Made by a program: the position numbers and the translations under genes. The notes beneath the pieces were generated by a model. It ran no database searches. It saw nothing but the letters and a program-made list of their open reading frames with translations, and had not been told where the DNA came from. Positions 1-64,000 of a stretch of 64,000 bases of DNA are shown here, in pieces. Position 1 is the first letter of the stretch. Every line of letters starts with the position of its first letter. The DNA is taken from assembly GCA_050309605.1 (NCBI GenBank), contig JBNRMN010000002.1, positions 1 through 64,000 on the forward strand. Direction: 5' to 3'. This stretch comes from Anaerohalosphaeraceae bacterium. GTDB taxonomy: Bacteria > Planctomycetota > Phycisphaerae > Sedimentisphaerales > Anaerohalosphaeraceae.

Positions 1-151
1 CATAACGGCAGTCTCCTGTATAAAAGTGCTGTTTCCAACCCTTTTATCGGACAGATTGCCGTTTTTTGTTGAAATAATCACCATTTTCGTCCAAAATCCC
101 GATCAGAAAAGTCAGTCAACTTGAGTATTTAAAATTATTGTTTCTATTCAT

Positions 152-748
152 GTGTATGTTATTCTAATGGGAAGCTCTCATCTGAAAGCTCTTTCCAGGT
201 TTTTGTTCGCCGTTATTTTAATAAGTCTATTGGCTTATTTTGATGTTCCCAGAGTAATCGTCAGATCAGTTTTTCCTGTTGGAATTGCTTTAGGATCAAG
301 TATGGAGCCTACGATAAATAAAGGTGATTTCTTAATTGTAAATAGGGCTGCATACCTCTTCAGTTCACCCGAAAGAGGAGATATCGTTTCTATAAAATCA
401 TCTAAAGTAAAAGCACTGAATGGAACGGGTACTATTAACTCTTCGAAAAGGGTTGTTGCGATTGGCGGTGACAACGTCACGTTCACTAAAAGCGAATTAT
501 ATGTCAACGACGAAATTGTTGGCAAATCGAAATTGAATCATTCTGAAGTTCTCGATTTATCTGACATGCCGGAAGAAATCGAATGGAAAGCATCACCTTT
601 ACTTGAATCCATTATTGTTCCTCATAATTATATTTTTGTCTTGGGTGATAATTATGACAATAGCTATGATAGTCGTAAATTCGGAGTAATCTCCTTAGAT
701 ATAATCGATGGTAAAATTATAAAAATATTCGGAAAAGGCGATAATTGA
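152..748 (+). CDS. lepB: Signal peptidase I (S26 family)
   Basis: GSSMEPT catalytic Ser box, KRVVAIGGD Lys box, FVLGDNYDNSYDSRKFG box E; N-terminal TM; AT-rich. Confidence 0.9.
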   Translation: MYVILMGSSHLKALSRFLFAVILISLLAYFDVPRVIVRSVFPVGIALGSSMEPTINKGDFLIVNRAAYLFSSPERGDIVSIKSSKVKALNGTGTINSSKRVVAIGGDNVTFTKSELYVNDEIVGKSKLNHSEVLDLSDMPEEIEWKASPLLESIIVPHNYIFVLGDNYDNSYDSRKFGVISLDIIDGKIIKIFGKGDN

Positions 749-824
749 CGATAGTGGATGTCGCACTTAAAGATATATCAGGCGGTTCAATCGCCGATTT
801 TGCGTGATTGAATTGATCGAATGT

Positions 825-922
825 GCTCTTTGACAAAGAAATACATTTACAGACGGGATTGGATAATCCGGTGGCGATGGTGAGTGTCAGCGGCAACAGC
901 GCGGCAGCGCGAGCTGGCCGAT
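825..922 (+). repeat. 98-bp direct repeat, copy 1 (degenerate Rhs-core fragment plus GC hairpin)
   Basis: Matches 2799-2896 with 5 mismatches; encodes GLDNPVAM, resembling the Rhs GIDEPxxM motif. Confidence 0.85.
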
Positions 923-964
923 CAAGATGCGGAGATGCAGGTGAGATATTTAAGTCGGGGCATT

Positions 965-1013
965 ATCCGGCCGCTGGCGCGGCTCGGCTGTTGTTGATGC
1001 GTTCGGGGCGATT
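965..1013 (+). repeat. 49-bp direct repeat, copy 1 (Rhs GSxVxDxxGAIVE fragment)
   Basis: Matches 3056-3104 with 2 mismatches; in frame with the downstream Rhs core. Confidence 0.8.
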
Positions 1014-1610
1014 GTGGAAGGGTATGCGTATCTGGTGTTCGGCCAGCCGTATGTGATGACCGACGCGGGCGCCGACGGCAACTGGCTGACTGCGGACACG
1101 ACGACTTACACCGCCAGCGCCATCGGCAATCCGTATATGTTTACGGGGCGTCGGTGGGACAGCGCGGCGCAGTTGTACTACTACCGTTTCCGGGATTATG
1201 CGCCGCTGATCGGCCGCTTCTGCCAGACCGACCCGCTCGGCTATATCGACGGCATGAACCTCTACGCCTACGTCAACAACAACCCGCTGAACTGGCTTGA
1301 TCCGTGGGGGTTGTGTAAGGAGGATGAAGAGAATGGTGGTGGCTGGTGGCAAAATTTAAAAAATTGGTTTATAGGCCTTTGGGGAGCAAAAGATTATACT
1401 TTACCACCGGGTGTGAGTGAAGGTGTAGGGGTGGCTAAACTTGCACCCGACATCGGGAAATCCGTTCATGAGCAACATAAAAAAAATGCACGTATTAATG
1501 ATGCCTTAGATTTTGCTGAAGAAATGGGCTTGGGGGGGGATGGTTCACGTTTAGGGACAGATTATGAAATCGATCCTGACACAGGGAGACCTCGACGAAA
1601 AAGTCAGTAG
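1014..1610 (+). CDS. Orphan Rhs repeat-associated core plus unknown C-terminal toxin (N-terminally truncated)
   Basis: NPYMFTGRRWD, LYYYRFRDYAPLIGRFCQTDPLG, YAYVNNNPLNWLDPWGL (DPxGL); GC drops immediately after DPWGL. Confidence 0.9.
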   Translation: MEGYAYLVFGQPYVMTDAGADGNWLTADTTTYTASAIGNPYMFTGRRWDSAAQLYYYRFRDYAPLIGRFCQTDPLGYIDGMNLYAYVNNNPLNWLDPWGLCKEDEENGGGWWQNLKNWFIGLWGAKDYTLPPGVSEGVGVAKLAPDIGKSVHEQHKKNARINDALDFAEEMGLGGDGSRLGTDYEIDPDTGRPRRKSQ

Positions 1611-1674
1611 GGGCTATGACGTTTTGGTAGAGAGATTTATTTTGTTTTTGGTTAAAACAACAAGGAGAAGTAGA

Positions 1675-2259
1675 ATGCGGCATACTTTAAGAAATATTTG
1701 CCTGATACTGTTGGGGGTTGTGGTCGGCGTCGTCGGAATGTTGATACTTGCGTTAGATTCTGTCAAGAGATCTGGAGGCAGAGAGTTGCTGATGCCGAAA
1801 CTCTGCGGCGACTTGAGAATTTATAAAGTTCCGGCGCCCGATAAATCGCTTTCCGAAAAAAGCGGCATCCACCGGACTGTTGTAATTGAAAAAGACGGGA
1901 CACACTTTCTCATGATACACCAAGATTCTTCAGATATTTCTAAGGAAATGGTTTTTTTTAATGACAAAGGAGTTGATATTTTTCGGGTTTCATTAGATGA
2001 AAGATATAGAAAGAAAATGCGAAGTGGATTGACCTTTGGGCTTCTTGATACAGAACCTGTTCCAAATTTGGAAAGATACTATGATTTTAATCTCGATGGT
2101 GTTTTCGATTTGGTTATTCGTTTTAATGAATATAGTATGATAGAAGACATTTCCGCAAAAATCGATTACAAGTGGAAATCGGTTGATGCATTTGATGCTG
2201 AAAAGCAGATTTTTGAGATAGAAGGAAAAGACTATACAATAGACTATTGGGTAGATTAG
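1675..2259 (+). CDS. Hypothetical membrane-anchored protein, candidate Rhs immunity protein
   Basis: AGGAG RBS before ATG 1675; N-terminal TM; AT-rich; directly downstream of the Rhs-CT. Confidence 0.55.
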   Translation: MRHTLRNICLILLGVVVGVVGMLILALDSVKRSGGRELLMPKLCGDLRIYKVPAPDKSLSEKSGIHRTVVIEKDGTHFLMIHQDSSDISKEMVFFNDKGVDIFRVSLDERYRKKMRSGLTFGLLDTEPVPNLERYYDFNLDGVFDLVIRFNEYSMIEDISAKIDYKWKSVDAFDAEKQIFEIEGKDYTIDYWVD

Positions 2260-2333
2260 ATGTTGACTCTTGTACAAAGAAGTATCTGGCAGTTTAGCCG
2301 AGACTGTAGCATAGTTACTTTACGAGGCAATGT

Positions 2334-2768
2334 TTGGACCATGCCCGGGAGCGGATTGCAATGTCCCAAAAGTCTGGAGTAGTTGACATGATAAAAAAAA
2401 GTTTTACGAAGGGAGTTTTGCTGGGCATTGAAATACTTTCTTTCGTGTTTTTCTTACAGGGAAATTTGACCTTGGCTGGGGCGGGTTTTATTGTCGCAGG
2501 AATTTGGGCGGCAGCGACTGGGCTTAATGGCGCTGATGTACAAATTTTGCTTGGGATTCTCGTGTTTCAAATTGCCTCTCAAAATCGTTTTCTATTTATC
2601 ATAACATGCTTTCTTTTGATTTTTGTAGCAATTTATTATATGATTCAACTACACCAAATCCGTAAAATTTATGGTAAAGAAATTGACAAAGATAAGTGGT
2701 TTAAGCTTTTTTACGAAAAACAATTGGTCAACGTATTGTTGAGAAAGCTTAAAAGAATACAAAAATAA
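2334..2768 (+). CDS. Hypothetical multi-TM protein, possible orphan immunity protein
   Basis: About 4 hydrophobic segments; AT-rich; start codon uncertain. Confidence 0.5.
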   Translation: MDHARERIAMSQKSGVVDMIKKSFTKGVLLGIEILSFVFFLQGNLTLAGAGFIVAGIWAAATGLNGADVQILLGILVFQIASQNRFLFIITCFLLIFVAIYYMIQLHQIRKIYGKEIDKDKWFKLFYEKQLVNVLLRKLKRIQK

Positions 2769-2798
2769 GGTGGCATATTGTTTTCGAATATGTGAATG

Positions 2799-2896
2799 GC
2801 TCTTTGGCAAGGAAATACATTTACAGGCGGGATTGGATAATCCGGTGGCGATGGTGAATTTCAGCGGCAACAGCGCGGCAGCGCGAGCTGGCCGAT
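2799..2896 (+). repeat. 98-bp direct repeat, copy 2
   Basis: Matches 825-922. Confidence 0.85.
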
Positions 2897-3055
2897 GATT
2901 ACTCGCTGTGTGGGGTATTGTCCCTTGGCAGGAAAAGAGCGGCATCCGGATTTAGGCGCTGATGTCAATTTCAGAGATCAGATTTCAGATTTCAAAATAT
3001 GCGGCACAGGGAGGTTTGTTTTGCAGGAGGTCTCCCTGTGCGGCGGGAGAGTGTC

Positions 3056-3104
3056 ATCCGGCCGCTGGCGCGGCTCGGCTGTTGTTGATGCGAGCGGGGC
3101 GATT
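3056..3104 (+). repeat. 49-bp direct repeat, copy 2 (Rhs scar with no downstream core)
   Basis: Matches 965-1013. Confidence 0.8.
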
Positions 3105-3168
3105 TCGGAAGCCAGAAGTCAGATGTCAGATTTCGGACTTCAGATTTCGTCTCGTCTCGGCTGTTGGG

Positions 3169-4329
3169 TTAGTGGGCCATGACGCTGGAGATGCGGAAGA
3201 CGGGCAGCAGCAGGGCGATGGCGATTGTGCCGATGATCAGGCCCATGAGGGTAATCATCAGCGGCTCGATGAGGGCAGTGGCGGTGCGGATGGAGTTTTG
3301 GAGCTGTTTTTCGAGAAAGACCGAGATGCGGTCGCAGGCAAAACCGAGTTTTCCGCTTTTTTCACCGGCGCGAAGCATTTGGATGATGCCGGGGGCAATC
3401 AGCGAGCCGTAGGGGGCCATCAGCAGGGCATCGGAGAACTGGCAGCCGTCGCGGATTTTGGCGTCGGCGTGTTTCCAGAGGGTTTTGAAGTAGTAGTTAT
3501 CGCAGGACATTCGCATCACTTCAAGGGCATCGAGCAGATTGACGCCGGTGTTGACCATGGTGGCCAGGATGCGCATACTGCGTGTCAGGACGGCGTCGAT
3601 GAACATCGGGCCGAAGATGGGGGTGCGAATTTTAATCCAGTCGAGTGCCTTTTGGCCGGATTCGGTTTTTTTCCAGGAACTGACGCCCCAGAAGCCGAGT
3701 GTGCCGACGGTGACGGCAACGGCCAGAAATTCGGGATTGGCCAGCAGGTTGCTGCAATTGACCAGCAGACGGGTCAGGGTCGGCAGGGCGGCGCCGCGGG
3801 ATTCGTAGATTTTGGTAAATCGCGGCAGGACGAAAAACATCAGCGATCCGGTGGCGGCCACGGCCATCAGCAGCATAATCACCGGATAGATCATTGCGCC
3901 TTTGACCTGTTTTCGGGTTTCGGCGTCGGCGTTCTGGTAGCTGCTGAGGACGTCGAGCATATGGCCCATTTTGCCGGTGGCTTCGGAGGCTTTGACCATA
4001 CTGATGAACATGGCGTTGAAGACTCTGGGATAGACCGAGAGGGCGGCTGAGAAACTTTCGCCGTTTTTGATTCGCATGGCCACATCGCACAGGACATCGC
4101 GAAAGACGCCGGGGCGCATCTGTGCCGAGACGGCTTCCATCGCATCGGTCAGAACGACGCCGCTGTCAAGCATCACCGACAACTGGGTGGTGAACATGAT
4201 CACTTCACTTTGACGTACACGCACGTCTGAAACGACAGGGCCGGGTGCCGCAGGACAGCGGTCGCCGGCGGGCGGGGCGCTGCGCCGAGGGGCGATGGCG
4301 GCGGTTTTTTCAAGTGTCGTGGTGCTCAT
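3169..4329 (-). CDS. pilC: Type II secretion system F / PilC platform protein
   Basis: FTTQLSVMLDSGV, AMIYP, AGEKSGKL, LIEPLMI; two T2SSF repeats. Confidence 0.92.
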   Translation of the reverse strand: MSTTTLEKTAAIAPRRSAPPAGDRCPAAPGPVVSDVRVRQSEVIMFTTQLSVMLDSGVVLTDAMEAVSAQMRPGVFRDVLCDVAMRIKNGESFSAALSVYPRVFNAMFISMVKASEATGKMGHMLDVLSSYQNADAETRKQVKGAMIYPVIMLLMAVAATGSLMFFVLPRFTKIYESRGAALPTLTRLLVNCSNLLANPEFLAVAVTVGTLGFWGVSSWKKTESGQKALDWIKIRTPIFGPMFIDAVLTRSMRILATMVNTGVNLLDALEVMRMSCDNYYFKTLWKHADAKIRDGCQFSDALLMAPYGSLIAPGIIQMLRAGEKSGKLGFACDRISVFLEKQLQNSIRTATALIEPLMITLMGLIIGTIAIALLLPVFRISSVMAH

Positions 4330-6053
4330 ACGGCCTCCTCATTGACGGCTGCAACCCGCAGGATTTCGTCGATGGTGGTGATGCCGGCGGCGACCTTTTG
4401 CAGGCCGTCCAGATGCAGCGGCACCATGCCGTTTTCGAGGGCGGCTGCACGCAGGGTCTTTAGCGGGACAGAGTGGGTGATCCTATCCAGTATTTTGTCA
4501 TCCGGCACGAACAGTTCGTGGACGGCGATGCGGCCGCTGTAGCCGGTGTTGCGGCATTTTTTGCAGCCGATGCCGCGGAAGAAGGTCGGCGTTTGGCCGG
4601 TCCATTTTTCGACAAGGCGGCGTATGCTGTGGGACGGTTCGTAGGCGTCTTTGCAGTTGGGGCATATTTTGCGTACGAGCCGCTGGCTGAGGGCGGCGAT
4701 CAGCGAGGCGCTGACCAGATACGGGGCCACGCCCAGATCAATCAGACGGGTTACGGCGCCGGGGGCGTCGTTGGTGTGCAGGGTCGAGAGCACCAGGTGG
4801 CCGGTCAGGGCGGCCTGGACGGCGATGTTGGCGGTTTCACGGTCTCGGATTTCGCCGACCATAATAATGTCGGGGTCCTGCCGCAGAAGACTGCGCAGGG
4901 CCGAGGCGAAGTTGAAACCGGCGCCGTCGTGGACTTCGAATTGATTGATGCCGTGGATGTTGCACTCGACGGGATCTTCAACGGTACAGATGTTGACCTG
5001 TTCGCTGTTCAGTTCGTTCAGGGCGGCATAGAGGGTGGTGTTTTTACCCGATCCGGTCGGGCCGGTAACCAGTACGATGCCATTGGGATGGCTGATGACC
5101 TTTTTGAATTGTGTCAGATGATCGTAGCTGAAGCCCAGTGCCTCGAGGTTGTTGAGCATTTTGCGAAAATCAATGACGCGGATGACGACTTTTTCGCCAT
5201 ATGTGCCGGGCATGACCGAGACGCGCAGGTCAATGGGGCGCGACTGGACGAGGACGTGGATGCTGCCGTCCTGCGGGAGACGGCGCTGGGCGATGTCCAG
5301 GTCGGCCATGATTTTGACGCGCGAGACAATCGCGGCGTGCATCTGCCAGGGCGGGTGCATTTTTTCGTACAGACGGCCATCGACGCGATAGCGGACGCGG
5401 AGGACTTTTTCGTCCGGTTCGATGTGGATGTCGCTGGCGTTTTCGTGGACGGCGCTGTAGATGATGTAGTTGACCAGTTTGACGACGGGGGACTGGCCGG
5501 CGACTTCTTCCAGATCGGTGATGTCTTCGGGCAGATTCTCGATCATCGAGAAGTTTTCCAGCGCCGCATCGTCAATGATTTCGTCAATGACAAAGACATT
5601 GGCCGCGGGCAGATAGGTCTGGAGCGTGGCGCGGATGTCTTTGGCGGTGGCGCAGACGATCTGGACGCGGCAGTCGGTCAGGCGTCTGATTTCGTCGATG
5701 ACGAAGACGTTGGCCGGTTCGCTGAGGGCGACGGTCAGGGTGTCAAAGACCTTGAACATCGGCAAGGCAATGTGTTCTTCAAGAAAATCGCGCGGCAGCA
5801 GTTCGACGGCATCCGGATCGCACAGGCGGGGGTTCATCTGAGCATAGGGCAGGCCGTAGGCCTCGGCCAGGGCGGCGGCGATCTGGTTATCAGAACAGAA
5901 CCCCAGCTCGACGAGTAATTCGCCCAGCAGGCGATTGTGGCCCTGGTCGCGCTGTTTGGCCAGGGCCTGATCGATCTGCTCCTGCGAGACCACGCCGCGG
6001 TTGAGCAGGACCTGCCCCAGCGGCAGTTTTGTATGTACGGGCGACTGTGTCAT
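4326..6053 (-). CDS. pilB: GspE/PilB assembly ATPase with N-terminal MshEN-like domain
   Basis: ASDIHIEP, Walker A GPTGSGKNTT, TVEDPVE, LRQDPDIIMVGEIRD, AALTGHLVLSTLH, tetracysteine motif. Confidence 0.93.
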   Translation of the reverse strand: MTQSPVHTKLPLGQVLLNRGVVSQEQIDQALAKQRDQGHNRLLGELLVELGFCSDNQIAAALAEAYGLPYAQMNPRLCDPDAVELLPRDFLEEHIALPMFKVFDTLTVALSEPANVFVIDEIRRLTDCRVQIVCATAKDIRATLQTYLPAANVFVIDEIIDDAALENFSMIENLPEDITDLEEVAGQSPVVKLVNYIIYSAVHENASDIHIEPDEKVLRVRYRVDGRLYEKMHPPWQMHAAIVSRVKIMADLDIAQRRLPQDGSIHVLVQSRPIDLRVSVMPGTYGEKVVIRVIDFRKMLNNLEALGFSYDHLTQFKKVISHPNGIVLVTGPTGSGKNTTLYAALNELNSEQVNICTVEDPVECNIHGINQFEVHDGAGFNFASALRSLLRQDPDIIMVGEIRDRETANIAVQAALTGHLVLSTLHTNDAPGAVTRLIDLGVAPYLVSASLIAALSQRLVRKICPNCKDAYEPSHSIRRLVEKWTGQTPTFFRGIGCKKCRNTGYSGRIAVHELFVPDDKILDRITHSVPLKTLRAAALENGMVPLHLDGLQKVAAGITTIDEILRVAAVNEEAV

Positions 6054-6074
6054 ATCTTCTTTATGTGCTGCGCA

Positions 6075-6410
6075 TTATGCAAAGCTTTTGACCGCTTCGG
6101 TCAGTTCACTGTAGGTATCGAACTGCGGCAGCAGCCGCGTGACTTCCAGAATTTTGGAACAGGTTTCGTCCAGTCCGGCCAGTTTGAGCGGCCGCAGCCG
6201 GTCGCGGCATTGTTCGTTCAGTTCGATCAGTTGTTCCAGCGCTCGGCTGTCCAGTTGGACGACTTTGCTCATATCGAGGACGATACCGGAAATGTGCGAG
6301 ACAAAGGCGCCGGAGACAATGTCCTCAAACGATTTGACCGCTTCGGCGGTAAACTCGCCCTGAAGCTGGATGACCGTGATGTCGTTGTAATTTTGGGTTT
6401 CGATTCTCAT
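6075..6410 (-). CDS. STAS domain anti-sigma-factor antagonist
   Basis: 111 aa; IVLDMSKVVQLDSRALEQL is a STAS signature with the phosphorylatable Ser. Confidence 0.85.
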   Translation of the reverse strand: MRIETQNYNDITVIQLQGEFTAEAVKSFEDIVSGAFVSHISGIVLDMSKVVQLDSRALEQLIELNEQCRDRLRPLKLAGLDETCSKILEVTRLLPQFDTYSELTEAVKSFA

Positions 6411-8035
6411 CGTATCAACGCTCCCACGGCTTCGATGCCGTATTCGTCGAAATTACTGAAATCCCAGCTTTCAATGAATCCGTCCTGGATGATATGCCAG
6501 AGTTTGTCGATGTCGCTGTTGAGAAATGCACGGGCCGCGTCGCCGTCAAACTGGGTGCCGATGCCTTTTTCGATCTCGGTCAGCGCGCGTCGAATGCTCA
6601 TCGCGTCGCGATAGACTCGTTTGGAGGTCATGGCGTCGAAGGCGTCGGCCAGGCTGATGATTTTGCCGATCAGCGGGATTTGATCGCCGGCCAGTCCCCG
6701 GGGATAGCCTTTGCCGTCGATGCGTTCGTGGTGGCACAAGACGCCGGGGACAATGTCGTCCATTTGGCGGATTTCAGACAGGATGGCCGCCCCGATGCGC
6801 GGATGGGCGCAGATGGCGGCGCGTTCATCGTCGCTTAATCTTCCGCGTTTGCGCAGGACGGCTTCGCTGACGCCGATTTTTCCGATATCATGCAGCAGGC
6901 CGGCCAGATATATATGATGGATGTCTTTTTCGCTGATCGGATGGGTCTGCGCCATGCGTTCGGCGATCCAGCGTGAGATGAAGGCCACACGTTCGGAATG
7001 GCCGCGGGTGTATTGGTCTTTGGCGTCGATGCTGTTGGTCAGGGCCTTGAGCGAGCCGGCGAACAGCTCTTTGAGTTCGTCAAAGAGGCGGTTGTTCTCG
7101 ATGAAGACCATACATTGATTGGCCACGGAGTTGAACAGTTTGATGTCGGTGCTGTCAAAATCGAGCTTGTTTTGGACATTGGTGGCGACCAGCATGCCGA
7201 GCATGCGATCTTTATCGCCCAGTGGTACGGCGATGATGTTGCTGATTCCCTGCGGCCAGGTGTATCGGAACGGTCCGTCAACGGCGCTGTCCAGCAGGGC
7301 GTCTCTGCCGCGCGCCAGTTCGGAGATCAACTGCATTTGCAGCAGATCGGCTTTGGCCGGTTCGATCTGCATAACGCCGGCGCCGGCGGTGAGGGTTAAT
7401 TGTTTGCGTCCGTCCTGTTTTTTTTCGAGGAACAGCCCGATTCCCTCGACCTGCACCAATTGGGTCAGCTCGTCGCAGGCCATCTGAAGATAGGCCGGAA
7501 TCGATTGGGTGACCTTCATATGGGTGCTGAGGTTGTACAAGAGAATGATTTCTTCATACGCCTGAGACAGTTCATCGCTGATTTTTTCAATCTGTCCCAT
7601 GACACGTTGAGATTTGGTAAATGCGTCGGCGAATTCTTCAAGGATCCAGGTCAGGTACATCTGTTCTCGCCGCCGTGAATCACTGTCATGGATTTGGCGT
7701 GGGGGCTGAATGATCAGGACGGCCTGCGGTCGGGCCTCGGCGGTCAGAACACATGCCAGGGCCGCCGCATCCGGCCCGCAAGGCGCCACCGGCCGGCCGC
7801 TTTCGGCGGTATATTCGAGGGCTTGCGGGACGTATAAGCCGCCTTGCCGCGCGGCGTCTTCGTCGGCGGCGTACAGGAGGGTCCCTTCGGCGCCGAAGAC
7901 GCTCCATTGACAGCCCAGTTGTTCGAGCCGGTCGGCCAGATCGCTTAGACCGGGGATGTACGAAGCGGCCGCCGCCTCGGCGGGTCGCGGCTGAATTACA
8001 TTGTGGGTCGCGTCATTCATAAGACAGATCATCAA
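6407..8035 (-). CDS. GAF + HD-GYP cyclic di-GMP phosphodiesterase
   Basis: TRGHSERVA, LLHDIGKIG, HHERIDGKGYPRGL, ADAFDAMTSKRVYR. Confidence 0.92.
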   Translation of the reverse strand: MMICLMNDATHNVIQPRPAEAAAASYIPGLSDLADRLEQLGCQWSVFGAEGTLLYAADEDAARQGGLYVPQALEYTAESGRPVAPCGPDAAALACVLTAEARPQAVLIIQPPRQIHDSDSRRREQMYLTWILEEFADAFTKSQRVMGQIEKISDELSQAYEEIILLYNLSTHMKVTQSIPAYLQMACDELTQLVQVEGIGLFLEKKQDGRKQLTLTAGAGVMQIEPAKADLLQMQLISELARGRDALLDSAVDGPFRYTWPQGISNIIAVPLGDKDRMLGMLVATNVQNKLDFDSTDIKLFNSVANQCMVFIENNRLFDELKELFAGSLKALTNSIDAKDQYTRGHSERVAFISRWIAERMAQTHPISEKDIHHIYLAGLLHDIGKIGVSEAVLRKRGRLSDDERAAICAHPRIGAAILSEIRQMDDIVPGVLCHHERIDGKGYPRGLAGDQIPLIGKIISLADAFDAMTSKRVYRDAMSIRRALTEIEKGIGTQFDGDAARAFLNSDIDKLWHIIQDGFIESWDFSNFDEYGIEAVGALIR

Positions 8036-8421
8036 GCCTGGACGGCGGGGTTGTGACTTAGGACATTCTCAACGGTTTGAAGGACTTCGCGCGGGCTGAA
8101 GGGTTTGCTCAGACAGTCGGCGATGGACAGGCGCTGCTGCTGTTCCTGGTCGATGGAGAAGTTGCGCGCCGTGAGCATCACGACCGGCGTTGAGCGGATG
8201 TCGGGATCGGCACGAAGCTGTTCAATGAGTTCAATGCCGCCCATGACGGGCATTTGGTAGTCGGTGATTACGATATCCGGTTTGTGTTCGCGGGCCATTT
8301 GCAGGGCCTGCGCACCGTTTTCAGCGGTCAGGACATCAAAGCCGTTGTTGCGCAGCTTGATGGCGACGACCTGGACGATGTGAAATTCATCGTCAACGAC
8401 GAGGGCTTTGCGTTGGGTCAT
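8032..8421 (-). CDS. Single-domain response regulator (CheY-like)
   Basis: LVVDDE, ITDYQMP, LTA, KPF motifs. Confidence 0.93.
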   Translation of the reverse strand: MTQRKALVVDDEFHIVQVVAIKLRNNGFDVLTAENGAQALQMAREHKPDIVITDYQMPVMGGIELIEQLRADPDIRSTPVVMLTARNFSIDQEQQQRLSIADCLSKPFSPREVLQTVENVLSHNPAVQA

Positions 8422-8463
8422 TGGATTCTCCTCGATTCAATCTGCATTCGATCAGTTCACCGT

Positions 8464-9819
8464 TTATGCCGGCAGTCCCGCCGGTTCGGCGGCCAGCGGC
8501 AGTTCGATGCCGAAGGTGCTTCCTTTGCCGACGGTACTGGTCACAAAGACCCGTCCGCCGTGTACTGTTTCGACAATTTGTTTGACCAGGTTAAGTCCCA
8601 ATCCGGTGCCTTTGGCGCATTTGTTGTTGGCCTGGACCCGATAAAATTTGTCAAAGATGTGTTCCAGGTCTTCCGGCGGGATACCGACGCCCGTATCGGC
8701 GATGGTCACGGTGATGCAGTTGTCCGATTCGTTGACCTCTGAGCGGACGGTGATCGTTCCGCCGGCGGGCGTGTATTTGACGGCGTTGCTGAGCAGGTTG
8801 ACGATGACCTGTGAGAGCATATCATGGTCGATATAGACCTGATCATAGAGGATGGGGGCCTGGGTGTTGAGCGTGATGTTTTTTTCATGGGCGTAGCTCT
8901 TGATCATTTCGGCCGCGTCGCGGATGATCAGAGCCATGCTGTGGTTGGCTTTTTGGATTTTGACCAGGCCGGATTCGATGCGGGAGATGTTCAGGATGTC
9001 TTCGATCAGCCGGGTCAGACGTTGGGCCTGGCTTTGAATGACGCCGCAGAAGTTCGCCAGTGTTTCGGCGTCCTGCGCCTCGCCGTCCACGAGCATTTCG
9101 GCGTAGGCGTTGATGGAGGCCAGGGGCGTTTTCAGTTCGTGTGAGACGTGGCTGACGAAATCGTTTTTCATTTGGGCGATTTCTTTTTCGCGGGTGATGT
9201 CGTGCAGCACGGCCACGACGGCGCTGTTGTGGTCGGCGTCGTCTTCGGTACAGGACAGCACGGCATCAAAGACCGCCTCTCGACCGTCCTGCGGAAGGGC
9301 GATTTCGTGGCGGACATGGGCGATGCGGCCGGTTCGGCTTTTTTGAATGAGCGCAAGCAGGGCGTCTGTACCGAGGATTTCAGCGGCTAACACGGCGGCG
9401 TCAGGGTCGAAGTGAAAGCCAAAGAGCCGTTCGGCGGCGCGATTGGCCAGAATGATCCGGTCGCGGTCGTCGGTGACGAGCACGGCGTCGCGAATGCTGT
9501 TGAGGATGGCCTCGACGCTGTTTTTTCGGCGATTGATGAGCTGGACCTTCAATTTCATATCGGCCAGTTGCCGCTGGGCATCGTTCAGTTTGTCGTCCAG
9601 GTCGGCGGTGTGGTGTTGGCGTTCGGTCAGCTGGTGCCGGCTGCTGTGTTGTTGTGCGCGAGCCAGTATTGCCAGCCCGGCCACAGCCATGGCCGTCAGC
9701 GCCGCGGCCGGCAGGGCGGCTGCGGCCGGATGCGACAGCCCCGCCGATACGGCGGCCAGTCCGGCGCCGGTCAGTCCGAGGGCGATTAGCCCGCCGTATT
9801 TGAATTGCTCGTTACGCAT
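8464..9819 (-). CDS. PAS sensor histidine kinase
   Basis: H box SHELKTPL, N box NLLSNAVKY, G boxes DTGVGI and GTGLGL; N-terminal TMs. Confidence 0.93.
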   Translation of the reverse strand: MRNEQFKYGGLIALGLTGAGLAAVSAGLSHPAAAALPAAALTAMAVAGLAILARAQQHSSRHQLTERQHHTADLDDKLNDAQRQLADMKLKVQLINRRKNSVEAILNSIRDAVLVTDDRDRIILANRAAERLFGFHFDPDAAVLAAEILGTDALLALIQKSRTGRIAHVRHEIALPQDGREAVFDAVLSCTEDDADHNSAVVAVLHDITREKEIAQMKNDFVSHVSHELKTPLASINAYAEMLVDGEAQDAETLANFCGVIQSQAQRLTRLIEDILNISRIESGLVKIQKANHSMALIIRDAAEMIKSYAHEKNITLNTQAPILYDQVYIDHDMLSQVIVNLLSNAVKYTPAGGTITVRSEVNESDNCITVTIADTGVGIPPEDLEHIFDKFYRVQANNKCAKGTGLGLNLVKQIVETVHGGRVFVTSTVGKGSTFGIELPLAAEPAGLPA

Positions 9820-9884
9820 ACGCCTGATACTTCATTTACACGCTGTATCACTTTGCTTTTGCCGTCTGATCATCCCGACGGTGT

Positions 9885-11081
9885 TTATGGATGAGCGGTC
9901 TGTTCGGTGTTGAGAAAATGCGACACCAGCGGGCTGACGGTGTTGCGGCTGCCGGCTTGCTGATAGGCGGCCCGGGCCTTGGCGGTCTGGTCAAGCTGCG
10001 CATAGCATCGTCCGGTCATGAACCAGCCAAAGCCGGCCAGTTCCTCATCTCCGCGAAGATAGGCAAATGACCGCAGGGCCTCATTGTAGTCGCCTTTGAG
10101 GTATTGGGCGGCGCCGAGTACGGCATACGCCTGTGTCCAGCCGGGCTTGAGCGTCAGCGCCCGACGGGCGTTGTCGGCGGTACGGTCAACCCTGTCCGCT
10201 CCCATCGCCGCCTGGGCCATACTCAGCCAGACATCCGGATCGTCGCGGCGCATCGTCGAGAGGCGGTCGTAACTTTTCAGAGCCTGGCCGTATTGCCCGG
10301 CGTTGAAGTAACAGAAGGCAAGGCCGGTTAAATAGGTCTCTTGTGCGGTTTTCGGCGGGGCGACCTGCAGCAGTGTTTCGTATGTTTCGGCCGCGTTGAG
10401 CCAGTTATTTTGCTGTCGATAACAGTCGGCCAGCGCCTCCAGGATACCGATGTCATGAGGCGTTAAGCTGATCGCTGTTTTGTACAGCTCGACGGCTTCG
10501 TCCAGCCGTCCGCATCGGGCGCAGACAGAGGCGGCCTGAGCCAATACGATACTGTCTTTGCTGCGGGACAGGGTGGTACGGATATAGCCGGTCGTCTCGC
10601 TGCAGCGATCCAGCAGGGCCAGTGTGTCAATCAGGGCGGTCGTATAACCGATATGTTCCGGATTCAGACGAACGGCCTGTTGATAATGCTCAAGGGCGTC
10701 GTTGTGATTGTCCTGACTTTGTTCCAGTGCCGCCAGGTGGAACCATGCCGCGTCGCACTCGGCGTCGAGGGCGATGGCCTGTTCAAAGGCCTGTCGCGCT
10801 TGATTGAGGTGTCCCTCGGCGCAGAGAATCCGGCCGTCCAGGACATGGACCATCGGATTGTCCGGTTCGGCTGTCATGCACTCGTTCAGTGTTTTGCGCG
10901 CCTGGGCGACCTGTCCGCGTTCGAGCAGATCGACGGCGGCCGGCAGTCTTACGGCGAGCGAATCGTCGGCGTATTTTTGCCTTAACGCCTCTTTTTTTGC
11001 CGATTCGGTTTGTGCGCATCCTCCGGCCAGGATCAGACTCGCTGCAAACGCAATAGCTAACACGCTTCGTTTCAGATCCAT
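9885..11081 (-). CDS. TPR lipoprotein, candidate pilotin
   Basis: Lipobox-like LAGGC after a signal peptide; multiple TPR repeats; directly downstream of the secretin. Confidence 0.75.
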   Translation of the reverse strand: MDLKRSVLAIAFAASLILAGGCAQTESAKKEALRQKYADDSLAVRLPAAVDLLERGQVAQARKTLNECMTAEPDNPMVHVLDGRILCAEGHLNQARQAFEQAIALDAECDAAWFHLAALEQSQDNHNDALEHYQQAVRLNPEHIGYTTALIDTLALLDRCSETTGYIRTTLSRSKDSIVLAQAASVCARCGRLDEAVELYKTAISLTPHDIGILEALADCYRQQNNWLNAAETYETLLQVAPPKTAQETYLTGLAFCYFNAGQYGQALKSYDRLSTMRRDDPDVWLSMAQAAMGADRVDRTADNARRALTLKPGWTQAYAVLGAAQYLKGDYNEALRSFAYLRGDEELAGFGWFMTGRCYAQLDQTAKARAAYQQAGSRNTVSPLVSHFLNTEQTAHP

Positions 11082-11119
11082 CTTGCATCTCCTGAAAAAG
11101 TCCGTTCTGTGTTCAAAAG

Positions 11120-11148
11120 GCCTCGACCGGCTGTTGACCGGTCGAGGC
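11120..11148 (-). terminator. Stem-loop after the secretin gene
   Basis: GCCTCGACCGG / CCGGTCGAGGC 11-bp perfect stem, followed by CTTTT on the minus strand. Confidence 0.55.
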
Positions 11149-11167
11149 ATGGCGCAGTGTGAATGTC

Positions 11168-12925
11168 TTATTTACGCATCCATTTGCCGGATTCTTCCTG
11201 CTCCAGTTTGCGGAGCATGATGCGTTCGAGTTGGTCGAACTGGTCGGGCTGCTGCTGACGCAGAATACGTTCCCGCAGCCGAATGGGATCCAGGTAATTG
11301 CGTTTGATGGCAAAGGGGCTGTTCAATTCAGCCATGGCTTCATCGTAACGGCCTTCCTGATACAGCCGCACGGCCTTGGCGTACCGCGCTTCGTCGATGC
11401 GGGCGCGGCTCATCCACATCAGATTGTGCCGTGCATTCCAGGCCAGCCGTTCCACATCTTCTTTGCGCATGACGCCATCGGCCTGTTCCGGCTCGGTGAT
11501 GATATGGGGCGTCAGCAAAACGATCAGTTCAACGCGCTCGGATCGATCGTTCGTGCTGCGGAACAGATCGCCGACGCCGGGCAAATCGCCGAGAAGGGGA
11601 ACCTGAGTCCGACCGAGCGTGGTTTTTTCCTTAAACAGGCCGCCCAGTACGATGGTCTTGCCGTCTCGAACCATGACGTTGGTGGTCACTTCGGTGGTTT
11701 TTTCTCTGGGCAATACAAAATTACCTTCGATGTCCACGTCCGGCTCACTTTGCTTGGGATTGATCTCCATCCGGACCAGTCCGTCGCCGCTGATGAAGGG
11801 GCGGAAGGCCAGCCGCGTGCCGCCTTCGAGAAACTCGACCTGTTGAATGGCGCCGTCGGCACTGATCTGAGACGTTGTCACGTACCCTCTGCGGTCGCCG
11901 ATCATCACATGGCCGGCCTGTTTGTTCAGTGCCAGTATCTTGGTGTTGGCCAGCAGGGTGGTATCGGTGATGCTGTCCAGGGCCGTCAGCAATACGTCGA
12001 GCTTGCCGTTGACGATGCCGACTCGCAATCCGCCGGCGTCAGTGCCTTGGGCAAAACCGGTCTGAGTGACGCCGCTGTCGCCTAAATCCAGCACACCGGA
12101 GGTGGATAAATCCAGATTCAGATTTCTGAAATCGATGCCGAATTTTGTTGTTTCATCCAGACTGGCTTCCAGAATCGTGACTTCAATCAACACCTGCGGG
12201 GGCTGTTTGTCGATGGCGGCCAGGGCTTCTTTGACGGCCTGGATGTTTTCAGGATAATCGGAAATCGAGAGGATATCCCGAATCGCCAGCGAGTCGCCGC
12301 CTCTGCCGGCCTGTGTGTCGCGCACGGCGGGCGTGGTGACACCGATGCGTCCCATATCGCTGAGCAGCGGTTCGACGAGCTTTTTGGCTTCATCGGAATT
12401 GATGTAGTACAGCTCAATGATGGCGTTTTCAAGCCGTGTCTTGTCCTGCATAAACTCTTCGTTGGTATAGACCTTGATGAAGTTGCCCTTGATTTCGTAC
12501 TTGTGAGTGCCGAGGATGGCCTGCAGGGCCTCTTCGAAGGTTACGTCGTACAGATGCGACACGGTGACAATGCCGTCAACTTTGGCCGAGGGGACGATGT
12601 TTTTCTGATACATCTGAGCCAGCATCCGCAGGGCGTCTCTGATGGGCATATCTTTGCGGAAACTGATGGTCTGAATCGACTGACCGGCCAGGACCGGTAC
12701 CACTGTTTCGTTGTCGTGCTCGGCATTCTGCGGCGCCGGCTGCTGAACAGGCGTCGTCGTGTCCGCCTGCACAAGAAGCGGCTCGGCGGCGACCGGTTCG
12801 GCTGGCTGTACCGCCGGGTCCTGGGCCAATACCACCGCTGCGCAGACGGCCAGCACCGTCATTGCGACGACCGATCCAGCCAGCCGTTTTTTTGTGTGTG
12901 TTCGATTTGTTTTGTGTGACAACAT
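11168..12925 (-). CDS. Secretin (GspD/PilQ family)
   Basis: QVLIEVTILE, VMVRDGKTIVLGGLF, VPLLGDLPGVGDLFRS, LIVLLTPHII; signal peptide. Confidence 0.92.
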   Translation of the reverse strand: MLSHKTNRTHTKKRLAGSVVAMTVLAVCAAVVLAQDPAVQPAEPVAAEPLLVQADTTTPVQQPAPQNAEHDNETVVPVLAGQSIQTISFRKDMPIRDALRMLAQMYQKNIVPSAKVDGIVTVSHLYDVTFEEALQAILGTHKYEIKGNFIKVYTNEEFMQDKTRLENAIIELYYINSDEAKKLVEPLLSDMGRIGVTTPAVRDTQAGRGGDSLAIRDILSISDYPENIQAVKEALAAIDKQPPQVLIEVTILEASLDETTKFGIDFRNLNLDLSTSGVLDLGDSGVTQTGFAQGTDAGGLRVGIVNGKLDVLLTALDSITDTTLLANTKILALNKQAGHVMIGDRRGYVTTSQISADGAIQQVEFLEGGTRLAFRPFISGDGLVRMEINPKQSEPDVDIEGNFVLPREKTTEVTTNVMVRDGKTIVLGGLFKEKTTLGRTQVPLLGDLPGVGDLFRSTNDRSERVELIVLLTPHIITEPEQADGVMRKEDVERLAWNARHNLMWMSRARIDEARYAKAVRLYQEGRYDEAMAELNSPFAIKRNYLDPIRLRERILRQQQPDQFDQLERIMLRKLEQEESGKWMRK

Positions 12926-12944
12926 AAGACACCATCCTTTCAAG

Positions 12945-13568
12945 TTAATCGACGTGTTCGGATTCCGCCATTTTCAAAACGACGCTCCATTGGTCCCAGG
13001 TCAACACAACCCGGTTCTCGCCGATTTCCGAGACCGTCAATTCATAGGTTTCATTATCTTTTTTTACGATTAGCGTTTGTCCCTGTGACAGCACATGGCC
13101 CTGAATGCAGGCGCGCGGGGCCGGATCATTGCCGGTATGCAGTATGGCGTCCAGATTGAGCGTGCGGGTCAGTTCATCGGCAAATGCTTTCTGTCGCCGC
13201 TGCTGTTCTGCGTTTTCATCCGGCGGTTCGGGCGTTTTGTCGGCAGTGCGGAAACCCGGCCAATTGGACGATGAGAACAAGTCGCTTGCCAAGACATCGT
13301 GCCTGCCTTCCATGACCGGCAGCTGAACCGGTTTGATGTGCACGGCGGTCTCGGTCGGTTTTGACGCCGCTGCGGCCAGGGCTTCTTCGGCGGCCTGAGC
13401 CGCCGACGGCCCCGTTTGTCCGCCGGTCAGAACGCGAAGCCACAACATCCCCATCAGCGCCATCAATACGATAGCCGTGATGGTCTTGGGGCTGAGCGAC
13501 CGAAGCGGGTTCGCAGCCGAAGAGATGCCGCTTGTGTTGTTATATTGCGAATATGTCATCGTATTCAT
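12945..13568 (-). CDS. Hypothetical single-TM pilus/T2SS protein (PilP/GspC-like position)
   Basis: One TM, beta-rich C-terminus; lies between the PilO-like gene and the secretin. Confidence 0.5.
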   Translation of the reverse strand: MNTMTYSQYNNTSGISSAANPLRSLSPKTITAIVLMALMGMLWLRVLTGGQTGPSAAQAAEEALAAAASKPTETAVHIKPVQLPVMEGRHDVLASDLFSSSNWPGFRTADKTPEPPDENAEQQRRQKAFADELTRTLNLDAILHTGNDPAPRACIQGHVLSQGQTLIVKKDNETYELTVSEIGENRVVLTWDQWSVVLKMAESEHVD

Positions 13569-13591
13569 TCACCGCAGAGTGAGCATTGCGA

Positions 13592-14137
13592 TTATCCCTG
13601 TTTCGGTTCGATCTGATAATACAGGACGGCTTTGGCGTTCAGTTTGACGCTGCCGTCGGATCGGCTGTCATTGACCAGTTCCACCTGTTCAAAGCGAATC
13701 AGACGCTGCCATTGTTCGATGGCTTGAAAGAAGGCGAACAGATCCTGCATCGTGCCGACTGCCGCCAGCGTCAGCGGAATGGCCCCCAGTTGATCGGCTT
13801 GCACGGCCGGTCCCGGCTGGACATGCTGTTCGCTGAGGTGGTATTGGTTCATCAGGTCGGCGATTTGCTGCCAGAGATCGCCGAACCCTCTGCCGGCAGG
13901 GATGCGGGCGTCAAACACGGCCGCCTGCGCCCGCATGTGGTCGAGCTGTTGAGCCAAATCGGGCAGCCGGGCGCCGTCGGCATGAATTTCTTCAAGGGTT
14001 TGGCGATGCTGCTGAATCGTCTCATCCAGCGTCCGGCGCTGATGCAGCAGGGGGGCGATGCGCAAGCCGCCGATTCCTGTTACACAGAGCAGGACGGTTG
14101 TTATGAGAATCCATTGTTGTTTATCAAGTTGTCTCAT
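13592..14137 (-). CDS. pilO: PilO/GspM-like protein
   Basis: TM, coiled coil, then ferredoxin-like region (FFQAIEQWQRLIRF); M-N-O gene order. Confidence 0.7.
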   Translation of the reverse strand: MRQLDKQQWILITTVLLCVTGIGGLRIAPLLHQRRTLDETIQQHRQTLEEIHADGARLPDLAQQLDHMRAQAAVFDARIPAGRGFGDLWQQIADLMNQYHLSEQHVQPGPAVQADQLGAIPLTLAAVGTMQDLFAFFQAIEQWQRLIRFEQVELVNDSRSDGSVKLNAKAVLYYQIEPKQG

Positions 14138-14143
14138 CGGTTA

Positions 14144-14794
14144 TTACCTCACGATGTCATAATCGGCAACGGTGCAGACGATTTCAAATTCGGTAACGGT
14201 CTTGTCGCCGATCTTTTTCGCCCGCGAAAAAGCGGGCGAAACGGCTGTAAAATAGTCGGATATTTCAAGTCGTTCGATAAGTCCGGCCACATCGGCTCCG
14301 CCGGCGGCGATACCGGTCAGCGTGATTTGGGTTCGCTGCGGTTCGTTGGGCAGCGGGGATGGGCCGTCGGATTTTGAGCCGCCGATACGAATGATGCCGG
14401 TCTTTGAGGCGGGCTTTGCGTCTTTGATCGATTCCTGAATCAGCGATACGCGGGTGAACATGATCCGCTCAGTGACGCAATGGGACAGTTCACCCAGCAC
14501 GGCACTGACGGCCGTTCGGGGGGTCAGTACTTCGAGAATTTCGGTTTCGCGGCTGAGCCGGTCGATTTGAAGCCGCAGTTCCTGCGCCGTCTGAAGCGTC
14601 TGACGGCCTTCTTCGATCACGGATTCGATTTGGCGGGTTTGAGCCTCCAATCCGACGACCGAGCGGCCGAGCATAAAGCTCCAGCCGGCCACCCCTGCGA
14701 CAATCAGTCCGAACAGGACATAATGGCGGTATTGGCGCTGTTTGCGCTGTCGGTCGGCCCGGTACCAGTCTGGCAGGAAATCAAGCTCTTTCAT
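14144..14794 (-). CDS. pilN: PilN-like protein
   Basis: ELDFLP start motif, TM, coiled coil, ITLTGIA. Confidence 0.7.
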   Translation of the reverse strand: MKELDFLPDWYRADRQRKQRQYRHYVLFGLIVAGVAGWSFMLGRSVVGLEAQTRQIESVIEEGRQTLQTAQELRLQIDRLSRETEILEVLTPRTAVSAVLGELSHCVTERIMFTRVSLIQESIKDAKPASKTGIIRIGGSKSDGPSPLPNEPQRTQITLTGIAAGGADVAGLIERLEISDYFTAVSPAFSRAKKIGDKTVTEFEIVCTVADYDIVR

Positions 14795-15921
14795 ACGTCG
14801 CTTCCCGTGAGCTGCGGCTGTTGACAGGGGTCGCCGGCCTGATCGACGCCTTTCAGCGCCAGGCCGACGGCAATCGTCCACTCGCACAACTGCGGCTTAT
14901 AGCGGCGGTCAAATCCGGTGCGGCTCAGGTCAAATCCCCGCAGCGGCTCGGCAATGCGGATGGCCACGCCGAGATGACGCTTCAGGGCGTCCATCAGGGA
15001 CGGCTCATACGCCTCACCGCCTGCAAAGATCGCCTCGCTGGGACGTTGTCCGCGAAACGTGACGGCGTAATATTTGAAACACAGTGAGATTTCATGGGCC
15101 AGCTCTTCAACCGAAGCGCTCATGGCATCGCGGACGGCCCGAACCGTATCGGCATCGACGCCGTCGTCTTGGTCTTCGTGCAGGCGGCTGCGCAGTCGCA
15201 TCGTGTCTTCGATACTGATCCCCAGACGCCGGGCGACCTGCTCGTTGAACTGCCGTCCGGCCAGGGGGATTTGTTTGACGAAGGCGACGTTTTGGCCGCG
15301 TCCGATAATGACGGTGGTGTATTTGGCGCCCAAATCAACGAAGACACTAACGATGTCTTTGTCTTCGCGTCGGCGAAGGGTTGCCTGAAAGCTGCGAAAC
15401 AGTGCGCCGGGAACGGTTTCGATGGACACCGGTTCCAGTCCCGCGCGCTCGAGCATGTCAATATGAGCGGCAAGCTGCTGACGACGGATGCCGAAAAAGA
15501 TGACTTCGTTTTTGATGTCGTCGCCCTGGAAGACGCTGCCGGCGATACTGTAGCGAATCTCGTCGGTTCGGGCGTCCAGCCCCAGCCGCGGGGCGACTTC
15601 GCCGGCGATCAGGGCCTCGATCCGGATCGGATCAAGGCTGTCCAGCCGCAGGCTCTTGATCTTGAGCATATCGCCCGGCAGGCACGAAACGACTTGACGC
15701 CCGGAAAATCGGCCGTGCTGAAGCATATGGCCCAGGGCCTCGACCACGGCGCTGCGCCACGGGTCCGATCCGGCTTCAAGCTGCGGGTCGAGATGGACCT
15801 GGTCGGCGGCATCGACGCGCCAGCTCTGGTCGCGCTGACTGAGCTGGATCATCTTGATCGTCGTATGGCCGATGTCCAAGCCGATGGGACAACTGTTGCG
15901 TTTGAACAAAAACTCAAACAT
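14791..15921 (-). CDS. pilM: PilM actin-like pilus assembly protein
   Basis: IGLDIGHTTIKMIQL, VDLGAKYTTVII, FAGGEA, IAVGLALKG. Confidence 0.88.
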   Translation of the reverse strand: MFEFLFKRNSCPIGLDIGHTTIKMIQLSQRDQSWRVDAADQVHLDPQLEAGSDPWRSAVVEALGHMLQHGRFSGRQVVSCLPGDMLKIKSLRLDSLDPIRIEALIAGEVAPRLGLDARTDEIRYSIAGSVFQGDDIKNEVIFFGIRRQQLAAHIDMLERAGLEPVSIETVPGALFRSFQATLRRREDKDIVSVFVDLGAKYTTVIIGRGQNVAFVKQIPLAGRQFNEQVARRLGISIEDTMRLRSRLHEDQDDGVDADTVRAVRDAMSASVEELAHEISLCFKYYAVTFRGQRPSEAIFAGGEAYEPSLMDALKRHLGVAIRIAEPLRGFDLSRTGFDRRYKPQLCEWTIAVGLALKGVDQAGDPCQQPQLTGSDV

Positions 15922-15937
15922 ATGCGTATCCTGCCGT

Positions 15938-16498
15938 TCAGGGCGTTGGGCTTTCAATCGTGACATAACCGGTCAGCGGTTCGATTTTGACGTATAACGA
16001 AAAATGGCCCGCCGTATCCTGAAGTTCAATAGTTCCGCTTTTGAGCGGGTTGTCTGTTCCTGAGCCGCTGTAGGGTGTGCCCATATAGTCGAACGTGATG
16101 GCCTTGTCAGTACTGTCCGGATCCAGCGTTATGCCGTTGACGGGAATGCAAACCCGATTGAGGCTGCGGATAGTGGAAAATTGGACTTCAAAATCTCTGC
16201 CGCTGATTGGATTTGTAATGGGATCCTCTGTACTGTTTTTGATTTTATAGCCATTTGTGTCGGAAGAATCGTCAAATAGCACTGTAAAGGACTGCTGGTG
16301 CGTGATGGCCATATTCTTGGCGTATTCAAGGTCGGCGGCCAGGCGGTTGGCGGCGCTGCGGACCTGCATATCGGCGGCGCCGCTCATCATGGGCACGGCG
16401 ATCAGCGCGACGATGGCGAGAATCGCGACGGTGACCATAATCTCGATCAAGGTGAACGCCGCCGTGCGTCTGTTCGGTTTGATTGTCCGTTTGGCCAT
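15938..16498 (-). CDS. GspH/FimT-like minor (pseudo)pilin
   Basis: AAFTLIEIMVTVAILAIVA; RLAADLEYAKNMAI. Confidence 0.85.
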   Translation of the reverse strand: MAKRTIKPNRRTAAFTLIEIMVTVAILAIVALIAVPMMSGAADMQVRSAANRLAADLEYAKNMAITHQQSFTVLFDDSSDTNGYKIKNSTEDPITNPISGRDFEVQFSTIRSLNRVCIPVNGITLDPDSTDKAITFDYMGTPYSGSGTDNPLKSGTIELQDTAGHFSLYVKIEPLTGYVTIESPTP

Positions 16499-16847
16499 CA
16501 CAATGCCTTTCTTTACAGTTGTTCTGCCGGTACTGATGTCGTCAGACGACCGGCTCGGCTTAATCAGCCGCCGAAAATTTTGCCGGCTGAACACTAATTT
16601 TTCGTCCGGCGGCGGTGTCCGTTCGTTTGTCTGTTTGGTGCGGCTTGTTTGTGTTGCCGCGATTTTCATCTTGAAAAGGTGTTTTCAGCATTAAAAACAC
16701 CTTATGCCCCCACAGAAGCCTGATGTATTATAAAACATACAAAACAATTCGGCCTGTCGGGGCGTCATAAATCAAGAGTCAGTCGATGGAGTTATCGATG
16801 TTTGCGGGACACAGGTTATAGGACGCAGCGCCGATGATGTGCGGTTT

Positions 16848-16923
16848 ATCGGGTGGCACCCTCAAGCATCGGGTGGCGTCCTCAAGCATCGGGTGGCACC
16901 CTCAAGCGCAGCTTGCGGGTGCC
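16848..16923. repeat. 3 x 20-bp tandem repeat ending in a REP-like hairpin
   Basis: ATCGGGTGGCACCCTCAAGC x3; the last unit extends into GGCACCC-TCAAGC-GCA-GCTTG-C-GGGTGCC. Confidence 0.85.
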
Positions 16924-16939
16924 GGGACAGAGTTTGGCA

Positions 16940-17464
16940 TCATTCTTGAGGACGCCGGATGTTGGTAAACCAGGCTCTTTGTGTGTCAGGATTATACAGG
17001 ATCGTTGCGCTTAGTTCGCTAAAAGGTCGAGTAGTGGCTCCGGTTTTGTCATAACGCACTTTGCATACTAGGTCGTACCGCCAGAGTAAATCATATTGTG
17101 GGTGATTAGTAATTGTTTGCGGATCGTAGGCAGGTTCCAGAATAAAAGAGAAGTTCTCGTCACCATCCAACTCGGCGGGAGCATTGTTATTTAAATATTG
17201 AGGATTAACTGGAGCATTCAGAGTCCCAGACTTGTTGTCCGCCAGAATCAATGCGCGGGCGTGTTCCAGCCCGCCCCAGGCGATGTAGTCGGCCTGGGTG
17301 CGCAGGGCGTAGTTGTGGCCGCCGGCCGCGGCCATGTCGGCGCGGTACAGGATGCCCAGCGAGATCACCACCACCGCCATAATCATAAACAGCACCACCA
17401 GCAGGGCTGCGCCGCGGCGATTCCTGGTTTTGCGTTTTGCGTTTTGCGTTTTGCGTTTGATCAT
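16940..17464 (-). CDS. PilX/GspK-like minor pilin
   Basis: RRGAALLVVL, no Glu5; AWGGLEHA. Confidence 0.75.
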   Translation of the reverse strand: MIKRKTQNAKRKTRNRRGAALLVVLFMIMAVVVISLGILYRADMAAAGGHNYALRTQADYIAWGGLEHARALILADNKSGTLNAPVNPQYLNNNAPAELDGDENFSFILEPAYDPQTITNHPQYDLLWRYDLVCKVRYDKTGATTRPFSELSATILYNPDTQRAWFTNIRRPQE

Positions 17465-17506
17465 TATCGCATTTCACATTTGAAATTGGATATTTGAGAT
17501 TTCAGA

Positions 17507-18055
17507 TTATCTCTCGCCGCGTGGCGTGGCGGTCAGGGTATAACGTGCATCGTTTATATCGAACGTGATGGTTACGTGGTTATTTTCATACTGGATATGT
17601 ACATTTTTCTGAACAGATACGGAGTTTTGTGTTGTCGCGTCTTCAATTTTATAGTCATATTCAGATGTGTTAGGCTCGGGTTTGCTGAAATCCTTTACGT
17701 AAAGAATGTTTTGTGAGGCATCTGTATAGATTTTATATTTTCCCTCGGCGCAGACGATTTCTACGCCTTTGTTTTCGCCTTCAGGGAGTTCTTCGATACT
17801 TTCGGCGCGCATGACCAGATCGGCCAGGCGCGTGTGCAGTTGTGCCAGATAGGTGGCGGTGCGGGTCATGTTTTCGGTTTCGCGCTTGCCGCAGCTCATG
17901 GCGTCGGCCATCGTCGCCGCCGCGGCCAGCACAATCGCTGCGACCATCAGCGCCAGCAGCAGCTCGGTGAGCGTAAAGCCGCTGGATGGACGATGGACGA
18001 GGGACGAGGGACGATTGTCCTGTGGTCTATATTGTGCCGGTCTATTGTTTTTCAT
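17507..18055 (-). CDS. Prepilin-type minor pilin (PilW/GspJ-like)
   Basis: GFTLTELLLAL class III signal. Confidence 0.8.
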   Translation of the reverse strand: MKNNRPAQYRPQDNRPSSLVHRPSSGFTLTELLLALMVAAIVLAAAATMADAMSCGKRETENMTRTATYLAQLHTRLADLVMRAESIEELPEGENKGVEIVCAEGKYKIYTDASQNILYVKDFSKPEPNTSEYDYKIEDATTQNSVSVQKNVHIQYENNHVTITFDINDARYTLTATPRGER

Positions 18056-18094
18056 ATCCTCTTTTTGGGATTTTTGGTTATTGCTGTGCTGCAT

Positions 18095-18520
18095 TTACAG
18101 ATGACCGTCGCCGATCAATGTTTTGAGTGTGATCATGGGTCTGTTGTTGTCGGAGACCTTGACTGTTAGAATCACCACATCAATGGTATCGGGCATTTGA
18201 CCAACCGAATCATAAGTGATAAATAACTTTGCGCTCAAATTCGAATAAACAGGCTCAGGGTATTGTCCCAAGGGAATTATTGGGTCATACTGTCCGTTAA
18301 CAGGATAATCGTTTTTGATAGCGTCGTATCCTTCGGCAATGAGCCTTTCAATGACGTCAGCGGCGAAGCGTGTGGCGATGACGCGGCGTTGGGCGTCTGT
18401 TTGGGCGGCGGCGGCGGCGGTGATGGGCAGCAGGATGCCCGCCGCGGCCATGGCCAGCAGCGCCGAGGCCATCAGGGCCTCGATCAGCGTCATGCCGGAT
18501 TGTTGTTTGCGTCGTGCCAT
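18095..18520 (-). CDS. PilV/GspI-like minor pilin
   Basis: GMTLIEALMA class III signal. Confidence 0.8.
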   Translation of the reverse strand: MARRKQQSGMTLIEALMASALLAMAAAGILLPITAAAAAQTDAQRRVIATRFAADVIERLIAEGYDAIKNDYPVNGQYDPIIPLGQYPEPVYSNLSAKLFITYDSVGQMPDTIDVVILTVKVSDNNRPMITLKTLIGDGHL

Positions 18521-18671
18521 CGTTTCCCCTCTAAGGGAAAATTCCAAATCTTAAATTCCAAATCATAAACAAATCTGAAAATTAAAAACCGAAAACATTC
18601 AACACGTTTTGAATTTCTGATTTTTAAAATTTGACCTTGTTTAGGATTTAGTGCTTAGTGCTTGGAATTTT

Positions 18672-19097
18672 CTACAGGTCTTTGTGGCGGATGCCTTTGG
18701 TTGCGCCGCCGTCGTCGGCGATGAATCGGCCGGTTTGCTGGTCATACAGCCAGTCGCCGCCGGAGACGCTGTTGCCCCCGGTGAAGGGATTGGCGGGGAT
18801 GCGCTCCAGATAGGGGCCGAACTTCAGAGGGCCGTCGGCGTCGTCGGTCGTGCCTTTGAGGTTGGTTTTTTGGGTCATCTGTTCGGCGAAGGCCGCCAGA
18901 CGAGGCCATTGGCCGTCGTGCTGAACGTGGTACAACGACAGTTGTGAGCGGACCGTCTGGAGGTTTTCACATAACGTGTTGAGCCGCTCGTCGGTTGCGG
19001 CGCGACTGAATTTGGGCAGCGTCATCACCGAGACGACGCACAGCACCGCTGCGATGATGATGACTTCAGTCTTTTTGAATGTGTTGTTCGTCCTCAT
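18672..19097 (-). CDS. Pilin paralog with degenerate cleavage site
   Basis: NLQTVRSQLSLYHVQHDGQWP and GPYLERIPANPF resemble the adjacent major pilin; N-terminus reads TFKKTE. Confidence 0.75.
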   Translation of the reverse strand: MRTNNTFKKTEVIIIAAVLCVVSVMTLPKFSRAATDERLNTLCENLQTVRSQLSLYHVQHDGQWPRLAAFAEQMTQKTNLKGTTDDADGPLKFGPYLERIPANPFTGGNSVSGGDWLYDQQTGRFIADDGGATKGIRHKDL

Positions 19098-19179
19098 TGC
19101 TTTTCCTTGAATACGTGAATTTTAAATGAGCTTCACACGAAGCGTTTTTACTTTCGGCCTGAATGGTCAATCGTCAAAG

Positions 19180-19220
19180 AAAAAAGCCGACCGGCCGCGT
19201 GAGTGCGGACCGGCCGGCTT
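19180..19220 (-). terminator. Rho-independent terminator after the major pilin
   Basis: Long GC stem AAGCCG.CCGG-CCGC / GCGG-CCGG.CGGCTT followed by a T run on the minus strand. Confidence 0.7.
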
Positions 19221-19245
19221 ATTTTGACATTTCAGCTTTTAATTA

Positions 19246-19761
19246 TCAATCAGTAGTACCACCAGTAGTACCAAGTGCCGCACCGTTTTCAACAAGAGTG
19301 TCCTTTGCAGTCTTATTGGTTACGTCGCTGACGGCCAGATAGATGTTGCCTGTGCCTTCTACATAGACCCAGCCGACACCAGCCCCATCTGCAGCAGCAA
19401 CGGAGGAGGAGTTGTTCCAGGGATTTCTGGGAATCGACTGAACGTAAGGTCCATAAATAATGTTATTTTCAGCATCTTTTGAATCACTTGTGTTTCCAGC
19501 GGCATCTGAATATTGTTCGAGCCGATCTTTAAATGTTGCCTCGTCAAATGTTCCATGACAAGGAGGATTGTCATTGTGCTGGATTTTGTACAGCGAAATC
19601 TGCGACCGCAGCGTCTGCAAGCTGCTCATCGAGCTGTTGAGCTTGGCTTCGGTGCTGGCCTCGCTGAACTGAGGGATGACGATGGCCGCCAGGATACCCA
19701 GGATGACCACCACGATCAGAATTTCAACCAGTGTGAAACCTTTTTGTGTTCGTGTTCTCAT
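19246..19761 (-). CDS. Major (pseudo)pilin, GspG/PilA-like
   Basis: KGFTLVEILIVVVILGILAAIVIP; first gene of the operon with its own terminator. Confidence 0.9.
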   Translation of the reverse strand: MRTRTQKGFTLVEILIVVVILGILAAIVIPQFSEASTEAKLNSSMSSLQTLRSQISLYKIQHNDNPPCHGTFDEATFKDRLEQYSDAAGNTSDSKDAENNIIYGPYVQSIPRNPWNNSSSVAAADGAGVGWVYVEGTGNIYLAVSDVTNKTAKDTLVENGAALGTTGGTTD

Positions 19762-20085
19762 TGTTCTGTTCCTTTCGTTTTGTGTTTCTGTTTTCGGTAT
19801 CGTTTTTTGTTAGTTCGTAGATTGTCCTCTGACCTCTGCCTACTGTCCTTTGTCCTCTGACGTCTGGTTTCCAGGCCGATATTCGATTGTCAAAGATCGT
19901 TGCGGCGTTTTGATGTGTGCCGCGTTGTGTTTCTACAAAAAATGTAAGAAACAAAATGGTCGAGGGGTAATGATTCGGGTCATTTTTTTAAGATTTTTTC
20001 AAAGATAAAGTCCGCCCGATAACGACGTGGTTTGTTTGTCTTTACGGCAATGCGGACGCAGCACATGTGTAGGGTCCGGCGGAGA

Positions 20086-20117
20086 CGGCAACAGCGCGGC
20101 AGCGCGAGCTGCCCGAT
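20086..20117. repeat. Third copy of a 32-bp dispersed hairpin repeat
   Basis: CGGCAACAGCGCGGCAGCGCGAGCTGSCCGAT also at 891-922 and 2865-2896. Confidence 0.8.
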
Positions 20118-20184
20118 AGGGGGGCGAATGTGTGAGGCGTTTTTAAGGCGTGCTGGTATCCGGGGGTTTTCGCGGTTCGGGTTG

Positions 20185-20311
20185 TGTTGTGGGTGATTAT
20201 CCGGGGGCTTGCGCCCCTCGGCTTTTGTTGTGGGCGATTATCCGGGGGCTTGCGCCCCTCGGCTTTTGTTGTGGGGGATTATCCGGGGGCTTGCGCCCCT
20301 CGGCTTTTGTT
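20185..20311. repeat. 3 x 41-bp tandem REP/BIME-like repeat
   Basis: TGTTGTGGGNGATTATCCGGGGGCTTGCGCCCCTCGGCTTT x3, each with a GGGGC-TTGC-GCCCC hairpin. Confidence 0.9.
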
Positions 20312-20363
20312 CGATTTTGACGGGGGTTGTGTATGGTGTGCGGGGCGGCTATAATGACCCCCT

Positions 20364-21758
20364 ATGGCGAAATTACCAGACAATTCGTTGTTTTCGCGGT
20401 CGGAACGGGCGACGCTGGCGGGTTTTGCTCCGCTGGCGGTGCGGATGCGTCCGGAACGGCTGGATGCGTTTGTCGGCCAGGCGCATTTTGTCGGGCCGGG
20501 CAAGCTGCTGCGTCGGATGCTCGAGGCCGGTCAGGTGACCAGCCTGATTTTTTACGGCCCGCCCGGCGTGGGCAAGACGACGCTGGCGCGGATTGTGGCC
20601 CATTCGATTCAGGCACAGTTTCATTATCTCAGTGCACCGGCGGCCTCGGTCAAGGATGTGCGCGAGATTGCCGCGGCGGCCAAAGACCGGCTGATTACGT
20701 CCAAACGTCGGACACTGCTTTTCATCGATGAAATCCATCGATTTAACAGGGCACAGCAGGATGTGCTGCTGGATGATGTGGAAAACGGGATATTGACGCT
20801 GATCGGGGCGACGACGGAAAATCCGTTTTTTTCGGTCAATTCGCCGCTGATCAGCCGCAGCACGGTGTTCAGTTTTGAGCCGCTTGGCCGAGAGGCGATT
20901 TTGGAATTGCTGAATCGCGCTCTGACCGACGCCGAGCGGGGGCTGGGCAAGATGCAGGTGGCTGCCGAGCCGGAGGCGCTGGATTTTTTGGCGACGATCT
21001 GCGACGGCGACGCCCGCAAGGCCCTGACGGCACTGGAAGTGGCGGTGTTGTCGCAGGCACAGGCCGAAGGGTCCGAAAAAGTACGGCTGACGCTCGATAT
21101 TGCTAAAGAATCCGTTCAGAAAAAGTCGATTCAATATGACGGGACCGGCGATACGCACTACGATCTGGCCAGTGCGCTGCAAAAGTCGATGCGCGGGTCG
21201 GATCCGGACGCGACGGTGTATTGGCTGGCGCGGATGATCGTCGGGGGTGAGGATCTGCGGTTTATCGCCCGCCGGATAATGGTGTGTGCGGCCGAGGATG
21301 TGGGTAACGCCGATCCGATGGCGACGATATTGGCGGCGTCGGCGATGCAGATTGCCGAGTTTATCGGTTTTCCGGAGGCCCAGCTTCCGCTGGCGCAGGC
21401 GGCGATTTATATTGCCTGTGCGCCGAAATCCAACGCCTGTGCCAATGCGATTTGGCAGGCGTGTTCGGATGTGCAGTCGGGGCGGACGATTCCGGTGCCG
21501 CCGCACCTGCGGGATGCGCATTACGCCGGGGCCAAACAGCTCGGCCACGGCGCCGGTTATCAGTATCCGCACAAAAGCCCGGTCGGCTATGTTGAACAGG
21601 ACTATCTCGGTCAGAAACTCGATAAGCCGTACTATCAGCCGAAAGCAATCGGACGTGAAAAAATCATTGCCGATTATTTACAAAAACTGAAAAATCATGT
21701 ACAACAGATGGGCGAAAACCGCTCTGAACCCGTAGAAAAGAGACCTGATGACAGATAA
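20364..21758 (+). CDS. rarA: Replication-associated recombination protein A (MgsA)
   Basis: PLAVRMRP, GPPGVGKTT, FIDEIHRFNRAQQD, KSMRGSDPDA. Confidence 0.95.
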   Translation: MAKLPDNSLFSRSERATLAGFAPLAVRMRPERLDAFVGQAHFVGPGKLLRRMLEAGQVTSLIFYGPPGVGKTTLARIVAHSIQAQFHYLSAPAASVKDVREIAAAAKDRLITSKRRTLLFIDEIHRFNRAQQDVLLDDVENGILTLIGATTENPFFSVNSPLISRSTVFSFEPLGREAILELLNRALTDAERGLGKMQVAAEPEALDFLATICDGDARKALTALEVAVLSQAQAEGSEKVRLTLDIAKESVQKKSIQYDGTGDTHYDLASALQKSMRGSDPDATVYWLARMIVGGEDLRFIARRIMVCAAEDVGNADPMATILAASAMQIAEFIGFPEAQLPLAQAAIYIACAPKSNACANAIWQACSDVQSGRTIPVPPHLRDAHYAGAKQLGHGAGYQYPHKSPVGYVEQDYLGQKLDKPYYQPKAIGREKIIADYLQKLKNHVQQMGENRSEPVEKRPDDR

Positions 21759-22323
21759 AGCTCAAATGCGTCGAGAATTGAAGAGCCGACTGGCTCAGAT
21801 TCGTCCGGAAGACCGCATCGAAAAAAGCCGCAGGATATGCGGCTATATTCTTGATTCCGAGCCGTATCGGTCCGCGTCGGTGGTGATGTTGTTTTTGTCG
21901 CTGCCGCATGAAGTGGATACGACGCCGCTGATATTGGCGGCCTGGCAGCAGGGTAAGACCGTGGCGGTGCCGAAGATGTCTTGGGAGCAGCGTCATATGA
22001 TACCGGTCGAGATTACCTCGCTGGAAACGGGACTTCAGGAAGATCGGATGGGGCTTCGCAATCCGGTTTCCGGAGCGCCTGTGCCTTATGAGGATATTGA
22101 TCTGGTGGTAACGCCGGGTCTGGGATTTGATCGGCATGGCAATCGGCTTGGCCGCGGCGGGGCGTACTATGACCGTTTTTTCTCGATGCACCCTGTGACA
22201 GCGGCCAAATGGGGCGTCGGTTTTTCCGAGCAGCTTTGTCCTGAGATTCCGCATGACCAGAACGATGTGCCGGTGGATGCGGTGGTTACCGAGCAGGGGG
22301 TTATTCATTGCAGCCTGTCGTGA
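21748..22323 (+). CDS. 5-formyltetrahydrofolate cyclo-ligase
   Basis: PGLGFDRHGNRLGRGGAYYDRF. Confidence 0.93.
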   Translation: MTDKAQMRRELKSRLAQIRPEDRIEKSRRICGYILDSEPYRSASVVMLFLSLPHEVDTTPLILAAWQQGKTVAVPKMSWEQRHMIPVEITSLETGLQEDRMGLRNPVSGAPVPYEDIDLVVTPGLGFDRHGNRLGRGGAYYDRFFSMHPVTAAKWGVGFSEQLCPEIPHDQNDVPVDAVVTEQGVIHCSLS

Positions 22324-22466
22324 GCCATCGGCGCGTGGAAAGATTTCATCACAATCGATGCCAAACTTTTGAAAATCTAATGGATTCAATGCCTTACGGA
22401 TTTTGTATTTTGAATCGCGTGCATAAAAAACAAGATGTATTTCTATTGTAGTATGGAGGTGTCGTT

Positions 22467-23627
22467 TTGGCACAAGTTTTCAGACCTTATACCGCAAGCC
22501 GTCAGCGCCGCGGGCGTCATGTAAAAATGCTGATGCTGACGCTGATCGTAGTGATTGTGGGGGTGGTGATTTTGATTAAAAGTCAGACCGTCGAGGCGCC
22601 GGCGACGGGTGACTCCTCATCGCCGCCGCGGGTTGAGCTTGACGAGGTGCTGCCGCCGTCGCGCAGTGCCGGTCCATCTGCTCAAGCCCCGTCGCCGACG
22701 GCTGCACCGCCGGTCAATGAGCCGCCTGTTTCGGAGCCGGAGCCGGAGTCGGAGCCGGCGGCTGTGTCGGCATCGGAGCCGGAAGCTGCGGCTGTTGCGT
22801 CCGCACAGACCTCGGCGGAACAGACGGCTGGCCAGACCTCGCCTGAACGCCAGTCGGGGGATAAAACCAGCCTTGAGGCCCAGCGTCTGATCGAAGAGGC
22901 GCTGACGCTGCGCGACCGGGGGCGGGTCATCGCGGCACGGGATAAGCTCAATCAAGCACTGACGATGCAGTTAAGCCCTCAGATTCGTACCGGCGTCAAG
23001 GTGCAGTTGGCCAGTCTGGCGGATAAGTGGCTGTTCAGTCGTGATGTGCTCGAAGGCGACAAGCTGACGGGGTATTATCTGGTCAAGCCGGGCGAATTGC
23101 TGGCCAAGATCGGTCGTGAACACAAAGTGCCCTATGAGATTCTGATGCGCATCAACGGGATTGAGCGGCCGGAACTGCTTCAGGCCGGACGGCGGATCAA
23201 AGTCATTCATGGGCCGTTTCATGCGGTTGTTAATCGCACAACATACACCATGGACTTGTATCTTCAGGATGTGTATGTCAAGAGTTATCAAGTCGGCCTG
23301 GGCAGACCCGAGCATACGACGCCGACCGGGCGCTGGGTCGTTGCGCCGGGCGGCAAGATGATCAAGCCCACCTGGACGGATCCGGATACCGGCAAAACGT
23401 ATAAAGGCAGCGATCCGGACTATCCGCTGGGATCGCGCTGGATCGCTTTGGACGGCATTGAGGGCAACGCCAGAGGACGCACGGGGTTTGCCCTGCACGG
23501 CACGCATGAGCCGGAGACCATCGGCACGCAGTCCAGCCGCGGCTGTATTCGCCTGCATAACGGCGATGTGATTGAAGTGTATGAGGTGTTGGAGCCGGGG
23601 CATTCGAATGTGCAGGTGACCGATTGA
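22467..23627 (+). CDS. LysM + L,D-transpeptidase (YkuD) protein
   Basis: YLVKPGELLAKIG LysM; FALHGT...SRGCIRL catalytic motif; TM and Pro-rich linker. Confidence 0.9.
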   Translation: MAQVFRPYTASRQRRGRHVKMLMLTLIVVIVGVVILIKSQTVEAPATGDSSSPPRVELDEVLPPSRSAGPSAQAPSPTAAPPVNEPPVSEPEPESEPAAVSASEPEAAAVASAQTSAEQTAGQTSPERQSGDKTSLEAQRLIEEALTLRDRGRVIAARDKLNQALTMQLSPQIRTGVKVQLASLADKWLFSRDVLEGDKLTGYYLVKPGELLAKIGREHKVPYEILMRINGIERPELLQAGRRIKVIHGPFHAVVNRTTYTMDLYLQDVYVKSYQVGLGRPEHTTPTGRWVVAPGGKMIKPTWTDPDTGKTYKGSDPDYPLGSRWIALDGIEGNARGRTGFALHGTHEPETIGTQSSRGCIRLHNGDVIEVYEVLEPGHSNVQVTD

Positions 23628-23690
23628 GGTCAGAAGTCAGAGGTCAGAGGTCAGAGGGATTTTTTTGGTGTTATTTGAGGATGTACGGCG

Positions 23691-24578
23691 GTGTCGAGAG
23701 GGCGATTTTTCACACGACGCTCGGCGTCTGATTCCGTGCGGGTCGGTGCGCTGAGCCTGTCCGTTGCGGTTCATCTGGCGGCGTTGACCGTGCTGGGATC
23801 GGTGCATTTCCGACGTGATGCCGAGATGCCGGCTGAAGCGGTTTCGGCGGATATTTCCGTTCACGTGGTTGAACGGATTCTTGAATCGCCGCCGGCGCCC
23901 AAACCCAAGCCGAGGATTGAGCCGACACCTGCCCCGACCGTGGCGCGCCCCTTGCCCAAGCCCGCTGAGCCTGCGCCGCCGTCGCCTAAGCAGGAACCGG
24001 CACAACCGGTCGTTTCGAAACCGGACAGCCGTCCGGCGGATACGGTGTTTTTTTCCGGTACGACCGTCGCGGCCAAGCGAGTGTGCTATGTGGTGGACGG
24101 TTCGGGCAGTATGTTTGGGCTGATGTATCTGGTGCGCGAGCAGTTGCGTGAGTCGATTCTGAAATTGTCGGCCGAGCAGTCGTTTAATGTGGTGTTTTTT
24201 ATGGAAAACGGGCAGCTTTTGCAGGCGTTCGAGGGGACGCTTGAGAAGGCAAGCCCGTCGGCCAAGGCCGAGGCGCTGAATTTGCTCGGACGTATCCGGC
24301 CGGGAGGACAGACGATTGCCGAAGACGCGCTCGGGGCGGCTATGACGATGCGCGACAAAAGCGGACGCCGGGCGGAAGTGCTCTATTTTGTAACTGATGG
24401 GTTTGACCTGATGGACGGTGACGGTCAGGCGTTTATCCGACGGATTGACGCCCTTCGACAGTCGGTATCGCCGGGGACGGTCGTCCACACCATCGGCATC
24501 TATCCGGAAGCACGGGACAGCGGCATTCTGTCGCGATTGGCGCAGGTGTGCGGCGGGCGGTATATCGAGGTGAATTGA
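23691..24578 (+). CDS. Membrane-anchored vWA domain protein
   Basis: MIDAS VVDGSGSM, FVTDG, VHTIGI; Pro-rich linker. Confidence 0.8.
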   Translation: MSRGRFFTRRSASDSVRVGALSLSVAVHLAALTVLGSVHFRRDAEMPAEAVSADISVHVVERILESPPAPKPKPRIEPTPAPTVARPLPKPAEPAPPSPKQEPAQPVVSKPDSRPADTVFFSGTTVAAKRVCYVVDGSGSMFGLMYLVREQLRESILKLSAEQSFNVVFFMENGQLLQAFEGTLEKASPSAKAEALNLLGRIRPGGQTIAEDALGAAMTMRDKSGRRAEVLYFVTDGFDLMDGDGQAFIRRIDALRQSVSPGTVVHTIGIYPEARDSGILSRLAQVCGGRYIEVN

Positions 24579-24806
24579 GTGCCCACCGGCATCGTGTTTT
24601 GCGCCAGGGGATGTGGCTGTTGTATTCATTGGCATGGGTTATCGCGATACTGGTTTGCGCGACGCCGGTTAAATGGGAGAAAAAGCAAATTTTTTAAGAA
24701 ATTATGTTTTTTTCCTGTAACGGAGGTATAATAGAAACGTCCTCTTAAACAGGATGAACAGGACTTTTTACAGGACATTCTATATCCATCAATTAAGGAG
24801 ACGGTT

Positions 24807-27695
24807 ATGATATTTCCGAGAACCGGCATTATTGCATCCTTTTTTCTGATTTTTTCGATGGGTGCATTGGGGGATGTGCAATGGCTGCGTTATCGAACCA
24901 GTGAGGATGTGGGCCAGGAGGTGGGCGCCTCGGTGAACCGGTATTATCGCAGTTTTGAGTCGCAGCGTCCGGAGCACGTGCGGTGTCCGGAATTCAAATC
25001 CGACAGTCCCTTGTTTATTAAATGGAACACCCCGATGGACGGGCAGGGTTTTCGGTGGATCGCGTTGGATCGTTCGACGCCGTATGGACAATATGATCTG
25101 TTGTATATCGATTCAAACGGCGACGGGCATCTGGATGACGAGAAGCCGTATCAGGGGCGGCGAAGCGATCAGTATCGTATGGCCTTTCATCCGTTTCCTG
25201 TCTATCTGACCGGCGAGGACGGGCCGATTACCTATCATCTGGCGTGCCAATTCTACAGCTATGATGAGCGCAGTCGATATTTGATGATGTCTTCGGGCGG
25301 TTATTATGAAGGGACGGTGTTGATCGGCGGCGAACCGGTTGGGTGTGTTCTGGTGGATACCAACGGCAACGGGACGTTTGACGATACGGCTGAGGACTTT
25401 AACGCCGACCGGATTTTGCTGGGTGAAGGACAAAATCGGCGGGAGTATTTTGTGGGTCGCTATCTGGATTATGAAGGGACGTTGTATCGGCTTCAGATTG
25501 CACGCGACGGGGCGTTTGTGTCTCTTGCGGCTGCGCCCGACGTATCGTTTGGGGTCGTGCAGGTTCCCGAAGGTTTGACGAAATTCTCGGCCGGGGGTGT
25601 TAATGGAATGTATCACATGTCGCCGGAAAACGGGCACGTGCGCCTGCCGGAAGGGACGTATCGGGTGTATCAATGGGAGTTGGTTCGTCAGGACAAGGGG
25701 CAGGACTGGACCTTGCGGGGAAGCAATTTTCCGCGTCAGCAGAGTTTTACGGTCAGCGCCGATACGCCGGCGAGGGTGGCTGTCGGCGAGCCGGTATTTT
25801 CGCGGCTGTCGGTTTCCGAACGACAGGGAATCTATTCGATCAATCAGGAACTTCGGGGCAAGATGAACGAGCAGGTCAGTGTGCTGCGAAACGGTCGGCA
25901 GCCGCCGGCGCCGAAGGTGCATATTCGCAGCCAAACGGGCGCGTATGACCGGACGTTTTCGCTGGAGTATGGGTGAGGCGGTACCTGTTCGCTCTCGTGG
26001 CGAGAGCCGAGGAATATTGAGCGTCCGTATGTTATAACGCCGCTGGTCGAGGGGCCGTTTGATATACGGCAGATGCGCTATGTTTTTAAGCCGCTGCATC
26101 GTTCGGTACCGGTCGTCGGGCCGTGGATTGCCGAGGTTGCCGCCGATGAGGCGCTGCGCGTGGTGGTTGACGGTACGGGGCTGGTTGACCGTAACGGCGA
26201 CCGTTTGCCGGAGCATTTGACGCAAACCGAGACGCAGTGGATTGTATCGCAAGAGGAGGTGGGAGAAGGGCTTGTCTTTGATTTCGGCCAAGCGGTCGAG
26301 TTGGAAACGCTTCAAATCTGGAATTACAATGAGCCGGGCTATACATCGCGCGGCGTCGCGCAGGCGGATGTATCGGTCTGGACGTCTGAAGGCGACTGGA
26401 AGACGGTTTTGCGCGGCGCGTCGCTGCAAGAAGCCGAAGGGACAGACCAGTATGATGAGCCGACCCTGCTGAGGCTTGTCCCGACGCGGGCCGAGAAGGT
26501 GCGGCTGAGCAATCTTAAGCCGTTTGCCGATGAGGGGTTTGTCGGTTTGTCGGCGATCCGGTTTTATGAGAAGGCCACGTTGGCGGCCTGCAATCCGCAG
26601 CCGCCGGGAGGGGCATCGCTGCCGTTCAGTTCTCAGGCGACGTTGTTCTGGACGCCGGGTAAAGAGGCGGCTGCGTATGATGTGTACGCCGGAATCGACG
26701 GTCAAGAGCCGGCGTTTTTGGGTCGCATTGCGGAATCTCAGGTCAAACTGGTCGGGCTGGTCGGCGAACGAACATATCGGTGGCGCATTGATGCGGTACA
26801 AACGAATGGTACCGTTACGCAAGGGCCGCTGTGGTCGTTTTCGGTTGAGCCGGGCCGCTGTGTGGCGCATTGGCCGTTTGATGAACACGAAGGCCAAACG
26901 GCTGCCGATTCGCTCGGTCAGGCGGCCGGTGTGTTGAGAGGTGAACCGGCGTGGCTGATTGACGGCGGACGGATTGACGGGGCCATCGAGCTGGACGGTC
27001 AGCGTGATTTTGTCGAAACGCCGGCGCTGCATTTGAACACTGATACGCTGACGATGACTGTCTGGCTGCGGGCTGATCCGCCGCCGAATCAACTGACCGG
27101 CGTGATGTTCTGCCGCACGCCTTCGACGGTGGCGGGAATTCACTTGAGCGGTACGAATCTGCGGTATCACTGGAATGATCTTCCGGAAAGTTATAATTGG
27201 GACAGCGGACTGAGTCTTCCGACGGATGGCAGGTGGGTGTTTGCCGCCCTGACGGTTACGCCGGAGTCGGCCAGGCTGTACCTGCATCATGACGGTGAGC
27301 TGAAGACAGCGGAAAATCGTCTCGTTCATTCCGTTCAGCCCTTTGACGGGCCGTTGACATTGGGATGTGACGGCGGGATCAATGACCGCAATTTCAAAGG
27401 TCGTATGGATGATGCGCGGGTGTATAATTATGCGCTGACTGCTGAACAGATTCTTGCACTGGCCGAGGGACGTGAGCCGGCGGATTACGCTTCAGATGCG
27501 GCGCCGTCGCTGGCGCTGGCCGGTGCGGAATTGATCCAGCGCGACGCGGATTTGAAGGCGATCGCCGAGGCTCGGCAGCGCGAGCGACAAGCGGCTCCGC
27601 CGGCCGAGGTGCGCCGACGCAATATCCTGCCGGTGCTGGTGATTGTGGCGTTGATTGCCGCCGCGGCGGTGGTCTTGGGCAGGAAGTCCGCATAA
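24807..27695 (+). CDS. Candidate exported selenoprotein (962 aa, Sec390) with galactose-binding-like, Fn3-like and LamG domains and a C-terminal TM anchor
   Basis: ORFs 24807-25976 and 26073-27695 are in one frame, separated only by TGA 25974-25976 (YG-U-GGTCSLSWREP); SECIS-like hairpin follows; signal peptide; LamG motifs VAHWPFDE and FKGRMDDARVYNYALT. Confidence 0.8.
25991..26007 (+). promoter_or_regulatory. Bacterial SECIS-like hairpin 1
   Basis: GCTCTCG-TGG-CGAGAGC, after a 14-nt spacer from the TGA. Confidence 0.8.
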
Positions 27696-27819
27696 ACCGC
27701 AGAATAAGCAGTGAAACGTCAGATTTCACAAACTAAACAGAGAACGTTCTATTATGCGGCACGATCCTTCCGGCCGTATTGAAGGGGGATCGTGCCCGTG
27801 CTGCAAGGGAGGTTTCAGG

Positions 27820-30258
27820 ATGCGTCAAGTCATAAGCAGAAACGGGTGGACGTGGGTTATGGTTGTGTCGGCGGTACTCGGTGCGGCTGAGGCGAAAACG
27901 CTCAAAGGCACGGTCACCGGTCCTGACGGCGCACCGGTGGACGGCGCGGCGGTGAGTGTCTATGCGGCCCAGCTTAAGATTGAATCGCTTGCTTTTGAGG
28001 TTCAGCCGGTCGGTCAGACGACGACGTGTTCGTCGGGACTGTTTTCGGTGGAGACGGATGTTCAGATGCTGTCCAGCGAGGGAGGCTGGCTGTTTTTTGC
28101 GGAAAAGCCGGGCCTGTCAATCGGTTTTTCTTTGCTGCAAGACTTCTCGGAGGACAGCACGTCGCTTCAACTGACCGCGCCGCAGACATTGGCCGGACGG
28201 ATTGAGGATATTCACGGTAATGCGGTTGCCGGGGCCGGGGTGCGTCTGCTGGTTTTATCGGTTCCGGGTGAGCGTGAGTGCTATACGCTGGGGCTTGAGC
28301 CGATCCCGTTTTTTGCTGCGGAAACGGATGCGCAGGGGCGATTTGAATTCGCGAATCTGCCGGAAAACTGTACGGCTGAACTCTTGGCCAAAAAGGCGGG
28401 ACTGGCGACCTTTCATACGCTGACGTCCAACATCAATCCGCAAACGGGGCTGAGTTTTTCGGTCGGGCAGGAAGATATTGTCCTGACCTTATCCGAGGCG
28501 TGTCGAATCAGCGGTATAGTGACCGACCAGGACAATCAGCCGGTGGGTCATGTGCAGATTGTGGCGATTGAAGCGGACCATCCGCAGATCGGGATTTTTA
28601 CCCGGAATCTAACACGCGCCGAGGCCGACGGGACATTCAGCTTCGGCGGCCTGTCGGCCGGGTCATATCGACTCAGTGTGATTGATGCGGACTGGATGTC
28701 CGAGCCGGTTACCGTGGAGGTCAAGACGGAGGTGGGTGTGCCGCTGAAGGTCGTCAAGGGCAGCCTGCTGACAGTGACGGTGGTGGACGGCGTTTCCAAT
28801 CAGCCGGTTGGATCGGCTCAAGTCAATGTGAGTCCGCAGGATGAACGCAGCAGTTTCTCGTTCGGCAGGGGCACGACCGATCCGGAGGGCAAAGTGCAAA
28901 GTCGCGTTTTGCCGGGGACGTATAATGTGTACGTCAGTGCGCCCGGATATCGCAGCAGCCGCAGTGTCGCGGCGGTCGTGGAAGACGGCAAGACCAATGA
29001 GATCACGATTATGCTGGGCGCAACGGCCCGCATTGCCGGAACGGTTACCGATTCCGACGGGCGGCCCGTTGCAGGGGCACAAGTCTTTGTGCTCCCCTTT
29101 TCGGGTAATGTGCGGGACGCCATACAGACAACCGACGAAAAGGGGCACTTTACCCTTGGGTGGGATCCGGAGCAGATCAGTTGGGTACAGGGTGAATTCT
29201 ATCTTGCCGCGATTGACAAAAGCAGCAACCGTGCGGTGATTGAGCCGATTGACGCGGACACCACGGACATCCAGCTTACCCTTCAGCCCGGTCTGACGAT
29301 CACCGGCAAAGTGACCGGCCCGGACGGCGAATCTCTGGCCGGGGCGGGGGTGAATGTGCAGTTTCGCGGCTCAAACTGGTCTTCGACGCTTCAGGGATAC
29401 ACCGCCCAAACCGACCGGGACGGGATGTATCGTATTGCCGCCATACCGCCGCAGCAGCGGTATTACTTATTCATCAGTGGGCCGACCGGTTATGGCACCG
29501 GGTCGGTTAATCTGGAGTTACCGACGGACGGCGATGTGGTTACCGCATCCGATACGGTGCTGAAATTGGCCAATCTGTCGGTATCCGGCAAGGTGGTTGA
29601 TGAGGACGGCAATCCGCTGGAGGGGGTGAATCTGCATTGTTACGGCTCCGGCCAGCCCAGCGCCCAGGCGCGAACCGGCACGGATGGGACATTTGTGTTT
29701 GATGCGGTCTGCCAAGGCGATCTGTCCATTCAGGCCAATTATCAAAAAGACGGCGAGTATATGTATTCCAATGTCCGAACCGAAGGCGGAGCGCAGGAGG
29801 TCACGATCGTCCTGGGCCCGCAAAGCTCCGGCGGCGGCTATGTGCCGCGACGGCCGGCCCCGCTGGTCGGCAAGCTGCTGCCGGATTTGTCGGGGTACGG
29901 CATTGAGCTTGAGAGGCAGGCCGGGCCGGTGCTGGTATGCGTCTGGGACTGGCGGCAGCGGCCGAGCCGTTATATGGTGCGGCAACTGGCCGCGCGGGCC
30001 GGTGCGCTGGCCGAGCGGTCGGTACAGGTCGTGCTGCTCAATGGCGAATCGACGGAACGTGAGCCGCTCGATGCGTGGCTGGCTGATTTTGACATTCCGT
30101 TCGTCTGCGGCGTTATCGCCATCGACCCCGATAATTCTCGATTTAATCTCGGCGTCCAGGCGATGCCGTGGCTGATTTTAACCGATGGTCAGCGCAAGGT
30201 CATTGCTGAAGGGTTTGCGCTGTCCGAATTGACTGATAAGCTGGGCGGACTGCAATAA
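27820..30258 (+). CDS. Exported protein with carboxypeptidase-regulatory-like repeats and a C-terminal thioredoxin-like domain lacking CxxC
   Basis: Repeated ISGxVTDxDGxPVAGAxV...TDxxGxF units; C-terminal LVGKLLPDL...VCVWDWRQRPSR...GVQAMPWLILTD. Confidence 0.75.
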   Translation: MRQVISRNGWTWVMVVSAVLGAAEAKTLKGTVTGPDGAPVDGAAVSVYAAQLKIESLAFEVQPVGQTTTCSSGLFSVETDVQMLSSEGGWLFFAEKPGLSIGFSLLQDFSEDSTSLQLTAPQTLAGRIEDIHGNAVAGAGVRLLVLSVPGERECYTLGLEPIPFFAAETDAQGRFEFANLPENCTAELLAKKAGLATFHTLTSNINPQTGLSFSVGQEDIVLTLSEACRISGIVTDQDNQPVGHVQIVAIEADHPQIGIFTRNLTRAEADGTFSFGGLSAGSYRLSVIDADWMSEPVTVEVKTEVGVPLKVVKGSLLTVTVVDGVSNQPVGSAQVNVSPQDERSSFSFGRGTTDPEGKVQSRVLPGTYNVYVSAPGYRSSRSVAAVVEDGKTNEITIMLGATARIAGTVTDSDGRPVAGAQVFVLPFSGNVRDAIQTTDEKGHFTLGWDPEQISWVQGEFYLAAIDKSSNRAVIEPIDADTTDIQLTLQPGLTITGKVTGPDGESLAGAGVNVQFRGSNWSSTLQGYTAQTDRDGMYRIAAIPPQQRYYLFISGPTGYGTGSVNLELPTDGDVVTASDTVLKLANLSVSGKVVDEDGNPLEGVNLHCYGSGQPSAQARTGTDGTFVFDAVCQGDLSIQANYQKDGEYMYSNVRTEGGAQEVTIVLGPQSSGGGYVPRRPAPLVGKLLPDLSGYGIELERQAGPVLVCVWDWRQRPSRYMVRQLAARAGALAERSVQVVLLNGESTEREPLDAWLADFDIPFVCGVIAIDPDNSRFNLGVQAMPWLILTDGQRKVIAEGFALSELTDKLGGLQ

Positions 30259-30320
30259 GACGACAGCACAGCAGGGGTGTTTTATTCGGCTGTTGATGTG
30301 ATTATGTTCAGGGAGTTGAG

Positions 30321-31475
30321 ATGAGACAATGGGTTGTTTTATGGGTCGCTTTCGCGGCGGCCGGGGCGATGGCGCTGACGGTTTCGGAGCAGACGCTTGA
30401 TCTGTTTGGTACGTCCGAGCCGGAGGATCCGAATGCCGTGGTTCTCGCTGATCCGCCCTACACCGTCAAGGTGTCGCGCACGGGCAAAGTGCTGAATGTG
30501 GCGATTGAGACCGCGTCGCGTGAGCAGGCGGAATTGCTGTTCGGCGCGCATTATGAACAGTCGCCGAGACTGTCGATTTATAAGGGCGATTTGCTGCTGG
30601 CATCGGGGCAGTTCGCCTTTGGGTGAGGCGGCGTCTGTGCGTACTCGTGGCGAGTACCGATGTATGCTTATGGCACATTCAGAATCGAGACGGAAGTGCC
30701 GACCGGCGAAGGCGAACCGATCCGCGTCGAGCCGACGACATATTATTTCAATCCGCTGTATCATGCGTCGGGGTTTGTCTATTTCGTTCCGGTTGCGGCG
30801 GCGTTTTTGTTCCTGAAAGAAAACCGGCGACCGAAGGCGTTTTTGATTCTGGCGCCAATGCTGCTGGTGATGGGGATGTGGAGAGGGTTTTCCGGAGTGA
30901 TGCATTTTCCTGAAGAGGCGGTCAGCATGTTAAATTCAGTGGTTATGGCCTTGCTGGCGGGCCTTTCCGTTGTCTGGCTTCTGGGTGAGCGGATCGGCCA
31001 TCGCCATCGGTTGGCAACGACTTTTCTGGCGGGCGGTATTATGCTGGGGTGCTGTGCCCTGATGCTGGTAGAAATCTTTTCCTCGGACTATGTGTTTCAA
31101 ATCGCATTTTTCGGTGTGATCAGTGCGGCGGTTATCCTGTCGGGCTTACTTGTCGGCGGTTTCCTGAGCCGGAAGCGATTTGGCCCGGTGCGTTTTTTGC
31201 TATGGTTCGGTGTGGGCATTTTATCGGCGACTTTTGTGCTGTTTTTTGTTTATTATGCGATTTTGACATTTTCCTATTTCAGTGCAGATTTGTTCTGGAT
31301 GTTGTTGGGCGTGATGCTGACTTATGCCGCAATCTATTGGGTAGGCGTCTTGCCGTTTCTGGTGCTGTTTTTCGTCAATGACTTTTGGCGGCAGCGGTTT
31401 ACGGCGGTCATGGGATTGGGCACTGTAGCCGTATCCGAGACGGAAGCTCACGAGGCGTTTACGTCTGACTTCTGA
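30321..31475 (+). CDS. Candidate membrane selenoprotein (384 aa, Sec102)
   Basis: ORFs 30321-30626 and 30660-31475 are in one frame across TGA 30624-30626 (FG-U-GGVCAYSWRVP); SECIS-like hairpin; signal peptide plus about 7 TMs. Confidence 0.8.
30641..30657 (+). promoter_or_regulatory. Bacterial SECIS-like hairpin 2
   Basis: GTACTCG-TGG-CGAGTAC, after a 14-nt spacer; compensatory changes relative to hairpin 1. Confidence 0.8.
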
Positions 31476-32323
31476 TCGCCCAGTTCCGTCGGTTCGTCCA
31501 GCAGGGTGGCCGGCTTCAGTGCGCCGGGGCCGCATTTTGTGCATTCCAGACAGCGGATGCAGTGGTCGGCGTTGGGGGTCTTATCGGGCTGGACGCCGTA
31601 GCGGCACAGGGTTCGACAGCGGCCGCATTGGGTGCATTGGTGTTCTTCCAGGTTCAGTGTAAACAGAGAAAACCGATTGAAAAAGCCGAAAATCGCACCC
31701 AGCGGGCACAGAATTCGACACCACGGGCGGATGGTAAAAAAGATGGCGGCGACAAAGACGACGATGATGGTGATTTTGAGGGTGTTGGGCCAGGGGATTA
31801 CGTCGCCGGCGACGGCGGCGGAAACCACATCGGGCAGGGCCTTTTCCAGCCCGCCGGCCGGGCAGATACGGCAGATAAACAGCGGGTGGCCTTCGCCGAA
31901 AAAGTAGGGGACGGCCAGGACTGTCCCGATCAGTACGACATAGCGAAAATGCCCCATCCAGCGGGGGATTTTGAAACGCGGCGCGGGGACCTTGGCCGCG
32001 ACATCCTGAAGCAGGCCGAACGGACACATCCAGCCGCACACCAGCGAGCCGAGCATCACGCCGAACGCGATCAGCAGTCCCACGGCAAAATACGGAAACA
32101 GGTGCAGCGCACTGAATTGGGCAATGACGCCGATGGGGCAGCCGAACAAGGCCAGCGGACAGGCATAGCAATGGAACACCGGTCCGCACACGGTGTGCAT
32201 CCGCAACCCGAACGGATCGAGCCAGACCAGCAAAAAACCCGTCTGTACCCACAGCCGATGCGGCAGGAGTTTTTTGAAAAACCGCGACAGCGGCGATGAC
32301 GATGAATTGACCGTGGACACCAC
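31448..32323 (-). CDS. Membrane 4Fe-4S binding protein (NapH/MauN-like)
   Basis: CYACP, CGWMCPFG, CRICPAG, CRILCPLG and two CxxCxxCxxxC motifs. Confidence 0.88.
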   Translation of the reverse strand: MVSTVNSSSSPLSRFFKKLLPHRLWVQTGFLLVWLDPFGLRMHTVCGPVFHCYACPLALFGCPIGVIAQFSALHLFPYFAVGLLIAFGVMLGSLVCGWMCPFGLLQDVAAKVPAPRFKIPRWMGHFRYVVLIGTVLAVPYFFGEGHPLFICRICPAGGLEKALPDVVSAAVAGDVIPWPNTLKITIIVVFVAAIFFTIRPWCRILCPLGAIFGFFNRFSLFTLNLEEHQCTQCGRCRTLCRYGVQPDKTPNADHCIRCLECTKCGPGALKPATLLDEPTELGDQKSDVNAS

Positions 32324-32327
32324 AGCC
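32309..32327 (-). promoter_or_regulatory. Bacterial SECIS-like hairpin 3
   Basis: GGCTGTGG-TGT-CCACGGTC (8 bp with 2 G-U pairs); loop starts 22 nt after TGA 32343-32341. Confidence 0.6.
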
Positions 32328-32331
32328 TCCT

Positions 32332-32577
32332 TTAACTGCCTCAGGTCGGGCAGGCTTCGGGGGGCTTGCCCGTGTAGGTTAACTGCAATCGACCGTCGTC
32401 GGTACGCTCCAGCCCGCCGATGCTGACTTCCTTCATCAGCCGCGTTTCGGGCGTGGCCAACCCTTTGTCGTTGTGTTCCGAAAAGACCGGCTGCGTGTGA
32501 AACTTCAGCCCGAAGGCCATCAGGCCGGCGCCGATAAACAGCAGCACAAATACGATTTTGATCTTGAAGGACTCCAT
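32332..32577 (-). CDS. Small single-TM candidate selenoprotein ending in C-P-T-U-G-S
   Basis: Track ORF ends ACPT-TGA; readthrough gives a CxxU motif, then GS-TAA; SECIS-like hairpin at matching spacing. Confidence 0.65.
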
Positions 32578-32670
32578 AATATTTACGCTATCATAGCACA
32601 CCGGAATGTATTTGTAAACAGCGTTTGGCGTACAAAATGATTGGCGGCCAGTCAGGATCGGCAGCCAAAT

Positions 32671-32703
32671 AAAAACGCCCGCGGACTTTGTCAGCGGGCG
32701 TTT
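32671..32703 (-). terminator. Terminator after xerC
   Basis: AAACGCCCGC...GCGGGCGTTT stem with a T run on the minus strand. Confidence 0.7.
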
Positions 32704-32723
32704 GAGGCTGTATCTAAAAAGAC

Positions 32724-33734
32724 TTATGTTGTCGGTTTGATTTCCAGCGGATGGGCGTTTTGATATTGTTCCTGCATTCGACTGGTGGTGATATGCGTAT
32801 AAATCTGGGTTGTCGATAACGATTGGTGTCCCAGCAGTTCCTGAACGCTTCGCAGGTCGGCACCGTTGTTGAGCATATGGGTCGCGAAGCTGTGCCGCAG
32901 CGTGTGCGGGCTGATGTTCGGGTCCAGACCCGCCTCGATGAGGTATTTGTCCATTTTTCGGCGGACGCTGCGGGCACTCATCCGTTTGCCGTGCTTGTTG
33001 GCAAACAGCACTTTACTGTCAAAGCCCGGATCATTGGCCAGACGGCGGCTGCGAAACTCCAGATAATGTTGAATGCTCTGCAGCGCTGTCAGACCAATCG
33101 GGCAAATCCGTTCTTTTTTGCCTTTGCCGCGGACGTGAATCACTTCGCCGAGGAAATCCACATCTTCCATATTCAGGGCCACCAGTTCGCTGACCCGCAT
33201 CCCCGTGCTGTAGAGTACTTCCATCATCGCTCGGTCGCGGGCACCCAGCCATGTGGTGGCCGGCGGTGTGTTCAGCAGCCGCTGAACCTGCTCGTATTCA
33301 AGAAACTTGGGCAGTTTTTTATCTTGTTTGGGTGTTTTGATATTGGTGGCCGGATTGCTGGACACATAATTGCGCTTGACGAGAAATTTGTAAAAGCTGC
33401 GCACCGTGGCCAGTTTGCGTGCGGTGGTGGATTTGGAATAGGCGTGGGAGTTCAATTCCGCCAGAAAACGGCGTATCGTATTGACGTCCGCAGCCTGCAG
33501 CAGGGTATCGATCTGGGTTTGTGCCTGGGTCTGTGTTTGTGTCGCGACCGAACCGTTCTCGGCGGCCCAGGGATTTTGTCCGTTGTCGTCGGGGCCGTGC
33601 GCGTCGGCGTGGGCGGCCAGAAAGGCGCTGTACTGCTCCAGGTCAGCCTCATAACACTTGGCGGTATGCTCGGAAAAATGTTTTTCAAATTTCAGATAAT
33701 TGACAAAATCCTGGATAATCGCCGAGTTGTCCAT
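32724..33734 (-). CDS. xerC: Tyrosine recombinase XerC
   Basis: LYSTGMRVSEL, GKGKKER, SPHTLRHSFATHML, LLGHQSLSTTQIYTH. Confidence 0.9.
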   Translation of the reverse strand: MDNSAIIQDFVNYLKFEKHFSEHTAKCYEADLEQYSAFLAAHADAHGPDDNGQNPWAAENGSVATQTQTQAQTQIDTLLQAADVNTIRRFLAELNSHAYSKSTTARKLATVRSFYKFLVKRNYVSSNPATNIKTPKQDKKLPKFLEYEQVQRLLNTPPATTWLGARDRAMMEVLYSTGMRVSELVALNMEDVDFLGEVIHVRGKGKKERICPIGLTALQSIQHYLEFRSRRLANDPGFDSKVLFANKHGKRMSARSVRRKMDKYLIEAGLDPNISPHTLRHSFATHMLNNGADLRSVQELLGHQSLSTTQIYTHITTSRMQEQYQNAHPLEIKPTT

Positions 33735-33792
33735 AAGTCTGTTTCCTTGTTTTAAGTTGTTTGCATTGTGCTGTCGGCTGTGCCCTGCCCTC

Positions 33793-34047
33793 TCATTCGA
33801 CGTCGCGCCGGCAGCTTTGCATCGGATCGGTCAAATCTTTATACAGAATTTCATCCGCCTGATGGATGAGCGATTGGGTCAGCTTAAAGCTGACCACCGC
33901 GGCGTCAAACCAGTCAAAGTCCGTACGCGCATCATTGGCCGCGGCCACCAGCGCATCCAAAAGAAGGCCTTCCTGGCCCGGCTCATAGCGAAAAATATAC
34001 TTTTCTGAACCTTTATTCAAAACGAATTGCCGCTTTACGATTTCCAT
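33793..34047 (-). CDS. Small hypothetical protein
   Basis: Plausible ORF upstream of xerC (FDWFDAAVVSF). Confidence 0.6.
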   Translation of the reverse strand: MEIVKRQFVLNKGSEKYIFRYEPGQEGLLLDALVAAANDARTDFDWFDAAVVSFKLTQSLIHQADEILYKDLTDPMQSCRRDVE

Positions 34048-34317
34048 AAGGCATCCTGAAACAGAATCCACATCTTTTTTTATCGGGCTGAATGCGATTT
34101 TCTGAAGTCTTTTTCCCCGAAAAAAACAAATCAAAGACAGATTCAGACAAAACAGCCATTTTTATTATCGACCGATAACGAAGCTTTCTTCAGAAGAAAT
34201 CGGTATGCAAATAGGCGGTTGGGGCAATTCTTTATGACGTCCTATAATAATTCTTGCCGTCCAACAGCAAAAACCTGAGGAACCGAGGGGGGGGATATAT
34301 CGGGATGGGGGAAAAAA

Positions 34318-35262
34318 TCAGGGAATCTTAAAAAATTCCGTGCCTGACCGTATATCGGACACAATTTGGCCTGTTTTCAAAAGGGCGTCCAGCAGCGGAC
34401 GCACTTGATCGGGGCTGAGGGACAGCCCGATGCCGATATCCTTCAATGAACAGGGATGACGACGGAGCATGGCAAGAACCGCTTCGGTGTTGCCGGTGAG
34501 GTCTGCCGAAGCGGCAGGGCCTTGATGACGACTGAAATCAGCAATGATTTCGGCTTGCGGATGCAGTTTTGGGGCGATCTGCTCCAATTCCTGAGGCGAA
34601 ACCGGCAGCGCCTCGGCGTGGGTGGTCGGACGCGCAGCGGTGTTGAGCTGGACTTTGTCGGGGCGGATTTTTGCGATGAGTCGGGCGATGTTTCGGATAC
34701 GGTCCTCGTCGGTGTTGATTCCCCGACAGAAAAAAACCTCCAGCCAGATTTGGCCGGCGTATTCGTCGCGAAACCGGCATAAACCATTGATAAAAAGCTC
34801 GAAATTCAGGTCGGGATGCGGGTTGTTCAGGCGGCGAAAGGTCGCTTCATCGCCGGCATCGAGCGAGGGCAGTACGACATCCGCCTTGGCGCAGTCCCGC
34901 CGAACCTCCGGCTGATACAGCAGTGTGCCGTTGGTGATGACGGCGGCGGGTATGTCGGTCAGCTTTTTGATGCCGTCGATGATGACGCCCAGTTCACTGT
35001 GCAGGGTCGGCTCGCCGGAACCGCTGAGGGTGATGTAGTCGGCGGACAGTCCCTCGTCTAACCGTTGGCGCAATTCAGTCAGCACCGCATCGGTCGGCAC
35101 ATAGACTTTGCGCTCCAGCGTCAGCGGGGCGTCTTTGCCCAGTTGGCAATAGAGGCAGTTTTGGGTGCAGGTCTTCATCGGGACGATGTCCAGCCCCAGG
35201 CTTTGGCCCAGACGACGCGAACGAACAGGCCCGAACAGATAGTGATAGGTTGACTTGGCCAT
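34318..35262 (-). CDS. Radical SAM protein
   Basis: GPVRSRRLGQSLG, CTQNCLYC, SGSGEPTL. Confidence 0.9.
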   Translation of the reverse strand: MAKSTYHYLFGPVRSRRLGQSLGLDIVPMKTCTQNCLYCQLGKDAPLTLERKVYVPTDAVLTELRQRLDEGLSADYITLSGSGEPTLHSELGVIIDGIKKLTDIPAAVITNGTLLYQPEVRRDCAKADVVLPSLDAGDEATFRRLNNPHPDLNFELFINGLCRFRDEYAGQIWLEVFFCRGINTDEDRIRNIARLIAKIRPDKVQLNTAARPTTHAEALPVSPQELEQIAPKLHPQAEIIADFSRHQGPAASADLTGNTEAVLAMLRRHPCSLKDIGIGLSLSPDQVRPLLDALLKTGQIVSDIRSGTEFFKIP

Positions 35263-36092
35263 TATGATTTTGGATTGCGAATGAGTTGATGGATACGGCC
35301 GCACATCGAGACCAGTGATTCCACTTCGTCCAGCGGGAGCATACAGGCCGCATCGCAGAGGGCATTGGCCGGGTCGGGGTGGATTTCCATAAACAAGGCG
35401 TTGGCGCCTGCCGCCGTTGCAGCGCGGGCCAATATCGGGGCCATATCGGGCGTGCCGGCACTGGCCGTGCCCAAACCGCCCGGCCGCTGGGTGCTGTGTG
35501 TGGCGTCAAAGACGACCGGACAGCCGATTTGCTGCATCAGCGGGATGGCAGTCATATCGTTGACATTGCGGTTGTAGCCGAAAAACGTGCCCCGTTCGGT
35601 CAAGAGAATCTTGTGGTTTCCGGTGGAACGTACCTTTTGGACGCAGTTTTTCATCTCTTCGGGGCTGACGAACTGACCTTTTTTGATATTGACGGGCTTT
35701 TGTGTCCGGCCGCAGGCGACCAGCAAGTCAGTTTGACGACATAAAAACGCCGGAATCTGAAGACAATCGACCACCGAGCCGGCGGCCTCGGCCTGGGCCG
35801 GTTCGTGGACATCGGTCAGGACGGGCAGGCCCGTTTTTGAGTGCACGTCATTCAGTATGGCAAGGCCTTTTTCCAGGCCAGGCCCGCGAAAACTGTCAAT
35901 ACTTGAACGATTGGCCTTGTCGAAACTGGCCTTGAAGATCACGCCGACACCGGTGCGCTCCCGAATGCCGAGTAGCGTCTCGGCGATCCGCAGGCACACA
36001 TCGCGGCTTTCTATCACGCACGGTCCGGCAATGATAAACAGCGGCTCATTGAGACCGACCTTGATTTGTCCAATGTGAAAGGATGAATTCAT
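35262..36092 (-). CDS. kdsA: KDO-8-phosphate synthase
   Basis: IAGPCVIES, KASFDKANRSS, QIPAFLCRQTDL, NIKKGQF. Confidence 0.95.
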   Translation of the reverse strand: MNSSFHIGQIKVGLNEPLFIIAGPCVIESRDVCLRIAETLLGIRERTGVGVIFKASFDKANRSSIDSFRGPGLEKGLAILNDVHSKTGLPVLTDVHEPAQAEAAGSVVDCLQIPAFLCRQTDLLVACGRTQKPVNIKKGQFVSPEEMKNCVQKVRSTGNHKILLTERGTFFGYNRNVNDMTAIPLMQQIGCPVVFDATHSTQRPGGLGTASAGTPDMAPILARAATAAGANALFMEIHPDPANALCDAACMLPLDEVESLVSMCGRIHQLIRNPKS

Positions 36093-36124
36093 TATTCTGT
36101 CCGCATTTTGTCCGCTGGTGGGGT

Positions 36125-37000
36125 TTACTCCGGCCAGATGCCGGTAAAGACTTCTGCGGCCGGGCCGGTCATATAAACGCAGTTATCTTCCTGCCGCCAG
36201 TTGAGCTGAAGGTTGCCGCCTGGCAGGTGGGCGGTGACGATGCGGTCGCACTGGCCGATCAGGACGCCCGCTACAGCACACGCGCACGCGCCGGTTCCGC
36301 AGGCCAGGGTGACGCCGCTGCCGCGTTCCCAGGTCTTCATCGTCAATTCGTCCGGCCCCTCGGCCTTGACAAAATGCACATTGACGCGCTGGGGAAACAG
36401 CTCGTGCCGTTCAATAATCGGTCCCAGATGCGGCAGGTCGATGGCGTCCAGGTCTTCGCAGAAAAAGACCGCGTGCGGATTGCCCATTGACACGCAGGTC
36501 ATCGACAAATCCTGCCCCTCGATGTGCAGCGGCAGATTAACCACGGTCGGTGTCTCGGCGGCCACGGGAATCTGTGTCGATTCGAGGATGGGCTGTCCCA
36601 TGTTGACACAAACCCGACTGACCAGGCCGTCTTGCCCCAGATCCAGTCCGACCGTCAGGATCCCCCGTCCGGTCTCAATCCGCAGGGAGGTGGGAAATGT
36701 TGTTTGTCCCGGCAGTGAGAACTCCGTATCGGTGCGGGCCAGATTGTGATCATAGACATATTTGGCCACGCAGCGGATGCCGTTGCCGCACATCGGCGAC
36801 TCGGAGCCGTCGGCGTTGAACATCCGCATCCGCGCGTCGGCGATTTCGGACGGTTCAATCAGAATCAGTCCATCCGAGCCGACGCCGAAATGCCGGTTGC
36901 TGATCCGCACCGCCAGATCGGCGGGGTTGTCAATGTGTTCGCTGAAGCAATCGACATACACATAATCATTGCCCAGTCCGTGCATTTTGGTAAATTGCAT
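36125..37000 (-). CDS. dapF: Diaminopimelate epimerase
   Basis: KMHGLGNDY, MCGNGIRC, ERGSGVTLACGTG. Confidence 0.96.
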   Translation of the reverse strand: MQFTKMHGLGNDYVYVDCFSEHIDNPADLAVRISNRHFGVGSDGLILIEPSEIADARMRMFNADGSESPMCGNGIRCVAKYVYDHNLARTDTEFSLPGQTTFPTSLRIETGRGILTVGLDLGQDGLVSRVCVNMGQPILESTQIPVAAETPTVVNLPLHIEGQDLSMTCVSMGNPHAVFFCEDLDAIDLPHLGPIIERHELFPQRVNVHFVKAEGPDELTMKTWERGSGVTLACGTGACACAVAGVLIGQCDRIVTAHLPGGNLQLNWRQEDNCVYMTGPAAEVFTGIWPE

Positions 37001-37159
37001 ATTGAAACCTCACTCTTGGATTTAGAAAATAAGTCAAGCCATTATATGCTCAATCTTTTGAAAATCAATAGTCAACCCCTCATTCGGGGCAAGTCTGACC
37101 CGAAAACAAAGGCATTTTTATCCTTGATAATCACGGATTTTGACGGTATAGATTGCACT

Positions 37160-38722
37160 ATGACTTACTTGACTGTACCCATAGCCGGCAGCGACGCCGA
37201 GTCATTTGCCGAGCGGTTTAAGCAGGCCAAGGCCCAGGGGGCTGAGGCGATTGAGGTGCGTTTGGACGGCCTGGCGGATTTGACGCCGGAGGCGGCCGGG
37301 CGGTTAATCACCCAGGCCCGCAAGACCAAATTGCCGGTGATTGCGACCTGTCGTGAAAAGGACGAGGGCGGGGCACGCAATTTCCCGATTGCCGAAAAGA
37401 CGGCGATTCTGGCCGAATGTATCCAAGCCGGGGCCGAGTTTATAGACTGCGAGCTGAAAGTTTTTGCAAAAAAAGATGCTTTTGGGCCACTTAAAGAGGT
37501 TCTTAAGGCTCATCCCGATTGCCGATTGATTTTGTCGGCCCATCGAATGAAGGGGCGATTTGAGGATATTAATATCCTTTATGAAACAATGCTGAGTCTG
37601 TGGCCGATGGCCATCTGCAAGCTGGTCTATCCGGCTCGGCACATCAATGATTGTTTTGAGGGGCTGGATTTGCTGCATCGGGCCGGCAAGGATATGATTG
37701 TTTTTTGTATGGGCCAGGCCGGTTTGATGACCCGCGTGCTTGCCAAAAAGCTGGGGGCGTTTTTGACGTTTGCCTCGCTGGATGAGAACAGCGCGACGGC
37801 GGCAGGGCAGATTCCCGTCGAGCAGATGAAGCAGTTGTTCTGCTGGGATCGACTGGATAACGAGACCGAAGTGTTTGGCCTGATCGGCAATCCGGTGTCC
37901 CATTCGCTCAGTCCGGCGCTGTTCAATGCGGCCTTTGAGGCCGAAGCCATCAATGCGGTCTATCTGCCGTTTCGGGTTGAAGGGGACCAGGAGCAATTTT
38001 CCGCGTTTGTTGATGCGATGGTGGAACGGCCCTGGCTGAGTGTCGGTGGGTTTAGCGTGACGATTCCCCACAAAACACACGCGCTGGATTACGTCAATCG
38101 CAAAGGCGAGTTTGTTGATACGCTGGCGGCCTCTATCGGGGCGGCCAATACGCTGAAAGTGGGCTTTAACGGCATTGTGTGCGGCTACAATACCGACTAT
38201 GCCGGTGCGATGGACGCGTTGACGGCGACGATTGGGATAGAACCGCATGCCCTGCATCAAATGGATGTGGCCGTTGTGGGCGCCGGCGGTGTGGCCCGTG
38301 CGGTTGTGGCGGGTCTGGTGGATGTCGGTGCGTATGTGACGGTGTATAATCGCACCGCCAAAAAGGCCGAGTCGCTGGCCGAGGAGTTTCGCTGCAAGGC
38401 AGCCGGTTTGGATGCACTGGAACGGGCCAATCCGGCGGTGATTATCAATTGCACCAGTTTGGGGATGTATCCGGATGTCGAACAGTGTGCCGTGGAAAAA
38501 GGGGTGCTGCGGCCGGATATGACGGTTTTTGATACGGTGTATAATCCGCTTCGTACGCGGCTGCTTGAGGCTGCTGAAGAAGTCGGCGCCAAGACCATCA
38601 GCGGCGCTGAGATGTTCATCCGGCAGGCGATAGCCCAGTACCGCGTCTTTATTGGGGCGGATCCGGACGAAAAGATCATCCGATCGGTCGTGATTGAAGC
38701 CTTGAAATCCAAAACGGCGTAA
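37160..38722 (+). CDS. aroE: Fused type I 3-dehydroquinate dehydratase / shikimate dehydrogenase
   Basis: IEVRLD and AAGQI (AroD); PVSHSLSP, VTIPHK, NTDYAG, GAGGVAR, DTVYNP (AroE). Confidence 0.9.
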   Translation: MTYLTVPIAGSDAESFAERFKQAKAQGAEAIEVRLDGLADLTPEAAGRLITQARKTKLPVIATCREKDEGGARNFPIAEKTAILAECIQAGAEFIDCELKVFAKKDAFGPLKEVLKAHPDCRLILSAHRMKGRFEDINILYETMLSLWPMAICKLVYPARHINDCFEGLDLLHRAGKDMIVFCMGQAGLMTRVLAKKLGAFLTFASLDENSATAAGQIPVEQMKQLFCWDRLDNETEVFGLIGNPVSHSLSPALFNAAFEAEAINAVYLPFRVEGDQEQFSAFVDAMVERPWLSVGGFSVTIPHKTHALDYVNRKGEFVDTLAASIGAANTLKVGFNGIVCGYNTDYAGAMDALTATIGIEPHALHQMDVAVVGAGGVARAVVAGLVDVGAYVTVYNRTAKKAESLAEEFRCKAAGLDALERANPAVIINCTSLGMYPDVEQCAVEKGVLRPDMTVFDTVYNPLRTRLLEAAEEVGAKTISGAEMFIRQAIAQYRVFIGADPDEKIIRSVVIEALKSKTA

Positions 38723-39265
38723 AAAGATGTCTTGATCTGCCTCGAATGCACTACTGTAACATCTCACCCAAAATGGTTATTGGCGGAAATTGGGGGATTC
38801 GGCGGGATATTTGGGAAAATGGCGGGATGGCGGCCTCTTAAAGGGGGATTATTAAGCTATTATTCGGGATTATTAAGGCCTTTGGGGCGGCTGAGCAAAG
38901 TGCGCAAAAACGCGAATTTCGGGCATTTTCGGGGGTGTATCGGAGTATAGGGGTCGTGAATTGAAAAATCGGGCAAAATCTTTAAAAACCGCGTTTTTGA
39001 CTTCAAAACGGTAATTGTCGCGTTTAAGAAGCAGAATTTAGGGATATAAACAGGGTCTTTCGGTTGTGTCCGCGCGGACGCACTCTCGGACAACTTTTTA
39101 TATCCAAAATTACCTTAATATATCAAGATAGGTGAAATAGACAGCCATTTTTTGGGGAAAATTAACAAGAAAATATTGTCGGGAATTGATTCAGGGAAAT
39201 TCTCAAAATTTTTTTTGAAAAAAAATAAGATTTTTTTGTACCAGAATATTTCTTGCTATTTCTTG

Positions 39266-39811
39266 CTAATTTTTATTATTGCATTGTGGTTCCTGGGTAA
39301 GCCGGAGCATTTCAAGAATCGCGTTTAATCGAAATTTAATCTCTGTGAAATTGTGCAGCATCATCAACAAGTCAGAAAGTCTGTTTTTTTGGCTGTTTAT
39401 TACCTGAAGCGCGGCTTGGTCTTGTTCAGACAGCTTTTCGCCCTGACTTAGCCGTGCTTCGGCGTCCAGAATAATCGTCCAGGCCTCTTGGTATTTCTCG
39501 GCTATGGGTTTTCGGATTGTTTCAATATCAGTGTTTACAAGCGTTTCTGCGGCTTTTTGAAACTGATCGTCGCCGGTGATAAGCCAATGAAGATCAATTT
39601 CTAATGCCTCTGAAATTTTCAAAAGCACATACGGGTCGGGTAGATTTTCGCCATTTTCATAGCGAGATATTTGGCTGGAGCTTGTAAAACCCGCCATTTT
39701 AGCAAGTGCCACCATACTTAACTGTTTAGCTTTTCTGGACTTATGGAGTCTTTCGCAAAACCCATTCAGAAATTTTGAGAAATCTTCTTTTTTTCGCTTG
39801 CTTTGTTGCAT
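39266..39811 (-). CDS. XRE/cI-like HTH repressor
   Basis: LSMVALAKMAG...QISRYENGENLP...DLHWLITG; divergent from the transposase operon. Confidence 0.85.
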   Translation of the reverse strand: MQQSKRKKEDFSKFLNGFCERLHKSRKAKQLSMVALAKMAGFTSSSQISRYENGENLPDPYVLLKISEALEIDLHWLITGDDQFQKAAETLVNTDIETIRKPIAEKYQEAWTIILDAEARLSQGEKLSEQDQAALQVINSQKNRLSDLLMMLHNFTEIKFRLNAILEMLRLTQEPQCNNKN

Positions 39812-39871
39812 TTCTCTCAGTACATTAGACGATACAATGCGTAACGCTCATTGTTTTTTAAGGTTTTAGTT

Positions 39872-40069
39872 ATGGCAAAAAACGTAAATCTTCGTGATCG
39901 GGACGTAATGGCCTTAATCAATGCCAGGGCAGAGGCCGAAGGGCGGACGGCCCAAAATGCCGCCAGTCAGACGATTCGCGAGGCGCTTATGCCGATTTAC
40001 GGCCCGAAACGTCGTTCATTCAAACAGCGAATCATTGAAAAGTCAAACGGAAATGGCTCAATGGATTGA
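39872..40069 (+). CDS. Small DNA-binding protein (Arc/RHH-like; Ner/Cro position)
   Basis: 65 aa; beta-helix-helix-like pattern; first gene of the early operon. Confidence 0.5.
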   Translation: MAKNVNLRDRDVMALINARAEAEGRTAQNAASQTIREALMPIYGPKRRSFKQRIIEKSNGNGSMD

Positions 40070-41979
40070 CATTTCGACAGCCGCTGCGCGGCTGGGGGTT
40101 ACGGAGCGGGCTGTCCGTAAGCGTTGTCTGGTCGGTGATTTGCCCGGCGCTGAGAAGCGTAATGGGATCTGGCGGATACCTGTAACCGCCGACGCGCGGC
40201 TGGCAGGGCGTCCTGCCGTCGACGTGCGGGTTGATGCTGATGACCTGGCAAGAATTCCAAAACCAAAGTTAGACGAGGCGATTCGGCGGGCAGGCGTTGT
40301 CGCGGCTTTTGAGAGGTTCTCGCGTGAACACGTCCGGGCCGGCGGGCTGCGAACTGAGGCCTTCGAAATATTCGCGTATCAAAATAATCTGGCTGTCGGC
40401 ACGCTGCGGCGATGGGTTTCACGGCACAAGCAACACGGGGTTTTGGGCCTGGTGGATTGTCGCGGCGGGTCGCGAAATAGCGAGACTATCAGTCCGGAGG
40501 CCTGGGAGTTTTTCAAGAGTCTCTATCTCGATCCGCGCCAGCCGTCAATCCGGCAGTGCCTGCGGATGACCGTTCACCATAATAAGAGGGAGAAGTTGGG
40601 CTGGACAATACCATCGTACGGCGCGCTTTGCCGATACATAGACAAGTATTTGCCCTTGCCGGTTCGGGTGCTGCATCGTGAGGGGCAGGCCGCCTATGAG
40701 GCCAAGTGCGCGCCTTATATTCAAGTCGATCTTTCGGAAGTCGAGCCGGGCAGCGTCTGGGTCGGCGATCACCACCAGTTTAATGTGTTGATTCAACACA
40801 TGGGCAAATGGGTGCGGCCCTGGCTGACGGCCTGGATGGATGCGCGCAGCCGCGCGCTGGTGGGCTGGCAGGTCTGTTTGCAGCCGAACCAGACGACGAT
40901 CCTGACGTCGTTTCGGGATGCGGCGAAAAAATATGGCCCACCGGATGGGGTTAAGATCGATAATGGCCGCGACTACGATGCACGATTGTTTACCGGCACG
41001 ACCAAAAAACGCCGGAAGGCCCTGAGTAAGGGTTATCTTGACGAAGATACGGTGTCCGGCCTCTACGGTCTTTTGGGTGTCGAAGTTTCTTTTGCCATTC
41101 CTTACCATCCTCAAAGCAAGTCCATCGAACGGTTCTTTGATACCGTCGATCAACAGTTTTGCAAGTTTGTTCCGACGTATTGCGGCAAAGACACCAAGCG
41201 GAAGCCGGAAGCGCTTAATGATTATCTCAAGTCGTCGTCGGCGGTTGAGGCGGCTTATACGCTTGAGACCTTCTCGAAGGCCTTTGCCGATTACGCGGCT
41301 GTTTATAATACCCGGCCGCACTCATCGCTGGCCGGCCAGACGCCGCTGGAAGTGCTCGAATCGCGCGAGTCGAAGCGCGTCGTTTTGGATGATGTGCTGG
41401 ATCTGTTGTGCCGTGTCTGGATAGACGCAAAAGTCACCAAGAACGGTGTACGCATAAATGGACTTTATTTTGGGCAATACGACCCCCCACATCATGGCGC
41501 TGCAAGGCAAAGCTGTGCGTGTTAGCTACGATCCGAACGACGCGGGGGTCATTTTCATTTACAACGAAGATTGGAAGTTTGTTGCGCGGGCCGAGAGCAA
41601 TCGGCTGGTCGCCTACGGGCAGCCCGGGGTCAGCGACGGCTCTGTCCGTGCGGCCATGCGGCAAAAGGCCCGCGCGGCAAAACAGCTTCGTCAGCAGCGG
41701 GACGCGGCGCGTACTCGCGCGATGGACGTGGCGGCCCTGGCGATCGAGGCCCAGGCCGCCGAGACCCGGCCGGCGCCGGCGGCCAAGCCGCCGAGGATTC
41801 GGGCGGTCAAAACCGTTTTGGACGGTCAGCTCGACGCGCATAAAGTGGCTGCTGGGCCGTCGCCGTCGCGAGAGTCGTTCTGTCTGGAGTGGGACATCGA
41901 ACCCAAAGGGCTAAAACCGCCGCCTGTTATTGATCTGGGGCTGGACGACGATTTCTGGGAGGATGCCGATGTTGGGTGA
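40053..41979 (+). pseudogene. MuA-like DDE transposase, frameshifted in a C6 run at 41483-41488
   Basis: N-terminal HTH; WVGDHH, KIDNGRDY, KSIERFF (DDE); C-terminal domain (VRVSYDPND) continues in the +1 frame. Confidence 0.85.
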
Positions 41980-43090
41980 TCTCCGCGACAATCTCGAACA
42001 GGATTCACGACTGGTGCTGGTTCACGTGCCGGATGTCGGCGACGCTGCCGCGCTGGCGGCGTTCTGTGCGGAGGTCAAACGGTTTTTGGCTGAACAGGGT
42101 GTCTCGCAGACTCGGCTGGCCAAGTCTATCGAATTGTCGCAGACGGCGGTCGGTCAGTTTCTTAACGGAAAGTACGCCGGCGATAATCAGGCGCTGGCGG
42201 AGAAGATCGGCTGCTATGTCAATGCGGTTTGGCGGCGTCAGCGGCGCTCGGCAGGCGCGCCGGAGTTTGCGGAAATTGGCGTCGCGGAGCGGATTTTTGG
42301 GTTGATCCGACGGGTCGATTCGTTCAGCGATGTCGAAGGGCGGATCGGCGTGATTATCGGCGACGCCGGCAGCGGCAAGTCCGCGTGTCTGCGGGCGTAT
42401 GCCCGGGCGGACGCGGCGGCGGTCTATATCAGCCATGATTCGGCCCAGAAGATTACCGGCCTGCTGGATGCGATTACCCGCGCCAGTGGTGGAGACGTGG
42501 CCGTTAACGCCTCTTTGTCGCTGGCACGGGCGCGGCTGGCCGAGGTCATGAAGCATAAACGTCGGCTTATTTTGATCGACGAGGCCAGTTCCTTACGGGC
42601 GAAAGACCTGGATAAATTGCGGTCGCTGCTTTGTGTGAAGTGCGGCTGTCCGTTGATCCTGGCCGGCAACAATGATCTTTTGCGGACGATCCAGGAGAAT
42701 GCGGACAAGACCGGCTATGCCTCTTTGGATCAATTTAACAGCCGTTTGATCGGCGTTTTGAATTTGGATGAATTGGCCGCCGGCGGCGACGGCGGGCCGT
42801 TGTACAGTGCCGAGGACATTCGCCGACTCTACGAATACGGCGGCATTCGGCTGACGCCGGACGCGGTGGATGCCCTGGGGCGCATTTGCCGGACGCCGCA
42901 TTCGGGCAAGCTGCGAACGTGTCGAGACATCGTTCGTGCACTGCACAGCGCAACGCAGGTCATCGAGACCGGCCAGATCAACGCGGCGCTGGTCTGGGCG
43001 GCGATTGAGCAGTTGGGCCTGTCGGCGGCGGACTGGCTGCCGACTGCGTGCGGTCAGCCGGTAGTCAAAAGGGTATCAAAAATTGGGTAA
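41969..43090 (+). CDS. MuB-like AAA ATPase with N-terminal HTH
   Basis: VGQFLNGKYAGD, Walker A GDAGSGKS, Walker B ILIDEA; follows the transposase. Confidence 0.88.
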   Translation: MLGDLRDNLEQDSRLVLVHVPDVGDAAALAAFCAEVKRFLAEQGVSQTRLAKSIELSQTAVGQFLNGKYAGDNQALAEKIGCYVNAVWRRQRRSAGAPEFAEIGVAERIFGLIRRVDSFSDVEGRIGVIIGDAGSGKSACLRAYARADAAAVYISHDSAQKITGLLDAITRASGGDVAVNASLSLARARLAEVMKHKRRLILIDEASSLRAKDLDKLRSLLCVKCGCPLILAGNNDLLRTIQENADKTGYASLDQFNSRLIGVLNLDELAAGGDGGPLYSAEDIRRLYEYGGIRLTPDAVDALGRICRTPHSGKLRTCRDIVRALHSATQVIETGQINAALVWAAIEQLGLSAADWLPTACGQPVVKRVSKIG

Positions 43091-43116
43091 TTTTAGTTTT
43101 TTTGGGAAGAATAGAT

Positions 43117-44004
43117 ATGGCCGACAAAGACATTAACATTCATATTCGCGCCAAGGGCGCTGAGGACGCCAAGCGGCAGATCAGCGGCGTGGCCCAGACA
43201 ACCGGCCAGGTCGGCGACAAGGCCCAGGAGACCGGCAGCAAGAGCGAGCAGGGGTTCGGCAAGGTCAAGGGCGCCTTGACCGCGTTGATGGGGCCGCTGG
43301 GCTTTGCCGGGCTGTTTGCCTTGCTCGGTGCCGGGGCGCGGAAGGTGGCGGCGTTTTTTGACGATCTGGCGCGGCGGGCGGCGATGAAAGAGTATATGCA
43401 AAACCCTGTGATTTTGGCGTCGCATACGCATCGGCTGGCGGACGGGCGGTCGCCGGTGGTCGGCAAAGTCATTGACTATACTTTTACGGGGCGCGACCTT
43501 GTGATCACGGTCGAATTTGCTCAGACGGAGCTGGGTGAGGAGTACTGGAGACTCTACAAGGACAAATTTCAACGGGCGTTCAGTATCGGCTTTATCGGGC
43601 GGTCGGCGCCGGTCGCCGAGGTGATGGACGGGCGGCGGGTGCGTGTTTGGAAAGATATTGAATTGCTGGAGATTTCCTGTGTGGCCGTGCCGGCGAATCC
43701 GGCGGCCCTCAGCAAACAGCGGCTCTCCTGGGGCCAGCGAAAAAAAAACGAACGGGAGCAAAAGCTTTTGGAAAACCCGGTACGGCTGGAGCGATTGTTT
43801 GCTCGTTATGAAAAGCTTCGCAATGAGCAGATACGGACGGCGGGGCTGGGGTATTGCGAGGACGTCAGCGAAGAGGTGCTCAGGAAACATTTTTCAGATG
43901 CTGAAATCTCGATGATTCACGATGTTTGCCGCTATGATCCGGCGTGGGGGTTCGGCGATCCTGAAGAGCTGAGCTTTGAGGAGGATTATGCGAAGTACAT
44001 TTGA
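43117..44004 (+). CDS. HK97-family prohead protease with a tape-measure-like N-terminal extension
   Basis: NPVILASH, AFSIGF, LLEISCVAVPANPAA. Confidence 0.8.
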   Translation: MADKDINIHIRAKGAEDAKRQISGVAQTTGQVGDKAQETGSKSEQGFGKVKGALTALMGPLGFAGLFALLGAGARKVAAFFDDLARRAAMKEYMQNPVILASHTHRLADGRSPVVGKVIDYTFTGRDLVITVEFAQTELGEEYWRLYKDKFQRAFSIGFIGRSAPVAEVMDGRRVRVWKDIELLEISCVAVPANPAALSKQRLSWGQRKKNEREQKLLENPVRLERLFARYEKLRNEQIRTAGLGYCEDVSEEVLRKHFSDAEISMIHDVCRYDPAWGFGDPEELSFEEDYAKYI

Positions 44005-44201
44005 GTTTTCTGTTGGTGCGGACGGCATCACGGGGCGGCGCCCCTGGGTTTGTCGCGTGGCTGCGGTGCTGCTGCGATGCCGTTTAACGCGATGCGCCTA
44101 TTTTCTCCAGTCGGCGGCGGAGTGCCGGGCCGCCGCCGATTTTTGACCCGGCACGATTGCTCGGTAAAGCGTTTTTAATTTCGATTTAAGGATATATTAT
44201 T

Positions 44202-45551
44202 ATGGATTTTGAATTTGCTACGCGAGATAAGGTCGCCGATGGGTTTAAGGCCGTCGGCGAGCGGTTCGACGCGAACGAGGCGATGATCAATGAGTTCAAG
44301 ACGTGCATCGAACAGATTCAGGTTAAGCTCCGCCAGCTCCTGCAAACGAGGGGCTGGGGGGATAGTTTCACGTCGAATTCATTTTGGGGCAATGAGGACT
44401 ATGCCCGCGAGTTTGGTCAGATCGTACTGAGCGTCTCGCGCGGTCAGACGAAGGACTTGGGCGAGCGGACGGACGCCCTGGGCGGCGTCCTTGTGCCGGA
44501 CAATCTGTCCAGACGTCTGATTGATCTGCTGGGCAGCTTCGGCAAGTTTCGAAAAAACGCCCTGGTGTTTCCGCTGGGGCCGGGGACAACGCTTGTCCCG
44601 AAACTGGAAAGCGACTTGACGGTCGTTTGTCCGGGCGAGGGCAAAGAGATCAAGGCCTCGGACATGCTGTTCTCGGCGATCAAAATGCTGCCCAAAACGT
44701 GGGGCGTGCTGGCGGCTGTGTCCAACGAATTGGATGATGATGCCCTGGTCGCGATCGGTGAAATCGCAGGAATGTCAATCGTGCGAAGTATGGCCCGCAA
44801 AGAGGACGAGGTCGGCTTTCTCGGCGACGGCACAGAGGAATACTTCGGGCACTGCGGCATCCTCGGTGAATTCAAAAGGATCAATGAGGACTATACTCAA
44901 GTTCCCGGGCTGGTTGCCAAAAACGTGGACAATTGGGGCCAGTTGACGCTGGACGATTTCAATGATGTGATTACGCTGCTGGACAGCCAGTTTGACGACG
45001 CGGCCAAGTGGTATTGCACGAAGGCCTTCTATCGGCAGGTGATGTACACGCTGGCCGCGTCTCAGGGCGATGTCGGGCTGTTTGAGCTGCTGAGCGGCAA
45101 ACGCAGTCTGTCGTTCATGGGCTATCCTGTGGAGCTGGTGCATGCCATGCCCAAGGCTGTTTCCGAGAAGCAGGTGCCCTGCTTGTTGGGTGATTTGAAG
45201 AGCGGGGCCTATCTGGGCCAGCGCAAAGACCTGTCTATTGCCCAGAGCCGCGAGGTGCTGTTTACGCGGTACATGACGGCGATCCTGGGCATTGAGCGGA
45301 TCGATGTTCAGATCTTTGGCTGCGGGGACAAAAACAACCCCGGCCCGATTGCCGCCGACAAGGACGGCAAGTTTTATTTCATCGGCATTGACCTGATCAA
45401 GGCGCACAAGCGGTATTATCGGATCAAACAGCCGCATGTGGGCGATGGGACAATGACGGACAGTCTGCTGACGGTTATCGCCCTGGGCGTGCCGAATCGG
45501 ACGCCTTTGAACGCCGCCGACGCCGGTTGCGAGGAACGGGTGTTGGCATGA
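44202..45551 (+). CDS. HK97-fold phage major capsid protein with C-terminal extension
   Basis: Coiled-coil delta domain, GGVLVP, VSNELDDDA, FLGDGT, MGYPV, LLGDL, ERID. Confidence 0.88.
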   Translation: MDFEFATRDKVADGFKAVGERFDANEAMINEFKTCIEQIQVKLRQLLQTRGWGDSFTSNSFWGNEDYAREFGQIVLSVSRGQTKDLGERTDALGGVLVPDNLSRRLIDLLGSFGKFRKNALVFPLGPGTTLVPKLESDLTVVCPGEGKEIKASDMLFSAIKMLPKTWGVLAAVSNELDDDALVAIGEIAGMSIVRSMARKEDEVGFLGDGTEEYFGHCGILGEFKRINEDYTQVPGLVAKNVDNWGQLTLDDFNDVITLLDSQFDDAAKWYCTKAFYRQVMYTLAASQGDVGLFELLSGKRSLSFMGYPVELVHAMPKAVSEKQVPCLLGDLKSGAYLGQRKDLSIAQSREVLFTRYMTAILGIERIDVQIFGCGDKNNPGPIAADKDGKFYFIGIDLIKAHKRYYRIKQPHVGDGTMTDSLLTVIALGVPNRTPLNAADAGCEERVLA

Positions 45552-45727
45552 GGCAGGCGATTGAGGATTTTTGCAAGGACACAGGACGCACGCCCAACGG
45601 CAACATTGATATCCAAAAAGAGCTGGCTATTAAAGAAATCACGCTAATTTTGAGGAATTCCGACCCTTGCTTTGTTTTAGCGCTGCTCCACCGGCTTCAG
45701 CGGCGTCAAGAACTCTGGACGGGCTGA
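45548..45727 (+). CDS. Small hypothetical protein
   Basis: ATGA overlap with the capsid stop; 59 aa. Confidence 0.4.
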   Translation: MRQAIEDFCKDTGRTPNGNIDIQKELAIKEITLILRNSDPCFVLALLHRLQRRQELWTG

Positions 45728-46008
45728 GCGGGATGTGTTTGTTTCCCGCAGCGCTCTGGCACGGTTCTTCCGCGCCCTGTTTTTGCTTAAAATATACCCA
45801 ATTAAGCGTCGTTTTGTGTCCATTTAAGGGGCGTTTAATCGGGGTTTGAAGGCCGACGCCTGCTTGTCGGATGTTAAAATAGGCAATTTGGCGCCGGAGA
45901 TTTTATGCGCTATCGGCGGCGCATATTGAGTGAAACAAAAACTCATTTTGCGCGCGATTCTACATACATCTACATTCAGAAAAAATGTGCTTTTCTCTGT
46001 TTTTTTGC

Positions 46009-46033
46009 TTGACAGATAGGAATTGATACTATT
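46009..46033 (+). promoter_or_regulatory. Promoter -35 (TTGACA) next to a candidate PerR/Fur box
   Basis: ATAGGAATTGATACTAT imperfect palindrome directly upstream of perR. Confidence 0.5.
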
Positions 46034-46063
46034 TAGTGTGGATAATTAAACAGGAAGAGGCCC

Positions 46064-46516
46064 ATGGAAACCAATGAACACAAAACGACCTGGAATCAGA
46101 AGCTCAATGCGTTCTATGACCGCTGCCGTCAGGCGGGGCTGAAGATGACGCCGCAGCGTCTGGCCGTTTACAAGGCCTTGATCCAGACGAATTTGCATCC
46201 GACCGCCGACGATGTGTATCAAACGGTGCGTCGGGAGCTTCCCACGATCTCGCTGGATACGGTCAACCGGACGCTGCTGACACTGGCTGAAATCGGTGCG
46301 GCCTTCATCGTCGAGGGGACCGGACAGCCGCGCCGTTATGACGGCGGGATGGAAGAACACCAGCATTTTCGCTGTCTGAAATGCGGAAAAATCATTGATT
46401 TTCATTATGAGCCGTATGACCAAATTGAAACGCCGTCACACCTTGGCGATTTCAAGGTCATCCGAAAAACGGTCTATCTTGAGGGCTATTGCGCAGCGTG
46501 TGATCAGGACAACTGA
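46064..46516 (+). CDS. perR: Fur-family regulator (PerR-like)
   Basis: MTPQRLAV, HPTADDVY, HQHFRCLKCG, CAAC; heads the peroxide-defence genes. Confidence 0.85.
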   Translation: METNEHKTTWNQKLNAFYDRCRQAGLKMTPQRLAVYKALIQTNLHPTADDVYQTVRRELPTISLDTVNRTLLTLAEIGAAFIVEGTGQPRRYDGGMEEHQHFRCLKCGKIIDFHYEPYDQIETPSHLGDFKVIRKTVYLEGYCAACDQDN

Positions 46517-46563
46517 TCGTTCAAAGTATATAACGTTCACATTGATAAGAAAGAGAGGTTTGT

Positions 46564-47136
46564 ATGTCAGTTAAAGGAACACAGACGGAGAAGAATTTGT
46601 TGACCGCATTTTCGGGAGAATCCCAGGCGCGCAATCGTTATACCTATTTTGCCGGCCAGGCCAAAAAGGAAGGGTATGAGCAGATTGCGGCCATTTTCTC
46701 TGAAACAGCCGACCAGGAAAAGGAGCACGCCAAACGGCTGTTCAAGTTTCTTGAAGGCGGCGAGGTTGAAATCGTCGGCAGTTTCCCGGCCGGCGTGATC
46801 GGCACCACCGAGCAGAACCTGCAGGAGGCGGCTCACGGCGAAAACTATGAAACAACCGAGATGTATCCCGGTTTTGCCAAAGTGGCCGAGGAAGAAGGTT
46901 TTACGGAAATCGCCGCGGTCTTTCGCAAGATCGCCGTGGCCGAGGCTCGCCACCGCGACCGTTATCTTGCGCTGCGCAAGAATATTCAGACCGGCCAGGT
47001 CTTTAAGCGTGAAAAACCGCAGCGCTGGATTTGCCGCAACTGCGGTTATGTGCACGAAGGAACAGAAGCGCCGAAGTCATGCCCGGCCTGTGCCCATCCT
47101 CAGGCTCATTTTGAGCTGGAAGCGGCCAATTATTGA
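46564..47136 (+). CDS. rbr: Rubrerythrin
   Basis: [29 protein letters not shown]. Confidence 0.95.
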
Positions 47137-47227
47137 TTGGCGGCCGGCTTTTTGAGCGGCTTACACCGCGTATTGTGCCGGCGGCATGGTAAAAGGCCTT
47201 AAAGTGTAGAAAGGATGTTGCTTATTA

Positions 47228-47273
47228 ATGTCCGGGCGCTCGGCTTCGGAGGGGAGATACGACGCCCGGACAT
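47228..47273. other. Intergenic stem-loop
   Basis: ATGTCCGGGCG / CGCCCGGACAT 11-bp perfect stem between rbr and tpx. Confidence 0.5.
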
Positions 47274-47425
47274 CTTAATTTTGATGGGAATTCCTGATTT
47301 GTATGGGAAACAACAGGTATCGAAAATTAACGGAAATTGTTAAAATCACACTGGCTTTTGCGCCTTTTTTGATTATCTTTATAATCATCAGTTTAGCGAT
47401 AGCCGGTTGCGAAAGGAGTCAGACT

Positions 47426-47941
47426 ATGCAGGAACGAAAAGGTATCATTACGATGAAGGGAAATCCTCTGACCCTCACAGGTCAAGAGGTCAAAGTCGGT
47501 CAAAAGGCCCCGGACTTTACCGTGGTCGGAAATGATCTTTCACCCGTTACTCTGTCGTCTTTTTCGGGTAAGGTGATTGTGGTTTCGTCGGTGCCGTCGC
47601 TGGATACGGGGGTCTGTGATGTAATGACGCGGCGTTTTAACGACGAGGCCGGCAAGCTGGGCGACGAGGTCGTTGTGCTGACCATAAGTATGGATTTGCC
47701 GTTCGCTCAGAATCGCTGGTGCGGCGCGACGGGGGTGACCCATGTGACGACGCTGTCGGATTACCAGACGGCGGATTTTGGGCAAAAATACGGCCTGCTG
47801 ATCAAAGAGCTGCGTCTGCTGGCGCGGGCGGTTTTGGTGATTGACAAAGCCGGTGTGGTGCGGTATGTTCAGGTGGTGCCGGAAATTGCGACGGAGCCGG
47901 ATTATGACGCCGTGCTCAAGGCCGTCAACGACGTGTTGTAA
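47426..47941 (+). CDS. tpx: Thiol peroxidase
   Basis: VPSLDTGVC, SMDLPFAQNRWC, LLARAV; RBS AAGGAG. Confidence 0.93.
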   Translation: MQERKGIITMKGNPLTLTGQEVKVGQKAPDFTVVGNDLSPVTLSSFSGKVIVVSSVPSLDTGVCDVMTRRFNDEAGKLGDEVVVLTISMDLPFAQNRWCGATGVTHVTTLSDYQTADFGQKYGLLIKELRLLARAVLVIDKAGVVRYVQVVPEIATEPDYDAVLKAVNDVL

Positions 47942-48060
47942 GGCAGAAGACAGAATTCAGAATTCAGAAAACAGAGGACAGAAGGCAGTAGGCAGAAGTC
48001 GGAATCTTGCCCTCTGGGTTTCTCTGTGGTGATTTGGTTTAGAGTTACAAAGGTGCATCG

Positions 48061-49242
48061 ATGAGAGCATTGACAGAACGCATCTGTGAAGTGGGCGTAC
48101 AGGACTGGGATCGCCGGCTCTTTGATGAGCTGATTCCGCTTCCGGACGGGACCAGTTACAACGCTTACCTGATCAAAGGCAGTGAAAAGACGGCGCTGCT
48201 GGATACGGTTGATCCGTCCAAGACCGAATTGCTGGTGGACCATCTGGTGCGGGCGGGAGCGGACTCGATTGATTATATCATCAGCCATCACGCCGAGCAG
48301 GATCACTCCGGCAGTATCCCGGATATGCTGCTGATGTATCCGGATGCCAAGGTCGTGACCAATCCCAAATGCAAGGCGATGCTGATTGACCATTTGCAGC
48401 TTGAGGATGATCGGTTTATCGAGGTTCAGGATGGCCAGGAGCTGTCGCTGGGCGATAAGACACTTCAGTTTATCTATACGCCGTGGGTGCATTGGCCTGA
48501 GACCATGTGCACGTGGGTCAAAGAAGACCGCATCTTGTTCAGTTGTGATTTTTTTGGTTCGCATCAGGCGTGCAGCAATCTCTATGTTGACAATGAAGCC
48601 CTTGTGCTGGAAGCGGCCAAGCGGTATTACGGTGAGATCATGATGCCGTTTCGCACGTCGATTCGCGGCAATCTGAAAAAGCTTGACGGACTGGATATTG
48701 CAATGATCGCTCCCAGTCATGGCCCGGTGTATAATCGTCCGTCATTGATTCTGGATGCCTATCGGGACTGGATTGCCGAAGACAAGGTCAAAAACCATGT
48801 CATTGTGGCGTATGTCTCAATGCACGACAGCACACAGCGGATGGCCGAGTATTTCGTCGATGCCCTGATGGAACGCGGCGTCGGAGTCAAGCAGTATAAT
48901 CTGACCGTTGCGGATATCGGCGAACTGGTCATTGATCTGGTGGATGCGGCGACGGTGGTGATTGGTTCGCCGACGGTGCTGGTCGGGGCGCATCCGTCGG
49001 CGCTGTATTGTGCGGCACTGGTCAATGTCCTGCGCCCCAAGACCAAACATCTGGGGATTATCGGGTCGTTTGGCTGGGGCAGCAAGATGGTCGATCAGAT
49101 TACCGGTATGCTGACGAATGTCAAGGCCGAGATTTTTGAGCCGGTGCTTTCCAAAGGGATGGCCGGTGAACAGGCCTATTCAGAACTGGATGTGCTGGCG
49201 GATAAAATCGCACAAAAACACAACGCCCTCGGGCTGATGTGA
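48061..49242 (+). CDS. fprA: Flavodiiron protein (FprA)
   Basis: [35 protein letters not shown]. Confidence 0.93.
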
Positions 49243-49294
49243 TGGGTTGAGGGATATTGAGAAAACGTTAACTTTTTTGCAAAGGAATGTAACA

Positions 49295-49669
49295 ATGGCA
49301 GCAAAACACGAAATTTATAAATGTTTGGCGTGCGGCAATATCGTGGAAGTGGTGCATGGCGGCGACGGCGAATTGGTCTGTTGCAATCAGCCGATGAAAA
49401 AAATGACAGAGAACACCGTCGATGCGGCCAAAGAAAAGCACGTGCCGGTCATCGAAAAAATAGATGGCGGCTATAAGGTCAAAATCGGCAGTGTGCCGCA
49501 TCCGATGACCGAGGAACATTATATCGAATGGATTGAACTGACGGCCGATGGCAAGTCGTATAAGCAGTATCTGTCGCCGGGACAGGAACCGGAAGCGGTC
49601 TTCTGTGTGCAGGCCGAGAAGGTCGGTGCACGCGAGTACTGCAATCTGCACGGCCTCTGGAAGGCGTAA
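49295..49669 (+). CDS. dfx: Desulfoferrodoxin (superoxide reductase)
   Basis: [28 protein letters not shown]. Confidence 0.95.
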
Positions 49670-49708
49670 GTCATGTCCGCACGGTGTTTAGAATAGGGAA
49701 ACCACACG

Positions 49709-50218
49709 ATGATACCTACTCGGATTGAACAGGCGTTTAATCAGCAGATCAACGCCGAGACCTATTCGGCGTATCTGTACTGGTCGATGTCCGCGGCGCT
49801 GGAGGCGATGAATCTGCCGGGGTTTGCCAACTGGATGCGAATTCAGGCTCAGGAAGAGATGACCCATGCCGAGAAGTTCTTTCGGTATCTTGTTGAGCGC
49901 GGCGGCCAAGTCAAGCTGACGGCCATTGACGGGCCGCCGACCGAATGGAAGGATCTTGACGCGATTTTCAGCAATGTCCTTGAGCATGAACAGCATGTGA
50001 CCGGTTTGATTAACCAGTTGATGGACCTGGCGATGGCGGAAAAAGATCATGCCTCGGTGATGTTTTTGCAGTGGTTTGTCAGCGAACAGGTCGAAGAAGA
50101 AGCGACCGCACAAGAGATCCTCGGCAAGCTGAAGATCGCCGGCACCGCCTCGGCGGCGCTGTATATGCTTGATAAAGAAATGGCGCAGCGTGTGTTTGTG
50201 CCGCCTGCAAGTGAATAA
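49709..50218 (+). CDS. ftnA: Non-heme ferritin
   Basis: QINAETYSAYLY, EEMTHA, FLQWFVSEQVEEE. Confidence 0.93.
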   Translation: MIPTRIEQAFNQQINAETYSAYLYWSMSAALEAMNLPGFANWMRIQAQEEMTHAEKFFRYLVERGGQVKLTAIDGPPTEWKDLDAIFSNVLEHEQHVTGLINQLMDLAMAEKDHASVMFLQWFVSEQVEEEATAQEILGKLKIAGTASAALYMLDKEMAQRVFVPPASE

Positions 50219-50241
50219 CAAGACCCCTTAGGAGACAGCGT

Positions 50242-50733
50242 ATGACTATCACTTTCAATGCTGATGAGATTTTCGAAATTGCCGAACAGATCGAGCGCAA
50301 TGCTGCGCAGTTTTATTACGAAGCGGCTGACAAGGCGCCAGATCCGGATTCCAAAAAATTGCTCAACGACCTCAGCGCGATGGAAAAAGGTCACGAACAA
50401 ACCTTTGCTCAGATGCGCACGGAGCTGAGCGCGGCGGAAAAAGAGCCGACTACCTTTGATCCGGATAATGAGGTGGCGTTGTATCTTCGCACGATGGCGG
50501 ATTTCCACGGCACTGAAGGCAAAATCAGTGCGACAGAAAAGCTCAGCGGCCTGGAAAGTATGGAGGATATTCTCAAAATCGCACTGCAGGCTGAGAAGAA
50601 TTCCATTGCGTTTTATGTGGGCATCAAAGATGTGGTTCCGAGCAAGTCGGGCAAGGACAAAATCCATGCCATTATCATTGAAGAAATGACCCACGTCTCG
50701 ACGCTGGGCGCCAAACTGCAATCGCTTAAATAA
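50242..50733 (+). CDS. Ferritin-like (rubrerythrin-type diiron) protein
   Basis: AEQIERNAAQFY, EKGH, EKNSIAFY, EEMTH. Confidence 0.85.
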   Translation: MTITFNADEIFEIAEQIERNAAQFYYEAADKAPDPDSKKLLNDLSAMEKGHEQTFAQMRTELSAAEKEPTTFDPDNEVALYLRTMADFHGTEGKISATEKLSGLESMEDILKIALQAEKNSIAFYVGIKDVVPSKSGKDKIHAIIIEEMTHVSTLGAKLQSLK

Positions 50734-50823
50734 TGGAGTCGGCAAAGGCAACGGCCTGATTGCAGCATTAAGGGGGGCTTTCTGCGATCCGGTCTTTAGG
50801 GCGTCTTTTTTGTATTTCGGTTC

Positions 50824-51897
50824 GTGATGGCACAAACGCAGTCAAAATCCAATCTGCTGCGTAAGCAGCCTGCTATGCGAAAGGTGTTGCTGGCCTTGAT
50901 TCCCTGTGGGGCCGGGAGCATCTACTATTTCGGCTGGCGTTCACTGGCGATGATCGCGTTTTGCTGGGTGTGGGGTTTTTTTCTGGAGTGGCTCTTTTGC
51001 CGCAAGCGCGGCGAGCCGGTCAGCGAGGCCGTATTCGTTACCGCGACGCTTTTTGCACTGGTGATGCCGCCGGGGGTGGGCTGGCATGTGCTGGCGGTGG
51101 GAATGGGGTTTGCGATTATTTTTTCCAAAGAGGTGTTCGGCGGTTTCGGCCGCAATGTGTTTAATCCGGCTTTGGCGGGGCGGTGTTTTGTGTATATTTG
51201 CTTTCCGGTGGCTCTGACGGGGGTTTGGCAAGAACCCGCGTCAGGCCCGTCGGGGGCACTGGGTCGCTGGACGACGGCCGTGCGTCCGGACGGGACCGCG
51301 GCGGTGACGGGTGCGTCCACCATGGCCCATCTGAAGGCCGGTCATCTGGTGCGTTCGTCCGATTCTGATGCACTTGACCACATTCCCTTTGAGGTCGGCG
51401 ACCAGGAACGCATCAAAATCAGCAACACGGCTCTGTTTAAGGCGCAGTTTTTCGGCCGGATGAGCGGAACGATGGGCGTGACCAGCGTGCTGCTGATTCT
51501 GATCGGCGGGGTGTATCTGTTCTGGACCAAGACGGCCAGCCGCACGACTATTTTGTCGGTGGTGATTACCTATGCGGTTTTGAATCAGGTCTTGTTCTGG
51601 CTGGGGGTCAAGCCGGTGCCGGGCGCCTGGCCGGCGGTGTTGGGCGGCGGGTTTCTGCTGGGTGCGTTTTTTATGGCGACCGATCCGGTCAGTTCTCCCA
51701 AAACCGAATGGGGCCGGATTTTCTTTGGCATGATCATCGGGACGGGAACCACCGTCATACGCAATTTTTCAATCTTCAATGGCGGGTTGATGTTCAGTAT
51801 TCTGCTGGGCAATATGTTTGCGCCGATCATTGATTACGGCGTCAAGGCCTGGCAGGAACGCAAAAAAACCAAAGGGACTGTACCGGAGGCGGCATGA
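50824..51897 (+). CDS. RnfD/NqrB-family membrane subunit
   Basis: KEVFGGFGRNVFNPALAGR, TGAST FMN site, FMATDPVSSP. Confidence 0.9.
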   Translation: MMAQTQSKSNLLRKQPAMRKVLLALIPCGAGSIYYFGWRSLAMIAFCWVWGFFLEWLFCRKRGEPVSEAVFVTATLFALVMPPGVGWHVLAVGMGFAIIFSKEVFGGFGRNVFNPALAGRCFVYICFPVALTGVWQEPASGPSGALGRWTTAVRPDGTAAVTGASTMAHLKAGHLVRSSDSDALDHIPFEVGDQERIKISNTALFKAQFFGRMSGTMGVTSVLLILIGGVYLFWTKTASRTTILSVVITYAVLNQVLFWLGVKPVPGAWPAVLGGGFLLGAFFMATDPVSSPKTEWGRIFFGMIIGTGTTVIRNFSIFNGGLMFSILLGNMFAPIIDYGVKAWQERKKTKGTVPEAA

Positions 51898-52511
51898 TGA
51901 AGGACAAACCCTGGTTTCCGGTGGCGTATATGTTTGTTGTTACGGCGTGCTTCAGTACGGTGCTGATCGGGTTTTCGCGTCTGACGCGCGAGCGTGTAGA
52001 GGCCAACCAGGAGATTGCCTTTGAACGGGCGGTGCTGGAGTCTTTTCCTGAGATTGAGGTGCCGCCGACGCCGCAGATCCACGAGCGGTTTGTGCAGTTG
52101 TTTGAACAATCCGAGCAGGCCGGTGGGGCGTATGTCTATCGCAAAGACGGCCGGGTTGTCGGCTACGCCGTGCCGGTGGCCGGACAGGGATTCTGGGCGC
52201 CGATACGCGGCATTGTGGGGGTCTCGCAGGATTTGGATACGATTGTCGGCATTTCCTTTTATGAACAAACTGAAACACCCGGCCTGGGGGCGCGGATTAC
52301 CGAACCGGAGTTCCGCCGGCAGTTTGAGGGCTTGCGCATCGGCGAGGCATCAGCGCCGATCGGCATTCGCCCGACGTCGGTGACGCCTGCGGATAATGAG
52401 GTGCACGCCATTACCGGCGCTACACAAACGAGTGTGCGGCTGGAGAGGCTGATCAACGAGGATCTTTCGGCGTGGCTGGAGATGATGCAGCAGCAGGAGG
52501 AGGTGCAATGA
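51894..52511 (+). CDS. RnfG/NqrC FMN-binding subunit
   Basis: GFWAPI, ETPGLG, ITGATQTS. Confidence 0.9.
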   Translation: MMKDKPWFPVAYMFVVTACFSTVLIGFSRLTRERVEANQEIAFERAVLESFPEIEVPPTPQIHERFVQLFEQSEQAGGAYVYRKDGRVVGYAVPVAGQGFWAPIRGIVGVSQDLDTIVGISFYEQTETPGLGARITEPEFRRQFEGLRIGEASAPIGIRPTSVTPADNEVHAITGATQTSVRLERLINEDLSAWLEMMQQQEEVQ

Positions 52512-53134
52512 ACGGCTCAACTTCGACCGCTCCGCGCGATATTATGGTGGATGCCCTATGGCGCAACAATCCCATTTTTCGCCAGATACTGGGGATTTGC
52601 AGCACGCTGGCGGTGACCAATGTGGTCTTGAATACGGTGGTTATGTGTGTGTCGCTGACGGCGGTGACGGCGCTGAGCTGTCTGACGGTATCGCTGCTGC
52701 GGCACTGGACGCCGCGGAATATCCGGATGATGGTGCAGACGCTGATCATTGCGTTTTATGTGATTATCGTCGATTTAATTCTCAAGGCGTACTGGCCGGA
52801 GATGAGTCGCAATCTCGGCCCGTTCGTCGGCCTGATTATTACCAACTGTATCATTATGGGGCGCTGTGAGGCCTTTGCCGGGACGAATCCGCCGAAGGCG
52901 GCTTTTCTGGACGGGCTGTTCAGCGGCCTGGGGTATTCGTTTGTGCTGCTGGCGATTGCCGTCCCGCGCGAGCTGTTCGGGATGGGCACGATTCTGGGCG
53001 TTTCGATGCCGTATTTTTCGTCGCCGTATTGGGATAAATGGATCATTATGGTGATGCCGCCGGGGGCGTTTTTTATGCTGGCGTCGATTTTGTGGGTCTT
53101 TCGCTCCATCGGCGACAGGGAGGTGAAGAAATGA
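52508..53134 (+). CDS. RnfE/NqrD subunit
   Basis: LGICSTLAVT, VGLIITNCIIMGRCE, PPGAF. Confidence 0.9.
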   Translation: MNGSTSTAPRDIMVDALWRNNPIFRQILGICSTLAVTNVVLNTVVMCVSLTAVTALSCLTVSLLRHWTPRNIRMMVQTLIIAFYVIIVDLILKAYWPEMSRNLGPFVGLIITNCIIMGRCEAFAGTNPPKAAFLDGLFSGLGYSFVLLAIAVPRELFGMGTILGVSMPYFSSPYWDKWIIMVMPPGAFFMLASILWVFRSIGDREVKK

Positions 53135-53730
53135 ACGGGATGGGACAGGAACTGTGGATGGCGGTGGTGACGTGTTTTGCGGCTGTTTTTACGCAGAACA
53201 TTTTGCTGACGACGTTTTTGGGGATGTGTCCGTTTACGAGTGTTTCCCGCGAGGTTAAGACCGCTGCGGGGCTGGGCGGGGCGGTGGTCTTTGTGATGAC
53301 CTTTACGTCGCTGCTGAACTGGCTGGCGTATTATTACGTGCTGGTGCCGCTGGAACTGGAGTTTTTCCGTTTTATTCTGTTTATTATTATCATCGCGGCA
53401 TTTGTGCAGTTTGTAGAAATGGTCATTGACCGCTATTCGCCGAAACTGTATCAGACGCTGGGGATTTTTCTGCCGCTGATAACGGTGAACTGTGCGATTC
53501 TGGGTGTGTCTTTGTTTATGGTGATTCGTGAGCATTCCTTTATCGTGACGATCGGCTATGGCTTTGGCAGCGGAGTGGGATGGCTGCTGGCGATTTTGGC
53601 GATGGCCGGCATTCGGCAGCGGCTCAATGAGTCGCGTGTGCCGGCAGGATTGCGCGGGCCGGGGATTACGCTGATTATTGCCGGTCTGATGGCACTGGCG
53701 TTTGTCGGGTTTACGGGCGTTTTGAGTTAA
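53131..53730 (+). CDS. RnfA/NqrE subunit
   Basis: FLGMCPF, LGIFLPLITVNCAILG. Confidence 0.9.
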   Translation: MNGMGQELWMAVVTCFAAVFTQNILLTTFLGMCPFTSVSREVKTAAGLGGAVVFVMTFTSLLNWLAYYYVLVPLELEFFRFILFIIIIAAFVQFVEMVIDRYSPKLYQTLGIFLPLITVNCAILGVSLFMVIREHSFIVTIGYGFGSGVGWLLAILAMAGIRQRLNESRVPAGLRGPGITLIIAGLMALAFVGFTGVLS

Positions 53731-53743
53731 AAGGATTCCGACG

Positions 53744-54844
53744 TTGATAAGCTTCCTGGTTACGGTCTTTTTTGTCAGTCTCATCGCCGCCGGTTTGGCG
53801 CTGGCACTCGTGGTGGCCGAGCGGTATATCGCCGACTATGGCGAGTGCAAAATCACGCTCAACGATAAACGCGAAATCACCGTTGAGGGCGGCAAGCCGC
53901 TGCTGTCGGTACTGCGGGAAGAGAAGATTTTTATTCCCAGTGCCTGCGGCGGGCGCGGCACATGCGGTGTGTGCAAGGTCAAGGTGCTTGACGGCGCCGG
54001 TCCGATTCTGCCGACTGAAACGCCGTTTATGACCAAAGACGAAATCGCCGGCCGTGTTCGTTTGTCCTGTCAGGTCAAGGTGCGGCAGAATTTGTCGATT
54101 GAAATACCCGATGAACTGTTCAATGTTCGGGAATATACAACCCGATGCACCGGCATCGAAGAGTTGACCTATGATATGAGCCGGTTTCGTTTTGAATTGG
54201 CCGAGCCGAAGACCATTGAGTATGTTCCGGGGCAATATGTGCAACTGCTCTGTCCGCGGTACAAGGGCAGCAGCGAAGAGGTCTATCGGGCCTATTCCAT
54301 TGCCTCCGATCCGAACGAAAAGGGCATCATTGATCTGATTATCCGGCGCGTGCCGAACGGGATTTGCACGACGTGGTGTTTTGAGTATCTAAAAGAAGGC
54401 GATACGGTCAAACTCAACGGCCCCTATGGCGAATTTCGTTTGAGTGAATCGGATGCGCCGATGGTATTCGTTGCCGGCGGCAGCGGTATGGCGCCGTTTG
54501 TCTCGATTCTGCATCAGATGAAACATAACCATGATCAGCGAGAAGCGGTGTATTTTTTCGGCGGTAATACCGTGCGTGATTTGTGTTTGACCGAGCAGAT
54601 GAAGGCGTTTGAAAAGGCACTGCCGGATTTTACGTTTATACCGGTGGTTGCCCGTCCGGAGGAAGACGGCGGCTGGGACGGTGAAACGGGACTGGTGACC
54701 GACGCGGTCAAGCGGAAATACAAGGACTTAAGCGGTTATGAGGGGTATTTGTGCGGCAGCCCCGGAATGATTGATGCGGCGATCAAGGTGTTTACGTCGC
54801 TGGGAATGCCGGACGAGAAGATTTATTATGATAAATTTGCATAA
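53744..54844 (+). CDS. NqrF-like 2Fe-2S/FAD/NAD reductase
   Basis: TM; SACGGRGTCGVC, RAYSIAS, AGGSGMAP, YLCGSP. Confidence 0.88.
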   Translation: MISFLVTVFFVSLIAAGLALALVVAERYIADYGECKITLNDKREITVEGGKPLLSVLREEKIFIPSACGGRGTCGVCKVKVLDGAGPILPTETPFMTKDEIAGRVRLSCQVKVRQNLSIEIPDELFNVREYTTRCTGIEELTYDMSRFRFELAEPKTIEYVPGQYVQLLCPRYKGSSEEVYRAYSIASDPNEKGIIDLIIRRVPNGICTTWCFEYLKEGDTVKLNGPYGEFRLSESDAPMVFVAGGSGMAPFVSILHQMKHNHDQREAVYFFGGNTVRDLCLTEQMKAFEKALPDFTFIPVVARPEEDGGWDGETGLVTDAVKRKYKDLSGYEGYLCGSPGMIDAAIKVFTSLGMPDEKIYYDKFA

Positions 54845-54859
54845 GACGTTGAGGCCGTT

Positions 54860-55330
54860 ATGAAGATGTCGCCGCAGGACAACAAGCTGGATGAAATGCT
54901 CCGGTCGTCAACTCTGGTGGCCGGTGGTTTTATGGGCAGCGACCGCCGGAGTGTGTTTGAGGTCATCGAGTCGGATGCCGCAACGCTGGACAAAGCCGGT
55001 CTGAATGCGGCCATGGTTGCCCGGCGGATGCGCGAGCTGACCGCCGCAGCACAAGCGGGGCTGGGCACGTGGGTCGATGTTGATAAGGGACGGATTCGCG
55101 TGATGAGCGAGGACTACAAGGGGGTTTTGGTGTGCCCCTGGGGACATGCCGGTCAGTATCCAAAACGGATTACGATTGTCGAATGTCCTGAAACGGGACA
55201 AACGCTGACCTGGTCGGATCTGAATATTCATCTGATTGAAGCCCATGGTTTTTTTGAAGGCCAAGGCTCGGCGTTTCGTGTGGAACCGGACCAGGCGGCG
55301 GCGATTCTTTTTGAGAAAGACAGGGATTGA
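54860..55330 (+). CDS. Hypothetical protein
   Basis: Operonic position; CPWGH and HLIEAHGFF possible metal ligands. Confidence 0.65.
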   Translation: MKMSPQDNKLDEMLRSSTLVAGGFMGSDRRSVFEVIESDAATLDKAGLNAAMVARRMRELTAAAQAGLGTWVDVDKGRIRVMSEDYKGVLVCPWGHAGQYPKRITIVECPETGQTLTWSDLNIHLIEAHGFFEGQGSAFRVEPDQAAAILFEKDRD

Positions 55331-55413
55331 AGTCTTGACGAGACCGCATTTGCTGCGATAATGAATGCAGTGGAAAATGAATGTTATTTGAATTGCAGTG
55401 AAAGGGAGATGTT

Positions 55414-55578
55414 ATGAAGAAATACCGGTGTACGTTGTGCAGTTATATTTATGATCCGGCCCAAGGCGATCCCGATAACGGCGTCGAGCCGGGTACGGCG
55501 TTTGAAGATTTGCCGGACGGCTGGGTCTGTCCGGATTGCGGTGCCGGCAAGGAGGATTTTGAACCGGTCGATGACTAA
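55414..55578 (+). CDS. Rubredoxin (absent from the ORF track)
   Basis: [19 protein letters not shown]...[20 protein letters not shown], 54 aa. Confidence 0.95.
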
Positions 55579-55591
55579 CGGAGTAGAATCG

Positions 55592-55626
55592 GCCCCGGAG
55601 CTTGGGATGAGTTCCGGGGCTTTTTT
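55592..55626 (+). terminator. Rho-independent terminator
   Basis: GCCCCGGAGC...GTTCCGGGGC followed by T6. Confidence 0.8.
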
Positions 55627-55663
55627 GTAGAATGTTTGTAGAATCGGTTCGGCGGCTTGGTCA

Positions 55664-57244
55664 ATGCCGGGGGAGATTATGAAACGAATCGAGGCGGTGC
55701 TGAAACAACAGGAAATGCTCTGTGCTGAAACGACGGCCGGGCCGTGCGGTTTTGTGGTGTTCGGGGCATCGGGGGATTTGGCTCATCGCAAACTGTTTCC
55801 GGGCCTGTACGAATTGTTTCGCCGCGATTTGATGAGTCGGCGGTTCTACTGCATCGGCTGCGGGCGGTCGGCGTATACCGATGAGGCGTTTCGAGATCGC
55901 ATACGGGATTCGTTTAGAGAAACAGTGGATGGGTTTGATGAGACAACAGCCGATACCTTCCTGAAGCACTTTTCTTACATTGCCGGAGACTATGCCGACA
56001 GCGGATTGTATCAGCGTCTATGCGATAAGATACACGAGCTGGACAACGGTTGCGGGGTAGAGGATGGGGTGCGGATATTTTATCTGTCCGTTCCGCCGTT
56101 TCTGTACGGCGATATTGTTGAAAAACTGGGGGCCTTGAAGCAAACCTGTCCGGCGGCGGGACAATGGCCTCAAGACAAGGTTCGGCTGGTGGTTGAAAAA
56201 CCGTTCGGGCGGGATCTTGAATCGGCCCAAGCGCTGGAGGATGTCCTGCGCCGGCATTTTGATGAGTCGCAGATCTACCGGATCGACCACTATCTGGGCA
56301 AAGAAACGATTCAGAATCTGCTGATCTTTCGTTTTGCCAACAGTCTGTTTGAGCCGTTGTGGAACCGCAATTATATTGACCATATCCAGATTACTATTGC
56401 TGAGACGCTGGGGGTGGAACATCGAGCCGGCTATTATGACCACAGCGGTGCGCTGCGGGATATGTTTCAAAACCATCTCCTTCAGATGTTAGCGCTGGTG
56501 GGGATGGAGCCGCCGATCTCATTTGAGGCCGATCATATGCGGGATGAAATCAATAAATTGCTGCGGGCGCTGCGGCCGTATCAGTCGATGCAAACACCGC
56601 AGTTCTTTGTGCGCGGCCAATACGGTCCCGGGCGGATAGACGGGCAGGAGGTCAATGGGTATCTTGAAGAAAAAGGCGTGGCGAAAGATTCAACGACTGA
56701 GACATTTGTTGCGGCCCGATTGTTGGTGGACAACTGGCGATGGAAGGGGGTTCCGTTCTATTTGCGCACCGGCAAGCGGCTCAAGCGGAAACTGACCGAG
56801 ATCGCCATTTTCTTTAAGCATGTTCCCCATTCAATGTTCCGTGCGTCCGGTCTTGAGGATTTGCCGCCGAACATATTGCGGTTTCAGATTCAGCCGGATG
56901 AAGGAATCTATCTGAGTCTGCAGGCCAAGCGCCCCGGCTCAAAGCTCTGTATGAGTACGCTCGATATGGCCGTCGATTATCAGCAGGTTTTCGGCGTCAA
57001 GATGCCGGACGCCTATCAGCGGCTGCTGCTGGACTGTATGGTGGGCGACCAGACCCTGTTTACACGACATGACAGCATCCTGACCTCGTGGGAGTTTCTC
57101 AGGCCTGCGATGGCGTATTGGCAGTCCACCCACGATAAACCCGTCATCTATGCCGCCGGCAGCAGCAATTTTGAGCAAGCCCGAAAACTCATCCAGGCCC
57201 GCAAACTTGTCGAAACCGAAGGGCGTGAATGGCAGGAACTCTAA
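55664..57244 (+). CDS. zwf: Glucose-6-phosphate 1-dehydrogenase
   Basis: GASGDLA, EKPFG, RIDHYLGKE, DMFQNHLLQ, PFYLRTGK. Confidence 0.96.
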   Translation: MPGEIMKRIEAVLKQQEMLCAETTAGPCGFVVFGASGDLAHRKLFPGLYELFRRDLMSRRFYCIGCGRSAYTDEAFRDRIRDSFRETVDGFDETTADTFLKHFSYIAGDYADSGLYQRLCDKIHELDNGCGVEDGVRIFYLSVPPFLYGDIVEKLGALKQTCPAAGQWPQDKVRLVVEKPFGRDLESAQALEDVLRRHFDESQIYRIDHYLGKETIQNLLIFRFANSLFEPLWNRNYIDHIQITIAETLGVEHRAGYYDHSGALRDMFQNHLLQMLALVGMEPPISFEADHMRDEINKLLRALRPYQSMQTPQFFVRGQYGPGRIDGQEVNGYLEEKGVAKDSTTETFVAARLLVDNWRWKGVPFYLRTGKRLKRKLTEIAIFFKHVPHSMFRASGLEDLPPNILRFQIQPDEGIYLSLQAKRPGSKLCMSTLDMAVDYQQVFGVKMPDAYQRLLLDCMVGDQTLFTRHDSILTSWEFLRPAMAYWQSTHDKPVIYAAGSSNFEQARKLIQARKLVETEGREWQEL

Positions 57245-57348
57245 CTGTCTTTTCTATATATACTTAAGACTAATATTGGACGGTTGTGTTCGTTTGTGTT
57301 CTCTATTTAAGGAAATTGACCGAATAAATGCAACAAAAACGCTTTTTG

Positions 57349-57400
57349 TTGTGAAAAAAATATCAAAAAGTATTGACTTTGGTTTTCTATTGTTTATAAT
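57349..57400 (+). promoter_or_regulatory. Candidate Rex operator and sigma70 promoter
   Basis: TTGTGAA-N4-ATATCAA against Rex consensus TTGTGAA-N4-TTCACAA; TTGACT-16-TATAAT. Confidence 0.55.
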
Positions 57401-57470
57401 AACGTAAATTAAAAGCCTGTTGCGGCGTTTTTTCAGGCTTTCGCTCAAATAAATGATCCGAGGTGCTGTT

Positions 57471-58124
57471 ATGGTTATGAATCGAAAATGTATTTTACGG
57501 CTTTCCAGATATAAAAACGCCCTTAAGCGGTTAAAAGCACTGGGGTTTGTGAAGGTTTTTTCGGGTAACCTTGCCGATGCGGCCGGTGTTACGTCGTCTC
57601 AGGTACGGAAGGATTTTTCGCTGTTCGGTATCACCGGAAACCGACGTGGCGGCTATAAAGTGGATGAGCTGATCAATCGAATTCGAGAGATATTAGGGAA
57701 AAACGAGATACAAAAAGTGGTCATTGTCGGCGTCGGCAATATCGGCAATGCACTGCTGCGGTACAAGGGTTTTGAGACCGGCGGGATTCGGGTGGTGGCC
57801 GGGTTTGACATCGATCCATCCAAGTATCAGCGTCATGCTGAAGTGCCGATTTTGCCGTTGGAGGAATTCTCGTCGTTTGTGCAGGAAAATGAAATTAAGG
57901 TCGGTATTCTGGCCGTGCCCGATGTGGCGGCTCATCATGTGTCTGAAATTATGATCGCTGCGGGCATCAAGGGCATCTTGAATTTTGCTCCGATTCAGCT
58001 TCGCGGCGCTGATGATGTGATTATCAGCAATATCAACCTTGAGGTCGAATTGGAAAATCTGATCTACTTTGTCAATGCTGCCGATAAAACCGCCTTGTCG
58101 GCCTCGGCTGACAAGGTGAAGTGA
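57471..58124 (+). CDS. rex: Redox-sensing repressor Rex
   Basis: RLSRY, QVRKDFSLFG, VGVGNIGNAL, ILNFAP. Confidence 0.93.
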   Translation: MVMNRKCILRLSRYKNALKRLKALGFVKVFSGNLADAAGVTSSQVRKDFSLFGITGNRRGGYKVDELINRIREILGKNEIQKVVIVGVGNIGNALLRYKGFETGGIRVVAGFDIDPSKYQRHAEVPILPLEEFSSFVQENEIKVGILAVPDVAAHHVSEIMIAAGIKGILNFAPIQLRGADDVIISNINLEVELENLIYFVNAADKTALSASADKVK

Positions 58125-58161
58125 TTTTTGCAAAAACCATAAATCAATCGTACACCGTTTT

Positions 58162-60057
58162 GTGTTGGCAACTATGACATCCGACCGGTTGCAGGGGATT
58201 GTCAGTGCGATTATGAAAAACCGAACCCTTAAAAATCAGATTCTTGCATCGTTTGCGATTGTCATCGCAGTCCTGAGTGTCTGTACATTTGGGTTGGGGC
58301 TTTATGTCATTAAAACGGATGTTTTTGAGCGGATTCAAACGGAAGTCGAACGGTCTTTGGGCGGGGCGCGCACGGTCTATGAAGAGGAAATTCGGCGTAT
58401 CGGGGTTAGTCTTGAAATAGCCGATCTGAGCCAGTCGCCGGCGGTTTTGCGGGACAAGATGCGACTGCATTATTTTTACCGTTTGCCGTATGCCCAGGCG
58501 CTTGAGCACCCGAGCGAACTGGTGGTCTCTGCCGCACAAAGCGGCCAGGCTGTCGGCGGTACGCGCCTCATCGGGCCGGATGAACTGGTTCAAATGAACC
58601 GCGGAATTCGAGAGCGTGCGCACATTGACATCAAACCGACGGCCAAAGCCAGGCCGACCCGCAAGACGTCGCTGGATTCGGCCATGGCTAAAGAATACGC
58701 CCTTGCTTTAACGGATTCAGCCGGCCGCGTGACGGAGGTTGTCTTTGGCGGTCGTATTGTCAACCAGGATTATGAATTTGTTGACCATATTCGTCAGCTT
58801 GTTTTCGGCAACGAAGACTATCGCGGTATTCCGGTCGGCACGGTGACCATTTTTCTTGATGATGTACGGATTTCCACGAATGTTCTGGATGAAAGCGGGC
58901 AACGTGCCATCGGGACGCGCGTTTCTGAAGCGGTTTATAATGAGGTGATTCTGCAGGGCCGGCCGTGGCTGGACAGGGCCTTGGTGGTCGGGCACTGGTA
59001 TAAGTCGGCTTATGAGCCGATTGTCAATATCCATGATGAGATTATCGGTATTTTGTATGTGGGCATTTTGGAAGAGCCGTTCCACAATCGGGCCGCCAAC
59101 TTGCTGCTGGCCTTTCTGGCGATGATTTTGCTGGCCTCGGTGCTGTCGTTTGTGTTGGCCTACATTTTGTCCGGGTCGGTTTCGCGGCCGCTGACGGTGC
59201 TGCTTGAGGGCACGCAAAAATTGTCTCGCGGCGAATTGGGACATCTGGTAATGCCTCCGCATTCGAGTATTGAAGAGATGCACCAGTTGGCGCATTCGTT
59301 CAATGAGATGTCGGTGCGTCTGGAAGAACGCGAGGTTCGGTTGCAGGAAAATCATCAAAAACTTGAAGAATTGAACAAGAGCTATCTTGATCTGCTGGGT
59401 TTTGTGGCGCATGAACTGAAGGGGCTGCTGTCCTCTGCGGTACTGAATGCGTATGCCCTGCGCGACGGTTTTCTGGGGATGATTAATTTCAAGCAGAAAA
59501 AGGCCGTCGATTCGATCTGCCGGAATCTGGATTATCTGGCAGCGACCGTAACGAAGTTTTTGAATCTCAGCCGAATTGAACGCGGCAATCTGGAAGTCAA
59601 CAAAACCCGATTTTCTCTCTGGAAGGATGTATTCGGTCATTCGGTGCAGACGTTCTCCAAGCTGATTAACGACAAACAGATCCAGGTTGCTAATCAGATG
59701 GATCCGGATTTGACGGTGTCCGCCGATCAGGATCTGATGCTGATTGTGGCGAACAATCTGGTCAGCAACGCCGCCAAATACGGCAGCGAAGGCGGACAGA
59801 TTATCCTCAGCGCTCGTGAAGAAGGTGATCGAGTTACGGTCGAGGTCTATAACGACGGTCGGCCGATTTCCGAGCAGCAGTGTGCGTCGCTGTTTAAGAA
59901 ATTTTCGCGACTGGATACGCCCGAAAAAAAGAAAGTCAAAGGCACCGGCCTGGGGCTGTATATTACCAGACAGATCATTGAAAGCCACGGCGGCCGGATT
60001 GATGTACAGGCAAAAGACAACGGTAATTCATTTATATTTCAAATTCCTAAGGAGTAA
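58162..60057 (+). CDS. Cache/HAMP sensor histidine kinase
   Basis: TIFLDDVRISTNV...RAIGT Cache motif; AHELKG, NLVSNAAKY, GTGLGL; start codon uncertain. Confidence 0.88.
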   Translation: MLATMTSDRLQGIVSAIMKNRTLKNQILASFAIVIAVLSVCTFGLGLYVIKTDVFERIQTEVERSLGGARTVYEEEIRRIGVSLEIADLSQSPAVLRDKMRLHYFYRLPYAQALEHPSELVVSAAQSGQAVGGTRLIGPDELVQMNRGIRERAHIDIKPTAKARPTRKTSLDSAMAKEYALALTDSAGRVTEVVFGGRIVNQDYEFVDHIRQLVFGNEDYRGIPVGTVTIFLDDVRISTNVLDESGQRAIGTRVSEAVYNEVILQGRPWLDRALVVGHWYKSAYEPIVNIHDEIIGILYVGILEEPFHNRAANLLLAFLAMILLASVLSFVLAYILSGSVSRPLTVLLEGTQKLSRGELGHLVMPPHSSIEEMHQLAHSFNEMSVRLEEREVRLQENHQKLEELNKSYLDLLGFVAHELKGLLSSAVLNAYALRDGFLGMINFKQKKAVDSICRNLDYLAATVTKFLNLSRIERGNLEVNKTRFSLWKDVFGHSVQTFSKLINDKQIQVANQMDPDLTVSADQDLMLIVANNLVSNAAKYGSEGGQIILSAREEGDRVTVEVYNDGRPISEQQCASLFKKFSRLDTPEKKKVKGTGLGLYITRQIIESHGGRIDVQAKDNGNSFIFQIPKE

Positions 60058-60062
60058 CACAC

Positions 60063-60416
60063 GTGCTAACGCCATTACAAGCTATCAAAAAAAAGCGTGC
60101 TGAAGCGGTCAACCGCATTATCAGCAAAGGGTATCTGTCCACCAAACGGGTGTATGTGGGTATGGCGACCTGTGAAATCGCCGCCGGCTCCAAAGAGGTG
60201 ATGGATGTATTTCGTCAGGCGATTGCCAACGGGCTGACGGATGTCTATCTGAGCCAGAAAGGCTGTGCGGGCCGCTGCAATCTGGAACCGACGGTTGAGG
60301 TGGTTGAAGAAGGCAAAATCCCCGTCAAATACGGGCGGGTCACGCCGCAGCGGGCGCGCGATATTGTTGAACGGCATCTGAAAAAAGGCGAGATTATTGC
60401 CGAATGGGTGATCTGA
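60063..60416 (+). CDS. Thioredoxin-like [2Fe-2S] ferredoxin (HndB/HydD-like)
   Basis: VGMATCEIAAG, GCAGRCNLEP. Confidence 0.85.
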   Translation: MLTPLQAIKKKRAEAVNRIISKGYLSTKRVYVGMATCEIAAGSKEVMDVFRQAIANGLTDVYLSQKGCAGRCNLEPTVEVVEEGKIPVKYGRVTPQRARDIVERHLKKGEIIAEWVI

Positions 60417-60433
60417 CGGAAAGGACAACGGAC

Positions 60434-62227
60434 GTGAAAGAAACGAGATACAAACTTACGCTGTGCGACGGTACAGCCTGTATTCACAATCATTCCAAAG
60501 CGATTCAGCAGGCGCTCGAGACGGAGCTGGACAAGCACGGACGCAAGGACAGCGTCAGCATTCATTTGAGCGGCTGTCTGGGGATGTGCACAAAAGGGCC
60601 GATTCTCATCGTCAACCCCGGCTATATAATGTACGGTCGGGTACAGGTTGAAGACGTGCCCGAAATTGTTGAGTCGCATCTGATTCATAATAAGGCCGTT
60701 ACCCGGCTGATTATTACCGAAGATCATCTGTATAATCGGTTCTTCCGAATCTTTGGTGATGTGGACTTCTTCGGCAAGCAGATGCGTATAGCGCTGCGTA
60801 ACTGCGGCATCATTGATCCGGAGAATATCGACAATTATCTGTCTCTTCGCGGCTACGAGGCTCTGGCCAAGGCGCTGGAGACAATGACGCCCGGTCAGGT
60901 GATTGAGGAAGTCAAAAAGAGCGGGCTGCGCGGTCGCGGCGGGGCGGGATTTCCGACCGGGTTGAAGTGGGAGTTTACCGCCAACCAGGATTCCGATGAG
61001 AAATACATCATCTGCAACGCCGACGAGGGCGATCCCGGCGCCTTTATGGATCGCAGCGCCATCGAAGGCGATCCGCATACAGTGATTGAAGGGATGATGA
61101 TCGGTGGTTACGCTATCGGCGCTCGCAAAGGCATTATTTATATTCGTGCCGAGTATCCGCTGGCGATCAAACGGCTTGAAAAAGCCATCGCTTCGGCACG
61201 TGAGCACGGCTTGCTCGGCGAAAACATACTCGGCTCCGATTTTGCGTTTGATATTGAGATTCGTCTCGGCGCCGGTGCGTTTGTCTGCGGCGAAGAAACC
61301 GCTTTGATTCATTCGATTGAAGGGCATCGCGGTATGCCGCGTCCCCGTCCGCCGTATCCGTCAGTCAAGGGGCTGTTCGGCAAGCCCACGCTGATCAACA
61401 ATGTGGAAACGTGGGCCAATATCCCTGTGATTCTTCTGGACGGCGCCGATTGGTTCAATAGCGTCGGCACTGAAACCAGCAAGGGCACCAAGGTCTTTGC
61501 GGTTGCCGGTCGGGTGCAGAATACCGGTCTGGTCGAAGTGCCCATGGGTACGACGCTGCGTGAGATCATTTATGACATCTGCGGCGGCATTCCCAACGGC
61601 AGACGTTTTAAGGCGGTTCAAACCGGCGGCCCGAGCGGTGGATGTCTGCCGGAACACTATCTCGATACGGAGATTGATTACGAATCGCTGGCCAAGGCCG
61701 GCTCGATTATGGGTTCCGGCGGGATGATCGTGATTGACGAGGATTCCTGTATGGTGTCGCTGGCGCGGTTCTTCCTTGAATTCACCCAGGATGAATCGTG
61801 CGGCAAATGTACCCCGTGCCGCGAGGGCACCAAGCGGATGTACGAGATTTTGACGCGGATTACGGAGGGTCAAGGCCAACCCGGCGATATTGAAAAGCTC
61901 CAGCGTCTGGGTGAAATGATTAAGCATTCGTCGCTGTGCGGCCTGGGGCAGTCGGCGCCGAATCCGGTACTCAGCACCATTGAGAATTTCCGCGAGGAAT
62001 ATGAAGAACATATTCAGGACAAGAAGTGCCGTGCCGGTCAGTGTACCGCACTGCTCAGTTATACCATTAACGACAAGTGTGTCGGCTGCGGGGCGTGCAA
62101 GCGCGTCTGTCCGGTCAATGCCATCGAAGGCGTTCGCAAAGAAAAGCACCGTATTCTTCAGGATGTGTGCATTCGCTGCGGCCAATGTTATGAAGTCTGT
62201 AAATTTGATGCGATTACCAAAGCGTGA
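60434..62227 (+). CDS. NuoF-like diaphorase subunit (HydB/HndC)
   Basis: GLRGRGGAGFPTG, CNADEGDPGAFMDR, FVCGEETAL, ESCGKCTPCREG, C-terminal 2x4Fe-4S. Confidence 0.93.
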   Translation: MKETRYKLTLCDGTACIHNHSKAIQQALETELDKHGRKDSVSIHLSGCLGMCTKGPILIVNPGYIMYGRVQVEDVPEIVESHLIHNKAVTRLIITEDHLYNRFFRIFGDVDFFGKQMRIALRNCGIIDPENIDNYLSLRGYEALAKALETMTPGQVIEEVKKSGLRGRGGAGFPTGLKWEFTANQDSDEKYIICNADEGDPGAFMDRSAIEGDPHTVIEGMMIGGYAIGARKGIIYIRAEYPLAIKRLEKAIASAREHGLLGENILGSDFAFDIEIRLGAGAFVCGEETALIHSIEGHRGMPRPRPPYPSVKGLFGKPTLINNVETWANIPVILLDGADWFNSVGTETSKGTKVFAVAGRVQNTGLVEVPMGTTLREIIYDICGGIPNGRRFKAVQTGGPSGGCLPEHYLDTEIDYESLAKAGSIMGSGGMIVIDEDSCMVSLARFFLEFTQDESCGKCTPCREGTKRMYEILTRITEGQGQPGDIEKLQRLGEMIKHSSLCGLGQSAPNPVLSTIENFREEYEEHIQDKKCRAGQCTALLSYTINDKCVGCGACKRVCPVNAIEGVRKEKHRILQDVCIRCGQCYEVCKFDAITKA

Positions 62228-62235
62228 GGATACCT

Positions 62236-64000
62236 ATGAATCAAATGATAACGATTACCATTAACGGCAAGGATTACCAGGTCGAGCCGAACCAGACGAT
62301 TATGCAGGCGGCCGACAAGTTGGGGTTTAAGATCCCCCGTCTGTGTTACCATCCCAAACTGTCGATTGAAGGGGCCTGTCGCGTCTGTATCGTCGAAGTT
62401 GAGGGTCAGCGCAATTTCGTTGCGTCCTGTGCCTTTCCGGTCAGCGACGGGATGAAGATCAAAACCAATACCCACGCGCTGCGTCGTGCCCGTCGGGATA
62501 TTGTTGAGTTGATCGTTGACAATCATCCCCTGGATTGCCATACCTGCGAGCGCGACGGCAATTGTGAATTGCAGCGGCTGGCGGCGTCGATGGGTATTCG
62601 TGCGCGTCATTTTGCAGGTGAACGCAAGCGGTATGAAGAAGACTTGTCCAGTGAGGCCGTGATTCGCAATCCTGAAAAGTGCATTTTGTGCGGCCGCTGC
62701 GTCCGGATGTGTTCGGAAATTCAGCAGGTGCACAATCTGACTCAGGCGCATCGCGGTTTCCAGACGGTGGTGATGCCGGCGTACGATCTGCCGATGGCCG
62801 AGAGCGTCTGTACCGCCTGCGGTCAGTGTATCAATGTCTGCCCGACCGCGGCCTTTGTCGAAAAGAACTATACGCAGGAATTGTTCGAACAGCTTAACGA
62901 CCCTGAAAGGGTTACGATTGTTCAGTTTGCTCCGTCCGTACGGGCGGCTATCGGCGAGGCGTTTGGTCTGCCCGTCGGTCAGAATATGGAAGGGCAATTG
63001 ATCGCTGCGCTGCGCAAGCTGGGGTTTGATTATGTGTTTGACACCCAGTTTGGCGCCGACTTGACCATTATGGAAGAGGCCAACGAGTTCCTTGAACGGC
63101 TGCAGAATAAAGGCACGCTGCCGATGATTACGTCCTGCTCGAGTGCCTGGATGAAATGCCTTGAGCAGTTTTATCCCGATCTGATCGACAATGTGTCAAC
63201 GTGTAAATCGCCGATGTCGATGCAGGGGGCGATGATCAAGACCTATTTTGCCGACAAGAGGGGTATCGATCCAACGAAGATATGCAGCGCTGCGGCGATG
63301 TGCTGTACAGCCAAGAAGTATGAGGCCGATCGTCCGGAGCTGATGTTTGACGGGATGCGCGGTGTGGATGTTGTTGTGACAACCCGCGAAATCGCCTGGA
63401 TGATCAAATCGGCGGGTATCGACTTTGTCAATATTCAGCCTGAAAAAGCCGACCATCCATTGGGGCTGTCCAGCGGCGCCGGGGCCATATTCGGCGCCAC
63501 CGGCGGCGTGATGGAAGCGGCCATCCGTACCGCCTATGAGCTTTACACCGGCCAGACGCTGGTGGATATCGAGGTCGAAGGCGTGCGCGGGCTGAAGGGG
63601 ATTAAGGAAGGGAGCCTGACGATGGACGGACAGGAAATCCGTGTGGCCGTGGCGCACGGTCTGGGCAATGCCTGCAAACTGCTGGAGGTGGTTCGGCAGG
63701 ACCCGCAGCGTTACCACTTTATTGAGATTATGGGCTGTCCGGGTGGCTGTGTTGGCGGCGGCGGTCAGCCGTATGCCGCGATCAATACGATTCCGCTGGA
63801 TGACAAGGCGCTGGAAAAACGCGCTCAGGCCCTTTATGATTTGGATCGGGGCAAGACCATTCGCCGCAGTCACGACAATCCGGATGTGCAGAAGCTGTAT
63901 AAAGAATTCCTTCAGCATCCGCTCAGTTCCGTGTCGCATAAATATCTGCATACACACTATAAGGCCAAGCTGCCGAAGGGTATTATTCCGAAAGAGGCAA
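62236..64000 (+). CDS. [FeFe]-hydrogenase group A catalytic subunit (HydA/HndD), runs off the window
   Basis: Translated by hand: IPRLCYH, CRVCIVEV, CILCGRC; H-cluster motifs ITSCSSAW, MCCTAKKYE, EIMGCPGGCVGGGGQP. Confidence 0.93.
   Translation, partial: MNQMITITINGKDYQVEPNQTIMQAADKLGFKIPRLCYHPKLSIEGACRVCIVEVEGQRNFVASCAFPVSDGMKIKTNTHALRRARRDIVELIVDNHPLDCHTCERDGNCELQRLAASMGIRARHFAGERKRYEEDLSSEAVIRNPEKCILCGRCVRMCSEIQQVHNLTQAHRGFQTVVMPAYDLPMAESVCTACGQCINVCPTAAFVEKNYTQELFEQLNDPERVTIVQFAPSVRAAIGEAFGLPVGQNMEGQLIAALRKLGFDYVFDTQFGADLTIMEEANEFLERLQNKGTLPMITSCSSAWMKCLEQFYPDLIDNVSTCKSPMSMQGAMIKTYFADKRGIDPTKICSAAAMCCTAKKYEADRPELMFDGMRGVDVVVTTREIAWMIKSAGIDFVNIQPEKADHPLGLSSGAGAIFGATGGVMEAAIRTAYELYTGQTLVDIEVEGVRGLKGIKEGSLTMDGQEIRVAVAHGLGNACKLLEVVRQDPQRYHFIEIMGCPGGCVGGGGQPYAAINTIPLDDKALEKRAQALYDLDRGKTIRRSHDNPDVQKLYKEFLQHPLSSVSHKYLHTHYKAKLPKGIIPKEA

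Follow-up and report, generated by a model that had tools for sequence, protein, structure and literature searches.

Three apparently uncatalogued selenoproteins and a possible envelope redox relay encoded in a planctomycete gene cluster

Introduction

Within about 8 kb of the 64,000-nucleotide window considered here (the whole stretch of DNA that was analysed) there are three genes in which a TGA codon lies in frame and adjoins a Cys. This arrangement raises the question of whether these TGAs encode selenocysteine (Sec) and, if they do, whether the resulting proteins function together with the products of neighbouring genes. A sequence-only reading had proposed that both are the case, and that the locus specifies an envelope selenium-redox system. 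The explanation that we favour for the locus as a whole, with somewhat better than even confidence, is that it encodes three uncatalogued selenoproteins together with an inferred envelope relay fed by a polyferredoxin.

In-frame UGA codons and associated hairpins

The first TGA links the ORF at 24807-25976 in frame to another at 26073-27695, such that readthrough would yield a protein of 962 amino acids (protein A) with the junction ...LEYG-U-GGTCSLSWREP... Likewise, the second TGA joins the ORFs at 30321-30626 and 30660-31475 into a predicted protein of 384 amino acids (protein B, ...FAFG-U-GGVCAYSWRVP...). On the opposite strand, readthrough of the third TGA extends a small protein to ...PPEACPT-U-GS, after which a TAA codon is reached. 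The locations of all relevant features are listed in Table 1.

Table 1. Features of the gene cluster, with coordinates in the window and the basis for each assignment.
Feature	Coordinates	Strand	Basis
Predicted selenoprotein A, 962 aa	24807..27695	+	ORF join, Pfam, AF2, homologues
Predicted Sec codon U390 of protein A	25974..25976	+	sequence, comparison with homologues
Predicted SECIS hairpin of A, GCUCUCG-UGG-CGAGAGC, within codons for S-L-S-W-R-E	25991..26007	+	sequence, fold, covariation
Partner protein, 834 aa: signal-like N-terminus, seven CarboxypepD_reg repeats, C-terminal ResA/TlpA-like domain	27754..30258	+	Pfam, tblastn synteny, profile against PDB
Predicted selenoprotein B, 384 aa	30321..31475	+	ORF join, homologues
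Predicted Sec codon U102 of protein B	30624..30626	+	sequence, comparison with homologues
Predicted SECIS hairpin of B, GUACUCG-UGG-CGAGUAC	30641..30657	+	sequence, fold, covariation
NapH-like membrane polyferredoxin, 291 aa	31448..32323	-	TIGR02163, Pfam Fer4_5, alignment
SECIS-like hairpin GGCUGUGG-UGU-CCACGGUC, past the TAA of the small gene, includes the NapH-like GTG start (32321-32323)	32309..32327	-	sequence, consensus fold, start-codon positions
Predicted Sec codon U79 of small protein	32341..32343	-	sequence; TGA in 17/17 loci
Predicted small N-terminally anchored selenoprotein, 81 aa, ends C76-P-T-U79-G-S-stop	32332..32577	-	sequence, homologous loci
Promoter-like site (TTTACA-17-TATGAT, with TG) immediately 5' of the small gene	32590..32618	-	consensus scan only

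Each TGA is followed by a hairpin whose loop of three nucleotides, UG(G/U), begins at the 22nd base past the TGA. This constant spacing had been pointed out before and is read directly from the sequence at all three sites. The bacterial SECIS model quoted in a passage of PMC13188914 is a stem-loop with G in the first two loop positions that is located 16-37 nt after the UGA. All three hairpins fit this model, in that each has a UGG or UGU loop 22 nt after the UGA and a stem that exhibits covariation.

The hairpins of A and B are included in the minimum-energy fold of 60 nt; at the small gene, the window's own sequence has a minimum-energy fold other than the hairpin. Stability alone proves nothing, because the folding energies of the 60-nt stretches at the three sites are ordinary (z scores of -0.36, +0.75 and -0.61). 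A degenerate pattern of 38 bases that is common to the first two sites occurs twice in the window, versus no occurrences in 100 shuffles. No Rfam family matches within the window at the gathering score. A generic scan of the whole genome for a TGA with a hairpin gave 198 candidates, almost all of which are noise. A second C-P-T-TGA-x-x-stop arrangement, at position 26722 of contig C89, has neither a hairpin nor an anchor and was dismissed as a chance occurrence.

The machinery that the Sec reading presupposes is fully represented in this genome. The genes selA (550.6 bits), selB (323.6 bits) and selD (374.7 bits) and the tRNA-Sec (selC, 74.4 bits) all score above curated cut-offs, and ARAGORN reports a tRNA-SeC with the anticodon tca.

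Conservation of the UGA codons and hairpins

One must consider that the TGAs might be plain stops, with the flanking ORFs being separate genes and the hairpins being regulatory or coding coincidences. Public gene calls treat the codons in exactly this manner and end their models at the TGA, which is the fragmentation that had been anticipated from the sequence. The ordinary folding energies are likewise consistent with plain stops, and termination at the third TGA costs the small protein only three residues. However, this explanation is difficult to reconcile with the conservation of the reading frame. When residues 1-498 of A are used as the query, matches are found in 12 of 41 related genomes, which are not independent samples, and all 22 matches have exactly one TGA with homology on both sides. 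For B, 18 of 20 matches in related genomes carry one TGA, and the remaining two stop short of the site. In a sample of 401 genomes from the phylum, there are 30 that match the region surrounding Sec in A and B (hereafter the U-domain), with up to nine matches per genome, and one TGA is present in 62 of the 72 matches. The frame continues past the TGA in each of these TGA-containing matches, and the homology on both sides that was predicted for the two large proteins, including conservation downstream of the TGA, is thus observed.

Several other observations argue against plain stops. The most conserved residues of the U-domain flank the TGA, and Cys sometimes occupies the corresponding column. 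Specifically, a profile of the domain gathers 1040 protein clusters (at 50% identity), and among the best 150 of these there are 95 that terminate exactly one residue before the U column and 53 domains that span it, with 12 of the latter carrying Cys at that position. Such Cys replacements are found for A and B (the U-domain) only. In addition, the genes co-occur with selA, which is present in 10 of the 41 relatives. Nine of these 10 are among the 12 genomes with U-domains, and the other three U-domain genomes are 76-83% complete.

Some database proteins show G or W at the Sec column, and translation under code 25 or code 4 may be the cause.

The hairpins of A and B are encoded within the codons of the strand that follows the Sec turn (x-x-S-W-R-x). 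There are 136 distinct sites in named genomes that conform to the pattern, of which 82 match a profile built only from the protein upstream of U, and seven of seven stem pairs form in 79 of these 82. Within an alignment of 84 sequences, in which columns 24-28 and 34-35 are set by the search pattern, 99.1% of cells pair and five of the seven pairs change on both sides. None of 500 shuffles reaches this level of covariation, and in slid controls 20-57% of cells pair. The encoded residues differ between the compensated stems (S-L-S-W-R-E, S-Y-S-W-R-V, S-L-R-W-P-E and Y-L-W-Q-V), meaning that the stem covaries at the cost of amino acid changes. By sequence comparison, the TGA and hairpin features lie far beyond chance. 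Plain stops are close to refuted for A and B, whose TGAs almost certainly encode Sec.

The evidence for the small protein is of a different kind. Only two codons lie past its TGA and no Cys form was seen among 19 matches, the six that were inspected all ending at C-P/S-T. The arguments for Sec here are thus the conservation of the TGA, the tail of fixed two-codon length, the hairpin and the co-occurrence with selA. In all 17 small-gene loci the sequence reads C-x-T-TGA, and exactly two further codons precede the stop. The sequence-only reading had named TAA or TAG in homologues as evidence against Sec, and neither codon appears at this site in any of the 17 loci. The hairpin is the consensus fold of 15 homologues, with three of eight pairs compensated, and is the minimum-energy fold in 13 of the 15. 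Since Sec is located three residues from the C-terminus, the SECIS must lie past the stop codon. We consider it very probable that this TGA also encodes Sec. For the three sites together, an interpretation as plain stops seems extremely improbable, and the proposal that the three UGAs are Sec codons with bacterial-type SECIS elements is supported by the located codons and hairpins, the presence of the machinery and the comparative data.

The hairpin of the small gene doubles as coding sequence for the start of the next protein, and this could contribute to the conservation of the hairpin.

U-domain proteins

Protein A is composed of a signal-like N-terminus, beta-sandwich domains spanning about 300 amino acids and bearing D-x-N-G-D-G motifs, the U-domain (approximately residues 329-433, including U390-G-G-T-C394), a weak discoidin-like region, LamG and a hydrophobic C-terminal anchor. 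Pfam assigns Laminin_G_3 to residues 730-882, and a match to F5/8 type C falls below threshold. Protein B is simpler, with a signal-like N-terminus, a U-domain containing U102-G-G-V-C106 and about seven hydrophobic helices. Both proteins would be exported, judging from N-terminal signal-like sequences read by eye. A role for the membrane part of B resembling that of DsbD, CcdA or VKOR was considered and dropped, because this part has no Pfam match and no conserved Cys in 20 homologues.

The U-domain is a beta-sandwich of roughly 110 amino acids that is common to A and B and is characterized by the sequence G-U-G-G-x-C-x-x-S-W-R-x-P. The AF2 model of residues 1-434 of A is all beta, with a pLDDT of 88.8. 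Fold searches with the U-domain and with residues 1-434 of A, which barely probe the N-terminal 300 residues of A, return generic beta-sandwich matches only. Those shown for the U-domain are generic FnIII/Ig folds, the best being a cytokine receptor (Z 9.4, rmsd 2.8, 92 residues aligned), and DsbD is not among the matches shown. It appears established, or nearly so, that the domain is fibronectin-III/Ig-like and that Sec and the Cys four residues on are placed in a tight turn. No redox protein is among the fold matches shown for the domain. In three cases a Cys form is joined to an AhpC-TSA/Redoxin domain that carries C-x-C-x-x-C, and the second Cys of the U/C pair is retained in many homologues that lack Sec.

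One possible function for such a site is the binding of a soft metal or metalloid, such as copper, mercury or similar. The U-x-x-x-C proteins would then be envelope metal binders or chaperones, with the thioredoxin-like and NapH-like components serving only to maintain it in a reduced state. Sco proteins bind copper through a C-x-x-x-C motif, and TlpA reduces the disulfide of these proteins; the fusion of Cys forms to TlpA-type redoxin domains and the persistence of the second Cys after loss of Sec are both in keeping with this model. There are also weak structural matches to the periplasmic Fe/Cu-binding proteins HftA, Tp34 and P19 (Z 6.4-6.9), but these are no better than those to dozens of unrelated beta sandwiches. 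Moreover, there is no conserved His or Met beside the U/C pair, and no conserved metal transporter or regulator was found near the cluster. We thus regard metal binding as an unlikely function for these selenoproteins.

Thioredoxin-fold partner and NapH-like polyferredoxin

The gene between those for A and B encodes a partner protein whose C-terminal domain (approximately 29860-30255) has no match with Pfam alone. A profile of this region matches ResA in the PDB (4nmu_A, E 8.5e-7), as well as six more ResA sequences (E 6e-4 to 1.3e-3) and TlpA (E 0.05). The ResA motif C-K-P-C aligns to Q-R-P-S in the partner. Among 13 partner homologues the residues Q, R, P, S and R are invariant and both active-site Cys residues are replaced throughout, and therefore no classical oxidoreductase activity is possible. 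The description of this protein as thioredoxin-like and without active-site Cys agrees with these results.

The small selenoprotein is predicted to be anchored by a helix at its N-terminus. Its gene adjoins that of a membrane polyferredoxin, as the sequence-only reading had also stated, and the assignment of the latter is supported by TIGR02163, Pfam and an alignment of 13 sequences. The NapH-like gene is convergent with that of B and overlaps its 3' end by 28 nt. Its product scores 66.4 bits with TIGR02163, below the family cut-off of 213.05, and 49.4 bits with Pfam Fer4_5, for which the cut-off is 22. These sequence models place it in the wider Fer4_5 group, as a relative that falls outside the TIGR02163 cut-off. 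There are 18 invariant Cys residues in the 13 aligned sequences, distributed among C-x5-C-x2-C-P-x5-C-P, three C-x(2,3)-C-P motifs and two 4Fe-4S motifs, and these motifs are predicted to lie on both faces of the membrane.

The stem of the SECIS-like hairpin buries the start codon of the NapH-like gene, and for this reason its translation is probably coupled to Sec decoding in the upstream small gene. A SECIS that overlaps a downstream start codon would represent a simple and testable case of selenium-linked translational coupling. Complex prediction for the NapH-like and small proteins, with the window's two sequences only, gave a score of 0.29 relative to a mark of 0.34, which speaks neither for nor against binding.

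Gene neighbourhood and a possible relay

The components of this cluster are found together in many other genomes. Of the 12 relatives with U-domains, 11 carry the small gene and the NapH-like gene as well, usually within 10 kb, and the whole cluster is present in one single-contig genome. On contigs with the titles Verrucomicrobia, Sedimentisphaerales, Brocadiaceae and Planctomycetaceae, the small/NapH-like pair and U-domain genes lie no more than 8 kb apart. It seems shown, or nearly so, from gene order and homology that these parts recur together and adjacent, often beside selA and with the repeat/ResA-like protein, across Planctomycetota and Verrucomicrobiota.

The conserved neighbourhood, the co-occurrence and the analogies described below suggest to us, tentatively and with confidence just short of even, that the parts act as one extracytoplasmic selenol/thiol redox relay. 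Electrons from the quinone pool or the cytoplasmic side would be carried across by the polyferredoxin and delivered at the outer face to the small protein, reducing the Cys-Sec pair of its flexible C-terminal tail. Once reduced, this tail might pass the electrons on to the U-domain proteins of the cell envelope by reducing their U-x-x-x-C selenenylsulfide. Weighing against such a relay are the generic beta-sandwich nature of the U-domain, the absence of conserved Cys from the membrane part of B and of active-site Cys from the thioredoxin-like partner, and the incomplete overlap of the two gene sets in the phylum sample (see below).

It is also conceivable, if rather doubtful, that the selenoproteins are real and belong to separate systems, wherein the U-domain proteins and the small/NapH-like pair occur together only through block inheritance or loss with selA and selB. 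The gene selA is located 0.3-20 kb from U-domain genes in eight genomes, and a partial U-domain ORF abuts selA in the present genome, as block inheritance might produce. The overlap in the phylum sample is also partial, in that a NapH-like match at E<=1e-40 is found in 20 genomes, of which 13 are shared with the 30 U-domain genomes; 17 of the 30 are without a NapH-like match and seven of the 20 are without a U-domain. However, the cluster remains intact in this genome although selA and selB lie on another contig, and the same neighbour genes recur at 33-70% identity across classes and phyla. These latter observations count against separate systems.

Clustering with selA could reflect the joint inheritance of Sec-dependent genes, not joint function.

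The commonest use of Sec is in formate dehydrogenase alpha, and no gene for this protein was found in this genome, which is 99.7% complete. Thus, the commonest use is not why the machinery is kept here, and the genes of this cluster may explain its retention. A more far-reaching and decidedly speculative proposal is that an undescribed Sec-dependent envelope relay, passing from the NapH-like protein through a Sec-tailed shuttle to a large surface beta-sandwich family in which most members contain Sec, could be the main reason that many Planctomycetota and Verrucomicrobiota keep Sec machinery, and that production of the conduit might depend on selenium supply and SelB. To our knowledge, selenium use has hardly been studied in this phylum.

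Catalogue status of the families

There are no Pfam or NCBIfam models that match the Sec parts of the three selenoproteins, and no row among the 119 selenoprotein families in the 2026 inventory (PMC13188914 Table 1) fits them. The suggestion that the system was undescribed is consistent with these sources, where no curated family or catalogue entry was found. Full-text literature yielded no paper on these families, though earlier mention elsewhere is possible, and they were not found in passages of PMC12013277 and PMC13326102. The three therefore apparently constitute genuine selenoproteins of uncatalogued families, as judged from sequence.

Three known families were considered as possible identities and set aside. 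The 'hypothetical protein DG' (motif GUxG, Desulfosediminicola), as presented in a passage of PMC12013277, does not correspond to these proteins; neither A nor B has a DUF1573 (PF07610) match at E<=0.01; and the 81 amino acid protein has no match at E<=0.01 to any NCBIfam model, including those of the UXX-star families.

The U-domain family is large, multi-copy and genetically tied to selA. Public gene models that are divided or cut short at this codon number in the hundreds, and annotation pipelines could therefore gain two or three family models.

Comparison with known systems

One parallel is DsbD, which has an Ig-fold periplasmic domain with a redox-active Cys pair; a thioredoxin-fold domain and a conduit for electrons through the membrane supply this domain. 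The present cluster resembles relays of the DsbD/ScsB type in having an Ig/FnIII-like domain with a U/C pair, Cys forms fused to redoxin and an adjoining membrane redox protein. It differs in that no sequence match and, among the fold matches shown, no specific match to DsbD appeared, the U-x-x-x-C is in a turn, an iron-sulfur NapH-like protein takes the place of a membrane thiol transporter of the CcdA/DsbD type, and the local thioredoxin-like domain lacks C-x-x-C. That domain shares the fold of ResA and TlpA, whose two active-site Cys residues are those replaced in Q-R-P-S.

NapH, MauN and NosH (TIGR02163, Fer4_5) share with the polyferredoxin four hydrophobic helices, C-x3-C-P motifs and a C-terminal double 4Fe-4S domain. 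In contrast, the protein in the window adds the invariant C-x5-C-x2-C-P-x5-C-P and C-x2-C-P in loops that are predicted from charge distribution to face outward, and its partner is a small protein with a Sec tail, in place of NapG or nitrate reductase genes.

For the small protein, an analogy is animal thioredoxin reductase, in which a flexible C-terminal Cys/Sec tail, the Gly-Cys-Sec-Gly arm, is believed to pass electrons outward from a buried centre to external substrates. Both have a Cys/Sec pair on a C-terminal tail, and the analogy concerns how the tail might work. The proteins are unrelated, Cys and Sec are adjacent in the reductase and spaced as C-x-x-U here, and the tail in the present case is on a separate small anchored protein.

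DUF1573 is a small beta-rich domain that is found in Planctomycetota and other groups. The 'UGC' selenoproteins with this domain (PF07610) and a UGC-containing TlpA family appear in PMC13188914 Table 1; they resemble A and B in having Sec near Cys, and carry U-G-C in place of G-U-G-G-x-C. The same table contains the UXX-star families NF041114 and NF041211, which share only the U-x-x-stop layout with the 81 amino acid protein, Sec being three residues from the C-terminus. The latter has C-P-T-U (versus U-x-x-T or G-x-G-U), is membrane-anchored, and has a SECIS that overlaps the start of the next gene.

These comparisons can be placed in a broader context. Most bacterial selenoproteins are cytoplasmic and are thioredoxin-fold or molybdopterin enzymes, and their Cys forms outnumber the Sec forms. 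The U-domain family is unusual in both respects, since Sec resides in a predicted exported Ig/FnIII-like domain and the Sec form is the majority, both among genomic matches (62 of 72) and among the best 150 clusters, 95 of which are cut at the TGA.

Selenocysteine codons and their hairpins

Three conserved selenocysteine (Sec, U) codons with SECIS elements lie in a conserved gene neighbourhood. The sequence-only reading had proposed three in-frame TGA codons, each with a hairpin at a matched distance, and both proposals hold: all three codons are present in the window sequence, and a 3-nt loop begins at the 22nd base past the TGA at all three sites. Read-through gives a single 962-aa protein (A; ...LEYG-U-GGTCSLSWREP...) and a 384-aa protein (B; ...FAFG-U-GGVCAYSWRVP...), which share a beta-sandwich domain of about 110 aa, the U-domain, in which a Cys lies four residues after the Sec. 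The third codon belongs to a small protein encoded next to a NapH-like membrane polyferredoxin gene.

The hairpins of A and B are present in the minimum-energy folds, and that of the small gene is absent from the window's own such fold. The stability of 60-nt stretches is not above that of shuffled controls at any site (z of -0.36, +0.75 and -0.61). The window has two occurrences of a degenerate 38-base pattern shared by the first two sites, against none in 100 shuffles.

Positions of Sec codons, hairpins and neighbouring features (in the window unless a contig or locus is named)
Feature	Position	Strand	Remarks
Sec codon of A	TGA 25974-25976	+	ends ORF 24807-25976; in-frame ORF 26073-27695 resumes 99 nt on
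Sec codon of B	TGA 30624-30626	+	links 30321-30626 with 30660-31475
Sec codon of small protein	TGA 32341-32343	-	81 aa, ...PPEACPT-U-GS; TAA two codons after TGA
SECIS hairpin of A	25991-26007	+	GCUCUCG-UGG-CGAGAGC
SECIS hairpin of B	30641-30657	+	GUACUCG-UGG-CGAGUAC
SECIS-like hairpin of small gene	32309-32327	-	GGCUGUGG-UGU-CCACGGUC
Shine-Dalgarno-like AGGAGG and GTG start of NapH-like gene	32309-32334	-	between the small gene's stop and the SECIS loop
Overlap of convergent B and NapH-like 3' ends	31448-31475		28 nt
Terminator-like hairpin	31511-31532	+	within NapH-like coding region
XerC/D-like tyrosine recombinase gene	32724-33734	-	flanks cluster
Radical SAM gene	34318-35304	-	flanks cluster; best TYW1/MoaA-like, far under cut-offs, no family-level match
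86-aa partial U-domain ORF	C34:83237-83392 (L001:970-1230)	-	...MEYG-U-GSTCRYSWRVP...
Open frame with selD match	C64:22338-23945		575 aa, stop-free
Three tandem U-domain genes	L124:8001-10888		spacing exactly 1425 nt

A pattern scan covering a single genome for each prokaryote species yields at least 133 matching stretches. Among the matches listed, titles are mostly Sedimentisphaerales, Phycisphaerae, Pirellulales, Planctomycetaceae, Brocadiaceae and Verrucomicrobiota, with single MAGs of Hydrogenedentota and Acidobacteriota; evident chance matches are from high-GC genomes. To avoid circularity, site membership was set by a protein profile from the part upstream of U alone, which matches 82 of the 136 distinct sites among the matches listed. 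These 82 form all seven stem pairs in 79 cases, six in two and four in one, the last being a hairpin with a 5-nt loop. Of the 54 listed sites outside the profile, 21 have all seven pairs, most of them from a divergent 'M-P-F-G-U' subtype, and the other 33 have six or fewer and are mostly chance-like.

In an alignment of 84 sequences, with columns 24-28 and 34-35 preset by the search pattern, 99.1% of cells are paired and five of the seven pairs show two-sided changes. On each of five measures all 500 shuffles fall short of the alignment, and pairing in slid controls is 20-57%. Compensation in the stem alters the encoded peptide (S-L-S-W-R-E, S-Y-S-W-R-V, S-L-R-W-P-E, Y-L-W-Q-V), and thus RNA pairing, not protein alone, constrains this stretch.

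The U-domain family

As anticipated, homology extends to both sides of the TGA. Residues 1-498 of A find 22 matches, all with exactly one in-frame TGA, in the same 12 of 41 related genomes that are matched by B; 18 of the 20 B matches hold a single TGA, and two do not extend to the site. The motif over 22 distinct sites is G-U-[GS]-G-x-C-x-x-[ST]-W-[RP]-x-P. Plain stop codons, which the unexceptional stability of the stretches might allow, are very unlikely for A and B beside this homology and the stem covariation.

A profile of 20 U-domains (112 positions), searched against 1.84 billion representatives, matches 1040 clusters at E<=0.001. Among the best 150 of these, 95 have their own C-terminus exactly one residue ahead of the U column, being gene models truncated at the TGA, and the 53 spanning domains carry C (12), G (9), S (7), L (7) or rarer residues there. 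Most residues found in this column differ from TGA by one base change. The Sec column itself holds G or W in six database proteins of the family (P0004, P0006, P0008, P0014, P0035, P0070), which could mean that source pipelines read TGA by genetic code 25 or code 4, or that these are real point mutations. Three of the Cys forms have a C-terminal AhpC-TSA/Redoxin domain with C-x-C-x-x-C.

In the phylum sample, 30 of 401 genomes have U-domain matches at E<=1e-5, and 62 of the 72 matches hold one TGA; two of the ten without it fall short of the column. The highest counts per genome are nine and eight. Each of the tandem genes on a contig titled Phycisphaerales MAG (L124) has its own TGA and hairpin, and the family expands by tandem duplication. 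In one relative of A without Sec or Cys (P0021), the N-terminal part is a fused membrane peptidase-sensor region of BlaR1/M56 type with an H-E-L-A-H motif, a hint that some members act in signalling.

The U-domain, B and the small protein have no matching model in Pfam or NCBIfam (June 2026), and their motifs and contexts are absent from all 119 families in Table 1 of PMC13188914. A full-text literature search found no description of them. We rate them as apparently new Sec families of unusual fold and location, with unusual SECIS placement.

The small protein and the polyferredoxin

There are small-protein matches in 9 of 41 relatives, all reading C-[PA]-T-TGA, two codons and a stop. Six further small genes are next to U-domain genes on named contigs and two more (genomes G034 and G027) were located via the NapH-like neighbour; TGA, two codons and a stop recur in 17 of 17 loci. 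Homologues in databases are labelled 'hypothetical proteins'; of 19, the six inspected end in C-P/S-T, and no Cys form was seen among them. In 13 of 15 loci the minimum-energy fold is this gene's hairpin, which is also the consensus fold, with compensation in three of eight pairs. The hairpin invariably includes the start codon of the gene that follows, which encodes a product beginning M-[VA]-[AS]-[MT]; in 12 homologues the NapH-like start codon lies within the 5' arm of the SECIS stem. Sec-gene decoding and polyferredoxin translation are probably coupled, because the stem contains this start codon.

The NapH-like protein (291 aa, NapH/MauN kind) scores 66.4 bits against a family cut-off of 213, matches Pfam Fer4_5, and has 18 invariant Cys across 13 sequences of 49-81% identity. 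Judged from hydrophobic stretches and charge distribution, its N-terminus, two C-x3-C-P motifs and double 4Fe-4S domain would be cytoplasmic, and a four-Cys cluster and a C-x2-C-P motif would face outward. Basic residues precede the helix of the small protein, which suggests that its tail faces outward.

Linkage and Sec machinery

The Sec machinery for which the sequence-only reading had called is encoded in this genome (99.7% complete, 97 contigs): selA, selB, selD and tRNA-Sec each score above curated cut-offs. The selA and selB genes are adjacent on contig C34, and tRNA-Sec (anticodon TCA) lies about 600 nt past selD on contig C64. The selD match spans positions 2-310 of 311 within a stop-free frame of 575 aa, so that selD may be joined to a further domain and is itself without Sec. 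A formate dehydrogenase alpha subunit was not found in this 99.7%-complete genome.

Among the 12 relatives that have U-domains, 11 carry the small and NapH-like genes (the pair), in most cases within 10 kb; the genome of the remaining one is 77% complete. Ten of 41 relatives have selA, nine of them among these 12; the three U-domain relatives without selA are 76-83% complete, and one relative has selA without a U-domain. Named contigs of Verrucomicrobia, Sedimentisphaerales, Brocadiaceae and Planctomycetaceae carry the pair no more than 8 kb from U-domain genes. A NapH-like match (E<=1e-40) is found in 20 genomes of the phylum sample, 13 of them among the 30 with U-domains; 17 genomes have U-domains alone and 7 the NapH-like gene alone. 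Related genomes are not independent, and so no statistic is placed on this co-occurrence. One possibility is that independent systems are co-inherited with the sel genes, selA being 0.3-20 kb from a U-domain gene in eight genomes. We regard this as rather doubtful beside the recurrent proximity of the pair to U-domain genes.

An 86-aa ORF on the strand opposite selA, about 350 nt from the selA start, encodes no more than a U-domain's C-terminal half and has its own perfect SECIS hairpin; it could represent either a remnant or a small selenoprotein. Small U-domain ORFs of like kind adjoin selA in four other genomes (G002, G012, G028, G034). The recombinase and radical SAM genes are not conserved neighbours in the loci examined.

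Neighbouring proteins and a possible relay

By eye, A, B and the 834-aa protein encoded between them have signal-like N-termini. Residues 1-434 of A are predicted to form a chain of beta sandwiches (pLDDT 88.8). The U-domain is FnIII/Ig-like by fold search (best Z 9.4, rmsd 2.8, 92 residues aligned), and no specific structural relative was found in these searches. Conserved Cys is absent from B's seven-helix tail in the homologues compared.

The 834-aa protein has seven CarboxypepD_reg repeats (Pfam) and a C-terminal domain that is similar to ResA by family profile (4nmu_A, E 8.5e-7), in which Q-R-P-S aligns with the C-K-P-C of ResA. A repeat/ResA-like gene follows the A-type gene on seven named contigs.

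The Sec and Cys of the U-domain might form a metal-binding site, which we consider unlikely. We favour a redox relay, on the grounds of the redox-type motifs, the redoxin fusions of the Cys forms, the ResA-like neighbour and analogy to known systems. Perhaps the polyferredoxin would carry electrons to the outer face and reduce a Cys-Sec pair on the small protein's tail, which would then reduce the U-x-x-x-C pair of the U-domain proteins, and these in turn would act on a putative envelope substrate. Such a relay would resemble DsbD and the C-terminal arm of thioredoxin reductase.

Follow-up and report, generated by a model that had tools for sequence, protein, structure and literature searches.

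Two annotated genes of an Anaerohalosphaeraceae bacterium very probably form one exported selenoprotein, the founding member of a large and hitherto unrecognised family

Organization of the locus

The window, i.e. the whole stretch of 64,000 nucleotides that was analysed, contains an open reading frame at 24807..25976 that is closed by TGA at 25974-25976, and the same frame runs on into a second one at 26073..27695 (Table 1). When TGA is translated as U, the stop is embedded in ...FSLEYG-U-GGTCSLSWREP..., 32 open codons lead up to the ATG at 26073, and the product of the joined frame (gene A) has 962 residues (389 + U + 32 + 540). These figures, taken again from sequence and translation, agree with a preliminary description of this DNA, which had already joined the two frames across TGA 25974. 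The orthologues of gene A have 944-965 aa and TGA at the identical place.

The signal peptide and transmembrane segment proposed earlier are recognizable by eye in the translation as a hydrophobic N-terminal stretch and a C-terminal anchor (ILPVLVIVALIAAAAVVLG, followed by RKSA), and the loops once described as DxNGDG Ca-binding-like are visible as DSNGDGHLDD and DTNGNGTFDD. Among the modules claimed in the preliminary description, only LamG was confirmed by Pfam (Laminin_G_3, E 1.2e-19, 71.3 bits at a gathering cut-off of 27.6), and it is also present in the orthologue of genome G016. The galactose-binding module stayed below the threshold (F5/8 type C, residues 474-571, E 0.002, 18.6 bits at a cut-off of 28.2), and Fn3 was not detected in the Pfam scan of the whole protein. 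The predicted domain order would be a signal peptide, an N-terminal region with the DxNGDG loops, beta-sandwich repeats, the selenocysteine (Sec) module, a weak F5/8C-like region, LamG and the C-terminal membrane anchor. The anchor points to an ectodomain held at the cytoplasmic membrane; the 'surface' location of the preliminary description is a putative one. An antisense ORF of 738 aa (25113..27329) was rejected, because it is not conserved in the orthologues and both the Pfam domain and the conservation lie on the + strand.

Gene A is followed by a gene for a CarboxypepD_reg protein, which is found behind family members in G016, G034 and G027 as well, and by a second family member, gene B. 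Matches in a fold search with the whole model of the gene B product cover residues 43-150 only, while its helical membrane domain comprises residues ~146-364. Fer4_5 in the neighbouring NapH/MauN-like protein was confirmed by Pfam in the window, G016, G034, G245 and G027; for G023, only the gene position points to it. The small protein with C-P-T-U gave no family match, and its gene has a hairpin at ~32309-32327. A prepilin-like candidate with a C-terminal Sec was seen in the corresponding clusters of relatives.

Table 1. Features of the locus (positions in the window)
Feature	Position	Strand	Description	Basis
Gene A, whole	24807..27695	+	962 aa, Sec at residue 390, true stop TAA	TGA=U translation
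N-terminal hydrophobic segment, likely signal peptide	24807..24872	+	MIFPRTGIIASFFLIFSMGALG	By-eye reading of the translation
Sec module, Fn3/Ig-like beta-sandwich (predicted)	25749..26120	+	~110-124 aa, loop Y-G-U-G-G-T-C	Alignment A1, AlphaFold2, fold searches
UGA very probably read as selenocysteine (U390)	25974..25976	+		Translation, conservation in relatives
Putative bacterial SECIS hairpin	25991..26007	+	GCUCUCG-UGG-CGAGAGC	Folding, covariation, bSECIS rules in PMC13188914
Laminin_G_3 domain (PF13385; LamG / concanavalin-like)	26994..27452	+	Residues 730-882	Pfam
C-terminal transmembrane anchor	27624..27680	+	Followed by RKSA	By-eye reading; same feature in orthologues
CarboxypepD_reg x5 protein	27754..30258	+	Thioredoxin-like tail without CxxC	Conserved neighbour
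Gene B, second family member	30321..31475	+	384 aa: signal peptide, Sec module (U at 30624-30626), polytopic membrane domain	
Gene B putative SECIS hairpin	30641..30657	+	GUACUCG-UGG-CGAGUAC, 14 nt after UGA 30624	
NapH/MauN-like Fer4_5 membrane ferredoxin	31448..32323	-		Conserved neighbour
Small single-TM protein, candidate CxxU selenoprotein	32332..32601	-	Ends C-P-T-UGA-G-S-TAA	11/11 loci

Conservation of the UGA codon

Frame continuity across stop codons is common in the source genome, where 599 stops have at least 150 open codons on each side (254 TGA, 274 TAA and 71 TAG), hence the case for one gene rests on comparison. The continuity alone is not significant; judged by sequence comparison, it is the conservation of TGA, motif and hairpin among relatives that exceeds chance. 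The same 599 open stretches favour the alternative that TGA 25974 is a true stop, either between separate genes for 389 and 540 aa that share a frame by chance or within a gene broken by a nonsense mutation, and so does the public annotation, which has the upstream part as a complete protein of ~390 aa. Nevertheless, several observations make a true stop extremely improbable. In the aligned column, which comprises 56 sites in 53 loci, TGA is found at 51 sites distributed over many genera, besides four TGY (Cys) codons and one GAA, and neither TAA nor TAG occurs; mixed stop codons among homologues, named beforehand as an argument against one protein, were thus not seen. Homologues with a Cys codon read straight through the column, and the beta-sandwich module described below spans the TGA. 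Furthermore, the linker of 32 codons differs from that of the orthologue in G002 by five synonymous and zero non-synonymous changes, a pattern by which these codons are constrained at the protein level, i.e. under purifying selection. The ATG at 26073 lacks conservation, four of five orthologues having CTG, CAT, CAA or ACA instead.

A search of 41 relatives gave 28 matches of 25-99% identity, 27 of them with exactly one TGA. In the search for proteins annotated as ending in ...[YF]G, which had been proposed as a check, 119 of the 120 best database homologues end there at UGA and bear the name 'hypothetical protein', and the same end is seen in 102 of 149 domain matches among representative proteins. 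Together with the stop codons at the column, this result supports the Sec reading of the two ORFs as one protein that the preliminary description had put forward.

Cysteine is encoded at the column in L033 (TGT) and in L047 and L051 (TGC); P0172 also reads through with Cys, and nine representative proteins have Cys at this position. The diverged TGC forms lack the hairpin, and a selA match was not found in their genomes (G112 and G264). A contig search with Cys-coded patterns, which could detect Cys forms only, gave one real relative; its hits L034 and L035 were rejected as chance matches. Many representatives read through with neither Cys nor Sec (G in 8, L in 8, S in 6, Q in 3, and others), which suggests that the position is dispensable in part of the wider domain family. 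According to the column alignment, the partner Cys is absent or shifted in some members with TGA, e.g. L058, L064 and L059.

Putative SECIS hairpin and Sec machinery

The hairpin of gene A begins 14 nt past the UGA, encodes S-L-S-W-R-E and has a stem of ~7-8 bp with -9.4 kcal/mol. Bacterial SECIS elements are poorly covered by models of the Rfam type, and we therefore did not count it against a SECIS that an Rfam scan of 25900-26120 returned no SECIS family and no family at all, even at E<=10. The bSECIS rules available from PMC13188914 give a spacing of 16-37 nt between UGA and loop and a small apical loop containing G, with which the 7-bp stem, the 3-nt loop with G at position 2 and the UGA-to-loop distance of 21 nt agree. 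Such a hairpin was found at 48 of 49 distinct TGA sites, mostly starting 12-16 nt downstream (range 9-19 nt); L058 is the one TGA site at which the scan found none. The stem sequences are unrelated to each other, and the covariation score reaches 0.384 compared to 0.156 for shuffles, with 0 of 500 shuffles attaining this value and 0.05-0.19 in slid controls. Cells changed on both sides of the stem amount to 51, where 14.3 are expected, which supports compensatory changes. The 'SWRxP' part of the motif in the preliminary description has to be read with this in mind: it is partly the footprint of the hairpin (UCG-UGG-CGA), and W-[RK]-x-P occurs in non-Sec relatives as well.

The source genome contains selB (323.6 bits), selA (550.6 bits) and selD (374.7 bits), all three over the curated cut-offs, and a tRNA-Sec at C64:23853-23949. 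A genome-wide reassignment of TGA was rejected, since TGA acts as ordinary stop elsewhere and closes 724 of 1961 long ORFs. Among the 36 genomes carrying the family, 32 have selA, and two of the other four hold Cys forms only; in G103, a genome 90% complete, TGA forms are present and no selA match was obtained at E<=1e-30.

Read-through might also proceed free of selenium, by a near-cognate or suppressor tRNA or stimulated by the hairpin, with Trp, Cys, Arg or Gly at position 390. The Rfam result and the occurrence of G, W, R, L and S at the column in some database relatives, most of them one-base neighbours of TGA, are in line with this explanation, but the full Sec machinery in the genome, the hairpin that fits bSECIS geometry, the distribution of selA among the family genomes and the fact that Cys is the residue in homologues keeping the motif all argue against it, and we regard it as very improbable. 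In the reading that we prefer, TGA 25974 would be decoded by SelB and Sec-tRNA with the help of a SECIS hairpin (25991-26007) inside the coding sequence. If TGA 25974 is a selenocysteine codon, 24807..27695 encodes one 962-aa protein, and on the sequence evidence we hold both Sec decoding and a single gene for highly likely. The explanation as stated here is, taken as a whole, very likely the right one.

The Sec module and known selenoproteins

The AlphaFold2 model of the Sec module (pLDDT 80.5) is all-beta with eight strands and no helix, and the Sec is predicted to sit in a hairpin loop of this Fn3/Ig-like module. Neither Pfam nor NCBIfam models match the module; in NCBIfam, zero relevant families were obtained for 16 module sequences at E<=1, and none over residues 300-470 of P0001. 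Fold searches (Foldseek pdb; VIA wide) gave only generic Fn3/Ig/MG/CBM sandwiches and no functional lead. The top structural match is the Fn3 domain of a cytokine receptor (8qy5_C, Z 10.0, rmsd 2.6, 91 aligned), and similarity was also found to the MG domain of Salmonella alpha-2-macroglobulin (4u48_A, Z 8.5) and the MG4 domain of C5 (6rpt, Foldseek E 1.5e-3). These matches share the common fold only, with 4-15% identity, and according to their listings they contain no Sec/Cys loop at this place.

The stretch G-U-G-G-T-C is the most conserved one of the module, and its G, U, G, T and C are invariant in alignment A1. This bears on another possibility, in which the main role of the UGA is that of a switch controlled by selenium, so that a 389-aa N-terminal protein is made when selenium is scarce and the anchored 962-aa form when it is available, the residue itself mattering less. 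A switch would be consistent with the different residues that the column tolerates in some branches of the wider domain family, with the link of the family to selA and selD and with the stable length of the database ORFs of ~390 aa. However, such strict conservation is unexpected for a mere switch, termination would split the beta-sandwich module mid-way, and Cys forms occur in genomes without a selA match. Hence, we consider the switch improbable.

In common with SelB/bSECIS-dependent selenoproteins such as formate dehydrogenase, as far as they are treated in PMC13188914, the family has an in-frame UGA, a hairpin directly downstream in the coding sequence with a small G-containing apical loop and a spacing of 21 nt within 16-37, Cys homologues, and selA, selB, selD and tRNA-Sec. 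Unlike the families named there, to which no relation was detectable, it has an Fn3/Ig-like fold, is predicted to be exported and reaches nine paralogues per genome. With UxxC/CxxU selenoproteins of the thioredoxin fold it shares the pairing of Sec with a Cys close by, as in a possible selenenylsulfide couple, but the spacing is U-x3-C (U-G-G-T-C in alignment A1), as the preliminary description had noted, and the model is all-beta and shows no thioredoxin fold. The DUF1573 domain is a beta-sandwich that occurs widely in Planctomycetes. A DUF1573 (PF07610) selenoprotein with a UGC motif and the 'hypothetical protein DG' (NF049953) with GUxG are included in the table of PMC13188914, and both resemble the present family in being uncharacterised with a G next to U. 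PF07610 gave no match for the module at E<=1 or for the whole protein at E<=0.1, and neither NF049953 nor other NCBIfam selenoprotein models matched over the Sec region. The SAO and Tso multi-selenoprotein operons, cited in PMC13188914 from Haft and co-workers, are similar in that several unrelated selenoprotein genes are clustered, here the Sec-Ig genes, the candidate C-P-T-U gene and the prepilin-like candidate of relatives. The Tso motifs listed in that review (LULAxC, UxxxxU, NEPxGxxU, HSGNPxU) set these systems apart from the family; in the main text of the review, 'Uxxx' appears once, in UxxxxU of TsoB. NCBIfam models of the SAO/Tso systems did not match proteins of the window.

Extent of the family

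The family was found in 36 of 401 sampled genomes of Planctomycetota with up to nine copies per genome, and a profile search retrieved 932 proteins at E<=1e-3. The single-contig genome G016, from the same taxonomic family as the source organism, has three copies. Judging from these sequences, it has so far been seen only in Planctomycetota and is defined by the Sec module. Its architectures include long LamG forms, anchored proteins of ~470 aa, fusions to a polytopic membrane domain (e.g. 30321..31475) and anchored or lipoprotein forms of ~220 aa next to selA.

Proposed function and implications

The selenolate, which in most members has a partner Cys four residues further along, may be an extracytoplasmic reactive centre, for which selenenylsulfide exchange or the capture of a soft element are candidate chemistries. 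Selenoprotein genes often lie near sel genes through co-regulation. Family genes cluster with selA, selD, the NapH-like ferredoxin and the small candidate C-P-T-U selenoprotein, and in 10 of the 36 carrier genomes, which belong to at least seven families, a member lies less than 2 kb from selA. Because of these neighbours, we tentatively favour a membrane-fed redox relay handling a chalcogen, possibly selenium en route to SelD, as a possible though doubtful function that is drawn from the gene neighbourhood only.

Alternatively, with Sec decoded as proposed, the U...C loop could bind a soft metal (Cu(I), Ni, Co, Zn, Cd or Hg) for scavenging or as a chaperone, and would not serve a chalcogen redox relay. 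A selenolate and a thiolate in an exposed loop at the end of a beta-sandwich recall metal-binding Ig-like proteins, and weak structural matches to HftA (8t7m, Z 7.8), CrdA (9ll2, Z 7.6), Tp34 (3pjl, Z 7.4) and superoxide reductase (6gq8, Z 8.1) point in the same direction. Yet dozens of unrelated Fn3/Ig domains score equally well (top Z 10.0), the module has no conserved His, Met or Asp ligand (A1), and the constant neighbours are selA, selD and the NapH-like redox protein and not a metal transporter or metalloenzyme, which makes metal binding rather unlikely in our view. The relay, our favoured function, can also be taken further, to a dedicated acquisition system in which Sec-Ig, C-P-T-U and NapH-like proteins use selenolate/thiolate loops to trap selenium from the environment, or another chalcogen, reduce it and hand it on to SelD. 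We regard this extension as unlikely. If true, the selenium-acquisition system would itself be built of selenoproteins and encoded beside selA and selD, and the retention of as many as nine paralogues in Phycisphaerae, which differ in their anchors and lectin-like heads, would be explained.

Most selenoproteins of bacteria reside in the cytoplasm and are either thioredoxin-like or molybdopterin enzymes. The two annotated genes discussed here are very probably one exported 962-residue selenoprotein founding a large, so far unrecognised family, in which Sec would occupy an unusual G-U-G-G-T-C loop of an Fn3/Ig-like module that is exported. The public homologues are almost uniformly misannotated, and once corrected they would add to the selenoproteomes known from Planctomycetota and provide a new SECIS and motif signature for gene callers. 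Moreover, the neighbourhood offers a testable lead on selenium handling or extracytoplasmic redox chemistry in anaerobic planctomycetes.

Reading frame and decoding of the UGA codon

Translation of TGA 25974-25976 as selenocysteine (Sec, U) joins the two ORFs of gene A into a single 962-aa product reading ...FSLEYG-U-GGTCSLSWREP..., and on this point sequence inspection and translation agree exactly with the preliminary description. Frame continuity across a stop by itself means little in this genome, in which 599 stops are flanked by at least 150 open codons on each side (254 TGA, 274 TAA and 71 TAG). Because such stops are common, the shared frame is weak evidence on its own, and the case for gene A rests on comparison with relatives. 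Over the 32 linker codons after the TGA, the orthologue of the relative G002 differs by five synonymous and no non-synonymous changes, and the counterpart of the ATG at 26073 is CTG, CAT, CAA or ACA in four of five orthologues. As judged from these alignments, the stretch following the TGA is coding. The antisense ORF at this place is not conserved and most likely spurious, the longest antisense open stretch of eight orthologues spanning only 85-468 codons.

The host genome (3.40 Mb in 97 contigs, 54.5% G+C, with the window at C2:1-64000) encodes selA and selB side by side on contig C34 and selD beside a tRNA-Sec gene (anticodon tca) on contig C64, and its gene content indicates that the organism decodes Sec. 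Elsewhere TGA is an ordinary terminator, ending 724 of 1961 long non-overlapping ORFs. Among 401 sampled genomes of the phylum, selA was found in 289.

Features of the cluster and of related loci (window coordinates unless a contig or locus is named)
Feature	Position	Strand	Length	Remarks
Gene A	24807..27695	+	962 aa	First in cluster
Gene A, upstream ORF	24807..25976	+	389 aa	Ends in TGA
Gene A, downstream ORF	26073..27695	+	540 aa	Same frame as upstream ORF
Antisense ORF	25113..27329	-	738 aa	Longest table-11 ORF at gene A
Gene A hairpin	25991-26007	+		GCUCUCG-UGG-CGAGAGC, begins 14 nt past UGA
CarboxypepD_reg x5 protein	27754..30258	+	834 aa	Thioredoxin-like C-terminal tail without CxxC
Gene B	30321..31475	+		TGA 30624; signal peptide, Sec module FAFG-U-GGVCAYSWRVP, polytopic membrane domain
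NapH/MauN-like protein	31448..32323	-		Fer4_5
CPTU protein	32332..32601	-	86 aa	Single TM; upstream of NapH-like gene; end C-P-T-TGA-GGC-AGT-TAA, TGA 32341-32343
CPTU hairpin	about 32309-32327	-
Short ORF beside selA	C34:83204..83494	-	86-96 aa	Outside the window
Prepilin-like ORF	L067:16873-17868			Same gene in L032
Prepilin-like ORF	L069:1395-2309	-
Prepilin-like ORF	L023			Upstream of Sec-Ig gene
selD	L066:16926-18545
selD	L067:8860-10074
selD	L069:8307-9737
selD	L070:11837-13429

Conservation of the UGA codon

The Sec module, an Fn3/Ig-like unit around Sec, defines what we call the Sec-Ig family. A six-frame motif scan of the host genome found three paralogous sites, all of them TGA (window 25974, window 30624 and on C34 beside selA). 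A 130-aa query gave matches in 13 of 41 related genomes, and exactly one TGA is contained in 27 of its 28 matches, which span identities of 25-99%, while the profile of the module alignment (A1) matches 36 of the 401 sampled genomes with a maximum of nine copies per genome. Re-alignment of 53 loci resulted in 58 domain hits. The Sec column is occupied by a codon in 56 of them: 51 TGA, two TGT, two TGC, one GAA and no TAA or TAG, a count in which the window and G002 stand twice each and which includes one chance hit (L035, TGT). Hence the mixture of stop codons among homologues, raised in the preliminary description as an objection to read-through, is not seen at the aligned column.

Cys forms occur in two states. 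In L033, from a Pirellulales genome bin, the codon is TGT, one base from TGA, and the hairpin is still intact; in L047 and L051 (genomes G112 and G264) it is TGC (...YS-C-GGVC...G-K-M-P) and the hairpin is lost (-1.7 kcal/mol, or none). Within the 401-genome sample selA was found in 32 of the 36 carriers, the four in which it was not found being G112 and G264, which have Cys forms only, G279, with a weak match and a genome 69% complete, and G103, which has TGA forms and is 90% complete.

The closest named homologues in public databases belong to Phycisphaerales, Anaerohalosphaera, Sedimentisphaerales and other Planctomycetota metagenome-assembled genomes. The suggested search for homologues annotated as ending at ...[YF]G was productive: among the best 120 for the first 470 residues, 119 terminate there, P0172 alone reads through, with Cys, and every named one is labelled 'hypothetical protein'. 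Searching 1.84 billion representative sequences with the profile recovered 932 proteins at E<=1e-3. The top 150 contain 149 domain hits, 102 of which stop just before the Sec column, two begin past it and 45 cross it with C (9), G (8), L (8), S (6), Q (3), A, R and W (2 each) or P, T, H, M and E (one each). The wider domain family thus has members without a reactive residue at this column. Some relatives keeping G-x-G-G-T-C (among P0003-P0152) bear G, L, S, R, W or Q there, mostly one base from TGA (GGA, TTA, TCA, CGA, TGG); these may be genuine replacements, errors, or the outcome of gene calling with a different code.

The hairpin downstream of UGA

The gene A hairpin agrees with the rules for bacterial SECIS elements as quoted in the review PMC13188914, and the hairpin region has no match in Rfam. 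Scanning downstream of TGA at the 49 distinct TGA sites of the re-aligned loci detected a hairpin at 48 and none at L058. It starts mostly 12-16 nt downstream (range 9-19 nt) and typically has a stem of 7-8 bp and a 3-nt loop, UGG being commonest, with stem sequences that are dissimilar across sites (GCUCCGG/CCGGAGC, GUACUCG/CGAGUAC, AGUGCGUU/AACGCACU, GGCACCCG/CGGGUGCC, GAAUAUUC/GAAUAUUC and others). In the 49-sequence hairpin alignment (A2), 79.6% of cells are paired vs 65.7% in shuffles, both-sided changes affect 51 cells vs 14.3 expected, and the covariation score is 0.384 vs 0.156 in shuffles, with 0 of 500 shuffles reaching 0.384, a count that is not a probability because the sequences are kin. 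Slid-partner controls gave 0.05-0.19. From these controls and the variety of stems, an RNA structure after the TGA is the simplest reading.

The peptide shifts with the stem, from SLSWRE to SLRWPE or SLTWRG, so that part of the 'SWRxP' motif originally described is an RNA footprint; W-[RK]-x-P is kept also in relatives without Sec.

Protein architecture

Pfam detects in the gene A product Laminin_G_3 (residues 730-882) and F5/8 type C below threshold, and nothing else. The lectin-like modules claimed for this protein are therefore confirmed for LamG, the galactose-binding (F5/8 type C) match being sub-threshold only. The Sec region has no Pfam or NCBIfam release 20.0 model at E<=1. AlphaFold2 models the module as an eight-strand beta-sandwich (pLDDT 80.5, pTM 0.69) with Sec at model residue 76, in the loop joining strands 67-71 and 80-85, and the partner Cys (residue 80) at the start of the following strand. 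Fold searches yield generic domains of the Fn3, macroglobulin and CBM types, with 8qy5_C (Z 10.0) and C5 MG4 (Foldseek E 1.5e-3) at the top. Invariant A1 columns are P55, G75, U76, G77, T79, C80, W84 and P87, and in more distant members the partner Cys is displaced or absent.

Gene neighbourhood and further candidate selenoproteins

Gene B has its own SECIS (GUACUCG-UGG-CGAGUAC), and its model (pLDDT 70.6) predicts a membrane domain of about seven helices. A fold search with the whole model, whose matches cover residues 43-150, gave no known fold for this domain. The same gene set is found again in G016, G034, G027, G245 and G023, the NapH-like gene of G023 being assigned from position only. 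The CarboxypepD_reg x5 gene stays adjacent to Sec-Ig genes in G016, G034 and G027; its thioredoxin-like tail has W-R-Q-R-P-S at the active-site position in the window and x-Q-R-P-S-R in orthologues. In G006, a 98%-identical relative (L014, contig C55), gene A stops 76 codons past the Sec codon (...AADEPPRRWSWVGSPHKPQNNQ*) and gene B follows that codon after about 2.1 kb vs 4.65 kb in the window, as if the lectin-like part and the CarboxypepD_reg gene had been deleted.

The small TM (CPTU) protein, which matches no Pfam or NCBIfam family, ends at all 11 loci in C-[PA]-T-TGA followed by two codons and a second stop, which is TAA in eight, TAG in two and TGA in one. All 11 also have a hairpin of 7-8 bp with a 3-nt loop 15-19 nt past the TGA, and this hairpin extends into the beginning of the NapH-like gene; the protein is hence a candidate C-terminal CxxU selenoprotein. 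Prepilin-like proteins (N_methyl motif) adjoining selA and Sec-Ig genes in G034, G245 and G028 end in [VP]PG-TGA, zero or one codon and TAA, with an 8-bp hairpin 13-16 nt past the TGA, and are likewise candidates for a C-terminal Sec; no such pattern was found in the host genome.

Linkage to selenium genes recurs. Ten of the 36 carriers (G000, the host, and G002, G245, G231, G055, G046, G146, G086, G247 and G095), which span families f1, f54, f26, f17, f76, f15 and f33, have a Sec-Ig member and selA on one contig within 2 kb of each other; these genomes are kin, and the count is descriptive. G034 has the same arrangement. The short ORF on C34, 241 bp from selA-selB in divergent orientation, is limited to the module's C-terminal half, in which both TGA and hairpin are preserved. 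It lacks signal peptide and anchor and may be a remnant; relatives have anchored or lipoprotein forms of about 210-240 aa at its place.

Furthermore, selD adjoins the cluster in G034, G027, G245 and G016. Beside selD lie a BcrAD_BadFG ATPase, three HGD-D genes and a methyltransferase in G034 and G023, the ATPase alone within the stretch examined in G016 (L066), and an outer-membrane channel and ABC transporter in G245. The four selD genes tabulated have a Cys-rich extension at the N-terminus (HCVCDPKKPCPCD...CLCAGE), and two of them (L066, L070) a C-terminal CMD/AhpD-like domain.

Relation to known selenoproteins and possible function

Of the papers listed by a full-text literature search, none brings selenium vocabulary together with Phycisphaerae names. 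NCBIfam 20.0 should include the families of Haft & Gwadz 2023 and Haft & Tolstoy 2025. That release gave no match, and these two papers might still mention the family. The prokaryotic selenoprotein family table of PMC13188914 contains no U-x3-C family, and the single 'Uxxx' in the main text of that review belongs to the UxxxxU motif of TsoB. Among its entries DUF1573 (UGC) and 'hypothetical protein DG' (GUxG) come nearest by motif, but neither model matches Sec-Ig. Planctomycetes are unmentioned in the main text of deep-Sep (PMC12013277) and BSepDB (PMC13326102), and among the papers listed by a full-text search on selenoprotein families and bacterial SECIS they are named once, in PMC1794560.

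Comparison establishes the recoding signals of the Sec-Ig family, their conservation, the Cys counterparts and the linkage to other genes; it shows the feature to be real and supports the Sec reading of TGA 25974 as first proposed. The protein would act outside the cytoplasm through an exported selenolate, in most members together with a Cys in a resolving or co-ligating role, and the membrane module of NapH-like and CPTU proteins might feed or recycle it. The substrate could be a chalcogen, perhaps selenium for SelD. The main functional rival to this chalcogen chemistry is a soft-metal site. A selenium-dependent truncation switch may exist alongside either function. With its function only inferred, Sec-Ig is a new family among bacterial selenoproteins, unusual in its fold, its cellular location, its motif and its number of paralogues.

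Follow-up and report, generated by a model that had tools for sequence, protein, structure and literature searches.

Where does the protein that begins at 30321 end? In the stretch of DNA analysed here (64,000 nucleotides, hereafter the window), two open reading frames on the forward strand, 30321..30626 and 30660..31475, form a single frame linked through a TGA at 30624-30626, and the locus asks whether this triplet stops translation or is read as selenocysteine (Sec). Judged from sequence comparisons, TGA 30624 is very probably a Sec codon decoded with the aid of a small conserved hairpin downstream, and it apparently marks an uncatalogued family of exported selenoproteins, often encoded beside selA. 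To this explanation as a whole, with Sec at UGA 30624, the hairpin as its SECIS and the surrounding domain as an exported, movable module, we assign a probability of about 0.85. Computation supports it through the open frame, a conserved TGA, a covarying stem, alternation of Sec with Cys, co-occurrence with and adjacency to selA, and a conserved four-gene cluster; SelB binding, selenium incorporation, topology and biochemical role are the parts that we infer.

The reading frame through UGA 30624

The joined gene (30321..31475, forward strand) has 385 codons, including a second TGA, 31473-75, at which the frame closes, and carries AGGGAG 5 nt upstream of its ATG. In keeping with a special reading of TGA 30624, TGA is otherwise a stop here: it closes this gene, and one orthologue ends five codons earlier at a non-TGA stop. 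With TGA 30624 read as U, residue 102, the product runs ...GQFAFG-U-GGVCAYSWRVP-MYAYG..., which bears out the proposal of an earlier note that this motif is in frame with the membrane ORF at 30660. The layout begins with a predicted signal peptide, MRQWVVLWVAFAAAGAMALTVS (30321..30386), suggested by the hydrophobic N-terminus and by a helix modelled at low pLDDT over residues 2-18. A predicted Ig/fn3-like beta-sandwich follows (residues ~43-145; 30447..30755), placed by alignments A1 and A3 and by the structural model, and it bears Sec102 in the loop G-U-G-G-x-C. The remainder is a predicted polytopic membrane domain (residues 146-363; 30756..31409), for which the AlphaFold model of the full-length product (pLDDT 76) gives about seven long helices, at 146-164, 171-194, 198-220, 230-250, 255-282, 289-318 and 322-347.

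The domain of about 125 aa around the TGA recurs widely, both in 41 related genomes and in a 401-genome sample of the phylum. All 22 matches in the former set, from 11 of the 41 genomes, have exactly one in-frame TGA; in the phylum sample an in-frame TGA is present in 65 of 78 matches, from 34 genomes, and the other 13 have none. Same-genus orthologues, 86-89% identical to the product of the 30321 gene, carry one TGA each, and a Pirellulales record contains two copies of the Sec domain. Protein conservation extends to both sides of the TGA (alignments A1, A3). Among the 75 copies with a residue in the Sec column, TGA occupies it in 63 distinct copies, a Cys codon in three (TGC in L065 and L066, TGT in L102) and another residue in nine. 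The residue before U is G in every one of the 63, and the residue at +4 is C in 54. Cys homologues are thus rare (3/75), which is unusual for selenoproteins. A related-locus search of genome contigs, using a pattern with Cys at the Sec position, returned two loci; a Bacteroidetes locus (L086) was not confirmed as a family member by the domain HMM.

If TGA 30624 were a real stop, the locus would comprise one gene for a small exported product (30321..30626) and another for a membrane protein that starts at ATG 30660, with the hairpin lying between the cistrons and serving, for example, translational coupling or mRNA stability. Such an arrangement would account for the in-frame ATG 11 codons past the TGA and for the database relatives, since all ten matches (10/10, 242-271 aa, labelled hypothetical protein) correspond to the downstream ORF alone. 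TGA also terminates this very gene at 31473. Set against two genes are the maintenance of frame through the TGA in 63 distinct copies and the length of the 3' piece, which in many copies is only about 41-45 aa; copies of the C-terminal type have no more than that many conserved residues beyond the TGA. Moreover, the G-U-G-G-x-C loop and the strands on either side of it make up one predicted sandwich, three homologues have Cys codons at the TGA site, and the copies co-occur with selA and adjoin it. We therefore hold a genuine stop at 30624 to be very improbable. If instead this UGA encodes Sec, gene callers systematically split these genes and the database relatives are downstream fragments, so that an exported selenoprotein family would be invisible in current annotation.

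A covarying stem-loop behind the UGA

The candidate SECIS occupies 30641..30657 on the forward strand and consists of a 7-bp stem (5' arm GTACTCG, 30641-47; 3' arm CGAGTAC, 30651-57) closed by the loop TGG (30648-50), with 14 nt from the UGA to the stem and 21 nt to the loop. A counterpart at 25991..26007 (forward strand; arms GCTCTCG and CGAGAGC around TGG) follows the in-frame UGA 25974..25976 of a second gene, described below. From GGGTGA onwards the two copies are identical at 31 of 39 nt, and the Sec domains of the two genes are about 25% identical as protein. As the earlier note had claimed, the stems differ at two paired positions, with pairing kept and amino acids altered: at stem positions 2 and 3, T-A becomes C-G and A-T becomes T-A, and the encoded residues change from Y to L and from V to E.

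Taken alone, without comparison of homologues, the hairpin is within chance expectation. The 53-nt windows of the 30624 and 25974 copies have MFE z-scores of -0.28 and -0.59, no better than shuffles, and single-sequence folding is therefore uninformative. A degenerate version of the 17-nt hairpin pattern shows no enrichment over the window (4 matches versus 1.5 expected; 9 of 100 shuffles reach 4), and genome-wide it gives 13 forward and 5 reverse matches, versus 5 and 5 in the control, among them a third copy of the family. A 271-aa ORF beside that third copy, suspected of being a membrane domain like that of the 30321 gene, proved to be an unrelated methyltransferase. Rfam (release 15) gave no match at gathering score anywhere in the whole window, and a scan of 30560-30720 gave two matches only, at chance level (E 3-6). 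The significance of the hairpin comes from comparison across homologues rather than from single-sequence folding.

That comparison used 52 distinct TGA windows, with 500 shuffles and slid pairing partners as controls. Two-sided changes occur at six of the seven stem pairs, and the covariation score reaches 0.384, versus 0.180 for shuffles and at most 0.199 for slid partners; paired cells amount to 89.6% versus 77.9%, and cells with a two-sided change to 36 versus 7.5. In none of these three measures did any of the 500 shuffles reach the observed value, a significance that is overstated because the sequences are kin. RNAalifold independently predicts the stem core, five pairs with compensatory changes in all. 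Mean pairing is 6.35 of 7 in TGA copies and has mostly gone, at 3.07 of 7, in the non-TGA paralogues. All seven pairs form in 46 of 63 TGA copies and at least six in 55, whereas only 3 of 15 non-TGA copies reach six. Selection on the RNA structure of the stem, as the earlier note had supposed, is thus supported. In the standard register, 8 of the 63 TGA copies have five pairs or fewer; by eye and post hoc, several of these seem to have a stem in a shifted register.

Could the stem be a by-product of a conserved YSWRV peptide, with Sec inserted by means of a SelB-binding element that lies elsewhere or is of a different kind? The peptide does carry some constraint of its own: W is kept in 12 of 15 non-TGA paralogues that lack the hairpin, usually with R or K two residues before P, so that W-[RK]-x-P is a feature of the protein as well. 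In addition, a single stem sequence, that of the common YSWRV forms, recurs in most TGA copies, perhaps through common descent. A by-product, however, would not be expected to yield the non-synonymous yet compensatory variants LSWRE, LTWRG, YAWRI, YPWRV, HPWRV, QCVWNAL, YSANI and YSGGI, nor slid-partner scores that are much lower; the non-TGA paralogues with W-R-x-P have lost the pairing, and three TGA copies (L081, L084, L078) have lost W and R while their stem is still perfect. We consider it highly unlikely that the peptide accounts for the stem.

Selection on the stem as RNA leaves its own mark on the protein. The hairpin overlies the codons of [Y/L]-S-W-R-[V/E], and the codon two before W is consequently the reverse complement of the codon two after it, as seen in the pairs TAC/GTA, CTC/GAG and TAT/ATA. 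The earlier suggestion that SWR may be set by the SECIS is thus only partly right. The RNA dictates the Ser codon, which Arg codon is used and the residue on either flank; W and R/K, however, persist in the hairpin-less paralogues, and copies reading YSANI, YSGRI or YSGGI retain a perfect stem without W and R.

How well does the element fit a bacterial SECIS? The consensus bSECIS model, as set out in PMC13188914 (section 5 and Fig. 2 legend), calls for an apical loop of 3-9 nt on an upper stem of 4-16 bp, with G at one or both of the first two loop positions and commonly G or U after it, a gap of 16-37 nt from UGA to apical loop, and an MFE of -7.5 kcal/mol or below. The hairpin at 30641..30657 lies inside the coding region, directly 3' of the in-frame UGA, and is within the limits for loop (UGG, 3 nt), stem (7 bp) and spacing (21 nt, 30627-30647). 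Its loop has G at position 2 followed by G; with the closing G-C pair opened, the loop becomes G-U-G-G-C, with G first and U next. The bare 17-nt hairpin reaches -7.2 kcal/mol versus the -7.5 of the model, and the 53-nt context of the 30624 copy folds at -16 kcal/mol with the hairpin present in the MFE structure. Across the 52 TGA windows the spacing from UGA to loop is mostly 20-25 nt, and 39 windows satisfy all four constraints of the model in a crude scan. If our reading is right, this stem-loop, at 17 nt, is a natural SECIS of very compact form, and its many natural compensatory variants and its overlap with a Trp codon make it convenient for testing SelB specificity.

Selenocysteine machinery and the link to selA

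The genome encodes a tRNA-Sec (74.4 bits versus a cut-off of 47), selA (470 bits), followed closely by a 639-aa frame with a SelB wing domain, and selD (375 bits), which adjoins the tRNA-Sec gene and is without a stop. A ribosome arriving at UGA 30624 would meet, 14 nt on, the 7-bp UGG-loop hairpin within the coding sequence; acting as a bacterial SECIS, this would recruit SelB-GTP-Sec-tRNA(Sec), and once Sec had been inserted, translation would run on into the membrane domain. The exported product would then present its Gly-rich Sec loop, held by the Ig/fn3-like sandwich, on the outer face of the cytoplasmic membrane.

Of the 30 phylum-sample genomes with TGA copies, 29 have selA, versus 289 of 401 overall; the remaining one, G103 (90% complete), gave no selA match. 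Both of the genomes with the Cys form only are without a selA match. Within the source's own taxonomic family the six sampled genomes are concordant, two having both a TGA copy and selA and four having neither. In 10 genomes of the phylum sample, from six taxonomic families, the distance between selA and a copy of the family is moreover 0.4-2.1 kb, and G023 likewise has a copy near selA. So recurrent a position points to shared inheritance or regulation of the family and the Sec machinery.

Readthrough can be promoted by structures that follow a stop codon, and UGA 30624 might be passed without Sec. The hairpin would then stimulate near-cognate or suppressor decoding (as Trp, Cys, Gly or Arg), or a recoding peculiar to the lineage. 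The small size of the hairpin, weak for a SECIS at -7.2 kcal/mol, and the lack of a match among the Rfam SECIS models would suit this alternative. Against it stand the complete Sec machinery of this genome and the way TGA copies track selA (29 of 30 genomes have it, all six of the taxonomic family are concordant, and the Cys-only genomes lack it) and lie beside it, both in G023 and in ten of the phylum-sample genomes. Homologues have Cys as the alternative, which is the usual counterpart of Sec, and the hairpin has the geometry of the bSECIS model. Readthrough without Sec is accordingly improbable, if a shade less so than a true stop.

Returning to Sec as the inserted residue, the family is rich in paralogues, with up to nine copies per genome. 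A search of this genome for five of the commonest selenoprotein families found none in a TGA-containing form: PF00384 and PF02662 gave no match, AhpC-TSA and Thioredoxin gave five matches each, none with a stop, and selD likewise has no stop. We tentatively propose, as a possibility rather than an expectation, that the present family is the principal and perhaps only selenoprotein family of its lineage, keeps Sec decoding there, and constitutes a new extracytoplasmic Se-dependent system for redox or chalcogen handling. Two genome-wide scans for further candidates were abandoned: a search for TGA plus hairpin gave 91 candidates, mostly out-of-frame noise, and a scan of codon usage flanking each TGA gave 218, dominated by antisense frames and with the known copies outside the top 70.

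A movable domain, its neighbours and known systems

The second candidate selenoprotein gene of the cluster, 24807..27695 (forward strand), would encode a selenoprotein of 962 aa with Sec390 in the same domain, as indicated by its frame, homologues and profile matches; beyond the Sec domain come F5/8-C-like and LamG domains, and an anchor closes the C-terminus. The earlier idea of a portable Sec domain fused to different partners is supported, for the domain occurs in four settings. It precedes either a polytopic membrane domain or a lone C-terminal anchor, sits midway along a long protein that also has a LamG domain and an anchor at its C-terminus, or forms the C-terminal end of proteins of ~460-520 aa. 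It would thus be a movable module on several kinds of carrier protein.

The model of the Sec domain (pLDDT 83) has eight strands and resembles only generic Ig/fn3-like structures (best Z 9.4-10.3). Foldseek returned generic sandwich matches at a best E-value of 4e-3, and the top VIA-align match (Z 9.4, rmsd 2.6, 91 aligned residues) heads a flat list of unrelated sandwiches. The predicted fold is therefore a common Ig/fn3-like arrangement without a specific relative. In full-length structure searches the sandwich domain filled the match list, and for the downstream ORF the ESM Atlas gave at most 0.86 against unnamed clusters, with no lead. The product of the 30321 gene matches no Pfam and no NCBIfam family (E <= 0.1), and that of the 24807 gene has matches at this threshold only outside the Sec domain (LamG, F5/8-C, TafC-like). 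None of the fold and family matches from Pfam, NCBIfam, Foldseek or VIA-align supports a function; our guess is an extracytoplasmic site for selenol/thiol redox chemistry or for binding chalcogen or metal.

Between the two selenoprotein genes lies 27754..30258 (forward strand), encoding an 834-aa CarboxypepD_reg/Big_1 repeat protein (PF13620, 195 bits over five stretches) with counterparts in L095, L096 and L097. Convergent with the 30321 gene, on the reverse strand, is 31448..32323, encoding a Fer4_5 (NapH-like 4Fe-4S) protein (PF12801, 49 bits), which adjoins the cluster at every one of the five loci examined, including L094, L095, L096 and L097. These four genes form a conserved cluster. 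Periplasmic redox modules of the NapGH/NosGH type employ a membrane Fe-S protein of the NapH (Fer4_5) kind. The present cluster resembles them in having a Fer4_5 gene beside genes for proteins predicted to be exported, and differs in that known catalytic subunits, Nap and Nos included, are missing from it, the link being one of neighbourhood alone. Electrons might possibly be supplied through the neighbouring NapH-like Fe-S membrane protein, a suggestion that we make only weakly.

The hairpin most nearly resembles the SECIS of E. coli fdhF type, an intragenic hairpin right after the UGA with a small loop having G and then G; like the hosts of such elements, this genome has selA, selB, selD and tRNA-Sec. 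It departs from the bSECIS model in being very short, with a 3-nt UGG loop and a stem of -7.2 rather than -7.5 kcal/mol, and from known bSECIS elements in being nearly invariant in sequence throughout the phylum, with a loop that is a Trp codon and a form that no Rfam model fits.

Table 1 of PMC13188914 lists 119 prokaryotic selenoprotein families as of 2026, every row with a Pfam or NCBIfam model, and a family with G-U-G-G-x-C (U-x3-C) is absent from it. We found no description of the family in the literature compared, a set to which the groundwater-MAG candidates cited in PMC13188914 and BSepDB Table S2 are external. Selenoproteins with few Cys counterparts are a class that one published predictor, by its own account (PMC12013277), may miss; on the tentative proposal made above, standard finders based on Cys homologues would have missed this Se-dependent system. 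Like the catalogued families, among them DUF1573 (PF07610, UGC motif), the UGSC-containing protein (NF041046) and hypothetical protein DG (NF049953, GUxG motif), the present one has a single Sec in a short Gly/Cys-rich motif and a presumed redox function, and its assignment is likewise computational, drawing on TGA conservation, homologues with Cys and the hairpin that follows. Unlike the catalogued majority, described as thioredoxin-like in PMC13188914, it combines a predicted Ig/fn3-like sandwich with rare Cys counterparts and a predicted extracytoplasmic location, which would make it an unusual family among selenoproteins.

The in-frame TGA and its conservation

The TGA at 30624-26 terminates ORF 30321..30626, and ORF 30660..31475 shares its frame. 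Read through this codon, the main gene (30321..31475, plus strand), a candidate selenoprotein with Sec102, becomes a 385-codon frame, MRQW...GQFAFG-U-GGVCAYSWRVP-MYAYG..., with a hairpin, GTACTCG-TGG-CGAGTAC (30641-30657), 14 nt 3' of the TGA. An earlier note had claimed two copies of this motif in the window, and the other copy is real: 24807..25976 runs on through the TGA at 25974-76 into the frame of 26073..27695, which makes up the 24807-type gene (24807..27695, plus strand, Sec390; 962 aa), and a hairpin, GCTCTCG-TGG-CGAGAGC, stands at the same distance from its TGA. Between the stems, two base pairs have changed in a compensatory way, replacing Y by L and V by E. Apart from the Sec sites, TGA is a stop codon in this genome (G000); the main gene itself terminates at TGA 31473, and an orthologue at a different stop codon five codons earlier.

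A six-frame search with residues 1-160 of the main-gene protein returned 22 matches in 11 of 41 same-order genomes, each with one in-frame TGA (22/22). When the phylum was searched with a profile of the Sec domain, the ~125-aa Ig/fn3-like region around the TGA (protein alignment A1), 34 of 401 genomes yielded 78 matches, 65 with an in-frame TGA and 13 with none. Conservation at the protein level spans the TGA (alignments A1 and A3). All ten database relatives of the main gene correspond to the downstream ORF alone (242-271 aa) and are unnamed or called "hypothetical protein"; the existence of an independent gene downstream is nevertheless spoken against by one common architecture, in which only ~41-45 residues follow the TGA. 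Among the 63 distinct TGA copies in the fetched loci, G precedes U in 63/63, G occupies +1 in 54/63 and +2 in 54/63, and C occupies +4 in 54/63, with a Cys somewhere between +3 and +6 in 59/63. The base 3' of UGA is G in 55 of these copies, the commonest following hexamers being GGC GGC (27 copies), GGC GGT (9) and GGC GGA (5), which may reflect a decoding context effect or merely the Gly-Gly motif.

Cys codons occupy the Sec column in three homologues (L065 and L066, TGC; L102, TGT), unrelated residues in nine others, and in several more the loop is missing. L102, from an uncultured Pirellulales MAG (G435:C290:152-508, minus strand), has retained a perfect GCTCTCG-TGG-CGAGAGC stem and shares its contig with a TGA copy; a single base seems to have changed here recently, turning Sec into Cys. 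Paralogous domain arrays at three loci (L087, G231:C442:1-3516; L088; L090) carry S, A, D or E at the Sec site and no hairpin, and their genomes also carry TGA copies.

Covariation of the hairpin

Taken alone, each window hairpin is unremarkable (single-sequence fold z-scores of -0.28 and -0.59), and Rfam searches gave no match. The proposed covariation was borne out across homologues. Over the 7-bp stem in 52 distinct TGA windows (alignment A2), 89.6% of cells were paired (77.9% in shuffles), 36 cells showed two-sided changes (7.5 in shuffles) and the covariation score was 0.384 (0.180 in shuffles), none of these values being reached by any of 500 shuffles, although such statistics overstate independence because the sequences are related. 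Two-sided changes affected six of the seven pairs, and slid-partner controls did not exceed 0.199. RNAalifold, run without a supplied structure, predicted the five central pairs with compensatory changes in all. Stem variants include CTCACG/CGTGGG, TATGCG/CGTATA, TACCCG/CGGGTA, GGCACCCG/CGGGTGCC, AGTGCGTT/AACGCACT and GAATATTC/GAATATTC.

Kinship does not affect the contrast between TGA copies and non-TGA paralogues. When the Trp codon was used to fix the register, all seven pairs were present in 46 of 63 TGA copies and at least six in 55 (mean 6.35), whereas the 15 non-TGA copies averaged 3.07 pairs. Only three of the latter reached at least six: the TGT copy L102; one truncated at the end of its contig, which leaves the Sec column unseen; and one with the Sec loop deleted.

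While the earlier observations were thus confirmed and their interpretation supported, the suggestion that the SECIS may dictate the conserved SWR holds only in part. RNA pairing explains the Ser codon, the mirror-image codons on either side and which Arg codon is used (CGA opposite TCG; CGT opposite ACG or GCG). Some TGA copies in which both W and R are replaced (YSANI, YSGRI, YSGGI) still form a perfect stem. Trp is retained in 12 of 15 stemless non-TGA paralogues, mostly with R/K and with Pro two residues on. The W-R/K-Pro pattern is therefore also a protein-level feature.

Fold, gene cluster and linkage to selA

The Sec domain was modeled as an eight-strand sandwich (pLDDT 83), with Sec predicted in an inter-strand loop. 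Fold searches with the domain returned a flat list of Ig/fn3-like domains only (best Foldseek E-value 4e-3; best VIA-align Z 9.4, rmsd 2.6 over 91 residues), and Pfam and NCBIfam gave no match over it in either window protein. In the full-length main-gene model (pLDDT 76), the sandwich is followed by about seven long helices; sandwich matches filled the list in full-length searches, so their results bear on the sandwich alone. Within the N-terminal region of the 24807 gene (window 25100-25400, residues ~100-200), as in L094 and L095, Asp/Asn-rich motifs are repeated (DSNGDGHLDD, VDTNGNGTFDD); Pfam assigned no family to this region, whose motifs look like calcium-binding loops.

The genes recur as a cluster of variable order in 5/5 loci examined (window, L094, L095, L096, L097), comprising the main-gene type, the 24807-type gene, a ~820-aa CarboxypepD_reg repeat protein and an adjacent Fer4_5 (NapH-like) protein; in L094, just the first and the last are present. 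Judging by its motif, its signal peptide and the adjacent Fe-S protein, the product may display a Sec-x3-Cys site on the outer face of the membrane, with a putative redox or metal/chalcogen-binding role. Just past the Fer4_5 gene lies an XerC/D-type tyrosine recombinase (32724-33734, minus strand; Phage_integrase, 180 bits). In L098 (G006:C55), from a genome of the same genus, just ~2.1 kb separates the two domain copies (compare window 24807-30258). There, a TGA 76 codons past Sec ends the 24807-type frame, so that both the LamG region and the 834-aa repeat gene seem to be missing. The L097 repeat protein (12870-14576) ends in an AhpC/TSA-like stretch (25 bits, cut-off 26), and masked bases read as X break that locus's 24807-type gene (10740-12137). 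Elsewhere in the window's genome, an AhpC-TSA domain lies within a 787-aa frame (G000:C55:17004-17354).

That genome (3.4 Mb, 54.5% G+C, 97 contigs) has full Sec machinery: tRNA-Sec (74.4 bits, cut-off 47) with selD adjoining, and selA, directly downstream of which a 639-aa frame contains a SelB wing domain. Cross-tabulated by hand on the common 401-genome sample, selA was found in 289 genomes overall and in 29 of 30 with a TGA copy, the exception being G103 (90% complete, 410 contigs). Four genomes have non-TGA forms only; G112 and G264, with Cys forms, and also G279 lack a selA match, and G148 has a partial one. The six sampled genomes of the window's family are fully concordant, two having both selA and the domain and four, all 99% complete, neither.

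Ten genomes from six families (G000, G002, G245, G231, G086, G046, G055, G146, G410, G095) carry a TGA copy and selA on one contig, 0.4-2.1 kb apart, and G023 also has two tandem copies near selA, divergent from it; among genomes with a listed selA location, 8 more have the two on separate contigs. The copy in G000 (C34:83204-83494, minus strand), a third one outside the window, reads MEYG-U-GSTCRYSWRVP with the stem GGTACTCG/CGAGTGCC and lies 469 bp from selA in divergent orientation. Its short frame (50 codons 5' and 45 codons 3' of the TGA) is recognizable as the domain only in its C-terminal half, so this copy may be what is left of a paralogue of the selA-adjacent kind that G023 and G245 retain intact.

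Relation to known selenoproteins

Within the window's genome, this is the only TGA-containing family found in a non-exhaustive search: molybdopterin-oxidoreductase and FlpD had no matches, and neither five AhpC-TSA matches, five thioredoxin matches nor selD contained in-frame stops. Two de novo genome-wide selenoprotein scans were too noisy and were discarded. Table 1 of a 2026 review (PMC13188914) lists 119 selenoprotein families and gives a Pfam, NCBIfam or similar model for every one; the U-G-G-x-C motif and the Sec domain are absent from it. No mention of the family was found in the available portions of the deep-Sep (PMC12013277) and BSepDB papers, nor in a literature search whose scope ended short of the supplementary BSepDB table and one groundwater-MAG study; a prior listing is conceivable. 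The family itself appears to be new, with an Ig-like domain that is predicted to be exported, few Cys forms, an expanded set of paralogues and linkage to selA.

The mechanism is probably that of known bacterial Sec insertion. The hairpin fits the bacterial SECIS model of PMC13188914 in the lengths of its loop and stem, in the loop G and in its 21-nt spacing, but the bare stem, at -7.2 kcal/mol, falls slightly short of the -7.5 limit; in a crude scan, 39 of 52 windows agreed with the model on all four counts.
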